Source: a virus (lineage: Duplodnaviria; Caudoviricetes). Taken from it: a DNA stretch of 64,000 nt. The notes beneath the pieces were generated by a model. The model was not told where the DNA came from and made no database searches. It was given only the letters and a program-made list of their open reading frames with translations. Location of the stretch: the IMG/VR virus record IMGVR_UViG_3300031994_000079, positions 1-64,000 of that record; one strand, 5' to 3'. Below, one piece after another: positions 1 through 64,000 of this stretch (within the stretch, counting starts at the first letter, position 1; every line of letters begins with the position of its first letter). Position numbers and translations under genes: made by a program.

Positions 1-174
1 TTTGATACTGTGTGGGGCGTAGGTAATTACTTTATTGATAGAACAGAGGCTCTTGAATATGCAAAGGAATGCAGACAACTTGCGGAATGGTTGAAAGAAC
101 TTAAAATGTATCGGGAAATGATCCCGTCAGCAAGTGAGGTTTTTCTTGACGAGATAAGGAGTGATAAGAAATGA
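1..174 (+). CDS. 3' part of a hypothetical phage protein (truncated by window start)
   Basis: Frame 1 is open from base 1 to TGA at 172-174 and contains CRQLAEWLKELK, a motif typical of small Firmicute phage proteins. Confidence 0.6.
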   Translation, partial: FDTVWGVGNYFIDRTEALEYAKECRQLAEWLKELKMYREMIPSASEVFLDEIRSDKK

Positions 175-413
175 GTGAAATATTTATAAATGATGCTGTA
201 AATGAAATTATCCGTTATAAAAAAGAGTACACAGAAAAGACACTTGCGGAAATCATTACTAAATATGATTTTATTGTTGGCTCAAAAGAAGTCAAGTTCA
301 AGTTGATGGAGGTATTGCCGGAAGGAGCAACTATTATAAGTTCTCCTTATATCAAAAGTCCAAACTTGATTTATGCAATCAAAAAGTTTGATGCGACAGA
401 TTTATTGGCATAG
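171..413 (+). CDS. Hypothetical protein
   Basis: ORF with RBS AAGGAG, ATGA overlap with the upstream ORF. Confidence 0.75.
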   Translation: MSEIFINDAVNEIIRYKKEYTEKTLAEIITKYDFIVGSKEVKFKLMEVLPEGATIISSPYIKSPNLIYAIKKFDATDLLA

Positions 414-429
414 TCAGAAAGGAGCAGGA

Positions 430-816
430 ATGAGCATTCTTATTAAAACGATGACAAAGTTACCAGAAAATTGCTATGAATGTCCTTGCCATGACGGGGA
501 AAGTGGTTATTGTCAAGCGGATGAAGAGCATAGATATTCAAATTATCGCCCTTTTTGGTGCCCCTTGACAAAAACAAGAGAAGAGTCAGAACCTTGCGAT
601 TTTTGTAAAGTGATTTATCCGGATGCTGATACCAAAAATATTGCTTTTAGGAGAGGTAAATATTCTGATTTTAATAAAGACAGTTTTATTACGATGGACG
701 ACAAAAGAACATATTATATAAATGTCGATCCTGGAGATCCTTATGAATTAGGATATTTAGTTGATATCAAATTTTGCCCTTATTGTGGAAGAAAATTAGC
801 AGAAAGAGAGAGATAA
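430..816 (+). CDS. Cys-rich hypothetical protein (two zinc-binding motifs)
   Basis: RBS AAGGAG before ATG 430; CYECPC...C...CPL and C-terminal FCPYCG. Confidence 0.75.
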   Translation: MSILIKTMTKLPENCYECPCHDGESGYCQADEEHRYSNYRPFWCPLTKTREESEPCDFCKVIYPDADTKNIAFRRGKYSDFNKDSFITMDDKRTYYINVDPGDPYELGYLVDIKFCPYCGRKLAERER

Positions 817-820
817 AACA

Positions 821-1120
821 ATGAAATTAATAATTGATATTCCGGAGGAATTAACATGTGAGGGTTTTGAAAGACCTTTTACAGAAGAGGAAAAGAATAT
901 ACTTATCAAAGCCATTGGAAACGGCACTCCTCTTACACCAAACGTATTAGCAGATGCGTTAATGGAAGAAAGGATAAGAGGAAAACTGAATTCCGATACA
1001 ACCTTTGAAAAGGATATTATTAGTGATGTAAAATGTAGGCTAACGGTCGATATCAAAGACCGCAGACCTTGTTATTGCGGTGCCGCATTAAGGGAAGTGT
1101 GGAGAGAAAGCGAGGAATAA
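821..1120 (+). CDS. Hypothetical protein
   Basis: ORF starting MKLIIDIPEE, typical of phage accessory proteins. Confidence 0.7.
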   Translation: MKLIIDIPEELTCEGFERPFTEEEKNILIKAIGNGTPLTPNVLADALMEERIRGKLNSDTTFEKDIISDVKCRLTVDIKDRRPCYCGAALREVWRESEE

Positions 1121-1122
1121 GA

Positions 1123-1329
1123 ATGGCTAATGCAAAGAAATGTGATATATGCGGAACCCTATATGATTCTCCTATATGTAATGACGCGGTTAGAATACAT
1201 TTAGATTTAGGATACGGCGGAGACCACTATGTTGATTTGTGTAGCACTTGTTACGGTAGACTTTGTGATTTTGTTAAACCAGCTCTTCCAAAAAATTACT
1301 CAGTTAAAAGATGGGAAAGTGAGGAATAA
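1123..1329 (+). CDS. Small zinc-finger protein
   Basis: CDICG...DLCSTC; RBS GAGG. Confidence 0.7.
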   Translation: MANAKKCDICGTLYDSPICNDAVRIHLDLGYGGDHYVDLCSTCYGRLCDFVKPALPKNYSVKRWESEE

Positions 1330-1434
1330 GTGATGGGTTGTATAGCGGAAATTGTTTACGGAACTGTTGATTGTAACGGCAATTGTGATAGTTGTCATTG
1401 GTGGGATGACCCACAGAAAGGTGAGGAATGAGGA

Positions 1435-1623
1435 ATGGGGCATAAACATAATGGTGGATTTGTAGTTTCACCCGAACGAATAGCCATAATTGAGAATGAA
1501 ATAGAAGAATTATTTGAAAGAGTAGAGAACATAGAAAAACAGATGGGGGAAGATAAGGAAGAACAATTAAAGAAATTAAAGGCAGAATTAGATTATGTAA
1601 AATTTCGTTGTGCTTTATATTAG
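1435..1623 (+). CDS. Hypothetical coiled-coil protein
   Basis: ORF track; RBS GAGG. Confidence 0.6.
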   Translation: MGHKHNGGFVVSPERIAIIENEIEELFERVENIEKQMGEDKEEQLKKLKAELDYVKFRCALY

Positions 1624-1642
1624 GCAGAAAGTGAGGATAAAA

Positions 1643-1942
1643 ATGGCAAACATAGAGTTAGTTATTAAGATACCCGAAGAAATATATAATCATATCATGT
1701 CAATGCAATTTTATATTCCCGGTTTAAGAAGTGGCAAGTCTTTATTAGAAGAAATTCTTAAAGCAATCAGAACTGGAATACCACTTCCCGAAGGACATGG
1801 TAATTTATTTGATGAAAATGATTTTGAAAAACGTATAGCTATTATGACAGAATCAATGGATTTAGGATATGGTGAAATAATGGACATAATTGATGAAATA
1901 CCTACAATCATAGAAGCAGATAAGGCGGAAAGGAGTGAATGA
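1643..1942 (+). CDS. Hypothetical protein
   Basis: RBS GAGG before ATG 1643; ends PTIIEADKAERSE, a common ending in this class. Confidence 0.7.
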   Translation: MANIELVIKIPEEIYNHIMSMQFYIPGLRSGKSLLEEILKAIRTGIPLPEGHGNLFDENDFEKRIAIMTESMDLGYGEIMDIIDEIPTIIEADKAERSE

Positions 1943-2227
1943 ATGAGCGATAGTTATGAATTTACTTTGCATAATCCTTTGTCCAAAGAAGATTGGGATA
2001 AACTGACAGATGTTGAACTTGAAAAAACGGAGCATATTTGGTTTGAAACGCCAAGTGGAAAAAAGGTTGATTATATTCCGGCAAAGGCACTTAACAAGCT
2101 AAGGACAGAGATAGAGGATTATATAACACATTCCCCATATATAAAATCTTTTATAGATTGTTGCCGTTTAAGGGATGATGTAATGCGGATTATCGACAAA
2201 TACAGAAATGAGGTGAGTAAGTTTTAA
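1943..2227 (+). CDS. Hypothetical protein
   Basis: ORF track; RBS AAGGAG. Confidence 0.7.
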   Translation: MSDSYEFTLHNPLSKEDWDKLTDVELEKTEHIWFETPSGKKVDYIPAKALNKLRTEIEDYITHSPYIKSFIDCCRLRDDVMRIIDKYRNEVSKF

Positions 2228-2237
2228 AAATTACCTG

Positions 2238-2266
2238 TTGTATAAAGAACGTAAATATGTTATAGT
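2238..2266 (+). promoter_or_regulatory. Sigma70-type promoter with extended -10
   Basis: TTGTAT-17 bp-TATAGT with TG at -15/-14. Confidence 0.7.
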
Positions 2267-2289
2267 ATATTTAGAAAGCGAGTGAGACA

Positions 2290-2628
2290 GTGAACAGACC
2301 TACAAGATTTTATTCCAATAGACAAGAAAAATCAGTAGCGAAAGCATTAAATGGTAAAAAGATAGCAAATAGCGGGGCTACGAGATTTGGTAAGGGGGAT
2401 GTAGATACAGACCTATTTCTTATAGAATGTAAGACTTGTATGTCCGATAAGCAATCATTCAGTATTAAGAAAGATTGGATAGATAAGAATAGAGAAGAAG
2501 CATTTGCCATGAATAAACCTTATTCAACAGTATGTTTTAATTTTGGACCTAATAGTGAAAACTATTATGTTATAGATGAACGGTTGTTCAAGACACTAAA
2601 TGATTATCTGAAAGGAGAAAAGGAATGA
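2290..2628 (+). CDS. Holliday junction resolvase, PD-(D/E)XK type
   Basis: E...(SGA)...GDV...LIECK motif typical of phage Hjc-like resolvases. Confidence 0.8.
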   Translation: MNRPTRFYSNRQEKSVAKALNGKKIANSGATRFGKGDVDTDLFLIECKTCMSDKQSFSIKKDWIDKNREEAFAMNKPYSTVCFNFGPNSENYYVIDERLFKTLNDYLKGEKE

Positions 2629-3026
2629 AGAAATTAACAGCAGAGTTAAAAGATTACAAGAAGATGATTGAGGCTGATACGTTGACTATTGAAAAGCCGG
2701 ACGTAGAGTTTGTTAAGTCATGGCTTGATGCTAAGATTGAGTACATGGTAGAGCTTGATAGGTTAGCGAGAATATATGACTTCGATTTGTGTTGGGGTGA
2801 GTATGGCAAAACAGAGCCTTATAGCTATGATGTTGAGATTGGCGTTTGTAGCTCAAATAGAATGTATAAGAAGGAAATTCATATTAACAGGGGTATAGAA
2901 TTGTTAGCTGATATTCTTGGTGAGACGTTAAGCCGTACCAATAGAAAAGATGAGACTTATCCTTATGAGTACAGCTTCATGTACAATGGTTATAGAATAT
3001 TTCAGATAAGTAAGGAGGAGATTTGA
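2625..3026 (+). CDS. Hypothetical protein
   Basis: ORF track; ATGA overlap, RBS AAGGAG. Confidence 0.75.
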   Translation: MKKLTAELKDYKKMIEADTLTIEKPDVEFVKSWLDAKIEYMVELDRLARIYDFDLCWGEYGKTEPYSYDVEIGVCSSNRMYKKEIHINRGIELLADILGETLSRTNRKDETYPYEYSFMYNGYRIFQISKEEI

Positions 3027-3027
3027 T

Positions 3028-3315
3028 ATGGATAAGTATAGATGGTTACGTAGCGGATTACATAGAGGAGATAGAGTAAGAATACAGGAGAGTATGCTCA
3101 TCACAGGTAATGGTAAGAGACTTATAAAAACCGAATATGTTGATGAGACAGAACGTGGTATAAGGTTGAGATTATTCTTTGAGCCTGGTCCGTGTACAGA
3201 AGACCTGAAATGGTATTATGATGTATTTATAGCTTGGCCAGAGTTATATTGTGGTAATATAAGATTAAAGACTTTTGATGGTAGAGATATACGTGCTGAA
3301 AGGTTACATGTATGA
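3028..3315 (+). CDS. Hypothetical protein
   Basis: ORF track; RBS AAGGAGG. Confidence 0.75.
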   Translation: MDKYRWLRSGLHRGDRVRIQESMLITGNGKRLIKTEYVDETERGIRLRLFFEPGPCTEDLKWYYDVFIAWPELYCGNIRLKTFDGRDIRAERLHV

Positions 3316-3689
3316 AGCCAACATATGAATTATTCACAGGCAAGGACTTAGAGATAGCGGAACTTATACAGCAGAGAAGATTCCAAATACTTATTCATTC
3401 CTGTATTTATTATCAGTTTAATGGTAATTTAATATCTGATAAACAGTTTGATAGTTGGGCGAGAGAACTTGCCCAACTTCAACTTGATTATCCAGAAATT
3501 GCAAAGCAAGTATTATATGCCGAAGAGTTTGACGGTTTTGATGGCACTACAGGTTTTGATTTACCTTTAGAGAATGAGTGGGTAATGAAAAAAGCTCAGA
3601 AGCTAATGGGTAAATCTGTACCTAAGAAGAAAGAAGTTAAGAAAGGAAGTCTGTTTGAAGTTAAGAGAAAACCTGGTCGTTTGTTCTGA
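3312..3689 (+). CDS. Stand-alone NAD-dependent DNA ligase N-terminal (domain Ia)-like protein
   Basis: IHSCIYYQ..NLISDKQFDSWARELAQLQLDYPE resembles LigA H...YY..D.P.ISD..YD.L..EL..LE..YPE; no adenylation domain follows. Confidence 0.7.
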   Translation: MKPTYELFTGKDLEIAELIQQRRFQILIHSCIYYQFNGNLISDKQFDSWARELAQLQLDYPEIAKQVLYAEEFDGFDGTTGFDLPLENEWVMKKAQKLMGKSVPKKKEVKKGSLFEVKRKPGRLF

Positions 3690-3717
3690 CTTCATATAAG
3701 ACGATTTAAGACGATTT

Positions 3718-4728
3718 ATGTTGAATATAGTACATAACTACACTCACACGTTAAAAGCTCTTAAAACGCTTGAATATGCGTTTACAGAGCTATCGGAGAA
3801 GCATGTAAATAAGTTAGAATTATCAATGATATATGAGCCACTTATAAATCTGTTCCAACAGTATGGGGAAATAGTTATTGATAATCTCAATTTATATATA
3901 CTGCCTTTAGAATTTAAACATCTTAAAAATTTACCGAAGAATGATAGGATTATGGTTGTTTGTGCTTCAGGTGGTAAAGACAGCACGGCAGTTGCAAAGT
4001 TATATAAAGACAGAGGTTATAGAGTTATCCTATATCATATGAAAGGCATAAATAAAGTATATCAGGATGAATATAAGGCAGTTGATTGCATATCAGCATG
4101 GTTAAAATGCGAATATCATATAGAGGAAGTAAAGCTAACAGGTACTCATGATTGGGTAGAACATCCAATGAAAAATTATATGATTGCCAATGGTGCTATA
4201 CAATATTGTATTGACAATCATCTTCCATTAAATATAGCATTTGGTAATTATGATAGTTCAAGACTTGAAGATATGGATTTTGAAATAGATGCTGGTGATA
4301 GTAGGGATATGTGGGATATATATGAGCTGATAGTTGGAAATGAAATTCCAAATTTCAAAATACATACACCATTACAAAGTATTATGGACACATATGACGT
4401 TCTATTGTATAATCAAGGTTTATTTGAAGCCTGTATATCTTGTATGTCACCGTATAGATTTAGAGAGCATTGGAAACAGCGGACAGAGAATAAATATGGT
4501 GTACAGTTGATGAAACACAGATGTGGCTGTTGTTATAAATGCTGTCTTGAATATATGGTGCTTGCAGATAAAGGATATATAGAATGTAATCAGGAATATT
4601 ATATGCATTGTTTTGAAATCCTTAAAAAGACAGCTAAAAAAGAAACAAAAATTAGGAAACCTAAAACAGATGAAATTTGGAATAGATATATGTGGTATCC
4701 TATGAGTAAGTCACATATGCAATTTTAA
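3718..4728 (+). CDS. QueC-like PP-loop ATPase (7-cyano-7-deazaguanine synthase family)
   Basis: SGGKDS PP-loop, HPMKN (cf. VPxRN), SC...CGCCYKC zinc cluster near the C-terminus. Confidence 0.7.
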   Translation: MLNIVHNYTHTLKALKTLEYAFTELSEKHVNKLELSMIYEPLINLFQQYGEIVIDNLNLYILPLEFKHLKNLPKNDRIMVVCASGGKDSTAVAKLYKDRGYRVILYHMKGINKVYQDEYKAVDCISAWLKCEYHIEEVKLTGTHDWVEHPMKNYMIANGAIQYCIDNHLPLNIAFGNYDSSRLEDMDFEIDAGDSRDMWDIYELIVGNEIPNFKIHTPLQSIMDTYDVLLYNQGLFEACISCMSPYRFREHWKQRTENKYGVQLMKHRCGCCYKCCLEYMVLADKGYIECNQEYYMHCFEILKKTAKKETKIRKPKTDEIWNRYMWYPMSKSHMQF

Positions 4729-4762
4729 AATTTTGGAAAATTTCTAAAGAACGAGGCAAATT

Positions 4763-5704
4763 ATGGCTTTATTTAATACACCTAAGAAACAACATATGCC
4801 AACTATTACAGATAGATTTATAGTAAATCCATTTTCTGTATTGAGAAAAGTAACAGGTCCATGGCAAGATAGAAAACAGTACTGGAACAGTTATAAATTT
4901 AATGGAATAGTTGGCAGAGATACGAAAAGATATAATGCTATGCCAGTAAATATAGGCGGGGCACAAAGTCAGAGTGATGATTATGTGGAAAGTATATCCT
5001 CATTCGATCCAGTATTATGCGAGATTGTATATACATGGTTTAGCAATCCAGGTGATAGAATAATTGACCCGTTTGCAGGCGGTAGTACAAGAGGAATTAC
5101 AGCAAGTATATTAGGTAGAAAGTATATAGGCATAGATTTATCAACAAAGCAGGTTTTAGCCAATCAAACACAGTATTATGAGATGGAACCTTCCAAATTT
5201 GATGGTAGTGCAGAATGGATAACAGGTGATAGCGAATTTGCACTTGACCAGATAGAGGATGGTACCTGCCAGATGTTGTTCACATGTCCACCTTACTATA
5301 ATCTTGAACAGTATACCCATGATAAGAGGGATTTATCCAAGCAAAGAACATATGAGGCATTTCTTGACAAATATACGACCATACTTACAAAAGCTGTGGC
5401 GAAAGTGAATGAAGGATTTATAGTAATAGTAGTGGGAGAAGTAAGAAATCCAGCTACAGGTGAGTATTATGGGTTGGTACCTGATACAATCAATATTTTC
5501 AGGCAAGCTGGTGTGGCATATTATAATGAGATAATCATAGAAGACCCTATTGGTAGTTTACCTATAAGAGGTATTAAATATTTTAAGCAGAGTAGGAAAA
5601 TTGGGAAACATCATCAAAATATGCTCCTATTTTGGAAAGGTGATTTATCTAAAATTCGCATAAAATCAGAGCAAATGAACATTTCCAATAATATCGGTGA
5701 ATGA
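4763..5704 (+). CDS. N4-cytosine/N6-adenine DNA methyltransferase
   Basis: Motif I DPFAGG and motif IV-like TCPPYY. Confidence 0.85.
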   Translation: MALFNTPKKQHMPTITDRFIVNPFSVLRKVTGPWQDRKQYWNSYKFNGIVGRDTKRYNAMPVNIGGAQSQSDDYVESISSFDPVLCEIVYTWFSNPGDRIIDPFAGGSTRGITASILGRKYIGIDLSTKQVLANQTQYYEMEPSKFDGSAEWITGDSEFALDQIEDGTCQMLFTCPPYYNLEQYTHDKRDLSKQRTYEAFLDKYTTILTKAVAKVNEGFIVIVVGEVRNPATGEYYGLVPDTINIFRQAGVAYYNEIIIEDPIGSLPIRGIKYFKQSRKIGKHHQNMLLFWKGDLSKIRIKSEQMNISNNIGE

Positions 5705-5827
5705 GTTTCTACTTATTATAATTGAAATCAAAAACATTTTTCAACTGCCAATTGAAATGTGTTGTTGTGTGTGATAATATGTAAACATGAAACATACAGC
5801 AACATATTTTTTGAAAGGAGACATAGC

Positions 5828-6025
5828 ATGACGGAGTTTGAAAAAGTTTTGATGAACAGAGATGGTTTATCAGCAGAAGAGGCGAACATTGAGTTGCAGA
5901 ATGCCACAGAATCAGCATTAGAGATTTTATGTGATGCAGACCTCAGTAGTTATGATGAAATCGAAGATATGCTGGCAATGGAGTATGTCTTAGAGATGGA
6001 TTACATCTTTGACCTACTTATTTAA
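5828..6025 (+). CDS. Small acidic hypothetical protein
   Basis: RBS AAAGGAG before ATG 5828, downstream of a promoter. Confidence 0.75.
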   Translation: MTEFEKVLMNRDGLSAEEANIELQNATESALEILCDADLSSYDEIEDMLAMEYVLEMDYIFDLLI

Positions 6026-6040
6026 GAAAGGAGAGCAGAT

Positions 6041-6331
6041 ATGATAGTAAAATTAACAATCAACAAACCGTTATCAATAACAGATGTGTACGATTTAACC
6101 ACAAAGGCTATGGGATTTAATCCTGATAAAGTTACAGGTTATGATTGTACAAAGATTGATGTAGCAGAGGATATATTTAATTGGGTAGAGCAGTTTTATA
6201 AGGCTGCTTATCATGATGATTACAAACAGAAGTTTGGTATGGATTGGGTATGTTATGGTCCTAAATGCAATACTGACCTTGCTGATGGTTTAGTAAGAAT
6301 AAAAGAAGGGTTTATAAGTTTTGAAGATTAG
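6041..6331 (+). CDS. Hypothetical protein
   Basis: ORF track; RBS AAGGAG. Confidence 0.8.
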   Translation: MIVKLTINKPLSITDVYDLTTKAMGFNPDKVTGYDCTKIDVAEDIFNWVEQFYKAAYHDDYKQKFGMDWVCYGPKCNTDLADGLVRIKEGFISFED

Positions 6332-6413
6332 CCAGTTGAAATAGCTGATACCTTATTATACAATGTACTTGTAAACAAAACAAGCGCATTGTATCATAGA
6401 GAGGAGACAGACA

Positions 6414-6644
6414 ATGACAAAAAGACAGGAAGATATTATTTGGGAGAATCTGCAGGCGTTCACAAATAATTTTGGTGCACCGAGAATTGAGAAAGAAGAT
6501 TATGGAAAAGGTTTCTATGTGTATTTTCCCGCTGATGCCGAAACTTATATTCAGTATTGCGAGAATATCCACTATCTTGACGGGTGGCTTTATGGTGTAG
6601 TTCAAGGCTTTATGCGGAGAGAATTTAAGGAGGCTAAGATATGA
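6414..6644 (+). CDS. Hypothetical early protein
   Basis: ORF track; RBS GAGGAG; own promoter. Confidence 0.8.
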   Translation: MTKRQEDIIWENLQAFTNNFGAPRIEKEDYGKGFYVYFPADAETYIQYCENIHYLDGWLYGVVQGFMRREFKEAKI

Positions 6645-6883
6645 GAAAATTTATGACCGAGTGTAAAGACACAAAGACAGGACTTTCAATGGTTCTGTCA
6701 GAGTGTTCTTACAATATGGCTATGTTGTGGATTCAAGATGAAGTAGATAGAAGGGATGGTTATCAATTCAAATTATTCGGTAAGGACTGGGAGGGGCTAT
6801 ATGTGATTAGAGTATTAAAAGGTTGTACCAAGATAAGAGATTTCTTTTATGATGAGGAAAGAGGATATTTATTAGGAGAATAA
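6641..6883 (+). CDS. Hypothetical protein
   Basis: ORF track; RBS AAGGAGG. Confidence 0.75.
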   Translation: MRKFMTECKDTKTGLSMVLSECSYNMAMLWIQDEVDRRDGYQFKLFGKDWEGLYVIRVLKGCTKIRDFFYDEERGYLLGE

Positions 6884-6886
6884 ACT

Positions 6887-7090
6887 ATGATAGAACAGAA
6901 AATGTTAAATAGGATAGCATATAATAGTAAGGAATTTTTCTGTAAAGGTGGCGATACAAGAATATTGGTTGTAAGAGATTATTGGGATAGAAATAATGAA
7001 ATAGCTATTGACCTTACTAAACTTACTCCCGAAATCTATGAGCAGATAAAGGCTAATGAAGAAGAGGAAGATTACGAAGAAAATTTTTAG
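6887..7090 (+). CDS. Hypothetical protein
   Basis: ORF track; RBS AGGAG. Confidence 0.7.
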   Translation: MIEQKMLNRIAYNSKEFFCKGGDTRILVVRDYWDRNNEIAIDLTKLTPEIYEQIKANEEEEDYEENF

Positions 7091-7294
7091 TTTCACCTGT
7101 TGTAAAAGTCAGAACCAAGTGATATAATGTACTTGTAAACGATAACAAGCAAGTTGTATTAAGAAAGGAGAGCATTATGGGAGTTTGCACAAACTGTAAG
7201 TATTTTAACCAGTGCGGTTCTCATTCTTATGCAACTGGTAATAAGTGGGCAATAGAGAATTTCCACGCAACACATGATTGAAAGGAGAATAGGT

Positions 7295-7648
7295 ATGTTA
7301 GTAGTGACAATTAAAAATGGAGACAAGTCCCCATTGGAGTTAGCAGTAAATGACCTCAGTGATGTAGCCACAGTACAGCAGTCTATATTAAGAGAGTATC
7401 AGGAAGTACAGAAGCAGGATTTTAAGTTTGACGAGGAGAGATTGCTTGCCAATACACCTTTTAATACTATTGACGAATTGGAAGATTGGGTGGAAGATTT
7501 TGATTATTGGGACGATATTCATGATATGTCAGAAAACTATGATGCATTACGTAGTTCCAATTTTGATAGCGTAGATGAAATGACCGATAAAATTGATGCT
7601 TTACAGAGTGCCATTAACGATATACAGGATACAGTGAGGTATTTGTGA
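7295..7648 (+). CDS. Acidic hypothetical protein
   Basis: RBS AAAGGAG before ATG 7295; D/E-rich. Confidence 0.75.
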   Translation: MLVVTIKNGDKSPLELAVNDLSDVATVQQSILREYQEVQKQDFKFDEERLLANTPFNTIDELEDWVEDFDYWDDIHDMSENYDALRSSNFDSVDEMTDKIDALQSAINDIQDTVRYL

Positions 7649-8059
7649 TGTTACATATAGTATTTGAATATAGGGACGAAATGAGCCATTGGGAATGGAG
7701 AAGGCAGGAATGTGTATGTAGTTCCTTAGCAGAATGTAAGAAGTGGTATGGTCTTGGTGTAGATTGTGAGTACAGGATAATTTCAATTACAAAATGTTAA
7801 TTCACCTGTTGTAAAGTGTTATCGTTTATGATAGTATATTATTGTAAATGATAACACTTTACAGACAAGACAGACAAGAAAGGAGATAAGTTATGGATAA
7901 GAACGAAATGTGGGAATATCTGTATGATAGAGGTATTGCTACAGAGGGAGAATTGCAGTTGGTAACAGATATTGTAGGATGGACAGAAGAAGCTATGCTT
8001 GACATCCTTTATGCGAGAACAGGTTACAGAAATTTTGAGCAGATGGAGGAAGAAGGATA

Positions 8060-8329
8060 ATGACAAGGGAGTATAAGGTAAATACAATCGAAGAAAGTAG
8101 AGTTATAGGTTATTGGTCATGTTTGGGCGGTGTGGAAGTTAGAAAGATAGATTATACGCCAGATGGAATAATGTTCTGGATAAAAGCTAATGCTTGGTGT
8201 AGTAAGCCCACATACCATAGAACCAAAGTTATTGAGCAGTATACAAGTGATGGTGCTCATAGAGACCATGTAAAAATATATAACCAGAGATTGTATCTTG
8301 ATGATTGCCTTAGAGAGTTTGGGAGGTAA
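8060..8329 (+). CDS. Hypothetical protein
   Basis: ORF track; RBS. Confidence 0.7.
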   Translation: MTREYKVNTIEESRVIGYWSCLGGVEVRKIDYTPDGIMFWIKANAWCSKPTYHRTKVIEQYTSDGAHRDHVKIYNQRLYLDDCLREFGR

Positions 8330-8454
8330 TCAATGTTTATAGTATTCTTTATATTTGGTCTTGCTTTCATGGGTAAAGCATTTTTGTGGATTGCAGGTAT
8401 AATATTAGGTATAAGTATATTGGGTAAAATGTTTAAATAGGGGGAGGTAGTAAA

Positions 8455-8640
8455 ATGCAGAAAGGTACATTAAACAGATTAGCAAGTGAAGTTAATGATT
8501 TGGCACAGCATTATAATCCATATGAGTATGCAGATTGTGACGCCAACATAGATTACTTTCGGGAGACACTTGAAAAGTCTCCCGAGATAGTTATAGATTA
8601 TCTGTTGCAGGTAGCCAATGAAATGTTAGAAAGGAGTTGA
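8455..8640 (+). CDS. Hypothetical protein
   Basis: ORF track; RBS GGAGG. Confidence 0.7.
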   Translation: MQKGTLNRLASEVNDLAQHYNPYEYADCDANIDYFRETLEKSPEIVIDYLLQVANEMLERS

Positions 8641-8812
8641 ATATGGAAGAAAAGAAGGTATGTTGTATATGTGGTAAAGAGTTTACAGAGTGGGGTAATA
8701 ATCCGTGGCCTGTAGATATGCACCCTGACCATATATGCTGTGATGAGTGTAATGCTCTTGTTGTAGTTCCGGCAAGGATAAGAAAAATATTAAGAAATAA
8801 GGAGAATTAAAT

Positions 8813-9073
8813 ATGGAAGAGAGAAAAGAAAAGTTTTATAGATTGATTGAAGATGCAGGTTTTACAGGATTGCGAGATTTCGCCAGACATTGTGATATAC
8901 AAGCAGGAAATATATATTCCAATGTGTGTGGTAGATATAAGTTATCTATCGAACGGGCGTTCATTTATGCCAATACTTTAGGTGTACATATAGATGATAT
9001 TTTGACAATATTCTATCCAAAAGAAATGGAAGAGAATTATGAGATTTATAAAGAGAACTACCCGTTGAAATAG
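8813..9073 (+). CDS. XRE/Cro-like helix-turn-helix protein
   Basis: GLRDFARHCDIQAGNIYSNVCGRYKLSIERAFIYANTLGVHIDDIL fits the XRE HTH pattern. Confidence 0.75.
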   Translation: MEERKEKFYRLIEDAGFTGLRDFARHCDIQAGNIYSNVCGRYKLSIERAFIYANTLGVHIDDILTIFYPKEMEENYEIYKENYPLK

Positions 9074-9140
9074 TGCGAACCTTATGATATACTGTTCTTG
9101 TAGTTAAGAACAGTATATTTTTTTTGAGAGGAGACAAAAA

Positions 9141-9467
9141 GTGGCAGAGATAAGATGGAAAGATAACTTAAAGAGTATAGGTACTGATATACCAGGAGTT
9201 GTGCCTAATAATATTTACATGGCTATGTCAAATATTGAGTTTTATACCAAGACCATAAAAGCACTCTTGAAAGTAGGTTGGAGTTATAATGGAGTTGATG
9301 GAGTTATATCTGATTTCCATAATAGAAGGGCTATGAATATTAACATGATAGAACAGTATAATAATGGTGAATATATAGTAAAGATTTGGAAAGATGATAG
9401 TATTCATCTTTATAATCGTAAAGAATATCTATGGAACAGATATAAAATAAGAAAGGAGAAAATATGA
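9141..9467 (+). CDS. Hypothetical early protein
   Basis: GTG start with RBS GAGGAG, own promoter. Confidence 0.7.
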   Translation: MAEIRWKDNLKSIGTDIPGVVPNNIYMAMSNIEFYTKTIKALLKVGWSYNGVDGVISDFHNRRAMNINMIEQYNNGEYIVKIWKDDSIHLYNRKEYLWNRYKIRKEKI

Positions 9468-9584
9468 CTTTTCGGGAATGGTTAGATGAAACATTTTATC
9501 CGGGCTTTGATGCTGATGGATTAAGTGACGAGGAATATTATGAATTAGAGGATGCCTATTATGAATACAGAAAGGAGAATGGTG

Positions 9585-9920
9585 ATGGAAATGATTACTA
9601 CGCCTAACGGCATTGAATATATAACAGATAATCAGGATGCGGTCGAGCTTGTAAGGAAATATATATCTGATGATATGGCTGATTATGTGGAAAATAAGAT
9701 AGTGGAGTTTGATGAAGTCGAATGGCGAAATGCACAGGAATGGGCTTCTGACTATCGTGCTATGGAAATGGAAAATGAAGAATGGCGAAATGAGCTGGAC
9801 GAAATCAACAGCAAGCTCCAGCAGATAACTTATCAGGCAGATAAACAGCCCGGTATGTCCAAGAGGAAGATATTGAATGAATTGGACCTGATTATAGACC
9901 ATATTCAAAAATTATTATAA
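9585..9920 (+). CDS. Coiled-coil hypothetical protein
   Basis: RBS AAAGGAG; heptad-like C-terminal half. Confidence 0.75.
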   Translation: MEMITTPNGIEYITDNQDAVELVRKYISDDMADYVENKIVEFDEVEWRNAQEWASDYRAMEMENEEWRNELDEINSKLQQITYQADKQPGMSKRKILNELDLIIDHIQKLL

Positions 9921-10068
9921 CTACCGATTGTAATATCAGCGACCATATGCTATAGTATAATTGTAAACAACAACAGCAGAGTGTCTGAGGCAGAGCTTAG
10001 CGCCTATCTCAGACACAGAAGCCAGATAGTTTACAGACCAATAAAGACAATCAAAAGGAGAAAAAAAG

Positions 10069-10350
10069 ATGGCAAAAAAGAAGAACTACTGGTATGTATT
10101 GGTAATGACAAACGAAGGGCCGAAGTTTGTAACTTCGGTCAGCTACATGGATAAGACAGCTCATTGGGATAAGACAGAGAAGCCCTTAGAAATGGACAAA
10201 GAGAGAGCAACAGATTTGGCACTTGGGTTAAATCTCAATATGTATGCCTCATTTGTAGTATGTCAGCCGTTTGAGATTGATAGACAACCCTACAGATATG
10301 ATATGGGTCATTTTGAGTGGAAAGCAGAGGAGGTACAGAATGAAGGTTAA
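10069..10350 (+). CDS. Hypothetical early protein
   Basis: ORF track; RBS AAAGGAG; own promoter. Confidence 0.8.
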   Translation: MAKKKNYWYVLVMTNEGPKFVTSVSYMDKTAHWDKTEKPLEMDKERATDLALGLNLNMYASFVVCQPFEIDRQPYRYDMGHFEWKAEEVQNEG

Positions 10351-10669
10351 TAATAGAACACAGAAAGCACAGGAACTTATCCATGATATGTTCAGTACCT
10401 ATTATAGGGGAAAGACATTATATGATGTATATGGCAAGTGTAGTGCCAAGAAGAAAAACTCATGGGAAGCCATCAAGAGAGATTGTGAGAGACTTGGTGG
10501 TGAGGATTTGCATATCGTAGGTGCTAATTGTTATAATTATTCCTGTATATATGCATATCCTATCACAGATACAGAGACAGGGGAAATTACGGATATGGTA
10601 ATCAGAAAAGAGACTGCCAGTAATACCTATGAGCTAACATTACCGATAGCAGAATATAATAAACATTGA
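10340..10669 (+). CDS. Hypothetical protein
   Basis: RBS GAGGAGG before ATG 10340; followed by a terminator. Confidence 0.8.
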   Translation: MKVNNRTQKAQELIHDMFSTYYRGKTLYDVYGKCSAKKKNSWEAIKRDCERLGGEDLHIVGANCYNYSCIYAYPITDTETGEITDMVIRKETASNTYELTLPIAEYNKH

Positions 10670-10676
10670 GAAATAC

Positions 10677-10703
10677 AGGCTGTCAAAAATGGCAGCCTTT
10701 TTT
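10677..10703 (+). terminator. Rho-independent terminator
   Basis: AGGCTGTC-AAAAAT-GGCAGCCT followed by a T run. Confidence 0.8.
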
Positions 10704-10850
10704 GGCTCTATTGACCAGGTTGGTACCTACCAGCGAACTCAGTCAGTCAATGGTAAAAAATTTTTCAGAACTGCCGATTGAAAAGTGCTGAACCATATGC
10801 TATACTGTACTTGTAAATGAAAACAAGCAGTATTAGAAAGGAGATATGTT

Positions 10851-11123
10851 ATGGCAAAGTTATATAGAAATAAAGAGGGACAGAAGCTATATCCAGTATG
10901 TTCATGGGAGAAGAATCAGCACAAGCTGTACAATGCCTATGATAGGGCTTTGATTTGGTGCTATGATACAGATTGGAGCGAGGAAGCCATGAATGAGCGT
11001 GACAGAGTGGAGCAGGCAATATCGGCTTTTGATAGTTGCGTTATCAATGGTCTTGTATATGCTACCTATCAGATGGGTCAGATAATCAAGGACATTATAT
11101 GGGCATATGATGCTCGCCACTAA
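10851..11123 (+). CDS. Hypothetical early protein
   Basis: ORF track; RBS AAAGGAG; own promoter. Confidence 0.8.
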   Translation: MAKLYRNKEGQKLYPVCSWEKNQHKLYNAYDRALIWCYDTDWSEEAMNERDRVEQAISAFDSCVINGLVYATYQMGQIIKDIIWAYDARH

Positions 11124-11137
11124 GAAAGGAGAATACT

Positions 11138-11344
11138 ATGAAATTTTATGTGGATGAATGTGTTGGTTGTAGTAGTATGGGACTGCCTTGTTTAGGCAGT
11201 TCATGCCCTAATAGAAATGCAGTACATTGGCGGTGTGATGGATGCGGTGATGAAGATGTGCCGTTGTATGAGTTTGAGGATAAAGAATTATGTATGGGTT
11301 GTATTGAGCAGTCATTAACCCAGGTGAATGAAGGAGTGTGGTAA
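11138..11344 (+). CDS. Small Cys-rich zinc-finger protein
   Basis: CVGC...C...C...CDGC...CMGC. Confidence 0.75.
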   Translation: MKFYVDECVGCSSMGLPCLGSSCPNRNAVHWRCDGCGDEDVPLYEFEDKELCMGCIEQSLTQVNEGVW

Positions 11345-11345
11345 T

Positions 11346-11528
11346 ATGATATTGAGAGATTTTGGTATGATGTGTAATGAATCCATAAACATATTGGTTA
11401 TCAATCAAGAAGGTCGGGTTATTGATATGTATGACGGCAAGAACTCTATAATGGATAAGTTTCTTGAAAGGGAAATAGATAAGATTATAAGGGTTACCTT
11501 TAATACAATTTGGGTGCAAGTTTTTTAA
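11346..11528 (+). CDS. Hypothetical protein
   Basis: RBS AAGGAG before ATG 11346. Confidence 0.65.
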   Translation: MILRDFGMMCNESINILVINQEGRVIDMYDGKNSIMDKFLEREIDKIIRVTFNTIWVQVF

Positions 11529-11617
11529 TACTGCCGATTGTAAATGTCTGTACCTCATGTTATAATGTACTTGTAAGTAAGAACAGCACTGAGGTGCAGA
11601 CAGAAGGAGATATGGAA

Positions 11618-11911
11618 ATGACAGTAAAGAAATGGATAAGTCGAGACAAAGTTAGGGAAATGTGTATCAGGTATAATTACTACACACGAGGTGATTGTAG
11701 AGCCTATGATGTGATGCTTGCCACAGCAAAAAATCTTGACCCAGAAGATTATGTGGGATTGCTTACAGTAGCCAATGATATTTACAACCATAGCAGTATT
11801 CAGGATGATGCAGAGTATTCCAGAAAGGATATGATAGAGGGTCTTGTATATGGTCTGCTTACAGAATGTGTGGAAATGTATGTAGAAGTGGAAGAAGGTG
11901 AAGTAGCATGA
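11618..11911 (+). CDS. Hypothetical early protein
   Basis: RBS AAGGAG; own promoter. Confidence 0.75.
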   Translation: MTVKKWISRDKVREMCIRYNYYTRGDCRAYDVMLATAKNLDPEDYVGLLTVANDIYNHSSIQDDAEYSRKDMIEGLVYGLLTECVEMYVEVEEGEVA

Positions 11912-12221
11912 CACAGTATATGGTACACGATTTCTATTCCGAATCAGTAGTATTTCGAGGCACTGAGCAAGAGTGCCTCGAATACATAAACCAGAATGAT
12001 GGTAAAAATCATATGGAACTTGAATTGTATTGGGCAAACCCGGGTGACAGATATTATAAGGAGGTAGAGGAAGATGACTGAATATAGGTCAGCAATAGTA
12101 GATGAATGTGGTTGTGTTATGTTTTGGTGTGATGAGCTTCAGGATGAGGACCAGATAGAATGTATATTAGAGGGTCATCCCGAATGGAGCAGAAAATGTA
12201 TATGCATAGGAGGTTGATATA

Positions 12222-12488
12222 ATGCACGGATGTTCTGATTGTAGGTATTGTAAATGTTACCCTGGTGATTATTGGACACCAGATGATTATGAGTGTACTT
12301 CCAATGTTTGGGATAGAATAGATGTTGATGAGGAAGTCGTAGAAAAAGTTTGGTGTGATTGCGAAGAATGGAATGATAATGAAGAACCATTATGTCCCGG
12401 TTGGGAAGAAGCGCCAACACCAGAAGATGAGTATTGGGACAGATATGCATGGGAAGAAAATCATTATGATAAGGATAAGGTAGATTGA
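12222..12488 (+). CDS. Acidic Cys-rich hypothetical protein
   Basis: ORF track; RBS GGAGG. Confidence 0.7.
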   Translation: MHGCSDCRYCKCYPGDYWTPDDYECTSNVWDRIDVDEEVVEKVWCDCEEWNDNEEPLCPGWEEAPTPEDEYWDRYAWEENHYDKDKVD

Positions 12489-12498
12489 AAGGAGAATA

Positions 12499-12819
12499 AT
12501 GATGAGAGAGGAATATTTAAGCGAAATTAAAAAGTTGGCTATAGGTCTTATGGAAAGAGGTATACAGTTTGAGTTCCGTAAAATATTTGAAGGTTATCAA
12601 ATATTAGTATACGAACCTACAGGTAATCCTTATGATATATCAGATAAGCTGGTAAGAAAATGGGATGCAGTAATTCATGGGGGTAGTTATGGACATGAAT
12701 ACGGAAAATTAGAAATAATGGGTGACCTGGTAGATAAGACAAAGACCGATGATGACGTAGAAGGGTGGTTAACAGCAGAGGAGATATTGAAAAGAGTGGA
12801 TAAGGAGATAAAAGAATGA
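12499..12819 (+). CDS. Hypothetical protein (HGGSYG motif)
   Basis: WDAVIHGGSYGHEYGKLEIMG...DDVEGWLTAEEIL, typical of a recurrent Firmicute phage family. Confidence 0.75.
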   Translation: MMREEYLSEIKKLAIGLMERGIQFEFRKIFEGYQILVYEPTGNPYDISDKLVRKWDAVIHGGSYGHEYGKLEIMGDLVDKTKTDDDVEGWLTAEEILKRVDKEIKE

Positions 12820-12980
12820 GAGAATGGGCAGTTTATAGTTCCAACACAGGAGCATGTTTAGGAGGTATAGGATATTCCTCAGATGAGATATCCGAAGAAG
12901 ATGCTTATGAGATAGCTGAGGAAATGTATAGTGAGGATGTTTATGTAGCAGAGCGCCAGTATTTTTAAATACCAATTACC

Positions 12981-13011
12981 ATTTGAGGAAGACTAAAAAT
13001 CTTCCTCAAAT
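12981..13011. terminator. Hairpin terminator ending the early ORF string
   Basis: ATTTGAGGAAGA-7 nt-TCTTCCTCAAAT, a perfect 12-bp stem. Confidence 0.75.
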
Positions 13012-13087
13012 TTATATATGCAGGCATATACCAAAAGCAGAAATTTTAAAAAATCGGCGGGTAAGAAAGAACGAGACACCTACCAAT

Positions 13088-13293
13088 CCATTCATATCAA
13101 TCCCATTCATATAAAAGAAATCAAACACCTCGGCGGTATAGAAGAACGCAATCCTCTACCTATATATTCAATAATACTAATATAACCAATATAAGAAAAT
13201 ACACCAATATAAGTAGATACCACATGCCAATATACCAGTATGTCTACTGGTACCAACCACAATTGATACCCGTAATTAGTGCCAACCACAATT
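13088..13293. repeat. A/C-skewed non-coding block with short direct repeats
   Basis: CCATTCATAT x2 (13088, 13103), CCAATATA x3 (13186, 13204, 13227), CCAACCACAATT x2 (13253, 13282). Confidence 0.7.
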
Positions 13294-13368
13294 ATATAAA
13301 TTGTATATATTTTCATGAATATTATACAATTTTCAGATAATTCTATACAGTTGTAGTATCGCTCATAT

Positions 13369-13405
13369 GAACACATGTTCAAGTGTTCACACGAACATAT
13401 GTTCG
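13369..13405. promoter_or_regulatory. Two Firmicute-type LexA (SOS) box matches
   Basis: GAACACATGTTC (13369-13380) and the perfect CGAACATATGTTCG (13392-13405). Confidence 0.6.
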
Positions 13406-13621
13406 AGCTTGGAATGCAGTATCCATGCGACTTCCAGCGATTTGGTGGGTGCCTACCTGATGGTAAAAGCGGCAGGTACCGAACGGAAATTCGTCAAAAA
13501 AGGCGAAAAAAATTAAAAAAAGTTTGTATTACCCATATACAAACGTGTTAGTGTATGTTATAATGTATACATAGTTAAGAGATACGCACAACAGAGTGCA
13601 GTCACGAAAGGAGAATATAAT

Positions 13622-14176
13622 ATGGAAAACAAGACAGCAAAGAAAGTAGTAGCAAAGGCAGTAGATAAGAAGGAAGTTAAGAAGTTCGATTATAAGGCAG
13701 TAGCAGAGAGCTTTGAGGCAGCGTTCAAGAATGACGCCAGAGTAACAGTTATAGCTGATACCAAGCTCGAAAACCCTAAGTCCAATACATATAGTGACTA
13801 TACATATGTCCACTTTTTCAAGTCTGGGACGCAGAAAGATATGTTTGGATGCTATCTTATAGGAAAGGGCAGAACGAGATTTGCTCTTAGCCTTGCAGTA
13901 GCAGAATATATCAAGGGATTGCCTGTACAGCCTGTAGAGAAGAAGATTAAGGGCGAAAAGAAGCTGGTAGCAATAGATGTTATATGCGCCAATGAGGATG
14001 CTGTGAATGTCGCCAACACCATTATAGAAGCATACGCCAGCATTCCTGTTAAGTCTAAGAAGGAGATAGCTGAGAAGTCAGAGCCTAAGAAAGAGAAGAA
14101 ACCTGCTACCAGTAAGAAGGCGACAGTAGCAAAGCATCCCGCAAAGGCAACAGAGAAGAAGGCAGTAAATAAGTAA
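13622..14176 (+). CDS. Hypothetical protein with Lys/Ala-rich histone-H1-like tail
   Basis: Own promoter, RBS and terminator; C-terminus KKEKKPATSKKATVAKHPAKATEKKAVNK. Confidence 0.85.
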   Translation: MENKTAKKVVAKAVDKKEVKKFDYKAVAESFEAAFKNDARVTVIADTKLENPKSNTYSDYTYVHFFKSGTQKDMFGCYLIGKGRTRFALSLAVAEYIKGLPVQPVEKKIKGEKKLVAIDVICANEDAVNVANTIIEAYASIPVKSKKEIAEKSEPKKEKKPATSKKATVAKHPAKATEKKAVNK

Positions 14177-14209
14177 TTATCCACAGTTTGCATAGTGTAT
14201 CTCTTTACA

Positions 14210-14244
14210 GGAGAGGGTCTTGTCAACCCTCTCCACTTTCTTTT
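14210..14244 (+). terminator. Rho-independent terminator
   Basis: GGAGAGGGT...ACCCTCTCC then ACTTTCTTTT. Confidence 0.75.
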
Positions 14245-15098
14245 GGCCAATATATATACGCTGGTTGGTACCATATATCAATTTCCCCATTGTGCAAGGT
14301 GCACAAAAGCTGGAGGTCGCATGGTTGGTGACTTCCAAGTGTTCTTGTCCATAGTAGTGTTGGCCAGCCCCCATGTGGATATAAAAATGGATGGTGCCTG
14401 CCAATTTTCCTTCGTCAATTTGCACAAAAAGGCGGGTACCTGCCAAGTAACAAAAAAAGTTTCATATACCACTGTTCATAACTCTATACCTTTGATATAC
14501 TATACTTGTAAGCAATTACACTTACAGACAGCACATGACCAGAAAGGAGATACAGACATGAAACTAAAGTACAAGATTTACCAGCTTAGATGTAAGCTCG
14601 CTAACAAGCCCGATATTGACTACATTGAGTTTGTTGCCAGAACGATATTTATAAGGGGAGGGGTAAGAGTATGAGCCAGATAATAAGAAGCATAGAGACT
14701 TCCACAGCAAATATGCTGAAAGCCGAAAAAGAGAGATATATCCGTGAATTATATATAGCCGGAATTATAACAGCAACCGAGTATTCAATATTGAAAGGAG
14801 AGGTATTATGAATATTTTTGAATTTACCACTTATGAAGAAGCCATCAATGCTTTTATAGAACAGACAGGAGGATATGTAGAAAATCCTGAAGATTATATA
14901 ATGTTTGATGGTGAAGTATATTGGTATAAGATGAATGCATAGAAAGGAGAATTATTATGAGTAAGGAATTAGAGAGAGCATTGGAGACAGAGCAGTTTGA
15001 TAATATGGAATATCATATAATAGACAGCCTCGATATATATGAGGAACTTTCTGATAGATATGCCGATTATATATCATCCAGTGATTACGAGTGAGGGT

Positions 15099-15123
15099 AG
15101 GGAGCGAAAGCTCCCTTCTTTTT
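15099..15123 (+). terminator. Rho-independent terminator
   Basis: AGGGAGC-GAAA-GCTCCCT then a T-rich tail. Confidence 0.85.
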
Positions 15124-15256
15124 AAGCGTTAGTATAGGTAGGTACCTACCGAGCGAAATTTTTTTGAGTTGCCACTATCATTATGTTATCATTATGTTAT
15201 AATATAATTGTAAACAAAAACAGCTTGACGCACAGCGCCAGAAAGTGAGAGTAAAT

Positions 15257-15487
15257 ATGTCTGAAAAAATTTTCTATTATGCTATGAACAATGATGCCTA
15301 TGTAGTTATGCCTGAAGAAGATTATAATACCGTCAATGAATTGATTGATATGAATGCCGAAGTTCTTGATGCTTATGATGAGAACCTTATAGCAGAGATA
15401 CCTGATGAGTTTTATATTAGAGAGCGCCAGATTCAGAAGTTATTAAATATGACCGATGATGAATTTGCCATGTGCATATTATATTAG
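15257..15487 (+). CDS. Small acidic hypothetical protein
   Basis: Own promoter; RBS before ATG 15257. Confidence 0.7.
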   Translation: MSEKIFYYAMNNDAYVVMPEEDYNTVNELIDMNAEVLDAYDENLIAEIPDEFYIRERQIQKLLNMTDDEFAMCILY

Positions 15488-15873
15488 AGAGCCTGATGGC
15501 TCTTTTTATATACGGGATATTGCCTTTGATGCCATTTGGAAGAAACTATCCAGAAAATATATACGCGGTAGGATATAACCAGAAAAATTTAAAATTTATA
15601 TACGGCTGGTCCATTCCTGAGAAGTTTAAAAATATATACACTTGGTTGGCGCCAGCCCCGCATTTTGAAAAATTGCGAGGGCAATGTTTCACGCATGTTT
15701 CACGAAGTCGAACATTCATTTGTTGTTATTATGCACAAAAACAGTGCTGATTCTTTGTACAATATTTTTGCGTTCTGTGCTTGACTATAATAACATTATC
15801 ACTTATAATAGATAATGTAAAGAGAACACAGCAACTTGCAAGCTGATAAGCAAGTAAAAAACAGCTCAAGACT

Positions 15874-16320
15874 ATGACAAACACAAAGAAAGCGAATAAG
15901 ACCACGTTTGAAACTATCAACGCAGTAGTAAAAGACTTTTCAAATATCTTTACACTTCAAAACAATGAAGTCAATCAATATGCAAGAGTATGTTTTACAG
16001 ATACATTTAAAAAAGATTATTACAATTTAATGAGAGATTTCGCTATTTATTATGATAGAAAAGATAGTTATAAAATCAGCATTTCCGACAAGTATTTAAC
16101 CGCGACACAGTGTAAAGATTTCAAGTCAACGCATGAAAAGTCAGATAAAACGAAAGCACTTGAGTTTAGTGTAAAAGCTGATAGCATTAAAGATGTAATA
16201 TTAGAGCTTGTAGCAATTAAGTTATTACAGACTAACAAAATCGTTGAATACACGAAAGTTAAAATTAAGACAACGACAGCAAACAAGCGTTCGAATAAGA
16301 AAAAAGAGCAAACAGCATAA
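15874..16320 (+). CDS. Hypothetical protein with basic C-terminal tail
   Basis: Promoter TTGACT-17-TATAAT upstream and terminator downstream. Confidence 0.75.
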   Translation: MTNTKKANKTTFETINAVVKDFSNIFTLQNNEVNQYARVCFTDTFKKDYYNLMRDFAIYYDRKDSYKISISDKYLTATQCKDFKSTHEKSDKTKALEFSVKADSIKDVILELVAIKLLQTNKIVEYTKVKIKTTTANKRSNKKKEQTA

Positions 16321-16337
16321 CAAACAGACATTCGAAC

Positions 16338-16370
16338 AGAGCGAACACAAACAAGTGTTCGCTCTTTTTT
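16338..16370 (+). terminator. Rho-independent terminator
   Basis: AGAGCGAACAC-6 nt-GTGTTCGCTCT then TTTTT. Confidence 0.85.
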
Positions 16371-16567
16371 CGTGTTCTGATTTTGTGTTCGAATATCTGT
16401 TCGAAAAAATGTTTCACGATATGTTTCACGAATTGTGTCAAAATCATACACAATTCTTTATCATTTTAGCGTGTTAAAGTTAGCGACTGCTAACCCCCAT
16501 ACACGTCAACACTTCACAGTGCTAAAGCGTGCAGAGACGAGAGTTTCTCACTCCCACGTCGGCTGTA

Positions 16568-16655
16568 TTTTTCTAAAGAACTACCGTGTTCTGGCACTTT
16601 TTCTAAAGAACTGCGGAAAAGTCGGTTTTTATTTTGGTAGGATTTTCTAAAGAAC
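16568..16655 (+). repeat. Three direct repeats TTTTCTAAAGAAC upstream of the packaging operon
   Basis: Copies at about 16568, 16598 and 16643; a further copy at 4741 just before the methyltransferase. Confidence 0.8.
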
Positions 16656-16714
16656 GCCCGAGTTGATTTTCAAGGTTTCTTATATTATAGTATGTTTCAA
16701 AGAGGTGATTTATA

Positions 16715-17035
16715 GTGGCTGATTTAACAGGAGCGAGAAAGAAACTTATAACCGCCCTTAATAAGGTATATGATATGAAGCTCTTATATACAACAAGGGA
16801 ATTTATGGGGAAAGAAGGTTATCCTCATACTATGTATGGTCTTTCTCAGGCTGTTTGGGATGAGGAGAAAGGAAAGTACAGCTCTATGAAGATTTACGAA
16901 ACGGCTTCTTTAATTCGCCTGATTTTATATTTAAGGGATTTATTATTTTTGGCGCAAGGGAAGAGTTTACCTATGGATAATGAAATGTGGAATGAGAAGA
17001 GGCCTAAGGAATTATTGGCTTTGGAAAAGGAGTAG
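16715..17035 (+). CDS. Hypothetical protein (first gene of packaging operon)
   Basis: GTG start, RBS GAGGTG, promoter TTGATT-17-TATAGT at 16663-16691. Confidence 0.8.
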   Translation: MADLTGARKKLITALNKVYDMKLLYTTREFMGKEGYPHTMYGLSQAVWDEEKGKYSSMKIYETASLIRLILYLRDLLFLAQGKSLPMDNEMWNEKRPKELLALEKE

Positions 17036-17038
17036 TTT

Positions 17039-17485
17039 ATGGGCGCTACGTATATGGGTTTTGGGGCACTTAGAAGAAATACTGTAAGGAATGCGGATGA
17101 TAAGATATTTGGTGTTTCTTATGCAATAAGATTTACCAATAGTGCGCCGAGAGGGGCTAATTTTTCAAAACCTTCTGAGGACAATATACAGATGGTTATT
17201 AGGGCAGAAGATGGCGAGGATATTTTAATGCAGTTCCAACTTAGCAGGAATAATTTACAGATAAGAGCTTATGACCCTAATGTGGCTGTTTCTGCCAGGG
17301 CTGTGGTTGACGGGAAATACCCTTCCATAGATACTGTCATTAAGGAAGGGAAAACTTTGGCTGACAGAATGAATGCCCAGAAGCTCAAAGACATTACAAA
17401 GAAAACTCTGGCAGGTGTTTCTGTTGAAAGTCTTTCACGTATTTATAATGAACTTGTCTTGAGAAAGAAAAGGAGGAGAAGATGA
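17039..17485 (+). CDS. Hypothetical protein
   Basis: ORF track; RBS AAGGAG. Confidence 0.75.
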   Translation: MGATYMGFGALRRNTVRNADDKIFGVSYAIRFTNSAPRGANFSKPSEDNIQMVIRAEDGEDILMQFQLSRNNLQIRAYDPNVAVSARAVVDGKYPSIDTVIKEGKTLADRMNAQKLKDITKKTLAGVSVESLSRIYNELVLRKKRRRR

Positions 17486-17997
17486 CTGTTGATGAGTTAA
17501 TGGAGAATTTTCAGAAATATACTAATTATAAGGAACTTCTCACTACTAATTCAGGCCATGAAATTTCACCTAAAGAACATAAGTTTGTTAATTCTTATAT
17601 GATAAATGGTGACCCGGCTGTTGCGGCTAAGGATGCAGGCTATGTTATTAAGAATAAGACAACTTATGAGAATATAGGCAAAAGACTTCTCAAAAAACCC
17701 TATATCTATGAGGAGATTCTTTATAGGATAGAGGAAATGAATAAGTCTCAGATAGCGGACGAGCAGGAAGTTATGAGATATTTTACAGCAGTCATGAGAG
17801 GGGAAGTCAAAGACCAGTTTGACCTTGATGCCCCGCTTTCTGAAAGGACATCGGCTGCCAAAGAACTTGCCAAGAGGTTGATAGATGTACCAGCTAAACA
17901 GGCAGACACAGCTATTCAGATAAACCTTAATTGGAGCCGAGAACCAGTTTTAGAAACAGAATATGTAGAATCAGAGGTAGTTGCGGATGCAGTATAA
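17482..17997 (+). CDS. terS: Terminase small subunit
   Basis: HTH region (F...Y..NG...AAKDAGY...G.RLLKKP.I), IADEQEVMRYFTAVMRGEVKDQF and AAKELAKR; lies directly upstream of TerL. Confidence 0.9.
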   Translation: MTVDELMENFQKYTNYKELLTTNSGHEISPKEHKFVNSYMINGDPAVAAKDAGYVIKNKTTYENIGKRLLKKPYIYEEILYRIEEMNKSQIADEQEVMRYFTAVMRGEVKDQFDLDAPLSERTSAAKELAKRLIDVPAKQADTAIQINLNWSREPVLETEYVESEVVADAV

Positions 17998-19264
17998 CCT
18001 ATCTATCAAAGATAATGTAATTCCTATGTTTGATGATGTTTTAGAGGATATTCTGGAACATAATCATGTACATTATGTTTTTAAAGGCGGCAGAGGAAGC
18101 ACCAAATCATCATTTATTTCTCTTGCAATACCTCTTCTTATTATAAAAAACCCCAATATTCACGTTGTTGTTTTTAGAAAAGTCGGGAATACCATGAAAA
18201 ACAGCGTTTGGGGACAGGTTGTTTGGGGCATAAATCGTTGGGGACTTGATAGCCTTTTTCATATACCTAAATCTATAGCAAATCCCATAATTTATAAGCC
18301 TACAGGGCAACAGATTATGTTTTTTGGCTTGGATGACCCCAATAAAGTCAAGTCTGTTAAGTTACCTTTTGGGTATATAGCAGTTACTTGGTTTGAGGAA
18401 CTTGACCAGTATGCTGGAGAAGCGGAAATTCGTAAAGTTTTGCAGTCTACCATGCGTGGTGGACCTATATTTTGGGATTTTCGTTCTTTTAACCCACCTA
18501 TTTCTAATATGAATTGGGCGAATCAGTATGCCACGGATGCTATGTCAAGAGAAAATACGCTTGTTACCAGCAATACTTATTTAGATGTACCAGAAGATTG
18601 GCTTGGGCAAGCATTTTTAGACGAAGCAGAAGACCTAAAAGAGACAAATCCACGAGCTTACGAGCATGAATATTTAGGAATACCAGTTGGAACCGGGGGA
18701 AATGTGTTTGAAAATGTCGAAGCTCTTTATATGGATGACGAACTTATAATGAGTTTTGAGAGAATTTACAGTGGAGTGGATTGGGGTTGGTATCCTGACC
18801 CATTTGCCTTTGTAAAATGTGCTTTTAATGCCAATAGACGAGACTTATATATCTTTGCAGAATTTAGAACCAACAAAATGTCAAATAAGGATACCTATAA
18901 TAAGCTGTATAATGAGCTTACTTACGGAAATGATATTCCTTTTATGCGACCAGATGAGATTGTGACCTGTGATAGTGCTGAACCTAAATCTGTTTCTGAC
19001 TATAAATCTTACGGTGGATATGGTGCCAGACCTGCTGAAAAGGGACCTGACAGCATAGTTTATTCAATGAAATGGCTACAATCACTTAATCATATTTATA
19101 TTGACCCAAATCGTTGTCCAGGTACATATAAAGAGTTTGTGGAGTATGAGTATGAAAGAGATAAAAATGATGAAGTCATAAGTGGTTATCCAGACCTGAA
19201 CAACCACAGTATAGATGCCACTCGCTATAGTCTGGAACGTTACTGGAAGAGGAGAGGGCAGTGA
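17987..19264 (+). CDS. terL: Terminase large subunit, PBSX/SPP1 family
   Basis: Walker A KGGRGSTKS, Walker B WFEE, nuclease GVDWG and NHSIDATRY. Confidence 0.97.
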   Translation: MQYNLSIKDNVIPMFDDVLEDILEHNHVHYVFKGGRGSTKSSFISLAIPLLIIKNPNIHVVVFRKVGNTMKNSVWGQVVWGINRWGLDSLFHIPKSIANPIIYKPTGQQIMFFGLDDPNKVKSVKLPFGYIAVTWFEELDQYAGEAEIRKVLQSTMRGGPIFWDFRSFNPPISNMNWANQYATDAMSRENTLVTSNTYLDVPEDWLGQAFLDEAEDLKETNPRAYEHEYLGIPVGTGGNVFENVEALYMDDELIMSFERIYSGVDWGWYPDPFAFVKCAFNANRRDLYIFAEFRTNKMSNKDTYNKLYNELTYGNDIPFMRPDEIVTCDSAEPKSVSDYKSYGGYGARPAEKGPDSIVYSMKWLQSLNHIYIDPNRCPGTYKEFVEYEYERDKNDEVISGYPDLNNHSIDATRYSLERYWKRRGQ

Positions 19265-19330
19265 TTGTCCTTAGGACATATGTGTGTTATAATATATTTG
19301 GTAGTGGTAAGTATAAGAGGGAGATAAACA

Positions 19331-21214
19331 ATGAACTTTTATGACGTATGGAATAAAATTAAAGAAAGGGTAAAAGGTATGTTTGGTCCTAAAGAAATTG
19401 AAAGAGCAATAAAAGTTGCACCTACGCTATCATCAAAGATGGCAGATGCTATAACATTGTGGAGTAATATGTATGAAGATAATCCACCTTGGCTGAAAGA
19501 AGCTACAAAAGATAACCCTACAAGAGTTGTTTCTTTAGGATTACCTTCTCTTATAGCAAGTGAAAAGGCAAGACTTGCAACTCTTGAAATGGAATCAGAG
19601 ATTACCACACCTGTCAAAGAAGTTGAAAAAGAAAATCCTGATTATCAGCCGCCTTCTATTGATGAGACAACAGGTCAGATTTCAATGGGTGTTGGTGAAA
19701 CAACAATCAAAGAAGATGTACCTATCGGCAATACAGATAGAGCAGAGTTCCTCAACGAGCAATATAAAAAGCTCAAAAAACATATAAGGAGACAGCTTGA
19801 ATATGGTATTGCTAAGGGTGGTCTGGTAATTAAGCCGTATATCATGCTACATGACGATTTTAATGATGCTTCTACACGCACAGAGACAGCTCAAAATGAC
19901 GATTTAAAATCAAAGTCGATAAATACTACAATACGCAATAAAAAACTTCATTTTGACAATAATTTAGACGCTGAGACAAAGAATAAATATAAAGCTGATA
20001 TAGAATTTGATTTTATACAGGCAGATAACTTTTATCCTCTTTCTTTTGACGCAAATGGCAAGATTATTGAGGCTGCATTTATTCAGAGAAGATTGGATAA
20101 AGAATACGTTTATAGCAGACTTGAATATCATAAACTTGAAGGCAGAACTGTAACAGTAAGCAATTATGCTTATAAAAAGAATAGGACAATAGAGCTTACA
20201 AGCCCTAATAGATTAGAAGTTGATTTAGGACAAGAAGTACCGCTTTCAAGTGTACCAGAATGGGCAGATTTACAACCTACTGTGACTATTGAAGGTGTTG
20301 ATAGACTTCTTTTTGCATACTTTAAGATGCCCGAAGCTAATACAATCGACACTCATAGTCCTTTAGGTGTTAGTGCATATAGTAGAGTAGTCAATCTTAT
20401 AAAAGACGCCGACTATCAATATTCTCGTCTGTTATGGGAATATGAAGGTGGTGAATTAGCTATTGATGTTGACCGAGACGCTCTTAAACTTATTACTGAT
20501 GCTAATGGTAATGATGTTACTCGATTACCAATAATGCAGGAAAGACTGTTCAGAAAAGTAGACCTTAATGCAGAAGATACTTATAATGTATTTGCGCCAG
20601 AGTTAAGAGACACAGCTATAATAAATGGTCTTAATACGATTCTTATGAGGATAGAAGATGCAATAGGTCTTTCAAGAGGAACAATCTCAGGTGACCCTCA
20701 GTTTGTAGCTACCGAGGCTAAGACAGCTACAGAAATGAAGATATTAAAGCAGAGGAGTTATTCAACCAATGCTGACATACAGGAAGCCCTTGAAGATGCT
20801 CTTAGGGATGTTATTTATGTAATGGATGTGTATGCAACATTATATAGCGTAACTACCGAAGGTAAATATGAAGTTTCGTTTGAGTGGGATGATAGTATTC
20901 TGGTAGATGCAGAATCAGAGCTTACCAAGAGGTTATCACTTATAGATGCGGGTCTTGCCTCTAAACTTGAGGTAAGAATGTGGTACTTTGGTGAGACTGA
21001 AAATCAGGCTAAGGCAGCATTACAGAAGATTGACGAGGAGAACAAACGTGCGATTGAGACTAATATGATGGCACAGTCACAATTAGGTCAGGTAGCACAA
21101 CAGCAGTCTTTTAAAGGATTAGAAAAAGACCCAGCTACAAAGAACGCTCAATTAAAACAAGAGGGAACTGCTAAACAGACAGCACAGGCAATAAAGTCTA
21201 AAAATAACGAATAA
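19331..21214 (+). CDS. Portal protein (A118/SPP1-like)
   Basis: Follows terL; EYGIAKGGLVIKPY, SPLGVSAY, KTATE, FEWDDSILVD motifs. Confidence 0.92.
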   Translation: MNFYDVWNKIKERVKGMFGPKEIERAIKVAPTLSSKMADAITLWSNMYEDNPPWLKEATKDNPTRVVSLGLPSLIASEKARLATLEMESEITTPVKEVEKENPDYQPPSIDETTGQISMGVGETTIKEDVPIGNTDRAEFLNEQYKKLKKHIRRQLEYGIAKGGLVIKPYIMLHDDFNDASTRTETAQNDDLKSKSINTTIRNKKLHFDNNLDAETKNKYKADIEFDFIQADNFYPLSFDANGKIIEAAFIQRRLDKEYVYSRLEYHKLEGRTVTVSNYAYKKNRTIELTSPNRLEVDLGQEVPLSSVPEWADLQPTVTIEGVDRLLFAYFKMPEANTIDTHSPLGVSAYSRVVNLIKDADYQYSRLLWEYEGGELAIDVDRDALKLITDANGNDVTRLPIMQERLFRKVDLNAEDTYNVFAPELRDTAIINGLNTILMRIEDAIGLSRGTISGDPQFVATEAKTATEMKILKQRSYSTNADIQEALEDALRDVIYVMDVYATLYSVTTEGKYEVSFEWDDSILVDAESELTKRLSLIDAGLASKLEVRMWYFGETENQAKAALQKIDEENKRAIETNMMAQSQLGQVAQQQSFKGLEKDPATKNAQLKQEGTAKQTAQAIKSKNNE

Positions 21215-21373
21215 ATGTTTGCATTTTCCTTTATGTTGTAGTATATTAAATGTGTAGAGGGATTACCTCTTCAACATATCGTTCAGCATAAGAACATTTA
21301 AAAAAATGTCGTTCCAGTGGAGAGAGGCTCCACATTTAATCAAAAATCATTCAGAATGTAGGAGGAATTGAAT

Positions 21374-22054
21374 ATGGATTTTTTGAAAGCACTTTTTGAG
21401 GGCAACGAAACTGGTACTTTGACTTATGAGCAGTTCGCTTCGGCCGCTAAAGCAAGCGGAATAAAGTTGGCAGATTTGTCAAAAGGCGAATATGTGGCTA
21501 AGAAGAAGTACGAAGATGACCTAAATGGCAAAGAAACTCTTATAGCGGATTTAAATGCCACTATTGATACGAGAAACACAGACTTGAAAGCACTTCAGGA
21601 GAAACTGGACAAGGCGGGTACAGATTCTACACAGATAGAGAATCTATCTGGTGAGCTTGAAAAATTAAGAAAAGATTATGATAAGGCAACAAAGGAATAT
21701 AATTCTAAGTTGCAGAAACAGGCATATGAGTTTGCTGTAAAAGAATTTGCTGGTGAGCAGTCATTTTCAAGTAACGCCGCAAGAAGGGATTTCATCAATT
21801 CTATGCTTGCAAAGAATTTGCCAATGGAAAACGGCAATATAATGGGAGCAAAAGATTACATGGCAGAGTATGCTAAGGACAATAGTGATGCTTTTGTAGT
21901 CAAAGAGGAACCTAAGCCGAATGATAATTTGCCTAAGTTCGCAAGTAATACTACAGACCCGAATAATGCGGGAGCAAATGGCCATAAGCAGTCCCTGTCA
22001 GAACTTATGAAAGCAAAAAATGATAACCCGAGCATGATAATAAACTTCGGGTAA
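21374..22054 (+). CDS. Minor structural/scaffolding protein
   Basis: Coiled-coil protein between portal and capsid; Gp20-like. Confidence 0.8.
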   Translation: MDFLKALFEGNETGTLTYEQFASAAKASGIKLADLSKGEYVAKKKYEDDLNGKETLIADLNATIDTRNTDLKALQEKLDKAGTDSTQIENLSGELEKLRKDYDKATKEYNSKLQKQAYEFAVKEFAGEQSFSSNAARRDFINSMLAKNLPMENGNIMGAKDYMAEYAKDNSDAFVVKEEPKPNDNLPKFASNTTDPNNAGANGHKQSLSELMKAKNDNPSMIINFG

Positions 22055-22076
22055 GTTATAACAGGAGGATATTATA

Positions 22077-23435
22077 ATGGGAGAATATTTTGATTCCAAG
22101 TTGTTTAATGGAGAAGTATTCCAGAAGTACGTAGACCGTATTCCTAACGTACATCTTAACCAGCTTATTCAGTCTGGCGCTATTGTAGCAAGGCCTGAAC
22201 TTGCACAGTCAATGTCAGACCAGGTTGGTGGTAACTATCTTACAACTCCCCTTAAGGGACTGATTGGCGGAGATCCACTTAACTATGATGGTGTTACAAA
22301 CATTACGGCTACTTCAACAAAGACTTACAGCCATTCAAGAGTTGTTGCAGGTCGTGCTAAAGCATGGACAGAAAAGGACTTCTCTTATGATATTACCGGT
22401 GGTGTTGATTTCATGGAGAACGTAGCACAGCAGGTTTCTGAATACTGGACAGAGCAGGACCAGAAGACCCTTATTGCTATACTTGAGGGTGTGTTCGCTA
22501 TGGTAGATGATGCTGGTGCTGAGTTTGTAGATAAGCATACCTATGACATTTCAACTCTTACGAATAGTGAAGGTAAGACTGGTCTTATGGATGCTACAAC
22601 TCTTAATACTGGTATTCAGAAGGCATGTGGTGACCATAAGGGTAAGTTTAGTCTGGCTCTTATGCACTCAAAGGTTGCTACAAACCTTGAGAATATGAAG
22701 GTTCTTGTATACCTTAAGTACAATGATGCAAACGGCATGGAGAGGGATCTCTCAATCGCAACGCTTAACGGCAGAATGGTTATTATAGATGATGATATGC
22801 CTGTTGAGAACATTGGCACAACTGCTGGTGTTTATACAATTACAATCGGTGGTTCACCTGCTACTGGTGAGAAGTACACAGTAGATGATGCATCCTTTAC
22901 GGTTGCTTCTACTGAGACTGCTACCGCAGTCGCTACTGGACTTGCTTCTGCCCTTGGTTCAAGCACTAAGTATACCGTATCACGTGATGGTGCTGTACTT
23001 ACTCTTACAGAGAAGTCAGGACAGTATGGTGTTGGTAAGCCTGCTGTTAATGCAGAGCCTGCTTCTGGTTCTTCGTCAGTAGGTGGAACAATCACTGCTG
23101 TAACTGCTACCGCACCTGTTGTAACACCTAAGTATACAACTTATGTATTTGGACAGGGTGCAATCGAGTACACGAACTGTGGCGCTAAAGTTCCTTACGA
23201 AATGGATCGTAATCCTTATCAGAATGGTGGTGAGGACACACTTATTTCTCGTCAGAGAAAATGTTGGGCACCTTATGGAATTAGCTTCACAATGGAGAGT
23301 ATGTCAACGCTTTCACCTACCAACACAGAACTTGGTCTTGGCGTAAACTGGGAGCTTGTTAATACCGGTGGTAGTGGTAAGCTGTATATTCCTCACAAGG
23401 CTATACCTATTGCAAGACTTCTGTCTCTTGGCTGA
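22077..23435 (+). CDS. Major capsid protein with internal ~108-aa Ig-like insertion
   Basis: FDSKLFNGEVF, RAKAWTEKDF, GRMVIIDDDMPV...TTYVFGQGAI; T/A/G/S-rich insert at about 22806-23129. Confidence 0.92.
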   Translation: MGEYFDSKLFNGEVFQKYVDRIPNVHLNQLIQSGAIVARPELAQSMSDQVGGNYLTTPLKGLIGGDPLNYDGVTNITATSTKTYSHSRVVAGRAKAWTEKDFSYDITGGVDFMENVAQQVSEYWTEQDQKTLIAILEGVFAMVDDAGAEFVDKHTYDISTLTNSEGKTGLMDATTLNTGIQKACGDHKGKFSLALMHSKVATNLENMKVLVYLKYNDANGMERDLSIATLNGRMVIIDDDMPVENIGTTAGVYTITIGGSPATGEKYTVDDASFTVASTETATAVATGLASALGSSTKYTVSRDGAVLTLTEKSGQYGVGKPAVNAEPASGSSSVGGTITAVTATAPVVTPKYTTYVFGQGAIEYTNCGAKVPYEMDRNPYQNGGEDTLISRQRKCWAPYGISFTMESMSTLSPTNTELGLGVNWELVNTGGSGKLYIPHKAIPIARLLSLG

Positions 23436-23465
23436 TAGCCTATAAACATAGAAGGAGGTTTTGTC

Positions 23466-23909
23466 ATGTACCTTACATACGAAGAATATCAGGCATATGG
23501 AGGACAGTTAGACGAAACCTCCTTCAATGATTTAGAGTATGATGCTGAATCAACAGTAAATTGGTATACATTCAATCGTCTTAAAAGACCTGAATGGTCA
23601 GCAGTATTAGGGACAGAAGAATTGAAAAGATGTGTGTACCAGCTTATAAGAGTGAAACAGCTTGAATATGATTTATTGGCCGCAAGTAGCGGTGGTAATT
23701 TTGGTATAGGCTGGCAGAAAGATGCTGGTATAACTCAGGAAATGAATGATGGTGTATCAACATCTTATAATGTTCTCAGCTCAGCCGAGCTTCTTGCATT
23801 TGCAAGTGGTACAAAACCAAAGAAAGAAATTATCGACAGATACCTTGGTAGTATTGTAAATGATTTAGGTCGTAAACTGCTTTACAGAGGAATATATCCT
23901 AACGAGTGA
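23466..23909 (+). CDS. Head-tail connector (adaptor)
   Basis: MYLTYEEYQAYGG...LLYRG pattern; position after capsid. Confidence 0.85.
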   Translation: MYLTYEEYQAYGGQLDETSFNDLEYDAESTVNWYTFNRLKRPEWSAVLGTEELKRCVYQLIRVKQLEYDLLAASSGGNFGIGWQKDAGITQEMNDGVSTSYNVLSSAELLAFASGTKPKKEIIDRYLGSIVNDLGRKLLYRGIYPNE

Positions 23910-23916
23910 GGTTAAT

Positions 23917-24363
23917 ATGAATCATTATCCATCTTGGTGGGATAGAACGCTCACAGTTTACAATAAATATATAGACCCGCAAACTAAAGTAATCACTTGG
24001 CATAGGCATGTGGTTACTGATAGTTTTTGGAAATATGTGGGTGAAAAAGTAAGTGTGGGTAATACTATCTTAGAGACAAAAGATATAATTTGTCGAATAC
24101 CTGTTCGAGAAGATTTTATGGAGAAATATCTATGGAATCAGTTACCCAATGATGAAATGGACAACTACTTTACGTTAGGTGAAAATGATGTTATAATAAA
24201 TGGTGAAGTAGATGATATAGTTGATGAGTATACAACAGGTCACCGTTCATCAGATTTAGTAACCAAATACAAAGCATTACAAGGTTGTATGGTTATAAAT
24301 CGTGTAGCTATCAATGTTGGTGGTGGTAGAGGTAATGAACATTACTATGTAAAGGGTACGTAA
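23917..24363 (+). CDS. Head closure/stopper protein
   Basis: Position and TLTVYNK...W.R...; ends HYYVKG. Confidence 0.75.
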   Translation: MNHYPSWWDRTLTVYNKYIDPQTKVITWHRHVVTDSFWKYVGEKVSVGNTILETKDIICRIPVREDFMEKYLWNQLPNDEMDNYFTLGENDVIINGEVDDIVDEYTTGHRSSDLVTKYKALQGCMVINRVAINVGGGRGNEHYYVKGT

Positions 24364-24735
24364 ATGTCAGTTAGAGTTTCAGTTCCTAATTTGAATAGCC
24401 GTATCAACGCAATCACTAAAGGTACAGATGATGCAATATTGCAGGAGTTTCGCGCTAAAGGTTTAGAGATTGGCGAAGTATTTATACAGATGTGTACAAA
24501 ATATGTACCTTGGAAAACAGGTATTCTTGCAGGTAGCGGTAATGCATATGTGGAAGGTAATAGAATAAGAGTATCATGGAATAGAGAAGCTCATGGCGTT
24601 GATATAGCACAAATCCAATATTATAATGAAGATTATAAGCATGATGATTTAAGAACAGACCATTGGGATAAAGCTATGTTAGATTATGAGGGTGAAATAT
24701 TCTATGACCGAGTAGAGGATATTCTTACAAAATGA
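24364..24735 (+). CDS. Minor capsid/tail completion protein
   Basis: YVPWKTGIL.GS...AQIQYY...HWDKAM, HK97 gp10-like. Confidence 0.75.
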   Translation: MSVRVSVPNLNSRINAITKGTDDAILQEFRAKGLEIGEVFIQMCTKYVPWKTGILAGSGNAYVEGNRIRVSWNREAHGVDIAQIQYYNEDYKHDDLRTDHWDKAMLDYEGEIFYDRVEDILTK

Positions 24736-25220
24736 GTGTTGTAGAGAAAAATCAAGCTGTAATTGAATACCTAATGACTTGCCCAATAATAGCAAATAAT
24801 CCATTATTCTTTAACTTTGCTCAAAAAGAGGATAGTAATCAGTTATTTATAAGATTTGCTGATAGTATGGAAACAACAAAAGAGTATATAGATGGTTCCA
24901 AAGAGCAGATATATACTTTTACTATGATAGTCTATAAATCAGTTGCTTATAATCCTATGGTTGAAGGATTATCAGATGAAAACCTTGATGAATACATAGA
25001 CGTAATCGCAATATCCGAATGGATAGAACAGCAGAATGATAATAAAGTCTTTCCTAATTTTGGGGATGGCTATATTATAGATAGCATAGAAACTCTTACC
25101 AATGTTCCGAGTGTTAGCACTCAGCAGACAGAGAGTGATATGCAACCCGCCTTAGCTCAATACAGTCTTGGTGTTCGTATCAAATACCTTGACACAAACA
25201 AAGTTTTATGGAACTCATAG
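24732..25220 (+). CDS. Tail terminator / minor capsid protein
   Basis: Position before major tail; A118-like architecture. Confidence 0.7.
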   Translation: MSVVEKNQAVIEYLMTCPIIANNPLFFNFAQKEDSNQLFIRFADSMETTKEYIDGSKEQIYTFTMIVYKSVAYNPMVEGLSDENLDEYIDVIAISEWIEQQNDNKVFPNFGDGYIIDSIETLTNVPSVSTQQTESDMQPALAQYSLGVRIKYLDTNKVLWNS

Positions 25221-25232
25221 GAGGAATAAACA

Positions 25233-25754
25233 ATGGCAGCAACACAGTTTAATTTAGCCGCTGGTCAGAGAGCCGAGCGTAAGTTACTCATTACTGTTGC
25301 GGAGTGGACAGAAGGTTCATCACAGGTTCGTGAGATTCTTGGTACCCGTACTGAGGATTCAAGCATTGAATATAATGCTGATATTTCAACTACTACGGAT
25401 ATCAGAGGATTTAACTACACTGACCTTGAGAAGACCCAGCCTCAGCAGGCATTTGATCCGTTCTTAATCTTAGGCGGTTCAAAACTTGGTGCTTTGCTGA
25501 ACGACATAAGGCGCAGAAACGCAGTATCAGAACTCAATCAGTTTACCATGTACATTATAACCGCTTATATTGGTAATTCTACCAATGGTTATGAGGCAGA
25601 GAAGCACACGGGATGTACTATCACTTACGATTCACTCGGTGGTGATACAAAGGTTAATTTCCCTATCACAGTTTACTTCTCCAACAATAGTGTAACTGGT
25701 AAGGTTAATAAGTTGACTGATGATTTTGAGTTTACACCTGATGTTACAGTTTAA
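25233..25754 (+). CDS. Major tail protein
   Basis: LGTRTEDSSIEYN...DIRG; size and position. Confidence 0.8.
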   Translation: MAATQFNLAAGQRAERKLLITVAEWTEGSSQVREILGTRTEDSSIEYNADISTTTDIRGFNYTDLEKTQPQQAFDPFLILGGSKLGALLNDIRRRNAVSELNQFTMYIITAYIGNSTNGYEAEKHTGCTITYDSLGGDTKVNFPITVYFSNNSVTGKVNKLTDDFEFTPDVTV

Positions 25755-25775
25755 TTGAAGGAGGATGATAGTTGT

Positions 25776-26276
25776 ATGGCAGTAAATGAAGTGAACACCA
25801 AAGTAGCAGATGATATTATTGATATAGACTTGTCAGCTATAAAAAAGCAGAAATTCCGTATCAATGGTGACAATTCAAAAATATTAGAGCTTAATGTTTC
25901 AGATATGGGCCTTTTAGCGAGGTTAGATGAAGTATATCCTAAGCTAATTAAGTCTCAGGAAAAAGTAGTTACTCTTGCAGATATGGAAGAAGATGCTGAC
26001 GGTGATGCTGAAATACTGTCATCCACAGCTAAAAAACTCAAAGAGATTGACCAGGAAATGCGGGAGTATATAGACTTCATATTCCAGTCCAATGTATCTG
26101 AGGTTTGTGCTTCTGAGGGTTCAATGTATGACCCGATAGATGGTGTGTTCAGATATGAACATATTATAGAAGCACTTGCCAAACTGTATGAAAACAATCT
26201 CGATAGAGAGTTTAGTAAGATGAAGGATAGGATGAAGAAGCATACAGCCAAGTACACCAAGTCAAGAAAGAGGTAG
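25776..26276 (+). CDS. Tail assembly chaperone
   Basis: RBS AAGGAGG before ATG 25776; position between major tail and TMP. Confidence 0.75.
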   Translation: MAVNEVNTKVADDIIDIDLSAIKKQKFRINGDNSKILELNVSDMGLLARLDEVYPKLIKSQEKVVTLADMEEDADGDAEILSSTAKKLKEIDQEMREYIDFIFQSNVSEVCASEGSMYDPIDGVFRYEHIIEALAKLYENNLDREFSKMKDRMKKHTAKYTKSRKR

Positions 26277-26279
26277 TAA

Positions 26280-26873
26280 ATGTACGATTTGCCAACTTCC
26301 ATACAAATAGAAGATAGGCAATATCAGATAACAAACAATGGTGATTATAGAGTTATATTAGATTGCTTTAGTGCATTATCTGATACAGAGTTAAGCGAGG
26401 ACGAACAAGTCCTCGCTTCTCTTTTAATATTCTATAACGAGTTTACAGATTTGGAAGATATACCTCGTGATGAAGAAACACTTAAACAGCTTATCTCCGA
26501 AATGTGTAAATTCTTTAATTGCGGTCAAGAAGATTCAGTCGGTGCAAGTGCAAATGAAAAAATTATAGATTGGGAAAATGATTCAAATATTATAATACCA
26601 GCTATAAATAATGTGGCTCATGGAGAAGTTAGAGCTTTACTATATCTTCATTGGTGGACATTTATGGGTTATTATATGTCAGTTGGAGAGAGTGTTTTAT
26701 CTACAGTGGTTAGTATAAGATATAAGCTGAATAAAGGTAAAGAACTTGAAAAATGGGAAAGAGAGTTTAAAAGAGACAATCCACAATACTTTAACTGGAA
26801 GAAGAAGTCGAAAGAGCAACTTGACCTTGACGAGTACGTAAAGAACCTTTGGAATAACGGAGGTATGGAATAA
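26280..26873 (+). CDS. Gp15-like tail assembly protein
   Basis: YDLPTSI...DYR...IDWENDS..II.AI...LHWWTF pattern of A118 Gp15 family. Confidence 0.85.
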   Translation: MYDLPTSIQIEDRQYQITNNGDYRVILDCFSALSDTELSEDEQVLASLLIFYNEFTDLEDIPRDEETLKQLISEMCKFFNCGQEDSVGASANEKIIDWENDSNIIIPAINNVAHGEVRALLYLHWWTFMGYYMSVGESVLSTVVSIRYKLNKGKELEKWEREFKRDNPQYFNWKKKSKEQLDLDEYVKNLWNNGGME

Positions 26874-29800
26874 TGACTGACGGATTAAGAGATATAATCA
26901 TAAAAATTGTACCCGAACTTGAGGATAAGGATTATAAAAAACATTTGCAAGAAATGGCAGATAATTCAAAATCCGCTATGGAAAAGGCTTTTCGTAATCT
27001 TGACAAAAGTGTTAGCTTAGCATTTAAAGATTTAGAAAAAGGTGTTGCTAAAGGCGATAGTGGTTGGCAAAGTCAGATACAGAATTATCTTGATACATTT
27101 AAAAGTATGCAGGATTATATGAGCAAAACTGGTTTTTTACCCAATGACGTAAATACTAAATTATACCAGGCTTATGCTAATATTGTTAAAATACATGATG
27201 AAATTATATCAGTTGGTAATGCTGCCCAAAGAAATTTAGCTGAAAGTAAACAGCAGACTGAGGAATATACTAAATGGAAAGCTGGTCTTGATGTATTAAC
27301 AAAAACTTGGACTAATATGAATGAAAAGGTTGCTCAATATGAGGATAAACTTGCTAAAGCAGAGCAAGTACAACCTCTTAAAGAGCAATTAACTGGCAAA
27401 AATGTTGACCAAAAAATACAGAACTATGCAAAGTATGTTGAAAAGATAGAGGAATATAATCAGCGTATTGCAAAATTACAAGCAGAAGCCTCTCAAGCCA
27501 GGGATTTTAGGAATCAACCTGGTCGTAATGAGGAATCAAGAGCCGCTATATTAAGGTCTATTGAGCAATTAGAATCTCAAATACATATGATTGAAAACCA
27601 GAGAGCTAATACTCAAAAAGCCATGAACTCTCTTGGTAAGGCTAATATACCTATTTTAAAACAGATATATGAATTAACTAAAGGTGATATTCGTAGTGTA
27701 GAGCAATTGGAGAAAGAACTTGAAAAAGCGTTAGAGGCGGCTGGTAGAGCTAAAAATGAAGTTGATGCAAAGAAGTCAACCGAACCAGAACGGTACACAT
27801 ATGACTATGATAGTTATAATAAAGCTCAGGAATATGTAAAACGTCTTGTAAATGAGCTTATAGTGGCCGCTCAGAAAACAGATGAATTAAAGAAACAAGC
27901 GGATAAGACAAAAACCAGTTTTAATCAGTGGCGTAACGCTGTTTGGGCAGCTTCAAGAGTTCTTGGTAATATATATACGATAGGCCTTGATATAGCACGG
28001 GGTGCCAGAAAAATTGCTAATTTCTATATGCGAGTATGGAATACTGCTAAGAAAGTTCTTGGCGTATTAAAACAGTGGAGAAAGCATATTACTGGTACCG
28101 CTAATGAGCATAGCAAATCTTTTAAGCAGATGTTAAAGGATATTGTAAGATATTCTCTTGGTATACGTTCTCTTTTTGCACTCTTTAGAAGATTGAGAGG
28201 TTATATAAAAGAGGCTTTCTCTGCTATGGCTGAACAGATACCAGAGGTAAATGCTATGTTGGCAAGTCTTAAATCTTCTCTTTATGCTTTAAAAGGAAGT
28301 CTTGCTACAGCATTTGAACCCATACTTTCAGCTATTGCACCTGCTTTAGTTAGATTGATAGACCTACTTGCACAAGCTATTACATATATAGGAATGTTTT
28401 TTGCCGCTTTCACAGGACGTAATTTTGTGTACAAAGCTAATAAGGTAGCTCAGACTATAGGCAAAGCGGCTGGGGCTGCCAAAGAGCTTAATAAACAGTT
28501 GCAAGGTTTTGATGAGTTGAATAATCTCACTTCAAATAACGGTGGAGGTGGCGGTGGTGGAGATACACCATTAGCTCAGTTTGAAAAAGTAGATGTACCT
28601 GATTGGATAAAGAATCTTGCACAGCAGTTAAAAGACCTTTGGGACAGAATTATAAAACCTATAAAAGATGCTTGGGCAAAAGTTGGTGATTATGTAGTAG
28701 AAGCATGGAAAAGAGCTTTTAATTCTGTTAAAGATTTACTGTATGATATAGGACGAGATTTCTTAACAGTATGGGATAAAATGGGAGAGCATATATCAGA
28801 AATGTTCTTCCTTATAGTAGGTGATGTAGGTAATATTATCGCCAATATAGCCGATAAGATAAGAGAAGCATGGAACTTTGTTGAAGATGGTCAGACTGAA
28901 AGTAATGGTATAAGATTTTGGACAGCTATACTTAGTATAGTAGATGCTATATTAACTGGTGTTAGAAAAATTACTCTCGATATAAGAAATTGGACAGCGA
29001 ATATAAACATAACACCTGCCATGACAGCTTTTGTTCATTGGTTAGAATCTCTCGTACCTATAACAGAAATGGTTATGGAAATTCTTTATCAGTTCTGGGA
29101 TAGAGCATTAAAGCCTATATTAACATGGACATTTGATGGAGAAAATTCTGGTGTTGCAAGATTCTTCCAAATACTTGCCGATTTCAATGATAATCTTGAT
29201 AAAGAGAAGATAATCGAAGACCTTAATAAGATATGGGACGCTATTGGCAGATTTGGTATAAATATAGGTGAAGGTTTGCTTATATTTATGGAAAGAATGT
29301 TAGGTTATCTTTCTAATTGGCTTAATAGTGATGATTTTACACAATGGTGTCAAGATGTAGCTGATTTCTTAGACGGTCTTAAACCAGAAGATTTAGCAGA
29401 TGATTTAGAGCAAGTATGGAGAATTATAAAGAATATAGCTGAATGGACATGGAAAGCTATATCGTATGTAATAGAGCATAAAGACCAAATTTTGGATGCT
29501 TTAGAGAAAGCTTCTGAACATCTTGATGTAATCGCCGCCATATTCTTAGGTGGTAAACTTGCAATAGATGTGGCAAGATTTGCCGCTAACGTAGCCTTAG
29601 CCGCAGGTGCTTTTGGTAAGTTTGTCAGTGGTATTAGTGTGGCCGCAGGAGTAATCGGTCCTGTAGCTGCCGTAATAGCAGCCTTGGCTGTAGCTATTGC
29701 AAGTTGTGTAGCCGCCTATGGCGGTTTAGAAGGAACTATTGCTAAAATAAAATCTGTAGCTAAAGACGTATCAGATACACTTGCCAAAGTAGCAGAGAAG

Positions 29801-31123
29801 TTTAAATTAAGCGAGAAAATACAAAAACTTAAGGACAGTTTTGATAAGTTATTAACATCACTTGGTCTCACTACTGATAAGATGAAATTATTAAGACAAA
29901 TATGGGATTTAGTGTTTGAAGCACTTAGCAATACTGCTAAAGGTTTAGGTACGTATTTACTTGGTGCGTTTAGTAGCTTTACTACAATGCTATCAGGCGT
30001 TATTCAAATTGTAACTTCTATTATTGAAAACATAAAAGGTATATACAATCTCTTTGTAGGAGCTATAACTGGTGATACTGAACAGATGAAGCAAGGCATA
30101 GACCAGATGTGGGAGGCAATAAAATCCATATTCTCTGGCGCTATTGACTTCATTGTAGGATTATGCGAAGGTTTAATCAATCTTATACTTGCACCGTTCT
30201 ATAAGATAAAATATGAGCTTGTTGGTGACCCTATTGTAGTTGATATGTGGGAAGAAATCAAGCGTATATTTAATGATAGTATAGGTAAAGTAGTTGAATT
30301 TGTAACCAATCTTAAAGATGATGTAATCGAATTATTCCAGAAATTAAAGGAGAAGATTGACGAGAAGATAAAAGATATAAAAGCCAAATTCAAAGAGTTT
30401 GCGGATGATGTTAAACAGAAAAAAGAAGATATATCCAATAAAATAAAAGAACTTAAAGATAAGGTCATAGAACATTTCAACAATTTAAAGCAAAAGGTGA
30501 ATGATTTTAAAACTGATTGGGTTAATAAATTTAATGACATAAAACAGAAAGTAAATGATTTTAAGACTGATATGGATTCTAAGTTTACAAGTATAAAAAA
30601 TTCAGTCATAAAAGCTATTGAAGGTATAAAAGACGGTATAAAATCACCTATAAACTCGATTATCGGATTTTTTGAAAAGATGGTCAATGGTATTATAGAT
30701 GGATTTAATGGTTTAGGTAGTAAACTTAATGATTTTGAGTTTGATATACCTGATGCACTTGCAGAAAAATTTGATTTACCAAGTGAGTTCAGTTTAAGTA
30801 TACCTAAGATACCGAGAATATCTATACCTCGACTTGCACAGGGTGCCGTAATACCGCCTAACAAAGAGTTCTTAGCTGTACTTGGTGACCAGAAACGAGG
30901 TACAAATATAGAAGCTCCACTTGACACAATGGTACAAGCATTTAATATGGCTAATAGAGGTGGTAATGAGCAGGAGCTTAGATTATTACAGGAGCAGAAT
31001 GATTTACTCAGACAGTTGCTCCAAAAAGAATTTGGTATATCTGAAAGACAGATTTATAATAGTGTTATAAATCAGGATAATATCAGAAGAAAATCAACAG
31101 GTTATAGTGCGTTTGCTTATTAA
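26873..31123 (+). CDS. Tape measure protein
   Basis: 1416 aa, helical, W/F-spaced 11-aa repeats, C-terminal IPRLAQGAVIPPNKEFLAVLGDQ. Confidence 0.95.
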   Translation: MTDGLRDIIIKIVPELEDKDYKKHLQEMADNSKSAMEKAFRNLDKSVSLAFKDLEKGVAKGDSGWQSQIQNYLDTFKSMQDYMSKTGFLPNDVNTKLYQAYANIVKIHDEIISVGNAAQRNLAESKQQTEEYTKWKAGLDVLTKTWTNMNEKVAQYEDKLAKAEQVQPLKEQLTGKNVDQKIQNYAKYVEKIEEYNQRIAKLQAEASQARDFRNQPGRNEESRAAILRSIEQLESQIHMIENQRANTQKAMNSLGKANIPILKQIYELTKGDIRSVEQLEKELEKALEAAGRAKNEVDAKKSTEPERYTYDYDSYNKAQEYVKRLVNELIVAAQKTDELKKQADKTKTSFNQWRNAVWAASRVLGNIYTIGLDIARGARKIANFYMRVWNTAKKVLGVLKQWRKHITGTANEHSKSFKQMLKDIVRYSLGIRSLFALFRRLRGYIKEAFSAMAEQIPEVNAMLASLKSSLYALKGSLATAFEPILSAIAPALVRLIDLLAQAITYIGMFFAAFTGRNFVYKANKVAQTIGKAAGAAKELNKQLQGFDELNNLTSNNGGGGGGGDTPLAQFEKVDVPDWIKNLAQQLKDLWDRIIKPIKDAWAKVGDYVVEAWKRAFNSVKDLLYDIGRDFLTVWDKMGEHISEMFFLIVGDVGNIIANIADKIREAWNFVEDGQTESNGIRFWTAILSIVDAILTGVRKITLDIRNWTANINITPAMTAFVHWLESLVPITEMVMEILYQFWDRALKPILTWTFDGENSGVARFFQILADFNDNLDKEKIIEDLNKIWDAIGRFGINIGEGLLIFMERMLGYLSNWLNSDDFTQWCQDVADFLDGLKPEDLADDLEQVWRIIKNIAEWTWKAISYVIEHKDQILDALEKASEHLDVIAAIFLGGKLAIDVARFAANVALAAGAFGKFVSGISVAAGVIGPVAAVIAALAVAIASCVAAYGGLEGTIAKIKSVAKDVSDTLAKVAEKFKLSEKIQKLKDSFDKLLTSLGLTTDKMKLLRQIWDLVFEALSNTAKGLGTYLLGAFSSFTTMLSGVIQIVTSIIENIKGIYNLFVGAITGDTEQMKQGIDQMWEAIKSIFSGAIDFIVGLCEGLINLILAPFYKIKYELVGDPIVVDMWEEIKRIFNDSIGKVVEFVTNLKDDVIELFQKLKEKIDEKIKDIKAKFKEFADDVKQKKEDISNKIKELKDKVIEHFNNLKQKVNDFKTDWVNKFNDIKQKVNDFKTDMDSKFTSIKNSVIKAIEGIKDGIKSPINSIIGFFEKMVNGIIDGFNGLGSKLNDFEFDIPDALAEKFDLPSEFSLSIPKIPRISIPRLAQGAVIPPNKEFLAVLGDQKRGTNIEAPLDTMVQAFNMANRGGNEQELRLLQEQNDLLRQLLQKEFGISERQIYNSVINQDNIRRKSTGYSAFAY

Positions 31124-31135
31124 GGAGAAAAAGAT

Positions 31136-31549
31136 ATGGCTTTTAATGGAATATTATTAACAGTTGGCAATTATGATATAGATGGTACATACTATATAAA
31201 TTATAAATCTTATAATGCTACCGCCAATATTCAGGATATGGATAGTTTTAGAAATGCTAACGGTGTGTTAATAAGAAATGCACTTGAACATGTGCCTATT
31301 AAGATTGAATTTGAAACAAGAGAAAATCTTACTAATGCAGATGTGGCAGAATTTTGGGGTAGCATACGTTCTAATTTTTCAGAGCCGAAGGAAAGAAAAG
31401 CAAGTGTAACAGCATATATACCAGAATATGATGATTATATAACACAAGACTGTTATATACCAGACCCACAGTTTAAGATAAAACGAATTACACCAGACAC
31501 AAATATAATATACTATGAACCTATAAGAATAGCATTTATTGGCTACTAA
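31136..31549 (+). CDS. Distal tail protein
   Basis: Immediately after TMP; DMDSFRNANGVL.R motif. Confidence 0.75.
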   Translation: MAFNGILLTVGNYDIDGTYYINYKSYNATANIQDMDSFRNANGVLIRNALEHVPIKIEFETRENLTNADVAEFWGSIRSNFSEPKERKASVTAYIPEYDDYITQDCYIPDPQFKIKRITPDTNIIYYEPIRIAFIGY

Positions 31550-31576
31550 TGTTATAATCATTATAGAGGTGATTAT

Positions 31577-34500
31577 ATGATAAATGTAAATGAGCAGGTA
31601 AAACAAGCATATAGAAATTTTGGCTCAACAAAAAATATAAATATTGTCATGAGGGATAAAAATAATTATATCACCACATACTTATCTATGAATGATATAG
31701 TTGGCAATACATTTTCTTTTGAGCAGATATTAGAGCCGACCAATAGTCTTACATTTACAGGATGTAATGCGTCTGTACTTAAATTTAGAGCTAAAAATAC
31801 AGATATATCTCAATTTGAAGATGGATATATAATGGTATTTTTAGGTGTGGAAGTAGATGAAGAAAGTTATGAATACATAAATATATTTCATGGCATAATT
31901 GACAGTATAAAAAATACTACACCCATGCAAGCAAGTATGGATGTTGTTGCTTATGATTTAATGTATTACATAAATAAACTTGATGTTACATCATGGTATG
32001 ATACATTACCATTTACTTCAGGTTATGAACAATGTTTACCTTTAACAGCAATTAAAGGTTCTTTATTTACAGAAATAAATAATAGAGTAAGAACTAAATA
32101 TAACGTAAATATACAGTTTGCAGATTATAGTATGCCAAGCGATTCCATTTATTTTCCAAAAAATATAGATGATGAACATGTGTATGCTGGTGATGTGCTT
32201 AGATGGATATGTCAATTAAATGGTAGATATGCTCAGATGCGTGGCATAACATGCTATTTTTTACAACTAAAGAAAAATAGTTATTATCCGAGTGCGACAT
32301 TATATCCAAGTAGTGGATTATATCCAGGTGGTATGTCTGTACAGGAAAATATTCTTTCAACAAGTTATAAAATGGGGTCTTTGAATATTGAAAAATACAC
32401 AACAACTCCTATTGATGGTATCCAAATTATTGATAAGAATAATCAGCAAATAGCTTATGCAGGTGAAAATGCACCGCTTAATATATTCACAGTTAATGGT
32501 AACCCTTTTGTTTACAATCTGGAACAATCTAAATTAGATGCAATAGCAGAAAATTTGTATGAAGCAATACAAGGCATATCATATATACCTCTTAAATTTG
32601 ATATGATAGGTTTACCTTATCTTGAATGTGGAGATTATATAAACATTCAGGTAGGCAATACTATGAAATCTACCTATATTTTTCATAGAATTTTATCTGG
32701 TGAGCAAGCATTAACAGACCGTATAGAAACTAAAGGTGATGAATATTTACCAATATTTAAACCTAATACGGAAGATAAAATAAGAGAAGCTATATATAAA
32801 GCAAGAGAAGAAGCAAGGCATTTAATATCTGAATATGATGTTGCAGTCAATATCATGAATGACCTTGCTGTTAATGCAATGGGTGGTTATCAGAATTATG
32901 AAGAAGCAGAAACAGGTGGCAGAATATATTATCTTTCAAACAGACCTATTATTAAAAATGCACAAGGTCAATGTGTGTTTGAAATAGGCGCCACAGTATT
33001 CAAATCTGGTGGTGATGGTTTATATGTGTCCCTTGATGGAGGTACAACATGGACAAACGGTTATAATGCAACTACTGGTAGATTAGTTGTTAATGTTCTT
33101 AATGCAATTGGCATTAGTGCAGATTGGATTATAGCGGGTTCATTAGTTGCTGATAGAATACGTGGTGGTTCTTTGATGATTGGTGGTGTTAATGATGAAC
33201 TTGGTAAGATAGTAGTATGTCCTACTGAAGGAACTGCTATTGGTTCATCATTCTTTCCAGGTAGTGAATTAGATATTTATATCGTTAATGAAAACTCCTC
33301 AAAAGTATTTAAGTCTAAAGGTACAGCTACTCATACAGCAGACCAGTATATAAATGATTTATTTACACAACCAATAAATATATTTACAAGTGCGACATTT
33401 ACAATGTATTCTGGTACAACACATGACCCGCAATTATCAAGTAGAGATGTATATGAAATAGATGTATCTGGATTTACTTATCCTACATATATAGTGATGA
33501 TGAAAGGCACAAATTCACTATATAAAGATGGTGTTGTTATTATATCAGAGCATACTTTTTCAGGTAGTTACACACGAAAAAGTTATAATATTGGCGCAAG
33601 TACACCGTGGACTACACGAACTATTACTATCTCACCTGACGGTAATGCCACTTATGGTGGTAGAACAATTTATTTTGATTTTATATATAACGCCTCTGAT
33701 TTCTTTGATTATGTTGATGATTATGATATGGATTATACTGAATATAATCTTACAGGAACTATTACCAATAAAGATTTTTGTCAGCAATTAGGCTATATAG
33801 TATTTGATGGTAATATAGTTGAGCCCGCACATACTGAAACATATAGAGTAAATGGTTTATGTGCTTTAAGCATAGATGTATCAAATATAGTATCAGTATC
33901 AAATTATGATGGTATATGTCAAATTTATAAAACCGTAGATGGCGGTGAAACGTATGCAATATTAGATGAACTTGAACTTAAAGAAGGTTTGAATTTCTTG
34001 AATGTTGTATTTGATTTACCGACTTTATATGCAAACACACAATTTTATAAGATTGTATTAGGTGCACCACGCAGTAGTACCTCAGTTTATAATTTTGCAT
34101 TAACCAGTTATTCTTTTATAACAAATATAGACCGTAATGGTATAACAACTTCACGTATAAATGCAACAGGTGGTAATTTTGGTATCATGGAAATTGATTC
34201 AAGTGAAGATGAACCTTATATAAAAATACCAACTGATATAATCATATGTGAAATAGATACGGAATATAGTAAGAACTTCACTAAATATTATAACTTTATT
34301 CCCTATGCAGAAGGATGGGAAGATGATGGTACTATATCATATGACTTTTCTTCTGATAATTCTGATTTACCTTATATTTGTCGGTTACAATTACAGCGTA
34401 GAGCCGCAGATGAAGCATGGTCAACATTAGAAACAATTTATCTTACAGAAGTTGGTTCCGCAGTTAAAAGAGTTAAACAAGAAGGTGTATGGGTATGGGT

Positions 34501-35599
34501 AGAGGACCCTGACCATGATGGTAAATTTAATACTGTTATAAACCATATGTGGGGTAAAAATTCAGGAGAAAGATACAGAATTTCTGTCTATATAAGGTAT
34601 GATTCTACTTATTGGTCTCCTCAAAAGATGGCGGCAACATTGAATGTATATGTTGATGATACGTATACTGTAAGTAAAATTACACAGACTGAAATAGTCG
34701 GCACTTTAAGAGGTAAATTTAATGGAATCGCTAATCTTACAGATTTAACCATAGGTGATTGGTTATATGACGAATATCATAATAGTTTTCGTTTTTCAGA
34801 TGATTCAACAATCACAGATATATCACCAACAGGTTTAGAAATACAAGATTCAAATAATGTTACATCGTATAGTAAGGATAGTGCATATTTTAATGATGGA
34901 ATTAATACAACAACATTATCCTTAGATGAATTAAAATTTGATGATAATGTGAGTAATTATTCAGAATTAACCTTAAATCATTTAGAGTTAAATGAAAGAA
35001 ATAATAATGTTGATTCTGCTTCGGAATTAACACCAAATTCATTAGCTTTTGTTGGAAATAGTACAGTTGATAATTCTGAATTTACTTTAAGTCATTTAGA
35101 ATTTTCATCAAGAGATAATTTGCATGGCACTACTAACTATGCCGATTTAACATTAAATAATTTAACTTTTGATAATAACACAGATGGTTATCACATGAGT
35201 ATAAATGCTTTGATATGTGATATAACCAGAAATATGAATTTTGGTTCAGAAAGTGTAAGTTGGATATCAGGTTCAGATAAACGTATCAAAGAGGATATAG
35301 AAAATCTGGATGTAAAGTTATCAAAAGAATTGATAGATAAAACACAACCTAAAAAGTTTAAGTTTAAATATCGTGATGGCAAACATTATGGAATGATAGC
35401 ACAGGAAACAAGAGAAGTCTTAGATTCTTTAGGAGAAACTGATTCCGAACTTGAATACTTGCAAGGCAATCTTAATGTTGAAGGTCAAAGAGCAATAAGA
35501 TATGAGGAATATATACCTCATTTAATTAACTATGTTAAGGAACTTAAAGCAGAAATAGATAGTCTTAAAAGTGAAATAAGATTATTGAAAGGAGAATAG
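31577..35599 (+). CDS. Tail hub/spike protein with C-terminal intramolecular chaperone (peptidase S74)
   Basis: Tal-like N-terminus, YPSATLYPSSGLYP motif, SDKRIKEDI...YGMIAQE...YEEYIPHL from about 35273. Confidence 0.88.
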   Translation: MINVNEQVKQAYRNFGSTKNINIVMRDKNNYITTYLSMNDIVGNTFSFEQILEPTNSLTFTGCNASVLKFRAKNTDISQFEDGYIMVFLGVEVDEESYEYINIFHGIIDSIKNTTPMQASMDVVAYDLMYYINKLDVTSWYDTLPFTSGYEQCLPLTAIKGSLFTEINNRVRTKYNVNIQFADYSMPSDSIYFPKNIDDEHVYAGDVLRWICQLNGRYAQMRGITCYFLQLKKNSYYPSATLYPSSGLYPGGMSVQENILSTSYKMGSLNIEKYTTTPIDGIQIIDKNNQQIAYAGENAPLNIFTVNGNPFVYNLEQSKLDAIAENLYEAIQGISYIPLKFDMIGLPYLECGDYINIQVGNTMKSTYIFHRILSGEQALTDRIETKGDEYLPIFKPNTEDKIREAIYKAREEARHLISEYDVAVNIMNDLAVNAMGGYQNYEEAETGGRIYYLSNRPIIKNAQGQCVFEIGATVFKSGGDGLYVSLDGGTTWTNGYNATTGRLVVNVLNAIGISADWIIAGSLVADRIRGGSLMIGGVNDELGKIVVCPTEGTAIGSSFFPGSELDIYIVNENSSKVFKSKGTATHTADQYINDLFTQPINIFTSATFTMYSGTTHDPQLSSRDVYEIDVSGFTYPTYIVMMKGTNSLYKDGVVIISEHTFSGSYTRKSYNIGASTPWTTRTITISPDGNATYGGRTIYFDFIYNASDFFDYVDDYDMDYTEYNLTGTITNKDFCQQLGYIVFDGNIVEPAHTETYRVNGLCALSIDVSNIVSVSNYDGICQIYKTVDGGETYAILDELELKEGLNFLNVVFDLPTLYANTQFYKIVLGAPRSSTSVYNFALTSYSFITNIDRNGITTSRINATGGNFGIMEIDSSEDEPYIKIPTDIIICEIDTEYSKNFTKYYNFIPYAEGWEDDGTISYDFSSDNSDLPYICRLQLQRRAADEAWSTLETIYLTEVGSAVKRVKQEGVWVWVEDPDHDGKFNTVINHMWGKNSGERYRISVYIRYDSTYWSPQKMAATLNVYVDDTYTVSKITQTEIVGTLRGKFNGIANLTDLTIGDWLYDEYHNSFRFSDDSTITDISPTGLEIQDSNNVTSYSKDSAYFNDGINTTTLSLDELKFDDNVSNYSELTLNHLELNERNNNVDSASELTPNSLAFVGNSTVDNSEFTLSHLEFSSRDNLHGTTNYADLTLNNLTFDNNTDGYHMSINALICDITRNMNFGSESVSWISGSDKRIKEDIENLDVKLSKELIDKTQPKKFKFKYRDGKHYGMIAQETREVLDSLGETDSELEYLQGNLNVEGQRAIRYEEYIPHLINYVKELKAEIDSLKSEIRLLKGE

Positions 35600-35601
35600 T
35601 T

Positions 35602-36264
35602 ATGGCATACGAGAAACAAACCTGGGTTGATTGGCCGAATACAAGTACACCAGTAGAAGCATCAAGACTTAATCATATGGAACAAGGTATATATGAAGCA
35701 TCAATGACTGGTGGTAGTGGAACTCATATATTTTATAAAAACGAAAGCGAAACACGTAGGTATTTTAAAATATTTGAGTATACTGATAATCAATATAGTT
35801 ATTGGCTTAAACCAATTACTATAAAAGGTACCAGTGGATTTTTTGGTAATTCGTTTAAAAAGAATTTTGATATACTGATTGATTTAAGAGCTACTGGTTC
35901 TACTGGTCATAATATAATAATGCATGGTATTGTTTCTAATGATGATGTTGGTGGTAGTGTAAACACTACTCATGCCGATATTATAACAGTATATAACAAT
36001 GGTGTTACAAGTATATATGTATATTGTATAAATCAGTATAGCTATGTTGATGCTGTAATATACGCTGAAAGAGGTAATATATTTACAGATTCAAGTGCTG
36101 TAACATCAATTACAGGTACTCAAAAATCAAAATTATCAGATTTAGAATCTGTTGATAAAATAGCTAATTTGATAAATGAACTTGAATTAGCAGTAAATGG
36201 AAAACAAGATAGTTTAATAATAGATTCAGATGGTTATATTGATTTAACAGAAGCAACAACATAG
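35602..36264 (+). CDS. Tail fibre/baseplate-associated protein
   Basis: N-terminus MAYEKQTWVDWPNTSTPVEASRLNHMEQGI is typical of these tail proteins. Confidence 0.7.
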   Translation: MAYEKQTWVDWPNTSTPVEASRLNHMEQGIYEASMTGGSGTHIFYKNESETRRYFKIFEYTDNQYSYWLKPITIKGTSGFFGNSFKKNFDILIDLRATGSTGHNIIMHGIVSNDDVGGSVNTTHADIITVYNNGVTSIYVYCINQYSYVDAVIYAERGNIFTDSSAVTSITGTQKSKLSDLESVDKIANLINELELAVNGKQDSLIIDSDGYIDLTEATT

Positions 36265-36332
36265 GATGAAATATAAACATTGTAATCCAGTGCTAAAAAT
36301 GTTAAAATAAAAGAGTAGAGGAGGGTATCAAA

Positions 36333-36554
36333 ATGATTAAACTCGTAAGTACATTTGGTGGAACAGGAGATGATAAAGCCTTAATGGTTTCACTCTTTGC
36401 TGATACCAAATCAGAGGTCACTAATTCTATCACAGGTGCTGATGTAGTAGGTATGGATGATGAAGTTGATATAGACAGTGGTTCTATCGTCCGTACTGCC
36501 GCATTTGATATAGCATCACTTAATAGTTCCCATGAGTGGGTATGGAAGGAGTGA
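36333..36554 (+). CDS. Small tail-region protein
   Basis: ORF track; RBS GAGGAGG; promoter at 36280-36308. Confidence 0.75.
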   Translation: MIKLVSTFGGTGDDKALMVSLFADTKSEVTNSITGADVVGMDDEVDIDSGSIVRTAAFDIASLNSSHEWVWKE

Positions 36555-36558
36555 TAGT

Positions 36559-36759
36559 ATGGCAAGACAGATGACAGAAGGAGAAGTAATCGCATTAGCT
36601 GCCGCATTTGGTGGTGGAAGCGGTGGTGGCGGTACAGGTGATGGTGATATGAAAAAGTCAGTATATGACCCCGATTTAGCTGTTAGGGATGCAGGCGGTA
36701 TTGAAGCATATGTAATAAATAAATTAACACCTGATAATAATGGATACATAAATATTTAA
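36559..36759 (+). CDS. Small tail-region protein
   Basis: RBS GGAG before ATG 36559; GDMKKSVYD motif common in tail fibre modules. Confidence 0.7.
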   Translation: MARQMTEGEVIALAAAFGGGSGGGGTGDGDMKKSVYDPDLAVRDAGGIEAYVINKLTPDNNGYINI

Positions 36760-36774
36760 GAAAGGAGAGTATAA

Positions 36775-37881
36775 ATGGCTGATAAAGATTTTAAGGGTTT
36801 TAAAAAAGATGAAGATACTTATAATTGTTATGACACCACTGCCCGCAGTAGTGTAAGTAGCTTAACATCAGCAGTCGGGATATTAGGTAGTAAAGTATCA
36901 AACCTTGAAAGTGTTACTTTAGGCTTGGAAAATGATATAGACAACATAGAAGAATCGTTAGGCACAGCCTCCACCAAAAACTCCACCTCAGTAGTCACAC
37001 AGAGTACAGACCTTGTTGAGAGTGGGGCAGTATTTGATGCATTGGGATTTGAGAATAAGAATTTACTGTTGATTACTGCTGTAAGTCAGACTATCAATAA
37101 CATTGCATTTACGGTAAATGATGATGGAACAATATCAACTGCGAATACAAGTAATGCGGATTGGTCTACGCTTGTATTAAATAGATTTGTTCTCCCAGCA
37201 GGTCAATATATAGTTAGTGGTTGTATTGGTGGTTCACAGCCTACTTACAGATTAGTAGTTGGTAAACAGGATGCTGAATTAGCTCTACTTTATGACGGCG
37301 AAGCGTTATTTGAGATATCAGAGGATACGGAAATATATGTTCAGATTACGGTAAGAACCGCTAACGTGGATATGAACGGTAAGAAATTTTATCCCATGAT
37401 AAGAAAAGCTACCGTAAGCGACCCGACCTACGTACCCTACCATGCAAGCGTAGAAGAAACTAAGTGCGACAACTCCACCATCGCACCCACAGAAAACGGT
37501 ACAACCGTACAGAAATCTGGTGGATATGCAGTAGGCAGTCATGCAATCCGTAATGGTGCTTTTATCACATGGAAAAATGCAAAGGCACAGGACGAAACTA
37601 TCAATGATGCGAGTGATTATACGAGTGGGGATGTGGCGAGTGCCTTAAATGGATTGATTAAATCTGATACGTTCGGCGGTATAACAGACGAAAACACAGG
37701 AGCATTGATTATATCAGGTTCTATTAAGCGAAAGATAGTATTCATTAACATAATTGGAAGATTGGGTTTTCCATATTTCAGAGGTGCAAATGTTGAATCT
37801 GGCGTTGTTGTTGTAAAGCCTAATGATTTTACCCCAGCAAAAGGAGAAACAGTAAACGGAACATATTATTATATTGATTAA
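36775..37881 (+). CDS. Putative tail fibre / receptor-binding protein
   Basis: Coiled coil, KNLL..TA..QTINNIAFTVNDDGTI beta-sandwich, YVPYH..., C-terminal head domain. Confidence 0.7.
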   Translation: MADKDFKGFKKDEDTYNCYDTTARSSVSSLTSAVGILGSKVSNLESVTLGLENDIDNIEESLGTASTKNSTSVVTQSTDLVESGAVFDALGFENKNLLLITAVSQTINNIAFTVNDDGTISTANTSNADWSTLVLNRFVLPAGQYIVSGCIGGSQPTYRLVVGKQDAELALLYDGEALFEISEDTEIYVQITVRTANVDMNGKKFYPMIRKATVSDPTYVPYHASVEETKCDNSTIAPTENGTTVQKSGGYAVGSHAIRNGAFITWKNAKAQDETINDASDYTSGDVASALNGLIKSDTFGGITDENTGALIISGSIKRKIVFINIIGRLGFPYFRGANVESGVVVVKPNDFTPAKGETVNGTYYYID

Positions 37882-37893
37882 GGAGGAAAAACA

Positions 37894-38154
37894 ATGTCAT
37901 ACGCAATTTTACAGGTAGCAGTAACAAAATCAACACAGGAGCAGTTTCCCGACGGTCTTATCACAAAGGTCGGGAATGACAGCTACGATTTAAACGGAGC
38001 AATCACTAAATGGCATCAGCAGTGTAACGCACTGAGAGGTGATGCCGACACTTACAAGTACAAGATCGCAGTTATGGACAGCAATCTTAATGTGGTTGGT
38101 AACTATGTTGAGTTCAACGATAAAGGTATTCCGAATCCTGAACCCGAAGAATAA
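37894..38154 (+). CDS. Hypothetical protein (possible fibre chaperone)
   Basis: ORF track; RBS AAGGAGG. Confidence 0.75.
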   Translation: MSYAILQVAVTKSTQEQFPDGLITKVGNDSYDLNGAITKWHQQCNALRGDADTYKYKIAVMDSNLNVVGNYVEFNDKGIPNPEPEE

Positions 38155-38195
38155 GTTACCCTATCAAATCACAGGGAATAGAAAGGGAATAATCA

Positions 38196-38423
38196 ATGGA
38201 TTACAAAGAGAGAATGAAAACTGAATATTGGGAAGTAAAAGACAGATATGAGAAACTTCATAAGATGTTGGTTAAGTATGATGCAGGAAAGCTTGAATTT
38301 ACACCAACATGCCCTATCGAGTTGTTAAAGGAACAGGCTTCTGTGATGGGAAGATATCTGTATATACTGGAAACAAGAGCAATCATAGAAGGCGTTGATT
38401 TGTTTGATAAGACAGAGGAATAA
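38196..38423 (+). CDS. Conserved phage hypothetical protein (crAss001_48-like)
   Basis: YKERM..EY.E.K.RYEKL..ML...LL..Q...M..YL.ILE.RA pattern. Confidence 0.7.
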   Translation: MDYKERMKTEYWEVKDRYEKLHKMLVKYDAGKLEFTPTCPIELLKEQASVMGRYLYILETRAIIEGVDLFDKTEE

Positions 38424-38426
38424 TCA

Positions 38427-38612
38427 ATGAAATACAGAAAAAAGCCTGTAATAATTGAAGCGTATCAGACTGATAAAGAAATGACAATTCATACCTTAGA
38501 AGGTGATATGAAGGCAAATGTTGGTGATTATATTATTACAGGGGTGAATGGAGAGCAGTATCCTTGCAAACCCGACATCTTCAAAAAGACATATGAAAAG
38601 ATAGAGGAATGA
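38427..38612 (+). CDS. Conserved phage hypothetical protein
   Basis: [11 protein letters not shown]...[28 protein letters not shown]. Confidence 0.85.
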
Positions 38613-38619
38613 ACCCAAC

Positions 38620-38734
38620 ACGCTTAAACGGTGGCGAGAATAGGTAGACGCTAAAGGGACGATAGATGATACCATACAGCTAATGGTCGCTAAAATCATC
38701 ATATAAGGTGCAAATCCTTATCCGTTGCGTACCA
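38620..38734 (+). ncRNA. tRNA-like RNA with non-canonical anticodon arm
   Basis: D-arm TGGCGAGAATAGGTAGACGC, T-arm ATAAGG-TGCAAAT-CCTTAT, paired ends AACGG/CCGTT and ACGC/GCGT, ending ACCA. Confidence 0.6.
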
Positions 38735-38749
38735 CGTTGGGTCTAATAT

Positions 38750-38856
38750 CAGATAATCAGTATTCGCAAATTAGCGTTTGGCAGGGCGATGTAATGGATG
38801 GTTGGCTCTGATTATCTGGCTGTATGGTGGGAATGGGGCAGAAATGTCCTGTTCCC
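38750..38856 (+). ncRNA. Second structured non-coding element
   Basis: Perfect 11-bp stem CAGATAATCAG/CTGATTATCTG and a GAAA-capped hairpin at 38829-38856. Confidence 0.4.
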
Positions 38857-39059
38857 TAACATGCAGTTTACCCCGAAAAGGAAAAAACATGGGAACAACA
38901 ATAGGAAAAATAAACATAGCTTTCATTGATAATGATTTGTTTTGGGGATTTGCTTTTCGCATTGGAAAGGATTGCAAAGATGGTAAATTCTACATGACAT
39001 TACAATTTGGAAGTGGAATGTTATATATCGATATATCGGGTTAAAGGGGAGTAAAGCCA

Positions 39060-39347
39060 ATGGAAAGTATAATATCAGCTTTAATCGGCGGTGCGGTTGC
39101 TGTGATTACTTGTCTGATAAACGACAACGTACAACGGACAAAAGAGCAACACGCAATCGAAATGAAAATAGCGGAAGTCAACGCCAACTATGACAAGCAG
39201 ACTGCCTTAATTACTCAGCAGATTGTATCTCTGACGGAGCATGTTAATAAGCACAATAACGTCATTGAAAGACTATATGACGTTGAAAAGCTGACTGTAC
39301 GGTTGCAGGATATGGTTAATGAGCTAAGAGAGGATGATAGGCGATGA
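39060..39347 (+). CDS. Membrane-anchored coiled-coil protein (holin/XhlA-like)
   Basis: N-terminal TM helix followed by coiled coil; lies in lysis region. Confidence 0.65.
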   Translation: MESIISALIGGAVAVITCLINDNVQRTKEQHAIEMKIAEVNANYDKQTALITQQIVSLTEHVNKHNNVIERLYDVEKLTVRLQDMVNELREDDRR

Positions 39348-39550
39348 GAAAAGATATACCAAGGTCGTTGACATTATATGTTGTGTTTTCCATAATGATG
39401 ATTCTACTCTATACGATTGTAGAACTTATAATCAGTACAGTATCAGGAATCTCACATGATACCTTGACCACCTGTTTTTATGGTGTTTTTGGTGGAGAGA
39501 TTTTATGCTGTGCTTTGATTAAAATATTCAAGTTGAAAAGGGGTGTATAA
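39344..39550 (+). CDS. Two-TM membrane protein (possible holin)
   Basis: Two hydrophobic segments and a basic C-terminus. Confidence 0.6.
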   Translation: MRKDIPRSLTLYVVFSIMMILLYTIVELIISTVSGISHDTLTTCFYGVFGGEILCCALIKIFKLKRGV

Positions 39551-39638
39551 ATGAGTGTTTTACTTGCCTTTGGTGGCATAATGGGATTTACATTATTTGG
39601 ATTATTGTTAGGAATAGTAATTGGAAAGGATGATGATT

Positions 39639-39941
39639 ATGAATGAATTAACAACCGTAGTATTGAAGTGCTTAATCATAATTATAACCACGGCAATTAC
39701 TGTCGTGATAATTCCTTACATAAGACAGAAAATAGGAGAAGAAAAGTGGTGCAGATTGCAGGAGTATATAGAGTATGCAGTAAGATGTGCCGAACAGATT
39801 TATACTCCAGAAGAGTGGGAACAGAAGAAGAAATACGTCATGGGCTTTGTAATCTGTAAAGCTGAAGAATTAGGTCTGAATATATCCGAGCAGGATATTG
39901 ATATATTAGTAGAAGGCATTGTAAACGCAGTTAAACATTAA
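39639..39941 (+). CDS. Holin, LL-H family
   Basis: N-terminal TM then AVRCAEQIY...KKKYV...IDILVEGIV. Confidence 0.8.
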   Translation: MNELTTVVLKCLIIIITTAITVVIIPYIRQKIGEEKWCRLQEYIEYAVRCAEQIYTPEEWEQKKKYVMGFVICKAEELGLNISEQDIDILVEGIVNAVKH

Positions 39942-39954
39942 GGAGGATTTCAAA

Positions 39955-40350
39955 ATGAAAAGAATTGTAACATTAGCTTTTGTATTATCAATGATTATGG
40001 CTGTACCTGTATTTGCTCAGGAAGTCACCGACCCCGAAAAGGTCATCAAAGAGGAAACCTTTGTTGCAGGTGAAGATGCACTTGCCAACGAGTTCCATAA
40101 TTCAGAGATATGGAGAAGTGAAAACTACGTGAAGTATCTTGATGGCGTTATCTATAATCTTGATGAAGTAGTGAGGATTAAGCAGGAAGTAGTTACCAAT
40201 TATAAGTATCTGGCTCAGTATAATCCGTATTACTATTCGCTTATTCCACAGGCAGAAAGAGATTTGGCACAGGCTAAGTCATGGGTTGAATACTACAAGG
40301 CTTATAAGGTCATCACTCAGAATGATTTAAAGGTCAGATATAAATACTAA
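39955..40350 (+). CDS. Secreted protein with Sec signal peptide
   Basis: MKRIVTLAFVLSMIMAVPVFA-QE, AxA-type cleavage site. Confidence 0.8.
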   Translation: MKRIVTLAFVLSMIMAVPVFAQEVTDPEKVIKEETFVAGEDALANEFHNSEIWRSENYVKYLDGVIYNLDEVVRIKQEVVTNYKYLAQYNPYYYSLIPQAERDLAQAKSWVEYYKAYKVITQNDLKVRYKY

Positions 40351-40362
40351 GGCGGTGAGAAT

Positions 40363-41085
40363 ATGGGGTATACAACATCAACAGCCAAGGCGTTCATAGA
40401 GCGAATAGCACCGCTCATGAAAGCCGAAGCAGAGAAAAGGGGTTACAAGATTGTGTCCACAGCAATCGCACAGGCAGTAATCGAAGGTGCGGCAGGAACG
40501 AGTGTGTTGGCGAGAGATTATCATAACCATTTCGGCTTGAAGTGTGGAAAGAATTGGAAGGGTGCTTCTATAAACATGAAGACCAAAGAAGAATATAAAG
40601 TCGGCACTCTTACTACAATAAAAGATAACTTTAGAGCATATTCCAATGATGAAGAAGGCGTAAGAGGATATTATGATTTCATAAATACAAGTAGATACGC
40701 AAACCTTAAGCAGGCTAAAACTCCATTGGAGTATGCTCAGTTCCTTAAGAAAGATGGATATGCTACATCAAGTACCTATGTAAATACTCTGATAAGTACC
40801 GTCAATAAATACGAGCTTGATAAGTGGGATAAAGAAAAGGTTGTAATTAGTGATGTTACAGATATTGCTATTGAACGTCCCACTTTAAAGAGAGGAAGTA
40901 AGAGCGAAGTAGTAAGAAGCTGGCAGATATTTCTCAACTTACATGGTTACTCTTGTGGTATTGCTGACGGTATATTTGGTGTAAATACAGAAAAAGCAAT
41001 TAAACAGTGGCAGAAAGACCACAATCTAACTGCTGACGGTATTATAGGACCAAAGACCTGGGCTTCATTACCAGTTGTTAATTGA
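40363..41085 (+). CDS. Endolysin: GH73 glucosaminidase plus peptidoglycan-binding domain
   Basis: NHFGLKC, GYATS..Y, C-terminal TLKRGS...DGIFG..TE.A...WQ...L.ADGIIGP.TW. Confidence 0.92.
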   Translation: MGYTTSTAKAFIERIAPLMKAEAEKRGYKIVSTAIAQAVIEGAAGTSVLARDYHNHFGLKCGKNWKGASINMKTKEEYKVGTLTTIKDNFRAYSNDEEGVRGYYDFINTSRYANLKQAKTPLEYAQFLKKDGYATSSTYVNTLISTVNKYELDKWDKEKVVISDVTDIAIERPTLKRGSKSEVVRSWQIFLNLHGYSCGIADGIFGVNTEKAIKQWQKDHNLTADGIIGPKTWASLPVVN

Positions 41086-41139
41086 TATAATATATGATAC
41101 ACTTATATAAAAGTATTATATCAAACAACAGGTGATAAT

Positions 41140-41397
41140 ATGGATAAAAAAGATGTACCATATATAGTACATGAAAGTATCACTACTAAATTGGAACGTA
41201 CTATAGAGAAATTATGGATTTTAGCAATCATTCTTATCTTCCTTTTAGTAGGTACTAACTGTATATGGATTTATTACGAAAGTCAATGGGAAACTATATC
41301 TGTCGAACAAGAAAATACAGACGGTATAAATAATTACGTTGGTAATGATGGAGATATATACAATGGCACGACAGACGATAAAAACAAGACGCCGTAA
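41140..41397 (+). CDS. Single-pass membrane protein
   Basis: TM segment LWILAIILIFLLVGTNCIWIYY. Confidence 0.75.
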   Translation: MDKKDVPYIVHESITTKLERTIEKLWILAIILIFLLVGTNCIWIYYESQWETISVEQENTDGINNYVGNDGDIYNGTTDDKNKTP

Positions 41398-41484
41398 AGT
41401 CGGCGGTGATAGTGGTTATATACAATGCAATATGTGTCATGGCTCTGGCAGAATAAAAAATTGGCGTAAGAAGAAAAAGAAAGC

Positions 41485-41694
41485 ATGATTGAATATACCA
41501 ATACACAGGTATCTAATATAATAGACGAGTATATTCATTCTGAAAGAGATAGAGCCATTCTCAAACGGCGTCTTATTGATGGCATATGTTATGAACCATT
41601 GGCAGAAGAATTTGACCTATCAGTCAGACGAGTTAAAACTATTGTAAAGAATGGTCAGGAGAAAGTCTTTTCTAAGTTATGGCAAAATATTTAA
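41485..41694 (+). CDS. Sigma-70 region 4-like HTH protein
   Basis: RDRAILKRRLIDGICYEPLAEEFDLSVRRVKTIV. Confidence 0.8.
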   Translation: MIEYTNTQVSNIIDEYIHSERDRAILKRRLIDGICYEPLAEEFDLSVRRVKTIVKNGQEKVFSKLWQNI

Positions 41695-42320
41695 TCCACA
41701 GCTGTAATCAACGTCAATGGTATGTTGACAAATATCTTATACCAAATCTTATATCTCAAGGAATCGAAAGAGAAAATATACAAATATTTCAAGATACAGA
41801 ACAATTAGGCAATCTTTTTGCGTTTATTAGAAGTTTGGAAGATTTAAAAGAAGATACATGGCATTTACAAGATGATATAATTCTTTCAACAACTTTCAAA
41901 AAGAGGACCGAAGAGTATGACGAAGGTATTGTTTGTGGTTTTTGCAGTACATACACAAGAAACTTTGGACCGGGTATTAGAAAGCCCAGAGAATTATGGT
42001 GTTCATTTCCATGCATAAGAATACCTAATAAGATAGCACATGAATTTGTTGATTGGTTTTATAAAGATGTTATCCACAATCCGGAATACAGAATGTGGGT
42101 AAGACGTAAAAAGTATGATGATAGTTTATTTAGGATATTCTTAGAAGATAATTATACAGACATGGATATTCTCAATCTCGCACCCAATATTGTGAATCAT
42201 ATAGATTATCTTTTAGGTGGTAGTGTTGTGAATAATGAACGTACTGAAAACAGGGTGACTTCGATATATTGGGAAGAACAAGGATTGTTAGAATATTGGG
42301 AAGGTAGATTAGTAAGATGA
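41679..42320 (+). CDS. Putative GT-A fold glycosyltransferase
   Basis: YLIHSC start, WHLQDD (DxD-like), SFPC, NIVNHID motifs. Confidence 0.6.
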   Translation: MAKYLIHSCNQRQWYVDKYLIPNLISQGIERENIQIFQDTEQLGNLFAFIRSLEDLKEDTWHLQDDIILSTTFKKRTEEYDEGIVCGFCSTYTRNFGPGIRKPRELWCSFPCIRIPNKIAHEFVDWFYKDVIHNPEYRMWVRRKKYDDSLFRIFLEDNYTDMDILNLAPNIVNHIDYLLGGSVVNNERTENRVTSIYWEEQGLLEYWEGRLVR

Positions 42321-42937
42321 AATATATAATCATGTGCGGTGGTAATTATCATACAAAACAGCTTAAATTTTTATCTTGCGTAAAAGGTGAGACTATAGTA
42401 CAAAGAACAATAAGGCTTTTACGACAAACAGGTGTAGAAGATATAGCAATAAGCAGTAACTATAAAAGACTTGAAGGTTTTGGTGTACCTGTTCTTCATC
42501 ATTCCAATAAATTTGATATATACAATCCAAAAACTTATTGGTATGATGCATTTTATCCTACTGATGAACCTGTATGCTATATATTTGGTGATGTTGTATT
42601 TTCAGAATACGCTATAAATTATATAGTAAATTATAAAACAACCAGAATTGAATTTTTTGCGAGTGCTCCACCTTTTCCAAAAAACTATATGAAGAAATGG
42701 GCAGAACCATTTGCTTTTAAAGTTGTAGATACAAAATATTTTTGGGAATGTGTGAATAAAGCAAAACGATGGCAAGATGAAGGTAGATTTTCACGATGGC
42801 CAGTATCTTGGGAATTATGGCAAGTAATACAAAAATCAGAAATAAACAGAATAAAACCAGACTATTGTATTATAAATGATTTCACTTGTGATTGTGATAC
42901 ACAATTAGAAGCAAGGGAAATAGAAAAGTATATGTAA
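42317..42937 (+). CDS. Sugar/choline-phosphate nucleotidyltransferase-like protein
   Basis: YIIMCGG...K.L..VKGETIVQRTIRLL..GV.DI, FGDV, D.D near C-terminus. Confidence 0.7.
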   Translation: MKYIIMCGGNYHTKQLKFLSCVKGETIVQRTIRLLRQTGVEDIAISSNYKRLEGFGVPVLHHSNKFDIYNPKTYWYDAFYPTDEPVCYIFGDVVFSEYAINYIVNYKTTRIEFFASAPPFPKNYMKKWAEPFAFKVVDTKYFWECVNKAKRWQDEGRFSRWPVSWELWQVIQKSEINRIKPDYCIINDFTCDCDTQLEAREIEKYM

Positions 42938-42950
42938 ATTGCACTTTATC

Positions 42951-42982
42951 AGCACCTCAACTTCATTGTTGAGGTGCTTTTA
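42951..42982 (+). terminator. Rho-independent terminator
   Basis: AGCACCTCAAC-6 nt-GTTGAGGTGCT then TTTATT. Confidence 0.85.
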
Positions 42983-43097
42983 TTATGCAAAAATTTATAT
43001 ATGAAAAAGCTAAAAGTAGAACCTATACCAGTTAAAGATACAGACAAATTGCTATGGGTTATAACAGATAATCAAATATTTAAGGCAGTGAGTAAAG

Positions 43098-43475
43098 ATG
43101 TTTGTACAGGTCAATCCCAATCCAGCAGGCAATCTTGTAGGAGATTGTGTAATAAGGGCAATATCAATACTTCTTAATAAGTCATGGGAATATGTATATG
43201 ACGAGATAGTGGAGCAAGGTAGAGAAATGTACGATATGCCATCTTCTAATGCAGTATGGGGAGCTTATCTACATGACTTAGGTTATAATCGTAAAGTTAT
43301 ACCTAATACATGCCCGAACTGCTATTCGATAATTCGATTTTGTCAAGATAATCAACAAGGCGAATTTTTATTAGCTACTGGTACTCATGTAGTTACAGTA
43401 ATTGATGGTGATTACTATGATACGTGGGACAGTGGTGATGAAATACCAATTTATTATTTCACAAAGGAGGAATAG
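43098..43475 (+). CDS. Papain-fold (C39-like) peptidase-like protein
   Basis: GDCVIRAI (Cys), HVVTV (His), DTWDS (Asp). Confidence 0.65.
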   Translation: MFVQVNPNPAGNLVGDCVIRAISILLNKSWEYVYDEIVEQGREMYDMPSSNAVWGAYLHDLGYNRKVIPNTCPNCYSIIRFCQDNQQGEFLLATGTHVVTVIDGDYYDTWDSGDEIPIYYFTKEE

Positions 43476-43477
43476 AT

Positions 43478-43909
43478 ATGCCAAATTTTTATAATCCTTA
43501 TCAGATGTATCCAAATTATTATCAACCTCAAGTTCAGCAACCTCAACAGACACAGACAAATGGTTTTATACCTATATCATCAGAATTAGAAGCGAGAAAT
43601 TATCCTGTTGCGCCCGGCAATAGTGTTACATTCAAAGATGAAAACGCACCTTATATTTATACAAAGACAATGGGATTCTCACAGCTTGACCAACCAATAT
43701 TCGATAAATATAAGCTGATAAAAGAAGAACAAGAAGTGCCAGTTGCAAAAGAACGTATGGACGAACTTAAAAAGCTCAAAGAAGAAATCAAGATGACCGA
43801 TGATGATATAGAAGATTTGAGGAATGAATTGCAGTCTATATGGGGTGAGATAAATGTACTCAAACAACCGAAGAGACTTAATAAGAGAGAAAAGGATGGT
43901 GACGATTGA
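43478..43909 (+). CDS. Conserved protein with Q/N/Y/P-rich N-terminus
   Basis: MPNFYNPYQMYPNYYQPQVQQPQQ, then EARNYPVAPGNSVTF. Confidence 0.85.
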   Translation: MPNFYNPYQMYPNYYQPQVQQPQQTQTNGFIPISSELEARNYPVAPGNSVTFKDENAPYIYTKTMGFSQLDQPIFDKYKLIKEEQEVPVAKERMDELKKLKEEIKMTDDDIEDLRNELQSIWGEINVLKQPKRLNKREKDGDD

Positions 43910-43910
43910 T

Positions 43911-44117
43911 ATGGCAGGCGATATGAATGATTTAATGAATATGTATCAGCAGATGAAAGCTAATCCAATGCAGTTTTTAAGACAGCGGTTTAATATACCA
44001 GATAATCTTAATATGGATAATCCAAATGATATTATACAGCATCTTCTTAACACCAAACAAGTGACGCAACAGCAAGTTAATCAGGCTATGAAAATGAAAC
44101 ATATGTTCAGAGGTTAG
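43911..44117 (+). CDS. Small Q/N/M-rich protein
   Basis: QQMKANPMQFL...NPNDIIQHLLN...QQQVNQA. Confidence 0.8.
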   Translation: MAGDMNDLMNMYQQMKANPMQFLRQRFNIPDNLNMDNPNDIIQHLLNTKQVTQQQVNQAMKMKHMFRG

Positions 44118-44202
44118 AGTGTTGGCCACACTTTAATATATAACCGGCTATTCGCTATAGAGAGTAGTCGCTAACCTAAAATAATTATAGGAGGTAAAAG
44201 AA

Positions 44203-45063
44203 ATGTCATTAACAGACAACGGTAGTAATGGATTAGTTATGCCCGTATCACCTATGTACGGTGGAGGTGGATTTGGCAACGGTTTCGGTGGAGACGGTTG
44301 GTGGATACTGCTTCTTCTTCTGTTCGCAGGTGGTTGGGGTAATGGTTTTGGTGGCTATGGTGGAATGGGTGGCTTTGCCGCTGATGGGGCTATGCTTTAT
44401 CCTTGGATGAACCAGGCAAATCTTACTTCTAATGGTTTCCAGAATCAGATGTTGAATGATAATGTTACCAGTATACGTGATGGTATAGCAAATCTTTCAA
44501 CACAGCTTTGCAACACAGGTTCAGATATTCAGATGGCACTTTGCAATGGTTTTGCTGGTGTAGAACAGGGAGCCAACACAAGACAGATGGCAAATATGAA
44601 CCAGAACTTTGCATTACAGACAGCTATGCTCCAGGGATTTAATGGAGTACAGGCACAGCAGGCAGAATGTTGCTGTGAGAACAGACTTGGTATTGCTAAT
44701 CTTGGTTCAGATATTGCAAGAGAGGCTTGTGCTACTCGTACCAATGATACACAGAATACACAGGCTATTCTTAATACTATCAATGGTGGTATTCAGTCAA
44801 TTAAGGACCAGCTTTGCCAGGATAAGATTGATGCTAAGAATGATGAGATTGCAAACCTTCGTCAGCAGGTAGCTATGAAAGATTTGGCAGCTTCACAGGT
44901 AGCTCAGAATGCCTTTATAGCACAGGGCTTTAGTAATGAAGTTGACCAGTTGTACAACAGACTGAATAGCTGTCCCGTTCCCACAACTCCGGTTTATGGA
45001 CGTACCCCGATTTTCCAGTGCAACAGAAATGAATGTAACTGTAATCAGGGTTTTTATAACTAA
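44203..45063 (+). CDS. Gly-rich membrane/coiled-coil protein
   Basis: GGDGWWILLLLLFAGGWGNGFGG, QCCCE-like AECCCE motif, long heptad region, Cys-containing C-terminus. Confidence 0.9.
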   Translation: MSLTDNGSNGLVMPVSPMYGGGGFGNGFGGDGWWILLLLLFAGGWGNGFGGYGGMGGFAADGAMLYPWMNQANLTSNGFQNQMLNDNVTSIRDGIANLSTQLCNTGSDIQMALCNGFAGVEQGANTRQMANMNQNFALQTAMLQGFNGVQAQQAECCCENRLGIANLGSDIAREACATRTNDTQNTQAILNTINGGIQSIKDQLCQDKIDAKNDEIANLRQQVAMKDLAASQVAQNAFIAQGFSNEVDQLYNRLNSCPVPTTPVYGRTPIFQCNRNECNCNQGFYN

Positions 45064-45075
45064 GGGGGTGTTGGC

Positions 45076-45531
45076 ATGGCAAAGTATGTAACTCCTACTG
45101 ATGCGTTAGTTGCATTAAACGGCACAATACCATTCAGTAGTGTTTCTATCCCTTGCAACACGGGTAATGTAATACCGTTATCCGTAGGGATTCTTAACTT
45201 GAAAGGCAACACACCTAACAGATTTGCACGATATGACGTGACAGTACAGGCAAATATACAGATACCGACAGCGGGCGCAGTAACACCTATAGCAATAGGT
45301 ATAGCCATAAATGGGGCAGTAATCCCTGAGAGTGTGGCAATCTATACACCACAGGCAGTAGAAGAATATGGTCACATAAATACTACGACTACGGTGACTA
45401 TCCCTTGTGGGTGCTGTGCAACCATATCAGCGGTTTATTTTGACGGTACGGAAGATGACCCAGCAACTACGCCCACACCGTCAATCACTGTACGGCGTAA
45501 TGCGTCTATCACAGTTAATAGAACGGCATGA
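45076..45531 (+). CDS. Beta-sandwich (jelly-roll-like) protein
   Basis: Beta-rich composition with CGCC motif. Confidence 0.8.
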   Translation: MAKYVTPTDALVALNGTIPFSSVSIPCNTGNVIPLSVGILNLKGNTPNRFARYDVTVQANIQIPTAGAVTPIAIGIAINGAVIPESVAIYTPQAVEEYGHINTTTTVTIPCGCCATISAVYFDGTEDDPATTPTPSITVRRNASITVNRTA

Positions 45532-45544
45532 AAGGAGAACGGAT

Positions 45545-45931
45545 ATGCAGGTATTATATGACCTTTGTGAACTGCTTGAAGATGAGATACATGATATAGT
45601 CAGAAAGGGTGAAATATCATCTACTGAGCTTGAAGGTGCTTATAAAGCAGTTGACATTATAAAGGATATTAAGACTATAGAAGCTATGGAAGACTACTCT
45701 TATGATGATTATTCTCGCCGTAACTCTTATGACGGTGATAACATGTCTTACAACATGAGCCGTGATAATAGCTATGCACGTAGAGGTCGTGACGGAGATG
45801 GTGATGGCAGATATAGTGAGCGTAGAGGACGTGATGGTCGTGGTCGTTATAGCAGAGATTATAGCGGTGATGACAAACAGCAGATGCTCCAGAAGATAGA
45901 CCAGATGAAGAAACAGATTGAGCAGATGTAA
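45545..45931 (+). CDS. Protein with RG/YSR-rich disordered region
   Basis: RBS AAAGGAG; YSRRNSY...RRGRDGDGDGRYSERRGRDGRGRYSRDYS. Confidence 0.85.
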   Translation: MQVLYDLCELLEDEIHDIVRKGEISSTELEGAYKAVDIIKDIKTIEAMEDYSYDDYSRRNSYDGDNMSYNMSRDNSYARRGRDGDGDGRYSERRGRDGRGRYSRDYSGDDKQQMLQKIDQMKKQIEQM

Positions 45932-45937
45932 TTTTAT

Positions 45938-45966
45938 GGGGGAGCAGAAATGTTCCCCCTATTTTT
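45938..45966 (+). terminator. Rho-independent terminator
   Basis: GGGGGAGCA-GAAA-TGTTCCCCC then TATTTTT. Confidence 0.8.
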
Positions 45967-46285
45967 AAGGAGGATAAAAATGAATAATACTATACTTGAA
46001 TTATCAGATATTTTACCATCTTATGTCGAATATATTTCATTAAAGAAAGAATATCAATTAGGTAATATCTCTGAGAGTAGAGTTATAAAATCATTAAAAT
46101 TCGTATGTATAGAAATAGAAGAATTTTTAAATACCCTCTATAGTTGTACTGATATGAATAAAGAAAGAAAATGTATTATAGATATGATAAATCGCATTTC
46201 TACTGACTTTTCTGAAAAATAAGTCTTTACAAATCATCATAAACGTGTTATAGTATATTTAGATAAAACATCAAGAAAGGAGAGA

Positions 46286-47974
46286 ATGATGGTAAATATA
46301 CGTATTGCAAAATCGACACGTTGTAATGGTGATTGTTCCCTTTATATCACATTCAATTTTAAACGTGAATTAGTAGATACTATAAAATCACTTTGCACAG
46401 AGCGGTTTTACAATAAAGACAAAAAAGAATGGGAGGTCCCACAAGACAAACTTGGCATACTGAAAATTGAATTGGCAAAATATGATAACTTACATATCAT
46501 AGAAGAATATGTGCCAGAAGTTAAAGAGCATGTTGATTTACCGCAAAGTTTTCAGTTTAAGACAAAGCCTTATGAATATCAATCAATTGGTATTGATTAT
46601 GGTCTTAATAATGACAAATGGCTACTCGGTGATGAACAAGGTTTAGGTAAGACCAAACAAGTTATAGACATAGCTGTAGCAAGAAAGCAGTTATACGGCT
46701 ATGAGTATTGTCTTATAATTTGTGGCGTAAATTCATTAAAGTGGAATTGGGTTAATGAAATTCACACTCATTCAAATGAGCAAGCGTTCATATTAGGCCA
46801 GAGAATTAAAAAGAATAAGATAGTTGTAGAAGGTAATCAAGCTAAATTGCAAGATATACTTAAAATGCACGAGAATAGCTTAAATTCGTATTTTATCATT
46901 ACTAATATAGAAACTATGCGTAATGAAGAAATAGTCGCTAATTTAAGCGTTCTGTGTAAGCAGAAGCGTATCTCTATGATAGCAGTTGACGAGATACATA
47001 AAAATAAGAACCCATCAAGTCAGCAGAGTAAAGGTCTTGCTAAATTACATACAGATTGTGAGATAGCTATGACAGGTACACCGCTTATGAACACACCGCT
47101 TGATTTATTCTTTATTCTTAAATGGCTTGGTTATGAAAAACATTCGTTCTATCAATTCAGAAATCATTATTGCTTAATGGGTGGATTTGGTGGATATGAA
47201 GTTGTAGGTTATAAAAATCTTAGTGAATTACAGGAAAGACTTGATAATATAATGCTTAGGCGAAGAAAAGAAGATGTGCTTGATTTACCTGAGAAAACAT
47301 ATGTTGACGAATATGTTGATATGACACCTAAGCAGAAACTTATTTATGATGAAGTTACGGCAAGTATTAAGATGAATATAGACCAAATATCTATTGCGCC
47401 TAATCCTCTTGCAGAACTTATACGAATGAGACAAGCGACAGGATATCCTGGCATACTTTCAAGTAGTATAACTGAGAGTGCAAAGTTGGATAGAATGGAA
47501 GAGATTGTAGAAGATGCAATTTCTAATGACCGTAAAGTTGTTATCTTTTCTAATTGGACACAAATGACTGATGCTATTTGTGAAAGAGTAAAAGAAAAGT
47601 ATCCATTTGTTGTTATCACTGGTGAAACAAAAGATGAATTAAGACTTGCGAATGTAAAAGCATTTCAAGAAGGAGGAGCAAAAGTTATTATAGGAACTAT
47701 CGGAGCAATGGGTACAGGTCTTACACTTCATGCTGGTACAGTTGAAATTTTCATGGATGAACCATGGAATCGTGCTAACAAAGAACAGGCAGAAGATAGA
47801 TGCCATCGTATAGGTCAGAAAAATAATGTAACAGTTCATACCATCATGTGTAAGAATACAATAGATGAGAGAATACATGAGCTGGTATATAGAAAAGGTG
47901 AATTGTCAGATGCTATTGTAGATGGTGTGGTTAAGCAAAATCGAATGGAAGTTCTTGAATATTTATTAAGTTAG
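46286..47974 (+). CDS. SNF2/HARP-family helicase
   Basis: LGDEQGLGKT, VDEIH, MTGTP, QAEDRCHRIGQ; HARP-like N-terminus. Confidence 0.93.
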   Translation: MMVNIRIAKSTRCNGDCSLYITFNFKRELVDTIKSLCTERFYNKDKKEWEVPQDKLGILKIELAKYDNLHIIEEYVPEVKEHVDLPQSFQFKTKPYEYQSIGIDYGLNNDKWLLGDEQGLGKTKQVIDIAVARKQLYGYEYCLIICGVNSLKWNWVNEIHTHSNEQAFILGQRIKKNKIVVEGNQAKLQDILKMHENSLNSYFIITNIETMRNEEIVANLSVLCKQKRISMIAVDEIHKNKNPSSQQSKGLAKLHTDCEIAMTGTPLMNTPLDLFFILKWLGYEKHSFYQFRNHYCLMGGFGGYEVVGYKNLSELQERLDNIMLRRRKEDVLDLPEKTYVDEYVDMTPKQKLIYDEVTASIKMNIDQISIAPNPLAELIRMRQATGYPGILSSSITESAKLDRMEEIVEDAISNDRKVVIFSNWTQMTDAICERVKEKYPFVVITGETKDELRLANVKAFQEGGAKVIIGTIGAMGTGLTLHAGTVEIFMDEPWNRANKEQAEDRCHRIGQKNNVTVHTIMCKNTIDERIHELVYRKGELSDAIVDGVVKQNRMEVLEYLLS

Positions 47975-47985
47975 GAGGTGAGAAA

Positions 47986-48249
47986 ATGGGAGAAAGATTG
48001 TTAAAGATTGAAGAGGTAGCTTTGATGATAGGTGTATCTGTACAGACTATCAATATTTGGTATAAGTGGGCAAGAAGTAATCCCGATAATGATTATGCCA
48101 AATTGCTACCTTCATATAAACAGATGGGTTCAAGACAGACAAGATATTGGACACAATCTGATATATGGAAACTTATCGAGTTTAACAAAGCAATACCACG
48201 TGGCAGAAATGGTGTCATGGGTGATATAACACAAAGGAGGATTAAGTAA
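47986..48249 (+). CDS. MerR/excisionase-like HTH protein
   Basis: LLKIEEVALMIGVSVQTINIWY...RYWTQSDI. Confidence 0.75.
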   Translation: MGERLLKIEEVALMIGVSVQTINIWYKWARSNPDNDYAKLLPSYKQMGSRQTRYWTQSDIWKLIEFNKAIPRGRNGVMGDITQRRIK

Positions 48250-48656
48250 TGGAGTTAACAGGATTCAAAGATTTATCAGAAAGCATTGAAAAGTATGGTA
48301 TCAATAAAGCTGAAATGGATAGCTATAAGAAAATTTGTGATGCCGAAAACAAGAAGATTAAGTCTATAATGGGTGAAGCTAAGTTAAAGACTTATGATTC
48401 GGAAAGCTATACAGCTAAAATAACAGAGGTTGATAAAAGCTATATTGATGAAACTAAGTTGATAGGTGTTATTCACTCTAATAATATTCCCGATAGCCTT
48501 GGCATTATTAAGACGAGAGAGTATATAGATGAGGATGCTTTAGAATCAGCTATATATAACGGTCTCATTTCAGAAGAAGTATTACAGGAAATTACAAATT
48601 GTAAGATACCTAAGACTGAGATTAGACTTAATATTACTAAGAAGAAAGGAGAATAA
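48249..48656 (+). CDS. Hypothetical protein
   Basis: ORF track; TAATG overlap. Confidence 0.8.
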   Translation: MELTGFKDLSESIEKYGINKAEMDSYKKICDAENKKIKSIMGEAKLKTYDSESYTAKITEVDKSYIDETKLIGVIHSNNIPDSLGIIKTREYIDEDALESAIYNGLISEEVLQEITNCKIPKTEIRLNITKKKGE

Positions 48657-48772
48657 GATGATAACTATACCAATAATTCTTTTCGCTTGTGTTTGTGGAG
48701 CAATAGGGTTTGTAACTGGTATAATAGCTATGTTTGTTATAGCCACTATATTATCTAAAAGAGAAAAAGACC

Positions 48773-49024
48773 ATGAGTTGCCAATGTAATGATTGTACTC
48801 AATGTCCTTATGATTATTGCATTGATGAAAATAAGGATAATTATAATTCTGATAAAGTAAAACTTAGGGAATATAATAATCATTATTATCATACCCATAA
48901 AGAAATTATATGCAGTCATGAGAGGGCAAGATACTATTATAAAAAAGAGCATGGTATATGTGTTAAATGTAGTAGACCTGCAACAATTGGATATTATTGT
49001 GAGAAACATATAAGGAGGAAATAA
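48773..49024 (+). CDS. Cys-rich hypothetical protein
   Basis: CQCNDCTQCPYDYC and CVKC...CEKH. Confidence 0.65.
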   Translation: MSCQCNDCTQCPYDYCIDENKDNYNSDKVKLREYNNHYYHTHKEIICSHERARYYYKKEHGICVKCSRPATIGYYCEKHIRRK

Positions 49025-49026
49025 GT

Positions 49027-49242
49027 ATGTACAAAAGCAAGGCAAAGACAACAAAAATTTCAGCGACAAGTAGGGCGGCAGTAAAGATTAGGGACAACTA
49101 CTATACCATTGAAGCTACAGAAGAAAGAAGCATACCTGATGTAGAAGATGTAGAAGTAGATACAGAATGGTCAATGTTGTGGGATTCTGTAAATGCTATA
49201 GTAGATGGTCAGATAGAACAGATTGTAAAAACTTTCAAGTAA
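49027..49242 (+). CDS. Hypothetical protein
   Basis: ORF track; RBS AAGGAGG. Confidence 0.8.
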   Translation: MYKSKAKTTKISATSRAAVKIRDNYYTIEATEERSIPDVEDVEVDTEWSMLWDSVNAIVDGQIEQIVKTFK

Positions 49243-49320
49243 CCTCTTTACTTATGCTTTATGTTATAGTATTATAATTATGTTCAGAGTTGAGTAGAGA
49301 TGTTCAACCCCACCAATAAA

Positions 49321-49419
49321 GTCAGCGAGTTATGACGGAACTCACTGGTTGAGAACTAAATAATTTGCTGACAGTAAAAGCTAACGTATTTGTGCCGTCA
49401 TCACAGTACGTTAGCTTTT
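49321..49419 (+). ncRNA. Structured 5' leader with complementary (kissing) loops upstream of the replication initiator
   Basis: Loop ATGACGG (49332-49338) is complementary to loop CCGTCAT (49395-49401); stems GTCAGC/GCTGAC, GAGTT/AACTC and a 13-bp AAAAGCTAACGTA/TACGTTAGCTTTT. Confidence 0.7.
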
Positions 49420-49441
49420 ATCTTTCTAAAGGAGTATGGAT

Positions 49442-50311
49442 ATGTTAGGTATTTCTAAAATGCTATCAACTGATGGTTTTATAATGGTTAACAAACATCT
49501 TATTAAGATATTAGGGTTACATGAAGCTGTTATATTAGGAGAATTATGTAGAGAGTTTGAATATTGGTCAGAAAATGGTAATTTAATTGAAGGCTCTTTT
49601 TATTCAACAAGAGAAAATATAGAGGAAAATACTGGTCTATCAGAACATTTACAGAGAAAAGCTATGGATACATTGATACAATATAATATATTATCTGTAG
49701 TTAAAAGAGGTATGCCCGCTGTAAATTATTATAAAATTGATTTTGAGGAGTTATTGCAGTTGTTCACGCCTTTAACGTCTTGTTGTCAAAGGCGTGAAGC
49801 ACAAGACGTTAAAGGCGTGAACTTAAATAATAATAAACAAATAAAAAAGAATAAAGAAAAGAATATATCTAAAGATATATCATGGATGGATTCATATAAT
49901 ATAGAGAAACCCAAAAAAGCTGAAAAGAAAAATTTGTACCAAAAATGTAGTGAATGTATAGATGAATATACAAATGACCCAATATTAAATAGTTTGTTGC
50001 ATGATTATCTTACATTAAGATTGCAGATAAAAGATAAACCTATATATGGTGTTAATCAGTGGAAAGGATTACTGAATAAGTTAGATAGCTTATGTAAAGA
50101 GAGAGATATACCAGAAGAAATAGTACGTTATAGTATAGAAAGAGGTTATGCAAGTTTCTTTTTACCTAACAATAATTATAATAATAGGAATATAAAAGCT
50201 AATTCATCAGAAAGTGGTGTAACCTCAGAACATGAGACAGAAGCAGAATACAACAAACGTATGGAATTAGCAAAAAGACGGGAAGAAGCTGGTGAACAAT
50301 CTGTATTTTAG
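49442..50311 (+). CDS. Phage replication initiator (winged-helix N-terminus)
   Basis: GFIMVNKHLIK.LGL.EA..LGEL...FYST...IEE.TGLS; upstream of DnaC-like loader. Confidence 0.8.
   Translation: MLGISKMLSTDGFIMVNKHLIKILGLHEAVILGELCREFEYWSENGNLIEGSFYSTRENIEENTGLSEHLQRKAMDTLIQYNILSVVKRGMPAVNYYKIDFEELLQLFTPLTSCCQRREAQDVKGVNLNNNKQIKKNKEKNISKDISWMDSYNIEKPKKAEKKNLYQKCSECIDEYTNDPILNSLLHDYLTLRLQIKDKPIYGVNQWKGLLNKLDSLCKERDIPEEIVRYSIERGYASFFLPNNNYNNRNIKANSSESGVTSEHETEAEYNKRMELAKRREEAGEQSVF
49762..49822. repeat. 22-bp perfect inverted repeat inside initiator gene; candidate replication origin
   Basis: GTTCACGCCTTTAACGTCTTGT / ACAAGACGTTAAAGGCGTGAAC with a third internal AAAGGCGTGAA, followed by an AT-rich tract. 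Confidence 0.7.
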
Positions 50312-50320
50312 GAGGTATGT

Positions 50321-50968
50321 ATGAGAATTAAAGAATGTTGGTATGAAAGTGTATGTCAGAACGAATGTTCTAATATATGCTTACGATATAATGAAATGAA
50401 ATATTTAATGGATAATAGTGGTATAGCACCTAAAAAACAAATGCCAGCAAAATTAGTGCCAGATGATTGTGATTTAGAAGCATTTAAACAACTTAATAAT
50501 ATAAAGTTGAATATTGTAGATTTTGTTAAAGGAGGCAAAAATTTATATATATGGGGTAAGCATACTGGTAATGGTAAAACAAGTTGGGCATTAAAAATAA
50601 TGCTGAGATATTTTAATGATATATGGGCGGGAAATGGATTTAGAGTAAGAGGTAAATTTGCTCATGTACCATCATTGTTATTACAGCTTAAAGATTTTAA
50701 CAACCCGTTGTCTGACGAGTATAAAAATGATATTCTGAATTGCGACTTGATTATATTAGATGATATAGCGAGTACAGGCATTTCACAATACGATTTAATC
50801 CAGCTCATGTTATATATAGAACATAGGATATTATATGAAAAGTCAATTATACTTACAGGTAATATAGCACCAGAAGAATTACAATCAGTTTTGGGCGAAA
50901 GATTAGCAAGTAGGATACGAGCCAAAAATACAATAAAAATAGAATTGAAAGGAGCAGATAAAAGATGA
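50321..50968 (+). CDS. dnaC: DnaC/IstB-like helicase loader
   Basis: Walker A GKHTGNGKT, Walker B LIILDD, RLASRI. Confidence 0.85.
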   Translation: MRIKECWYESVCQNECSNICLRYNEMKYLMDNSGIAPKKQMPAKLVPDDCDLEAFKQLNNIKLNIVDFVKGGKNLYIWGKHTGNGKTSWALKIMLRYFNDIWAGNGFRVRGKFAHVPSLLLQLKDFNNPLSDEYKNDILNCDLIILDDIASTGISQYDLIQLMLYIEHRILYEKSIILTGNIAPEELQSVLGERLASRIRAKNTIKIELKGADKR

Positions 50969-52272
50969 TAAGTATTTGTATCCAAGCTCTTTCAAAAGTC
51001 TTGTTAAGCCAAGATGATAGTTTTTTACTGAATAATAATATCACAAAAGAGTATTTTGTAGGATATGAGAATGAGATAGAGTTTATAGATAATCATAAAA
51101 AAGAGTATGGTAATATACCAGACAAACTTACGTTCTTATCACAGTTTCCAGATTTTGAAGTTGTAGAAGTACAAGAATCTGACCAATATCTTATAGATAC
51201 ATTAAGAGAGGAATATTTATATTATAAATCTATACCAGTTGTTCAAAAGATAGCCGATTTATTAAAGACTGATGCTAATATGGCTGCCGAATATATGTTG
51301 CAAGCAGTTAAGACATTACAGCCGGATTATAGATTGAAAGGTGTAAACATTATAGCGGATGCAGAGGATAGATATGAGCAGTTCCTTGAGAGAAAAGAAC
51401 ATCAAGATAGTTGGTTCTTCACAACAGGCTTTCAAGAGCTTGATGATATAATACATGGTTTACAGAGAGGTGAAGAGCTTGTAGTTATTTTTGCAAGAGT
51501 TAATCAAGGTAAATCTTGGATATTAGAAAAGATGTGTACTCATATATGGCATTTAGGATTTAATGTTGGTTATGTATCACCAGAAATGAGTGCTGTTAGT
51601 TTAGGCTATAGATTTGATACACTTTTTAAGAATTTTAGCAACAGTGGTCTTATGTGGGGTAAAAGTAGTATTGATGAAGAAGAATATAAGGCATATATAG
51701 ATGAGCTTAAACAGGGAGAACATAAGTTCATAGTATCTACACCCATTGATTTTCAAAGAAAAATAACAGTAACAAAATTAAAGAATTGGGTCACGCAATT
51801 CAATCTTGATATGATAGCTATAGATGGTATAACATATCTTACAGATGAGCGTTATCAGAGAGGTGATAATAAGACAACTACACTTACAAATATAAGTGAG
51901 GATTTAATGTCGCTGTCAATAGAATTGAAGATACCTATACTTGTAGTAGTGCAAGCTAATAGAAGTGGTGTTATAGATAAAGATACAAACGGTACACCTG
52001 AGCTTGAAAATATAAGAGATAGTGATGGTATAGCACATAACGCAAGTAAAGTATTAGCTTTAAGACAGAAGGACCATGTAGTTGAGCTTGGTATAAAGAA
52101 GCAGAGATTTGGTCCTGTAGGTGGTAAAGTATCATATCAATGGGATATAGATACTGGTATATTTGATTATGTGCCATCAGATGATGATGCGACAGAAGAA
52201 GCACCTAAAGAGAGCAAAATAATAGATGCAAAGGACAAATTTAAAAAAGCAGATAATTCAGATGTATTCTAA
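50965..52272 (+). CDS. dnaB: Replicative DNA helicase, DnaB-like
   Basis: ARVNQGKS, SPEMS, IAIDGITY, VVQANR, DSDGIAHNASKV. Confidence 0.9.
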   Translation: MISICIQALSKVLLSQDDSFLLNNNITKEYFVGYENEIEFIDNHKKEYGNIPDKLTFLSQFPDFEVVEVQESDQYLIDTLREEYLYYKSIPVVQKIADLLKTDANMAAEYMLQAVKTLQPDYRLKGVNIIADAEDRYEQFLERKEHQDSWFFTTGFQELDDIIHGLQRGEELVVIFARVNQGKSWILEKMCTHIWHLGFNVGYVSPEMSAVSLGYRFDTLFKNFSNSGLMWGKSSIDEEEYKAYIDELKQGEHKFIVSTPIDFQRKITVTKLKNWVTQFNLDMIAIDGITYLTDERYQRGDNKTTTLTNISEDLMSLSIELKIPILVVVQANRSGVIDKDTNGTPELENIRDSDGIAHNASKVLALRQKDHVVELGIKKQRFGPVGGKVSYQWDIDTGIFDYVPSDDDATEEAPKESKIIDAKDKFKKADNSDVF

Positions 52273-52281
52273 GGAGAACTT

Positions 52282-53256
52282 ATGTATATAAATAATGTAC
52301 TATTTAATTGTGAGCTTTCAGATATAATATCAGAAGCAAGAAGTCAGTTGGCTATGAATGGAATAGATATAGGTAAAACTCGTGATGCGCCTAAAGATAT
52401 AATGGTATGCTGTCCGTTTCATGGTGAACGTAGACCAAGTGCTGGTATAAGAAAAGACGATGGTCAATTTAATTGCTTTGCTTGTCATGAAAGCCATAGT
52501 TTAGCTAAAGTAATATCACAGTGGTTTGGTAAGACAGATGATGTAATAGGCGCATTTGGTTGGCAATGGTTATTAAAGAATTTTGCAACAATGCAAGTAG
52601 AGGAGAGAAAAGATGTTAAATTGGATTTTAGTCGTAATAGGGGTATACGTAATGACGATAGGGTTGATAGTATCAATAGCGAGGATAATAGATATATTTC
52701 AGAACAGGAGTTAGATAGCTACCGATATACACATCCATATTGGACAAAACGTGGAATAATTGAAGATTGGTTAATAGATTTGTTTGATTTAGGATATTCA
52801 CCAAAAGAACGTATGATAACATTTCCAAATTTAGATAAATATGGTAATTGTTTATTTGTTGCAAAAAGAAGTATTGATAAAAAATTCTTTAATTATCCTA
52901 ATAATGCAAACAAACACGTTTACGGTATATATCAATTATATCAGTTGCAACAATTTCCAAAAGAAGTTTATATAACGGAGAGTATGATTGATTGTTTATT
53001 ATTATGGCAATATGGTAAGTATGCTTGTGCTTTAAATGGTCTTGGTAATAATATACAGTTTAAAGAATTATCAGAAATGCCATGTAGAAAATTTATTCTT
53101 GCTACTGATTCTGATAATGCTGGTATGAAAGCGAGAGAACGTATTAAGCAAAATGTAAGAGGAAAAATGTTCACAGAAGTTATATTACCTGCTATGAAAA
53201 AAGATATAGGTGAATGTAGTGAGAAGGAAATAAAAAATCTTGTAGAGGTATTTTAA
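52282..53256 (+). CDS. dnaG: DNA primase (CHC2 zinc finger + TOPRIM)
   Basis: CPFHGE..PS...FNCFAC, ITESMID, ATDSDNAG. Confidence 0.9.
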   Translation: MYINNVLFNCELSDIISEARSQLAMNGIDIGKTRDAPKDIMVCCPFHGERRPSAGIRKDDGQFNCFACHESHSLAKVISQWFGKTDDVIGAFGWQWLLKNFATMQVEERKDVKLDFSRNRGIRNDDRVDSINSEDNRYISEQELDSYRYTHPYWTKRGIIEDWLIDLFDLGYSPKERMITFPNLDKYGNCLFVAKRSIDKKFFNYPNNANKHVYGIYQLYQLQQFPKEVYITESMIDCLLLWQYGKYACALNGLGNNIQFKELSEMPCRKFILATDSDNAGMKARERIKQNVRGKMFTEVILPAMKKDIGECSEKEIKNLVEVF

Positions 53257-53352
53257 AATGACGGCATTAAAAATAAACGAGTAAAACCTGAAGATTTACA
53301 AAAATATTTAGATTTAGGTTATGTAAAAGGTAGATTAACACCTTGGCAATAA
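53257..53352 (+). pseudogene. C-terminal remnant of a homing endonuclease
   Basis: Start-less frame NDGIKNKRVKPEDLQKYLDLGYVKGRLTPWQ* resembles the NNG.....+..++L..YL..G+.KGR tails of phage HNH/GIY-YIG endonucleases. Confidence 0.55.
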
Positions 53353-53457
53353 AATTTACAAGAAGTGTTTTAACCTATTGCAATCTATATACATTTATGT
53401 TATAGTATATTTGTACAGAACAGTACACACAAAAGCAGAAAGGAGGCAAAGACAAAA

Positions 53458-54087
53458 GTGAATGAAGAAATCTTCGGACAAAGATATGCAGACAGACGTA
53501 CACATAGGTCAGGCGTATTATTAGAGTACGATAGCAAGTACAAAACATATCTTCTTGAATCCCAAGATGGTAAAACATTCAATATAACATCAGCACAATT
53601 CAATAAGAATTGGAAACTTACTGATGAAGTAGCAGAAGTAGAACCAATAGAAGCTGAACAGGCAGAAGTTGGTGATAAACGCTACAAAGGACCATCAGAA
53701 GAACAGAAAGACGAGCTGAATAAGATATTGGAAACATTCTTTTTAATCGGCAAAGAGTATGTAGATGAATTTCAAAATGAAATAATCACTATAAAGCCAG
53801 AGCCGTATAAGAGAAGATTTTTGATGAAAGTCAGACATCATACAGTATTTATAATGGATTGTATGTTGAGACGGAGAAATTGCAGAGTATGGTTAAGAGA
53901 GTATATAAGCAGTTTAATGTCTTGGACAGTTAAGCCAATATCAATTAAGCGTTATCCTGGTACTAATATGAATACAGCAGTAGAGTTTCCGCTTGAAAAT
54001 CTTAAAGAAGTGTTAGATGATTTAACAGCAGTTGTAATTCAAGATATGACAGAAATGGAGGAAAAAAGAAATGGGGTGATAAAGTGA
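53458..54087 (+). CDS. Hypothetical protein
   Basis: GTG start, RBS AAGGAGG, own extended -10 promoter. Confidence 0.8.
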   Translation: MNEEIFGQRYADRRTHRSGVLLEYDSKYKTYLLESQDGKTFNITSAQFNKNWKLTDEVAEVEPIEAEQAEVGDKRYKGPSEEQKDELNKILETFFLIGKEYVDEFQNEIITIKPEPYKRRFLMKVRHHTVFIMDCMLRRRNCRVWLREYISSLMSWTVKPISIKRYPGTNMNTAVEFPLENLKEVLDDLTAVVIQDMTEMEEKRNGVIK

Positions 54088-54821
54088 GATATGCAGATGG
54101 TCAATATAGAGAAAAACTTTATACAGTATATATGCATATCACACCAAATAATAAGAGTTATGTAGGTATAACTTGTCAATCACTTGAATGTAGGTGGAAT
54201 GATGGAGATGGTTATAAACATCAGAGATTATTTTGGCGAGCAATTCAAAAGTATGGTTGGGAAAATATAAAGCATATAGAATTGTTTAATGGTTTGTCTT
54301 TTGAAGATGCAAGTAATATTGAAAAAGATTTAATTAGACAGTTTGAATCTAATAATCCAAAATATGGATATAATTTGACAGATGGTGGTGAAGGTATGTC
54401 AGGTTATAAGTTTACAGCAGAGCAGTTAGCTTGGCGTAGTAAAGTTAGTACTGGTAGAAAACATACACAAGCTACAAAAGATAAATTGTCAAAGATGAAG
54501 AAAGGTTCAAAATTAAATCTTACAGATGAACAAAGACAGGCTTGTGCTGAAAGAGGTAGAATACAAGGTATAAAGAATAAAGGTCGTAAGCATACAGAAG
54601 AAGAATGTAATAAGATAAAAGAAGCAGTACATAAGCGTTATGCAAACGGCGGTATAGCACCACATTGTAAACCTCATACTGAGGAGACAAAACGTAAGAT
54701 AAGCGAGAAGCAAAAAGGACGAGTTATATCAGAAGAACACAGAGAAAAATTAAGACAAGCCGCGTTAAAACAGTGGCAAAGACAAAAAGGAGGAATTAAA
54801 AATGAGATTCAGTTACAATGA
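54084..54821 (+). CDS. Free-standing GIY-YIG homing endonuclease with NUMOD3 repeats
   Basis: VYMH...YVGIT, R W, E...I, GYNLTDGGEG, repeated H(T/S)EE.K.K(I/L)S. Confidence 0.92.
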   Translation: MRYADGQYREKLYTVYMHITPNNKSYVGITCQSLECRWNDGDGYKHQRLFWRAIQKYGWENIKHIELFNGLSFEDASNIEKDLIRQFESNNPKYGYNLTDGGEGMSGYKFTAEQLAWRSKVSTGRKHTQATKDKLSKMKKGSKLNLTDEQRQACAERGRIQGIKNKGRKHTEEECNKIKEAVHKRYANGGIAPHCKPHTEETKRKISEKQKGRVISEEHREKLRQAALKQWQRQKGGIKNEIQLQ

Positions 54822-55449
54822 GGCAGATAATTACGGTAGCAATGGTGGTAGTAGTTTTTTCACATTACGTGATGATGGTGATACAGCAAGAGTACGTATT
54901 ATGTATGGCAGTATTGATGATGTAGAAGGTCTTTCAGTACATGAGATAGACCTGAACGATAAGAAAAGGTATGTAAACTGCATCAGAGAATATAATGACC
55001 CGATAGATATGTGTCCTCTTTGCAAAGCAAACTACAAGATACAGGCTAAGTTGTTTGTACCGTTGTATAATGAAGATACAGGCGAAACACTTGTTTGGGA
55101 GAGGGGTAAGAAGTTCTTTGGTAAGATTTCAGATTTGTGTACAAGATATGATAACCTCGTTTCAAGAGTGTTTGAGATTGTAAGACATGGCAAGCCGAAA
55201 GATACAGGTACAACATATGAGATATGGCCTGTAGGTGATAAAGACAATACAACATTTGAAGATTTGCCTGAACCTGTAGATGTTATGAAAGGTATTGTGC
55301 TTGATAAGACAGCAGATGAACTTGACTATTATCTGAGGTATCATGAGTTTCCCGATAATGATGCTCCTGCGAGAGAAGAAGCACCGAGACGCAGAGAGCA
55401 GTCAGTACCTATGAGAAGAACTCCTGCGAGAGGAAATGAGGCATTCTAA
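54802..55449 (+). CDS. Single-stranded DNA-binding protein (gp32-like, Zn-binding)
   Basis: FFTLRDDGD.ARVR, H...C...CPLC, VWERG; lies between primase and polymerase. Confidence 0.75.
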   Translation: MRFSYNEADNYGSNGGSSFFTLRDDGDTARVRIMYGSIDDVEGLSVHEIDLNDKKRYVNCIREYNDPIDMCPLCKANYKIQAKLFVPLYNEDTGETLVWERGKKFFGKISDLCTRYDNLVSRVFEIVRHGKPKDTGTTYEIWPVGDKDNTTFEDLPEPVDVMKGIVLDKTADELDYYLRYHEFPDNDAPAREEAPRRREQSVPMRRTPARGNEAF

Positions 55450-56981
55450 TGGCATTGATAAATATACCTAAGCGAAGCACAAAAGAAAAAGATTTGGCAC
55501 TTGCTAAGAAGTCAAATTCTGTTCAGAAAGCTATCCCCACTGTAAAGGGTGGGGGTAGCATTATTAACAAGATACAAACTATCCAAGCATTAGTTGAGAC
55601 TAAACTTGGTAAATATAAAGATGAATATATTATCATTCGTGATGAAGCCACGTTGATTGATTATATAGATGTATGTATAGAGAATAGTATAATATCTCTT
55701 GATACAGAGACAACCGGGTTAGACCCGTTGCTTGATGAGATAGTTGGTATATGTATCTATACACCGGGTGAGAAAGGTGCATATATTCCTATCAATCATG
55801 TTTCATATATAACATTAGAGCGAGTAGCTAACCAGTTAGATATAGATTTTTTGAATGAACAGTTTACAAGGTTATATGATTGTGAATTAGATAGCATAAT
55901 GTTTAATGCCAAGTTTGATATAAGATTTATGAGAAACAAAGTTGGTGTTAAGAATATTTATTGTACATGGGATAGTTATTTAGCTCAAAGGTGTTTGAAT
56001 GAGAATGAGCCACATAATGGTCTTAAATTGTTACATGAGAAGTATGTTCTCAACGGTGAAGGTGATGCGTGGTCATTCGGTGATTTATTTAAGAATATAT
56101 CATTTTCATATATACCGATTAAGACAGCATATCTGTATGCGGCACGTGACCCGGTTATTACATATGAGCTTTATGATTATCAGAGGAAATATCTGAAAGA
56201 AGATACCGATAGGGAAGATTTAAGAAATGTGTATTGGATATTTAAGAACATAGAAATGCCGTGTGTATCTGTAGTAGCCGATATGGAAGATACTGGTATA
56301 GAGTTCGATTTCGATTATAATGAGAAGTTGAAAGAGAAGTACCATAAGTTATTGGAAGAACGTATACAGAGCTTTAACGAAATGTGCGGTATGTATTCTA
56401 AAGAAATACAAGAGTATAGAGACACAACAGGTTCAAGTTGTAAATTAGATGACCCTATAAATATAAAGTCACCAACACAGCTTGCAATACTTCTCTATGA
56501 TATAATGGGATGTGAAATACCAAAAGATAAAAAGACCAAGAAAGAAGTACGGTCAACAAATGAAGAAACATTGAAGTCAATGGATAATCCTATTGCAAAA
56601 GCAATATTAGATTATAGAGAGTTTTCCACTATTGTAGATACATTCATAGATAAGTTGCCTGAATGTGTCAATCCTAATGATGGTCGTATTCATTGTCAGT
56701 TTAATCAGTACGGTGCAAGAACAGGTAGATTTAGTAGTGAGAACCCTAATATGCAGAACATACCTTCTCATAATAAAGAGATAAGACAGATGTTTAAAGC
56801 AACAGATGATGAATCTATTTTGGAAACAGAGAATGATATATTTATGGTGGACAAATTTGATGAAGTATACACATCTAATGGTTGGGTTAGTTGTAGCAAA
56901 TTAAAAATCGGTGATGATTTAGACGGTTGTATAATCAAATCAATAAAACTCCAAGATGATAAGTATATTATAGGTGTATAG
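55449..56981 (+). CDS. polA: DNA polymerase family A, N-terminal part (3'-5' exonuclease + thumb) with ~59-aa Hint-like tail
   Basis: LDTETTGL, FNAKFD, YAARD, RTGRFSSENPNMQNIP; non-polymerase tail from about 56802. Confidence 0.92.
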   Translation: MALINIPKRSTKEKDLALAKKSNSVQKAIPTVKGGGSIINKIQTIQALVETKLGKYKDEYIIIRDEATLIDYIDVCIENSIISLDTETTGLDPLLDEIVGICIYTPGEKGAYIPINHVSYITLERVANQLDIDFLNEQFTRLYDCELDSIMFNAKFDIRFMRNKVGVKNIYCTWDSYLAQRCLNENEPHNGLKLLHEKYVLNGEGDAWSFGDLFKNISFSYIPIKTAYLYAARDPVITYELYDYQRKYLKEDTDREDLRNVYWIFKNIEMPCVSVVADMEDTGIEFDFDYNEKLKEKYHKLLEERIQSFNEMCGMYSKEIQEYRDTTGSSCKLDDPINIKSPTQLAILLYDIMGCEIPKDKKTKKEVRSTNEETLKSMDNPIAKAILDYREFSTIVDTFIDKLPECVNPNDGRIHCQFNQYGARTGRFSSENPNMQNIPSHNKEIRQMFKATDDESILETENDIFMVDKFDEVYTSNGWVSCSKLKIGDDLDGCIIKSIKLQDDKYIIGV

Positions 56982-57032
56982 ATTTTTCACAACAAGTCAC
57001 AAGCAACTTATCAGAGGAAAATATTGGAAGAA

Positions 57033-57116
57033 ATGAAAAAAGGTTATTGTATGTTTAGGAGAAGAAAATATACTTTTGACATACATTGGTATAGAAAGGG
57101 AGGTGATGCCAAATGA
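57033..57116 (+). CDS. 27-aa basic ORF inside the split polA locus
   Basis: MKKGYCMFRRRKYTFDIHWYRKGGDAK*; its stop overlaps the next ATG (ATGA). Confidence 0.4.
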   Translation: MKKGYCMFRRRKYTFDIHWYRKGGDAK

Positions 57117-57172
57117 AAAAGTCGATAAGAGTTAGAAAAAATTATGTTCTAATGTCTGCCGACTATTCTTAG
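57113..57172 (+). CDS. polA: polA fragment 2 carrying the start of motif A (MKKSIRVRKNYVLMSADYS*)
   Basis: Strong RBS GGGAGGTG; YVLMSADYS is the polymerase motif A with catalytic Asp; ends in TAG at 57170-57172. Confidence 0.8.
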   Translation: MKKSIRVRKNYVLMSADYS

Positions 57173-57173
57173 G

Positions 57174-58082
57174 TCACAGCAAGAGCCAAAGGTCATGACT
57201 ATGATGTGTCAAGACCCGAAGATGATAAAAGCGTATCAAGAAGGGAGAGATTTATATGCGGAGATTGCGTCACTTTCTTTCAATACAACTTATGATAATT
57301 GCCTTGAATTTAGACCCGACGGCACTACTAACAGAGAAGGTAAAGAGCGTAGGAGCCAGGCAAAATCTATATTATTGGGCGTTCTCTACGGCAGAGGTGT
57401 CCCAAGTATTGCAGAACAGCTTGGAACAACTACGAAAAAGGCTCAAACAATCAAAGATAGTGTAATGAAAGGTTTTCCTGCTATTGAAAAATTTGAACAG
57501 GATAGTTTAAGAATGGCAGAAGATTTAGGATATGTAACTACATTGTGGGGTAGAAAGAGAAGATTACCAGATTTACAATTAGATGAGTTTGAGTTTAAAT
57601 GGAAAGATGGTGCACCACAAGATAATGATGTACTGGATTTTGATGAAGAAATAGATTATAATGTACCTATAGAAACGCAGAAAAAATATCTTAGGTTATT
57701 AAGTCAAGCAAGATTCGGTGAGAAGCGTAAGATATTTGAAAAAGCTAACGCAGAAGGAATATGGATAATAGATAACGGGGCGAAGATAGCAGATGCACAA
57801 AGGCAGTGCGTAAATGCAAGAATACAAGGTTCAGCCGCAGATATGTCAAAGTTAGCTATGATAAAAATAGGTAATGATAAGATATTAAAAGAATTAGGTT
57901 TCAGAATGTTAGTGCCAGTACATGATGAAATCATAGCTGAATGTCCTAAAGAACATGCAAAGAAATGTGTAGAGAGGTTTTCACAGTTAATGTCAGAAGC
58001 ACCAGGTGAAAAGTTTACAATACCTATTAAGTGTGATGTAGATGTAACAGAATGTTGGTATGGAGATAAAGTTAAAATTTAG
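57174..58082 (+). CDS. polA: polA fragment 3 (rest of palm and fingers), in +1 frame relative to fragment 2
   Basis: SQQEPKV..., motif B RSQAKSILLGVLYG, NARIQGSAADMSK, motif C VPVHDE. Confidence 0.9.
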   Translation, partial: SQQEPKVMTMMCQDPKMIKAYQEGRDLYAEIASLSFNTTYDNCLEFRPDGTTNREGKERRSQAKSILLGVLYGRGVPSIAEQLGTTTKKAQTIKDSVMKGFPAIEKFEQDSLRMAEDLGYVTTLWGRKRRLPDLQLDEFEFKWKDGAPQDNDVLDFDEEIDYNVPIETQKKYLRLLSQARFGEKRKIFEKANAEGIWIIDNGAKIADAQRQCVNARIQGSAADMSKLAMIKIGNDKILKELGFRMLVPVHDEIIAECPKEHAKKCVERFSQLMSEAPGEKFTIPIKCDVDVTECWYGDKVKI

Positions 58083-58902
58083 TATATTTATAACATCACA
58101 TAATAGTCCATATGAATGTACATCTTATGTTTCATTGAGGACAGCAGGATATACAGGTGACATATATATCGTTATAGATGATACTGACCCTCAGTTTGAT
58201 GAATATGATAGGTCAGGAAATAATCTTGTAGTATTTCATAAGCAGGATTATGTCAAGAAATTAGATATAGGTATGTCTAAATTAAATCCTCAATTAGCCG
58301 CTGTATTGTATGCAAGGGCAGCTGTAGAAGATTTTGCAAAGCAAATGGACTTAGATTATTTTATGGTAATGGATGATGATATATATGGATTTAGGTATAG
58401 ATATTCTGATAAAAATAAGTTATGTTCAAAGCCTGTTGAAAACTTTGATATTCTAATAGATAATTATATTCAGTTTATGAAAGAAAGTAATTCATTATGC
58501 CTATCTTTTGCACATGATGGCTCATTTATAGGTGGGTTAAGTGCTATACCTAAAATATTGGAACGTAGGTCTTGTCATACAATATTTTTACGTGATACGT
58601 CAAAAGAGTTTGAGTGGAAGTTTGCAGTAAATGAAGATTATGTATCATCATTATTGTATGCTAACATAGGAAAATTGATGTTGACATTACCATTTGTTCA
58701 GAGAAATATATCAGGTATGAATGATAGACAAGAAGGTATGCATGATTTATATGAGAGTACCACAGAGTTTCAAAGAGCTTTCTATAATGTAATAGCTTGT
58801 CCTTGGACATGTGTTGTTGCTGAATATAATAATCATTTTGTTGTTAGAACAAATAAGTCCACAGCATATCCAAAAATAATAAGTAGCAGATATAGGAGAT
58901 AA
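58060..58902 (+). CDS. GT-A glycosyltransferase, TAGT/GREB1-like (paralog 1)
   Basis: IFITSH, MDDD, FIGG, NED; aligns by eye with 59276-60160. Confidence 0.7.
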   Translation: MEIKLKFSIFITSHNSPYECTSYVSLRTAGYTGDIYIVIDDTDPQFDEYDRSGNNLVVFHKQDYVKKLDIGMSKLNPQLAAVLYARAAVEDFAKQMDLDYFMVMDDDIYGFRYRYSDKNKLCSKPVENFDILIDNYIQFMKESNSLCLSFAHDGSFIGGLSAIPKILERRSCHTIFLRDTSKEFEWKFAVNEDYVSSLLYANIGKLMLTLPFVQRNISGMNDRQEGMHDLYESTTEFQRAFYNVIACPWTCVVAEYNNHFVVRTNKSTAYPKIISSRYRR

Positions 58903-58905
58903 ATT

Positions 58906-59301
58906 ATGCCATTGATAAATGTAAAGAAAAAGGAAATTGATAATACATATACAACTAAAGTACAGATACCACAATATATTCCAAAACAAGAAAAGCCACC
59001 TATAACAGGGTTAGTAGACACAGAGAAGTATTCAAAATTACTTTATAATATCAATAATAGTAATGTGTCTGAGGAAGAGAAGAAGTTTTTGAGGTTTGCG
59101 GCTGCAAGACATTTAGCATTTAACTATTCATTGATAGCTGATTACTATGCCAACGCAGATAAAGAAATGCAAGAACTTATGGAACAGTCAGCGTTAGTAA
59201 TATTGGATATAGATGATGCTATAGCTAATGGATATGTTAAGTTATCGGATAGCATAAAGCAGTTATTAAAGGAGAGTGGTGAACTTGCATCTAAGGAGTA
59301 A
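58906..59301 (+). CDS. Small helical partner protein found next to phage TAGT-like transferases
   Basis: KFL..AA.RH..FNYS.IADYYA.A..EMQ.LME.SALVI.D.DDAIANGYVKL. Confidence 0.75.
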   Translation: MPLINVKKKEIDNTYTTKVQIPQYIPKQEKPPITGLVDTEKYSKLLYNINNSNVSEEEKKFLRFAAARHLAFNYSLIADYYANADKEMQELMEQSALVILDIDDAIANGYVKLSDSIKQLLKESGELASKE

Positions 59302-60160
59302 TTTTGTTGTATTTATATTATCTCATGGACGACCTAATAAAGTTTACACTTATGACACAATACGAAAATCAGGATATACAGGGCCTATTGTATTAGTGTT
59401 AGATAATGAAGATAATACTATTGACGAATATAAGCATGTATATGAAGCAAAAGAAAATACAGGTGTATATGTATTTGATAAATTAGATATAGCTAATAGG
59501 TATGACGAAGTTGATAGAGGTAAAGATAGACGTACAATATTTTATGCGAGAAATGCCTGTTTTGAAATAGCGAAAAAATTAGATTATACGTATTTTTTGG
59601 AACTCGATGATGATTATGTAAAATTTAGAAGTCGAGTAGATATAGATGGTAAGTTTGCAACTATATATCATACTGACCTCGATTCTTTATTTGAGATAAT
59701 GTTACAATTTTTAGATGATACAAAAGCCTATACCGTAGCGTTTTCACAAACAGGAGATTTTATAGGTGGTATGGGTAGTAGAGTTTATAAAGAAAAATTA
59801 TCAAGAAAGGCTATGAATAGTTTTTTCTGCACTATAGAGAGACCGTTTAAGTTTCTTGGTAGAATAAATGAAGATGTAAATACATATGTTAGTGAAGGTT
59901 CAAAAGGTAATCTTATGTTTACAATAGCTGATGCGTCATTAGACCAGACACAAACACAATCAAATTCTGGCGGTATGACAGAAATGTACCTAAATTCTGG
60001 CACATATGTGAAATCATTTTTTACTATAATAACTAATCCATCAAGTGTCGTTATACATGAAATGGGTAGCTCTCATAAGAGAATACATCATTTAATAGAT
60101 TGGAACAAAGCAGTACCAAAAATAATAAGTAGTAACTTCAAGAAAGGAGAGAAAGTATGA
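59276..60160 (+). CDS. GT-A glycosyltransferase, TAGT/GREB1-like (paralog 2)
   Basis: FILSHGRP, ARNACF, LDDDY, GDFIGG, RKAMNSFF, GRINED, GGMTEMY. Confidence 0.8.
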   Translation: MVNLHLRSNFVVFILSHGRPNKVYTYDTIRKSGYTGPIVLVLDNEDNTIDEYKHVYEAKENTGVYVFDKLDIANRYDEVDRGKDRRTIFYARNACFEIAKKLDYTYFLELDDDYVKFRSRVDIDGKFATIYHTDLDSLFEIMLQFLDDTKAYTVAFSQTGDFIGGMGSRVYKEKLSRKAMNSFFCTIERPFKFLGRINEDVNTYVSEGSKGNLMFTIADASLDQTQTQSNSGGMTEMYLNSGTYVKSFFTIITNPSSVVIHEMGSSHKRIHHLIDWNKAVPKIISSNFKKGEKV

Positions 60161-61272
60161 AGTTTACAATCACAACGGCAGTGTTACAAGACATGCTGAC
60201 AAAATCAACCAAATGTGCATCAAATGACAATCAGAGACCATTAACAGGCTTGATAGCTATTCAGTTGAAGGATAATGTTCTTACGCTGATAACATCAAGC
60301 GCCACTAATTATCTGTATGTTCATAAAGATAAGATAGTTGGTGAAGATTTTTATGTAGTTGTGCCTGTAGAGATATTCTCTAAGTTAGTTTCCAAATTAA
60401 CAGCGGAGAATACAACACTTGAACTTAAGGATAATAATCTGATAGTAACAAGCGGTGGTACATATACAATTGGTGTATCTATTGATGAAGAAGGAGAGCT
60501 TACGAGATATCCTGACCCATATAACACAAGTGATGAGTTTACAAATTATAAGGCTTATCCTATTAAGAAATCAACGCTTAATCTTATTCTTTCAGTCAAT
60601 TCAGCCTCGATAGCAGAAGGTGAGATGGCAAAAGATTTGCCCGAAGTTTACACAGGTTATCATATGTCAGATTCAATAGTAACCACAGATTCTATAAAGA
60701 TGTGCGGTATAGATATAAAGGTATGTGATGAGCCTATACTTGTAAGGCCTGAAACAATGAAGCTGACAGATGTATTTACCGAGGAGAACTTAGAGATAAG
60801 GATAAGTGATGATGCAAGAGGTAATAAGAATATCGTCATAACATCAGCAGGTGATATTGATTGCGATATAGTAAGTAAGTTGTTAGAGAACATGGAAGAT
60901 TTTGCAATCAATGATATAAACGGCTTGTTAGCATCAGATTTTGCCAGCTCATGTGCAATAAGTAAAGTTAAATTCCTGCAGGCGTTAGATAGATTATCAT
61001 TGTTTATAAATAAGTTAGACGATTTCGCCCTGTTTCTCACATTCACTAATGACGGCTTGAAGTTAGCGAATAAGAAGTCAAGTAGTGAGGAAGTAATAGC
61101 TTATGAAGCAAGTGATGATTTTAAGCCTTACTCATGTGTGCTTGATATAAACGCACTTACCAATCAGATAAAAGCAGTACCCGGTGATTTAGTAAATATC
61201 TACTATGGTAATGAAGTAGCTGTCAAGTTTGAAGATGGTAATATTACCCAGATGATAGCACTTATGCAGTAA
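60157..61272 (+). CDS. dnaN: DNA polymerase III beta sliding clamp-like protein
   Basis: 371 aa, repeated three-domain beta-clamp pattern, ..VTTDSIKM.., FLQALDRLSLF, C-terminal LM. Confidence 0.82.
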   Translation: MKFTITTAVLQDMLTKSTKCASNDNQRPLTGLIAIQLKDNVLTLITSSATNYLYVHKDKIVGEDFYVVVPVEIFSKLVSKLTAENTTLELKDNNLIVTSGGTYTIGVSIDEEGELTRYPDPYNTSDEFTNYKAYPIKKSTLNLILSVNSASIAEGEMAKDLPEVYTGYHMSDSIVTTDSIKMCGIDIKVCDEPILVRPETMKLTDVFTEENLEIRISDDARGNKNIVITSAGDIDCDIVSKLLENMEDFAINDINGLLASDFASSCAISKVKFLQALDRLSLFINKLDDFALFLTFTNDGLKLANKKSSSEEVIAYEASDDFKPYSCVLDINALTNQIKAVPGDLVNIYYGNEVAVKFEDGNITQMIALMQ

Positions 61273-61279
61273 TCAAATA

Positions 61280-61305
61280 GGGCTAACGTGAAATATCGTT
61301 AGCCC
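61280..61305. terminator. Hairpin after clamp gene
   Basis: GGGCTAACG-8 nt-CGTTAGCCC. Confidence 0.65.
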
Positions 61306-61380
61306 ATTGATTTTCATATAAATATGTTATATAATGTTTATAGTTGAAAACAAACTTTTCAAGACAGCAAGGAGAATAGA

Positions 61381-61614
61381 ATGAGAGTAACAAAAACAGC
61401 TCAGGTATTAGAGCATCTTAAAAATCACGGTACAATCACATCATGGCAAGCAATTCATGAGTATGGAGCAACTCGTTTATCCGCAATCATTTTCAATCTT
61501 AGAAAAGATGGATATGATATTGACACTAAGACAGAACTTACCAAAGACAGAAATGGTAATGTATGTCAGTATGCGAAGTATATTTTGAATAGAGAGGAGA
61601 ATAAGAACAGATGA
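61381..61614 (+). CDS. Winged HTH protein
   Basis: QVLEHL...GTITSWQAI..YG.TRLSA.IFNLRK.GY.I. Confidence 0.85.
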   Translation: MRVTKTAQVLEHLKNHGTITSWQAIHEYGATRLSAIIFNLRKDGYDIDTKTELTKDRNGNVCQYAKYILNREENKNR

Positions 61615-61665
61615 AACAGAATTTGAAAAATACAAAAAATTAGTATATAAGAAAGGAAGAATAAA

Positions 61666-62718
61666 ATGGGCAAATCATTAGCTATAAAATACAGACCTCA
61701 TCAATGGTCAGATGTTATAGAGCAAAGTTCAATAAAAGTTATACTTCAGGAACAAATAAGAAGTAAAACTATAAAAAATGGATACCTTTTTGCGGGTTCA
61801 GCAGGAACAGGTAAGACAACTTGTGCGAGGATATTTGCGAATGAGATAAATGAAGGACATGGTACGCCGATAGAAATGGATGCGGCAAGTAATAATAGCG
61901 TAGATGATATAAGAAATGTTATAGCACAGGCACAGACAAAGAGTTTGGATAGTGAATATAAGATATTCATTATAGATGAGGCTCATTCATTATCAAACAG
62001 TGCCTGGCAAGCAATGTTAAAAACACTTGAAGAACCGCCGGCAAAGTCTATATTCATATTCTGTACTACAGATCCACAGAAGATACCTAAGACAATACTT
62101 TCAAGAGTACAGAGATATGACTTTCAGAGAATAAGTCAGCAGGGTATTGTAGATAGGTTACTCTATATACTATGTGAAGAAAATGAATTAGATGATGGTG
62201 AGCGTGGAATAAGTGCAGAAGCAGTTGAGTATATAGCAAAGTTAGCCGATGGTGGGATGCGGGATGCAATAACATTGATGGATAAGTGTTTATCATATTC
62301 TACAGAATTAACCATAGAAAATATAGTAAAAGCCTTGGGTATAGCAAACTATGATATTATGTTCAGTTTACTTGATGGTCTTATAGAGCATAAGGCACAG
62401 TTTGTGTTAGAGCAGATAGATAGTATATATAGCTCTGGTATAGATATGAAGCAGTTCATAAAATCATTCACCGAGTTTGTACTTGATGTATGTAAGTATG
62501 GTCTTACAAAAGATTTCTCAATGATAAGAATACCAAATATATATGATAGTGAGTTAAAGCAGTTTGGTGATTATGAGTTTTTTGTAAGTGCCGAATTGTT
62601 AAAAATGCTTATAGCATTGAATAATGAGATAAAGTGGGAGAGTAATCCTAAATATCCCATTGAAGCAAGATTTTTTATATTTAGTACAAGTGAGGTAGAT
62701 AATGATAGTACAGTTTAA
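61666..62718 (+). CDS. dnaX: Clamp loader gamma/tau-like subunit
   Basis: LAIKYRP, GSAGTGKTT, IIDEAH, LKTLEEPP, TILSR, GGMRDAI. Confidence 0.92.
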   Translation: MGKSLAIKYRPHQWSDVIEQSSIKVILQEQIRSKTIKNGYLFAGSAGTGKTTCARIFANEINEGHGTPIEMDAASNNSVDDIRNVIAQAQTKSLDSEYKIFIIDEAHSLSNSAWQAMLKTLEEPPAKSIFIFCTTDPQKIPKTILSRVQRYDFQRISQQGIVDRLLYILCEENELDDGERGISAEAVEYIAKLADGGMRDAITLMDKCLSYSTELTIENIVKALGIANYDIMFSLLDGLIEHKAQFVLEQIDSIYSSGIDMKQFIKSFTEFVLDVCKYGLTKDFSMIRIPNIYDSELKQFGDYEFFVSAELLKMLIALNNEIKWESNPKYPIEARFFIFSTSEVDNDSTV

Positions 62719-62890
62719 ACCAAGACGAGCTAACATGAATAGCAATAGAGTTGAGGCTATGATAAAAGGTCAAATAGAATCATATGAATGTAACTCTTGT
62801 GGTAAAGAGTTTGAAGTGTTATTCGAACAGTTTCCAGAAAGATGTCCTCATTGTAATATGAGAATAGATTGGGGGAATAGCGAAAAATGA
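62702..62890 (+). CDS. Zinc-ribbon protein
   Basis: YECNSCG...CPHC. Confidence 0.7.
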   Translation: MIVQFKPRRANMNSNRVEAMIKGQIESYECNSCGKEFEVLFEQFPERCPHCNMRIDWGNSEK

Positions 62891-63732
62891 TAGGTCAGAA
62901 TGAGTTGTTAGAACGATTTAAAGTTATGGTAGATGATAGGACTGTAGTATTTCCTAAGTTTATAATCTTAGTAGGTCCTAAAGGTAGTGGTAAGAAAACA
63001 ATGGCTAATGAGATATATAAGATGATTTCAGAATCTGCCGATATGAATGTTAATCAGTATGTACTTGAGGATATAAAAGTAGATACTGTTAGGTCAATGA
63101 TAGCAGATGCGAATAAGGTGATAGAGCCTACTATATATGTTATACCAGATGCGGATAGAATGTCGGCAACCGCAAAAAATAGTATGCTAAAAATTACAGA
63201 AGAACCACCAGCAAATGCATGGTTTATTCTTACATTAGAGAATGAGTACAATGCACTTGCCACAATAAGAAGTAGAGGTCAAGTGTATAAGTTACAGCCG
63301 TATTCTGGTACAATAATAATGGATTATATCAAGATGAGATTTAAAGATATATCTTTAGAGGAAACAGAGATATTACTTGATATATGTGAGACACCTGGTG
63401 AAGTAGAATTTTTATATAAAGCTGGCGTTATCGCCTTATATGAGTATGTGGAGAAAGTTGTAGAGAATATAGCAGTAGTTAGTGGTTCTAATGCTTTCAA
63501 GATAGGTAGTAAGATAGCTTTTAAAGATGAGGAAGATAAGTATGACTTACGATTATTTTGGAAAGCATTTATGAAAGTATGTTCTGATAAAATGCGTGAG
63601 TTAAAGGACATAAAGTATGCAGATGCTATTAGAATAACCAGTAAATACATGCAACAGTTAAGTACAACTGGTGTGAACAAGAGTTCGACATTCGATATGT
63701 TTATATTAGATATAAGGGAGAGTTGGTTATGA
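62887..63732 (+). CDS. holB: Clamp loader delta-prime-like subunit
   Basis: GPKGSGKK, AD.M...A.NS.LK.TEEPP, TIRSRG. Confidence 0.8.
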   Translation: MIGQNELLERFKVMVDDRTVVFPKFIILVGPKGSGKKTMANEIYKMISESADMNVNQYVLEDIKVDTVRSMIADANKVIEPTIYVIPDADRMSATAKNSMLKITEEPPANAWFILTLENEYNALATIRSRGQVYKLQPYSGTIIMDYIKMRFKDISLEETEILLDICETPGEVEFLYKAGVIALYEYVEKVVENIAVVSGSNAFKIGSKIAFKDEEDKYDLRLFWKAFMKVCSDKMRELKDIKYADAIRITSKYMQQLSTTGVNKSSTFDMFILDIRESWL

Positions 63733-64000
63733 CAGTAGGAGAAGTTAAGAAGCAGATAAAAGATAAGAAGCCGTTATCATTTTATATATTCACAGGTGAA
63801 GAACTTGAGGTAATGAATATATATGTTAAGAAGATAGCTGAAGTAGCAGGTGCAAATGTAAATAGAGCCTATACATTGAGTTCAGTATTTTCTAAAGTGC
63901 AGAGCCGTTCAATGTTTTCACAAAAGACTTGTTTTGTTATCCGTGATGATAAAGAATTTCTTTCAGCAGAAGATATATGGTCAAGAGTTGAAGATGATGA
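63729..64000 (+). CDS. Clamp loader delta-like subunit (truncated by window end)
   Basis: K.IKDKK....YIFTGEE N-terminus resembles HolA; follows dnaX and holB. Confidence 0.6.
   Translation, partial: MTVGEVKKQIKDKKPLSFYIFTGEELEVMNIYVKKIAEVAGANVNRAYTLSSVFSKVQSRSMFSQKTCFVIRDDKEFLSAEDIWSRVEDD

Follow-up and report, generated by a model that had tools for sequence, protein, structure and literature searches.

The polymerase locus considered here raises the question of how a phage can make use of a DNA polymerase gene that is broken immediately before the strand carrying its catalytic aspartate. The window, the whole stretch of 64,000 nucleotides that was analyzed, comes from an IMG/VR phage genome of 72.9 kb, complete and with terminal repeats, of which it makes up the first 64 kb. 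The complete 72.9-kb genome contains a single family A polymerase (PolA) locus, and a search of it for PolB and Pol III alpha identified neither. Genes for the phage's own clamp, clamp loader, helicase and primase lie near the polymerase gene. A sequence-only reading of the locus had described a polymerase that leaves family A homology at MFKA and runs into a 59-residue tail. This description was correct, and all pieces were found at the positions given for them. The features of the locus are the following:

55449-56807, plus strand: PolA N-fragment proper, which ends at MFKA-TD and comprises the 3'-5' exonuclease domain with the beginning of the polymerase domain.
56802-56981, plus strand: tail, the C-terminal extension of the N-fragment, 59 residues and TAG, supported by family alignments, Hint profile matches, hhalign and AlphaFold2 (AF2).
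56982-57116, plus strand: 3' remnant of a GIY-YIG homing endonuclease gene, its last 44 codons, identified by BLASTP to the L036 nuclease.
57098-57106, plus strand: Shine-Dalgarno sequence GGGAGGTGA of the C-fragment, read from the sequence and conserved in other cassettes.
57113-57142, plus strand: leader, the N-terminal extension of the C-fragment, the ATG at 57113 and nine codons, with a net charge of +5.
57143-57169, plus strand: motif A strand carried by the cassette as its own copy, YVLMSADYS, including the catalytic Asp; placed inside the cassette by comparison of the split locus L054 with the unsplit locus L053.
57170-57176, plus strand: 7-nt stop-containing insert, TAG and G followed by TCA, the Ser codon for landing; take-off would be from the Ser codon TCT at 57167-57169.
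57177-58082, plus strand: rest of the PolA C-fragment, with the remainder of motif A and motifs B and C, identified by Pfam and by comparison with phage phiCTP1.

The N-fragment ORF (55449-56981) encodes the exonuclease domain and the first 40% of the family A polymerase domain. Pfam recognized DNA_pol_A_exo1 and positions 9-154 of DNA_pol_A, collinear with unsplit relatives. Homology to family A polymerases is lost after MFKA-TD, and the tail then runs to the TAG at 56979-56981. We place the end of the homology at about 56807, because unsplit relatives read MF[VK]A-[ST]DG directly into the motif A strand. Positions 160-380 (of 381) of DNA_pol_A are encoded from 57174 to 58082. The polymerase of the Clostridium phage phiCTP1, which is 42% identical to the N-fragment and 51% identical to the C-fragment, has only five residues where the window holds about 375 nt. 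With the exonuclease domain and motifs A, B and C the protein belongs to family A, motif A being whole only when the 7-nt insert is skipped. Going by PolA structures, the split site would lie in the turn between the strand ending in R-x-x-F-x-A and the motif A strand.

A new start with a strong ribosome binding site and a basic leader ahead of the motif A strand had also been noted from the sequence, and we found all three elements, with the ribosome binding site at 57098-57106 and the ATG at 57113. The earlier text omitted, however, that the restarted ORF ends after 19 codons at the TAG at 57170-57172, and that a 7-nt hop follows. The polymerase resumes one base past this TAG in the +1 frame, from 57174, with Ser and the rest of motif A. 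Because of the TAG and the frame change, the locus consists of three reading pieces unless ribosomes hop TCT-TAG-G-TCA. We considered a different genetic code, but reading TAG as a residue leaves the polymerase frame unrestored. The position of the leader, 9-17 residues before the putative translational hop, had likewise been missed. The same Ser-stop-(1-13 nt)-Ser arrangement is present in other cassettes, with an Ala-to-Ala version in the distant locus L121.

The sequence-only reading had proposed a survey of homologous polA loci for the same split. We scanned IMG/VR with the C-fragment and obtained 80 related polA loci. In 67 of them the gene was continuous and 42 nt separate the R-x-M-F motif from Q-Q-E-P, whereas the other 13 had 248-2266 nt at the same site, and the split is therefore not unique to this assembly. 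A second search of IMG/VR used a pattern for the hop only (Asp-aromatic-Ser, stop, 1-13 nt, Gln-Gln-Glu-Pro). The 30 distinct cassettes that it identified include some whose polymerases have another flavour of motif A. The tail was present in all 30 (27 by HMM, three diverged ones by eye), and so was the basic leader. Split cassettes lacking the hop were looked for, and none was found. Since 13 of 80 loci are split alike and 30 cassettes share tail, leader and hop, the split is not a chance event.

Comparison of close relatives shows what the cassette brings with it. Split locus L054 and unsplit locus L053 are 96% identical on both flanks, and 34 nt of L053 are replaced by 1041 nt in L054. The motif A strand lies inside the replaced stretch, and the cassette therefore carries its own copy of this strand. 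On a tree of C-fragments, 11 changes were required to explain the split state of 14 rows, at least four of them forced by well-supported branches. As judged from this tree, the scattered split state fits homing or repeated loss. The polymerase gene is split by a cassette, and the cassette is mobile.

In several relatives the two polymerase pieces are separated by a nuclease gene, which Pfam confirmed as GIY-YIG (L018, L036 and others), HNH (L084) or LAGLIDADG (L105). Some cassettes also carry cargo, for example a PAPS-reductase-like gene (L039). About ten cassettes have no nuclease or only a remnant, as in the window, and still keep tail, leader and hop. In some of the cassettes without nuclease, the tail stop abuts or overlaps the start of the C-fragment. 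A 27-codon ORF that had been noted between the pieces of the window does exist (57033-57116, with its own ATG), but it is part of a longer, 44-codon stretch at 56982-57113. This stretch is 41% identical to the last 44 residues of the intact L036 GIY-YIG nuclease (BLASTP, E = 7e-10), and intact GIY-YIG genes occupy the same place in relatives. The TGA of the remnant overlaps the ATG of the C-fragment (ATGA). The junction is thus the flank of a mobile homing endonuclease cassette from which the nuclease was deleted in this phage, a point that the sequence-only reading had missed.

In order to trace the origin of the tail, we compared a profile of 13 tails with 1.84 billion representative proteins, which gave 170 matches at E <= 0.001. 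The examined matches at a C-terminus were all PolA N-fragments, and matches of about 70 residues that begin at the Met of M-F-x-A resemble gene calls of fragments. The other examined matches were PT-HINT, Hint_2 or Intein_splicing proteins according to Pfam (E = 2.4e-7, 4e-7, 5.4e-6, 6.8e-5, 1.3e-4 and 3.7e-4). Among PDB sequences, the best match of the tail profile was a bacterial intein-like (BIL) domain (E = 1.7e-4), and with a 41-sequence tail profile inteins made up 15 of the 26 matches listed. In profile-profile comparison, hhalign aligned the tail profile to an intein N-terminus within a phage protein (94.8% probability, E = 5e-8, 58 columns) and to a PT-HINT toxin domain (90.1%). Pfam gave no match to the window tail alone, and single members of the family reached only E = 0.16-0.18 (Hint_2, Intein_splicing). 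Profile similarity places the tail in the Hint superfamily.

Several relatives that have the tail also contain a genuine intein (Cys-1, His-Asn-Cys/Thr) 20-30 residues upstream in the N-fragment. As both are present in the same proteins, the tail is not a misreading of those inteins. We also followed up a hint from MAFFT that the end of the tail duplicates the leader and motif A strand, and rejected it (local alignment score 14.4, against 13.8 +/- 3.5 for shuffled leaders). The tails of L050 and L054 end in D-Y-S-stop, and in L097 tail and leader share one frame.

AlphaFold modeled the window tail with five strands (pLDDT 84) and the 69-residue tail of L108 with seven (pLDDT 90). The AF2 models were aligned against 48,161 PDB chains. 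For the window tail, the top eight structural matches were all inteins, as were most of the top thirteen for the L108 model; they include PI-SceI, Prp8, MchDnaB-1, gp41-1, the PolII mini-intein and NrdJ-1. Superposition of the models on inteins covered 45-54 residues, with Z scores of 5.0-6.5 and an rmsd of 1.1-1.7 A. Intein residue 1 is matched by tail residue 15 in each model, and inteins of 127-145 residues are aligned as far as about residue 110-127. Foldseek ranked inteins and BIL domains first, none of them at E <= 0.001. Since Z scores below 8 are weak alone, the case for Hint rests on the agreement between sequence and structure, and by this agreement the tail is derived from a Hint domain.

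The tail begins with an acidic linker of 14 residues; its remainder corresponds to the N-terminal Hint subdomain, starting with block A, and to the initial strands of block F. The resemblance to intein block A and the start of block F that had been proposed from the sequence returned as the same mapping in the structural alignments. These alignments skip the block B region, and the tail has neither block B nor block G, nor anything further of block F. The comparison with Hint domains that the sequence-only reading suggested was therefore positive by profile, hhalign and AF2, but for only about half of the fold. Against a complete Hint horseshoe of about 130 residues, 45-55 residues superpose, corresponding to intein residues 1 to about 53 and a strand of block F. 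With so few of the Hint residues present, the tail and a leader of 10 residues cannot rebuild a whole Hint domain. AF2 folds the tail confidently on its own, and the model thus indicates no obvious need for a partner strand. At 59 residues, the window tail is the shortest of 29, being one hairpin shorter.

The absence of an N-terminal Cys or Ser and of a terminal His-Asn, noted from the sequence at the outset, was confirmed and extended. Residue 1 of the intein-like part is M in the window and V, E, T, F, I or K in other cassettes. No conserved His or Thr-x-x-His of block B was found in 41 aligned tails. In place of His-Asn followed by Cys, Ser or Thr, the leader ends in K-N in the window and in N, Q, S, R, K or D elsewhere. 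The first polymerase residue (+1) is Tyr in the window and Y, N, K or Q across the cassettes. With only half a Hint fold and none of the splicing residues, the tail cannot splice, in agreement with its earlier description as non-splicing, and the sequences do not appear to encode intein halves competent for trans-splicing. Removal of the segment as an RNA intron was likewise discounted by computation. Rfam gave no intron match in 56000-58000 at E <= 1 and, at gathering scores, only tRNAs in the 13 cassette loci; the predicted RNA fold of 56790-57180 was no better than that of shuffled sequences (z-score +0.71). We therefore rejected a group I or group II intron.

The substitution pattern suggests that the tail is maintained as a protein. 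Its dN/dS was 0.09, 0.09 and 0.23 in three close pairs, similar to neighbouring polymerase segments (distant pairs were saturated, with dS > 1, and were left out), indicating that the tail is under purifying selection. Between split L054 and unsplit L053, dN/dS was 0.066 for the N-fragment and 0.008 for the C-fragment. Because the split lineages are under purifying selection and the phage has no other family A, B or C polymerase, we conclude that the split gene is in use. The tail does evolve faster than the polymerase core, with a mean pairwise identity of 0.31 as compared with 0.63 for the motif A strand, and the leader evolves at about the rate of the tail. Charge is conserved in both extensions: all 29 cassettes have an acidic tail (mean -7, window -8) and a basic leader (mean +3.9, window +5). 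An acidic/basic polarity of this kind is known from several split inteins.

Taken together, these results suggest the following course of events. A mobile homing endonuclease cassette would have inserted in the turn that immediately precedes the motif A strand, and the sole polymerase of the phage would consequently be made as two proteins. The cassette would come with a repair kit: a C-terminal extension of about 60 residues and a stop codon for the N-fragment; a nuclease gene, in the window down to its last 44 codons; a ribosome binding site, an ATG, a basic leader of 10 residues and its own copy of the motif A strand; and a short stop-containing insert that ribosomes would hop. The extension would be a shrunken, catalytically dead Hint piece, with neither protein nor RNA splicing taking place. 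We infer that the hop occurs and that the two chains assemble non-covalently into an active polymerase, where the basic leader most likely serves as docking partner of the acidic Hint relic, or the two stabilize the broken palm hairpin in some other way. A ribbon of two chains, formed by the acidic linker and the basic leader, could prolong this hairpin, with the Hint relic as its cap, and the relic probably helps the two polymerase chains to work together. A role of tail and leader as a clasp is plausible and is our candidate for their function. As a whole, we consider a cassette-split polymerase that carries a dead Hint relic and works as a non-covalent two-chain enzyme to be the probable explanation of the locus.

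Other explanations have to be weighed against it. A decaying pseudogene or an assembly artefact, in a phage that relies on the host polymerase, might be suspected from the deleted nuclease, the shortest tail of the family and the in-frame stop in motif A. We judge this highly improbable, since 30 independent contigs show this three-part layout, no catalytic motif is damaged, purifying selection on split lineages is strong, and the complete genome encodes its own clamp, clamp loader, helicase and primase nearby. Covalent joining of the pieces, by non-canonical trans-splicing or by RNA splicing of an unrecognized intron, would not be out of place in phage polymerase genes, where introns and inteins are common, and some relatives do have genuine inteins 20-30 residues upstream. 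Yet the residue at intein position 1 varies (M, V, E, T or F), the +1 residue is Y, N, K or Q, TxxH and His-Asn are lacking, and only half the fold is present; Rfam found no intron, and the RNA folds no better than shuffled sequences. Selection on the tail as a protein and the strong ribosome binding site and ATG ahead of the C-fragment argue in the same direction, leaving very little likelihood for covalent joining.

Two further alternatives accept the two-chain enzyme or the hop and dispute the clasp. The leader might chiefly be a nascent-peptide and start signal for the hop 9-17 residues downstream, while the tail acts separately, in folding or in serving the mobile element. Leader and hop always co-occur, and the whole chain of 19 residues is within the ribosome at take-off; with the leader in the ribosomal tunnel at that moment, it may serve the hop. 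The stretch [KR][KR]-S-I-[KR] is found in the leader and, going by the residue numbering in the paper on it, apparently also in the T4 gene 60 extension, a resemblance that could be due to chance. The N-terminal extension of T4 gene 60 has such a role, acting in the ribosomal tunnel to promote bypass (10.1101/2022.08.31.505936). If this were all, however, the charge complementarity with the tail would be a coincidence; the leader also evolves about as fast as the tail, and no split cassette without a hop was found that would separate the two roles. We rate this explanation as rather improbable. It is also conceivable, although unlikely, that the tail is a tolerated relic which provides a stop codon, expression context or C-terminal stability, and that the halves bind through their own palm interface. 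The fast divergence of the tail (0.31 against 0.63 for the motif A strand) and the loss of half the Hint domain would fit, as would the one tested analogue, the split NrdA of phage Aeh1, whose halves reportedly still bind when the extensions are removed and activity is abolished (10.1101/2022.08.31.505936). A mere relic is, on the other hand, difficult to reconcile with an open tail of 59-75 residues in 30 of 30 cassettes, including about ten without nuclease, with dN/dS of 0.09-0.23 in close pairs, with an always acidic tail facing an always basic leader, and with the high AF2 confidence for the tail.

The non-covalent two-chain polymerase thus remains our preferred reading, its descriptive part being well supported and the clasp mechanism plausible. 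In its most specific form, the mobile cassettes would carry a portable kit in which a dead half-intein is kept as a heterodimerization clasp, and the leader would serve both as docking strand and as nascent-peptide signal for the hop, which would make fractured genes and MobA-type elements stages along a single evolutionary path. We put this form forward tentatively, as a possibility that may well prove wrong in part.

Homing endonucleases usually spare the host gene by hiding in introns or inteins. To our knowledge, only two described elements split a gene and supply helper extensions, namely MobA (topoisomerase) and MobE (NrdA). The cassette would be the third such element, widespread among uncultured phages and located in their replicative family A polymerase, and its helper extension can be traced to an intein. 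It would also give concrete form to an intermediate stage between inteins that splice and split genes that do not. A literature search found no description of a Hint-derived extension on a split PolA. Among cultured phages, a tblastn search of 50,697 phage records with two tails gave nothing useful and no record with the tail, and blastn with the junction gave chance matches only. As a small, natural, splicing-dead Hint module, the tail is a candidate protein-association tag. For annotation, the locus carries the warning that such polA genes are not pseudogenes.

The closest parallel is the MobA element of phage T4. It added a C-terminal extension of about 44 residues to gene 39, and an N-terminal extension, a cassette-borne homologous stretch and a 50-nt bypass to gene 60; its nuclease can be swapped or lost while the extensions are retained (10.1101/2022.08.31.505936). 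As in the PolA cassette, an essential enzyme (topoisomerase genes 39/60) is split by a nuclease cassette beside a catalytic acidic motif, with extensions on both ORFs, a copied host stretch, a stop-led bypass and a replaceable or lost nuclease. The PolA cassettes have the features of a MobA-type element: they are mobile, conserve an extension at the C-terminus of one fragment and at the N-terminus of the other, and contain a copy of host sequence as well as a stop-led insert that would be bypassed in translation. They differ in the host gene, a family A polymerase, in a predicted bypass of 4-16 nt instead of 50, and in a leader of 10 residues instead of about 30; a Hint-derived extension has not been reported for MobA. 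The PolA cassette also resembles Aeh1 nrdA-a/mobE/nrdA-b and the split gp43 of T4-like phages, in which a free-standing nuclease gene leaves an essential replication enzyme as two chains, and in Aeh1 NrdA the cassette-derived extensions are reportedly needed for activity. Those are other enzymes with other split sites, and neither a Hint-like extension nor a bypass is reported for them.

Split inteins such as Npu DnaE, gp41-1 and NrdJ-1 share with the PolA cassette an acidic N-piece, a basic C-piece and the fold of the N-terminal subdomain (rmsd 1.7-1.9 A). In contrast to them, the cassette lacks the nucleophile, block B, the terminal Asn and a Cys, Ser or Thr at +1, and its C-piece has 10 residues instead of about 35. 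In fractured genes, the two halves of a split intein flank a free-standing gene for a homing endonuclease (Dassa et al., 2009; PMC2677866). Their order, an N-extein-Hint piece, a free nuclease gene and a short piece followed by the C-extein, with the nuclease stop overlapping the downstream ATG, is that of the relatives of our locus, and the window retains the nuclease remnant with its ATGA. Fractured genes also occur in phages and contain GIY-YIG nucleases, and one of them, gp41-1, is among the best structural matches of the tail. Their halves are complete and trans-splicing, however, whereas the PolA tail lacks about half of the Hint domain and the catalytic residues, and the hosts in PMC2677866 include no family A polymerase; a translational hop is likewise absent from those loci. 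In the arrangement of its parts, the locus matches the MobA element, placed in another host gene and with a far shorter predicted bypass, and it equally matches a fractured gene whose Hint domain is truncated and dead.

The polA site at which the splicing-deficient, Hint-derived tail ends the N-terminal PolA fragment lies close to sites occupied by genuine inteins. Among the proteins matched by the tail profile, five (P0006, P0045, P0048, P0049 and P0070) carry a genuine intein inside the PolA N-fragment, with Cys-1 at its start and His-Asn or Ser-Asn at its end, followed by Cys or Thr; one of these inteins contains a LAGLIDADG domain. The insertion sites are the T-G-R-x-S or the N-P-N motif, and the dead-Hint tail follows 20-30 residues downstream. 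Together with the tail site, this region is a hot spot, with three insertion sites in about 40 codons.

In the related locus L103, the N-fragment itself carries a second break, at a nuclease gene:

L103, about 2028-4640, minus strand: free-standing HNH nuclease gene, between S-S-S-D-P and N-L-Q-N-I-P-S of the N-fragment

The middle piece, of 82 aa, bears the tail. This polA is therefore in at least three protein pieces, in addition to the ribosomal hop.

The same tail and leader (the short basic extension that begins the C-fragment) are present in L121, a member of a distant PolA clade (L121:4960-5060). Here the hop (5 nt) follows D-Y-S-A; it takes off at Ala GCC, passes TA and lands on Ala GCT. 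The gene caller placed the start of the C-fragment at a later Met. In L122, the tail-bearing N-fragment, which is followed by an HNH-like ORF, matches a database protein only if TGA is read as Trp; the cassette is therefore also present in a phage using that code.

Some cassettes contain additional cargo genes, positioned between tail and nuclease:

L039:2121-3104: PAPS-reductase-like gene (Pfam E 2e-10)
L021:2960-3667: 236-aa ORF without Pfam match; a matching ORF is found in L024

The window also holds a nuclease gene that shares only 23% identity with the cassette nucleases:

54084-54821: GIY-YIG nuclease gene, free-standing and containing NUMOD3 repeats; its neighbours are an unknown gene and the SSB-like gene

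In two cassettes the end of the tail resembles the C-fragment's take-off site:

L050:3468-3671: tail ending D-Y-S, then stop
L054:3461-3667: tail ending D-Y-S, then stop

Outside these two loci, the likeness between tail end and leader was no greater than chance.

The K-K-S-I-R of the window leader (57116-57142) resembles the R-R-S-I-K of the T4 gene 60 N-terminal extension, a stretch too short to indicate homology. Residues of that T4 extension are reported to affect bypass (preprint 10.1101/2022.08.31.505936).

Follow-up and report, generated by a model that had tools for sequence, protein, structure and literature searches.

The window analysed here, a stretch of 64,000 nt from a viral genome whose source record is complete (72.9 kb, with terminal repeats), encodes a family A DNA polymerase, PolA, in two pieces on the plus strand. 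Fragment 1 (55449 to 56981; 510 aa) carries the 3'-5' exonuclease, the thumb, and the start of the palm to just before motif A (Pfam PF01612 and positions 9 to 154 of PF00476), followed by a C-terminal tail; its homology to the polymerases of phages phiCTP1 and Dp-1 and of the uncultured relative L003 stops at residue ~453 to 458. The remaining part of motif A, the fingers with motif B, and palm motif C through to the stop codon are encoded by the rest of fragment 2 (57177 to 58082, plus strand; positions 160 to 381 of PF00476). A megablast search of GenBank found no near-identical phage. In the closest cultured relatives, phiCTP1 and Dp-1, the polymerase is uninterrupted, and motif A reads Asp-Tyr-Ser-Gln-Gln-Glu-Pro (DYSQQEP) without a break in these two phages as well as in the whole genes of the uncultured L003 and L004, with 77% and 61% amino acid identity to the window polymerase, respectively.

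Direct reading of the window sequence from 57161 to 57188 disclosed the codons for Asp-Tyr-Ser, then TAG, a single G, and the codons for Ser-Gln-Gln-Glu-Pro. The catalytic Asp of motif A is encoded by a 19-codon ORF (57113 to 57172) that terminates at TAG (57170 to 57172), and the remaining polymerase (57174 to 58082) is open in the next frame relative to it. DNA alignment with L003 and L004 revealed exactly 7 extra nucleotides, placed at 57167 to 57173, although a rightward shift of this boundary by 0 to 2 nt is equally valid because TC is repeated. Three plus-strand elements are distinguished at the junction: the putative take-off codon TCT (Ser; 57167 to 57169), the coding gap consisting of TAG and one base (57170 to 57173; extra compared with L003 and L004), and the putative landing codon TCA (Ser; 57174 to 57176), the triplet directly before the Gln-Gln-Glu-Pro codons. 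An earlier sequence-only reading of the locus had described this arrangement, with removal of 7 nt restoring DYSQQEP and the catalytic Asp stranded on a 19-aa ORF ahead of an otherwise intact gene; the sequence, the alignment with L003 and L004, and the two reading frames are in agreement with that description.

The alignment with L003 and L004 also revealed a second insertion of ~332 nt (56809 to 57140) that splits the polymerase gene, terminating the upstream ORF and giving the downstream part a new start. The sequence-only reading, correct about the gap, had overlooked this second insertion and with it the position of the gap at the distal end of a homing-endonuclease cassette. Since the two insertions add up to 339 nt (332 + 7), the N- and C-terminal parts of the polymerase lie in one frame, from which the 19-codon ORF alone departs. 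The 332 nt are accounted for by a coding tail, an endonuclease remnant, and a leader. Rfam models, those of group I introns included, gave no match at the gathering threshold anywhere in the window, nor at E values up to 10 between 56500 and 57500. Neither a promoter nor a terminator scored above chance in the spacer, and for this reason the two polymerase halves are probably co-transcribed.

Both insertions belong to a single mobile cassette with a build like that of the T4 MobA/gene 60 element. Its order is the fragment 1 tail, a GIY-YIG endonuclease, a strong ribosome-binding site, a leader of 9 codons, a target replacement of 10 codons, and the stop-containing gap. Of the endonuclease, the window keeps no more than the last 34 codons (56997 to 57098, plus strand), without a start or a catalytic domain; by tblastn they match residues 196 to 229 of the 229-aa GIY-YIG protein of L053 with 88% identity (E 5e-16), and its deletion in this phage was therefore fairly recent. 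Relatives carry a GIY-YIG gene of 229 to 253 aa between the polymerase halves (PF01541, E 1e-7 to 1e-10), and some related contigs hold extra cargo, or a methyltransferase instead of the endonuclease, at the same site.

The remnant is followed by a very strong Shine-Dalgarno sequence (SD) for the C-fragment gene (57093 to 57107, plus strand), recognized by its predicted duplex with the anti-SD. Computed against a typical Firmicute anti-SD, this duplex reaches -19.8 kcal/mol and is the strongest when compared with the 62 plus-strand ORFs of at least 100 aa (median -10.3, next best -16.3), and a very strong SD is common to all split relatives. The basic leader (57113 to 57139, plus strand), a cassette-encoded N-terminal extension of fragment 2, has no counterpart in uninterrupted genes; 8 to 9 basic leader residues are kept in all split relatives, and the distance from the start to the take-off codon is always 18 to 19 codons. 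The next 10 codons (57140 to 57169, plus strand), ending with TCT, encode the strand that runs up to the catalytic Asp, align with uninterrupted genes, and constitute the cassette-borne target replacement. Among the best 120 protein matches, no split allele was found that has the leader without the gap; the short uninterrupted gene calls among those 120 are ordinary genes called from internal Met codons.

The same or variant inserts, which the sequence-only reading had proposed to look for in related phages, are widespread. Pattern scans of IMG/VR and of JGI metagenomes with the gap left unconstrained gave 37 contigs of the family with 26 unique contexts, and four Logan/ENA contigs supplied further junction forms beyond these 26. 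The pattern demanded a stop directly after the Ser codon, and alleles of another build would escape it; many of the junction alleles are related by descent and hence are not independent trials. A protein search with the downstream ORF retrieved over a thousand fragment-sized relatives, and about 30 diverged relatives are interrupted at the same spot, with implied shifts of 6 to 16 nt. Interruptions at this very site recur in 26 unique contexts that come from many metagenomes assembled independently, and the 7-nt insert is therefore evidently real and neither a chance event nor an assembly slip. Many gene calls in these relatives start with an out-of-frame reading of the junction. Gene callers misannotate these polymerases as truncated or frameshifted, and in one 3-nt allele TAG was read as Gln.

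Comparison of the junctions disclosed fixed and drifting elements. The take-off codon is TCT in 26/26 contexts and TCG in two further contigs, while TCC, TCT, AGT, and TCA interchange freely as the Ser codon two positions upstream. The triplet after the take-off codon is always a stop, with TAG, TAA, and TGA all represented and TGG never; this regularity is partly imposed by the search pattern, and it also holds for the alleles obtained from protein matches. Gap lengths are 3, 4, 6, 7, or 13 nt, with 4 nt the commonest class (17 of the 26 contexts; the base after the stop is G, A, or T) and 3 nt found in L016, L018, L019, and L066. The window's exact junction occurs in seven of the 26 contexts. 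The landing triplet before the Gln-Gln codons is TCA in 19 contexts, TCT in five, and TCC in two. A single tRNA could read both the take-off codon and the landing codon in the window (UCU to UCA) and in every one of the 26 contexts (UCU to UCA, UCU, or UCC). Beyond these contexts, a TCG landing is paired with a TCG take-off in L063, and the L064 allele (four contigs), with UCG as take-off and UUG as landing codon, has the sole non-Ser landing. The codons for Ser-Gln-Gln-Glu-Pro-Lys after the gap show synonymous changes only.

In the polymerase tree, one clade (support 100/96) unites alleles with 3-, 4-, and 13-nt gaps and an uninterrupted allele, and the other main clade has 3- and 4-nt alleles mixed with an uninterrupted one. 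Across these alleles, gap length and frame appear to drift while the enzyme is conserved, as is expected of a mobile cassette. No conserved RNA structure was found at the junction by RNAalifold on 24 junctions (-0.24 kcal/mol); the sole pairing, of 5 bp and AU-rich, is imposed by coding and is broken in the TCG alleles.

To judge whether these genes are alive, we considered the downstream part. Of the interrupted relatives, 28 extend to the end of fragment 2, and every one of them has it complete (299 to 317 codons). Compared with the window, its dN/dS is 0.06 to 0.20 with pS of 0.6 to 0.86, indicative of saturated synonymous sites; the ungapped identity between L010 and L019 past the junction is distorted by indels and was left out of account. 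Taken together, the intact fragment, the low dN/dS, and the saturated synonymous sites argue that the interruption has persisted over a long divergence under purifying selection. In addition, the split PolA is the only DNA polymerase found in the 72.9-kb genome, in which no match to PolB or PolIII-alpha was detected. In a genome that is metagenome-assembled and that holds a decayed endonuclease in the window, one could suspect that the gene is dead or decaying, that a mutation has recently inactivated it, or that the assembly is at fault, and the sequence-only reading had cautioned that an assembly error or recent inactivation was possible. The recurrence of the interruption at this site in dozens of independent assemblies, the intact fragment 2 under selection, and the lack of another polymerase in a complete genome all speak against this explanation, which we regard as highly improbable. 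The outcome that the sequence-only reading had named as contrary to its proposal, relatives that are all uninterrupted with a decaying gene here, is not what the 28 intact interrupted relatives show.

The tail of fragment 1 raises the question of whether the polymerase is mended after translation. This C-terminal extension of 57 aa (56808 to 56978, plus strand) is absent from uninterrupted relatives, and none of the cultured phages carries the domain; split relatives have 55 to 65 residues, conserved across 21 sequences. AlphaFold predicted a small beta domain (pLDDT 87 to 92). The top six VIA-align matches were inteins (N-halves) at rmsd 1.2 to 1.8 Å over 42 to 47 residues, with Z scores of 3.9 to 4.4 that lie below the safe threshold, and Foldseek returned weak E values of 0.2 to 0.5. 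The predicted tail is weakly Hint/intein-N-like. This likeness, and the existence of known endonuclease-split genes with split inteins, would be in line with split-intein protein trans-splicing as in a "fractured gene," and a second form of repair would be excision of the gap from the mRNA. Protein splicing, however, cannot take a stop codon out of an mRNA. Moreover, no splicing nucleophile (Cys or Ser) is conserved at the position of intein residue 1 in the split relatives, where M, V, I, E, T, and F occur, and the 9-residue leader has neither His-Asn nor a following nucleophile. The split-intein "fractured gene" was rejected on the grounds of this weak fold likeness and the absent splicing residues. 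As for excision from the mRNA, there is no Rfam family and no conserved structure, and 3 to 13 nt is far below the size of any self-splicing intron; the micro-splicing that the sequence-only reading had considered plausible is likewise without support at such a junction. Repair by splicing of either kind is extremely improbable.

Stop recoding occurs in some gut phages, and the stop at the junction could in principle be read as an amino acid, by reassignment or by suppression; the gene call with TAG as Gln in a 3-nt allele is of this type. Against this, all three stop codons occur at the site and all three also end ordinary genes of the window, in accordance with the standard code (TAA 27, TGA 25, TAG 10), and no tRNA gene was found in the 72.9-kb genome. 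Nor are ordinary genes of these phages seen to be broken by the stop present at the junction. Most alleles are also out of frame, and readthrough would fit only the 3- and 6-nt gaps, in which the stop lies in frame. We therefore give this explanation hardly any credence.

Another way to leave the stop untouched is a three-piece enzyme, made without recoding, in which translation terminates at UAG and restarts at the AUG at 57195 or at an AUG within the gap, with the 19-residue peptide providing the catalytic Asp in trans or with fragment 2 being non-catalytic. The AUG at 57195 is only 22 nt past the stop, the 6- and 13-nt gaps hold an in-frame AUG, and gene callers predict such products. A start at 57195 would, however, leave seven conserved post-gap codons untranslated, even though these change only synonymously. 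Furthermore, ATG, GTG, and TTG are all absent from the downstream frame ahead of the Ser-Gln-Gln-Glu-Pro-Lys codons in 12/26 contexts, including the window, and therefore ribosomes must enter this frame from the mini-ORF. We know of no way to build a polymerase, given the structures of family A enzymes, from a separate 19-mer that holds a buried strand and a metal-binding Asp. These considerations make a restart very unlikely.

Entry from the mini-ORF could be a programmed +1 frameshift, the alternative named in the sequence-only reading. In the 4-nt alleles, a shift at UCU-UAG would lengthen motif A by two residues, to Asp-Tyr-Ser-Arg-Ser-Gln-Gln, and other alleles would need other mechanisms. 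A stop in the A site with a 4-nt gap fits a shifty stop of the prfB type, the +1 frame of the window is open through the gap, and 4-nt gaps are the commonest class. Nevertheless, the gap itself closes the +1 frame with TGA or TAA in each of the five 13-nt contexts, and a shift is needless and without meaning for the in-frame 3- and 6-nt alleles, so that it is workable for 4- and 7-nt gaps only. Different gap classes are mixed within one tight clade. Re-pairing from UCU to CUU would be poor, with a mismatch at the first position. The would-be inserted residue varies (Arg, Lys, Ser, Glu) and is thus not selected. In all uninterrupted relatives, the steric-gate Glu lies five residues from the Asp, a distance to which a shift would add two or three variable residues. 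Frameshifting is accordingly an unlikely explanation, though less so than those weighed above.

The reading we prefer is programmed translational bypassing, that is, a short "stop-hop" inside a homing-endonuclease cassette, which we consider likely from the sequence comparisons. Such a hop is independent of frame and is, with good probability, the only mechanism by which each allele regains DYSQQEP; it is left as the sole common mechanism because the 13-nt alleles lack an open +1 frame and those with 3 and 6 nt have their stop in frame. The proposal of the sequence-only reading, a hop from a Ser take-off codon over the stop to a Ser landing codon, thereby gains support, since no other reading accounts for every related allele. 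Some observations count against a hop: L064 lands on UUG, the AUG in the 6- and 13-nt gaps could permit re-initiation, and there is no stem-loop like that of gene 60.

We infer the following course of events. A GIY-YIG cassette would have entered the gene of the family A polymerase immediately upstream of motif A. Ribosomes would initiate at ATG 57113 and read 19 codons, which would place peptidyl-tRNA-Ser in the P site on UCU (57167 to 57169) while UAG occupies the A site. The anticodon would then release, the mRNA would slide by 7 nt, and the same tRNA would re-pair with UCA (57174 to 57176). With decoding restarting at CAG, Ser would be encoded once, motif A would read DYSQQEP, and fragment 2 would amount to 320 aa. 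This product could join the 510-aa fragment 1 non-covalently, possibly by way of the tail and the leader.

The yield of the hop may be small because synthetic stop-hops are of low efficiency; those engineered in E. coli reportedly reach about 1%. The SD of the mini-ORF, the strongest in the comparison, is what one would expect were frequent initiation to compensate for a low yield of hops. If the hop is instead efficient, its stimulators must be something other than a take-off hairpin, which this junction lacks. Speculatively, one may think of the A-site stop, weak pairing at UCU, the basic leader located in the tunnel when codon 19 is reached, and the heavy ribosome loading driven by the SD. 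The conserved basic leader and its fixed spacing of 18 to 19 codons could be a nascent-peptide signal, and they could equally serve subunit assembly.

As for the origin of the gap, we infer by analogy with MobA that it probably spoils the endonuclease target in the cassette-bearing allele, a role in immunity. The gap is 29 nt from the cassette insertion point. Such a spacing is reminiscent of the distance between the binding and cleavage sites of GIY-YIG enzymes of the I-TevI type. Extending this thought, we tentatively raise the possibility of a natural family of short, structure-independent stop-hops (6 to 16 nt) that are made efficient by a basic leader, a strong SD, or both, and that travel with homing endonucleases as "immunity by recoding."

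Altogether, the locus probably corresponds to the T4 gene 60/MobA cassette in miniature and without its hairpin; it is situated in a family A polymerase, and in this phage it has already lost the endonuclease. Very few cases of natural bypassing outside yeast mitochondria are known, namely T4 gene 60 with its homologues and the Hau3 terminase. The alleles described here, dozens of natural variants in gap length, stop, and landing codon within one essential gene, constitute a ready comparative series that would address what makes a ribosome release and re-pair without a take-off hairpin. They also extend the MobA idea, an endonuclease with a recoding insert that protects its own allele, to another enzyme, another endonuclease family, and phages of the Gram-positive type. 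If this is true, stop-hops might represent a strategy used generally by phage replication genes and be no peculiarity of T4, a generalization that we offer with reserve. A literature search found no published short hops in phage polymerases; the work on T4 and MobA deals with the topoisomerase only and leaves polymerases unmentioned.

In T4, the gene 60 bypass lies within the MobA homing-endonuclease element (Huang 1988; Bonocora 2011; Manning and Atkins, bioRxiv 10.1101/2022.08.31.505936). This element is made up of a C-terminal extension, the endonuclease, an N-terminal extension, a homologous replacement region, and the bypass cassette, and the endonuclease may be replaced or lost while the tails and the bypass are kept (10.1101/2022.08.31.505936). 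The locus described here resembles it in that a free-standing homing endonuclease, with a tail, a leader, a target copy, and a gap, has divided a gene essential for replication, that the gap lies within a conserved active-site motif, and that loss or exchange of the endonuclease is frequent, with the tails and the gap retained. This likeness rests on the architecture as described, and sequence homology is not expected. The two also differ in several respects. The host gene encodes a family A polymerase here and topoisomerase II in T4, and the endonuclease is GIY-YIG in contrast to the HNH enzyme MobA. The gap of gene 60 is 50 nt long (20 nt in one clade) as opposed to 3 to 13 nt; a 4-nt gap is too short to hold a stem-loop, and the take-off stem-loop of gene 60 has no equivalent here. 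Take-off occurs after 46 codons in gene 60 and would occur 18 to 19 codons after the start here, with tRNA-Ser in place of tRNA-Gly.

Breakage of a replication enzyme gene by a free-standing endonuclease, be it GIY-YIG, HNH, or Vsr, is likewise shared with the fractured genes, which combine a split intein with a free-standing endonuclease (Dassa et al. 2009, PMC2677866), and with T4-like gp43 and NrdA. Unlike the fractured genes, the polymerase described here has no splicing residues and no C-part of an intein, and the fractured genes lack a stop-containing gap in fragment 2.

A short-range bypass in a phage gene is also known from the terminase of Streptomyces phage Hau3, for which the junction peptide was detected by mass spectrometry in E. 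coli (PMC10732093). The Hau3 bypass is triggered by the rare codon UUA, is thought to be regulatory, and, unlike the one proposed here, involves neither a homing endonuclease nor a split gene (PMC10732093). The proposed hop in the polymerase would likewise take off next to a slow A-site codon.

The byp inserts of mitochondria are 27 to 55 nt long. In Magnusiomyces capitatus, essential genes contain many of these short inserts, which are corrected by translational jumping (Lang 2014). According to the same account, the match between take-off and landing is sometimes imperfect, in which respect L064 is similar. The byp system differs from ours in being mitochondrial, with relaxed decoding, and in having inserts that are not endonuclease cassettes.

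A further precedent is the synthetic "stop-hop" engineered in E. coli, a low-efficiency event in which 9 nt specify one residue (Weiss, Dunn, Atkins, and Gesteland 1987). According to a 2016 review of recoding, natural in-frame stop-hops were not known. The four 3-nt alleles have the exact form of the synthetic stop-hop, and the 7-nt shift of the window corresponds to its out-of-frame version; unlike in the engineered constructs, this form is naturally conserved here in an essential gene.

The contig L064 (1500–1530), from a related phage, and likewise L065 carry a variant of the polymerase motif A junction in which Asp-Phe-Ser, with UCG as the take-off codon, is followed by UAG, a single A, and then UUG before Gln-Gln. 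This allele is present on four contigs, with UUG replacing the landing Ser codon; under the hop model, in which peptidyl-tRNA-Ser leaves the take-off codon and re-pairs at the landing codon, landing here means re-pairing with a G-U mismatch at the middle position, the sole imperfect landing seen among the alleles. The 6-, 7-, and 13-nt gaps have a common GAATG or AAATGG core (L008, 3494–3510; L067, 1497–1505; L013, L014, L044, L047, and L057), which in the 6- and 13-nt forms supplies an AUG in the reading frame of the downstream part. The sharing of this core could be a result of common descent, or the core could provide a back-up restart site. The 3-nt allele of L066 (104–1108) is an example of how such junctions become mis-annotated: in the public gene call it was translated with TAG as Gln, so that motif A acquired a spurious Ser-Gln-Ser insertion.

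Between the two polymerase halves, some relatives have other genes that replace or accompany the endonuclease (L006, 2792–3451; L014, 2127–3107; L027, 676–1677; L010, 763–1332): one encodes an N6/N4 DNA methyltransferase, one is PAPS-reductase-like, one matches radical SAM weakly, and one is an unknown ORF. In L015 and L017 this space is down to 43 nt and all else has been lost; the gap is still kept.

The window contains a second homing endonuclease gene, free-standing and intact, at 54084–54821 (+) with a NUMOD3 motif. The N-terminal half of its product is approximately 30% identical to the GIY-YIG genes by which relatives have their polymerase split. This endonuclease gene is flanked by an unknown gene and an SSB-like gene, overlapping both by a few bases, and the polymerase is located two genes downstream.

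Directly 3' of the polymerase are two TET-associated glycosyltransferase (TAGT) genes (58060–58902 and 59276–60160, both +; E = 2e-15 and 1e-31), which suggests sugar-modified DNA bases. In the relatives L007 and L008, this place is occupied instead by 7-deazaguanine-type genes (QueC, PTPS, radical SAM, and GTP cyclohydrolase I) together with DNA methyltransferases. A gene for a DNA polymerase III beta-like sliding clamp is positioned at 60157–61272 (+), matched in its N-terminal domain (E = 4e-6). Elsewhere, a GP20-a RNA motif at 21277–21368 (+) scores 57 bits, the gathering score being 47; no other Rfam family passes the threshold anywhere in the window.

The cassette-encoded C-terminal extension of polymerase fragment 1 (56808–56978, +; alignment A3) is conserved and confidently predicted as a small beta domain. 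Its top structural matches are intein N-halves, but these are weak, and the extension lacks a nucleophile. It may be a split-intein relic, reused for holding the two polymerase halves together.
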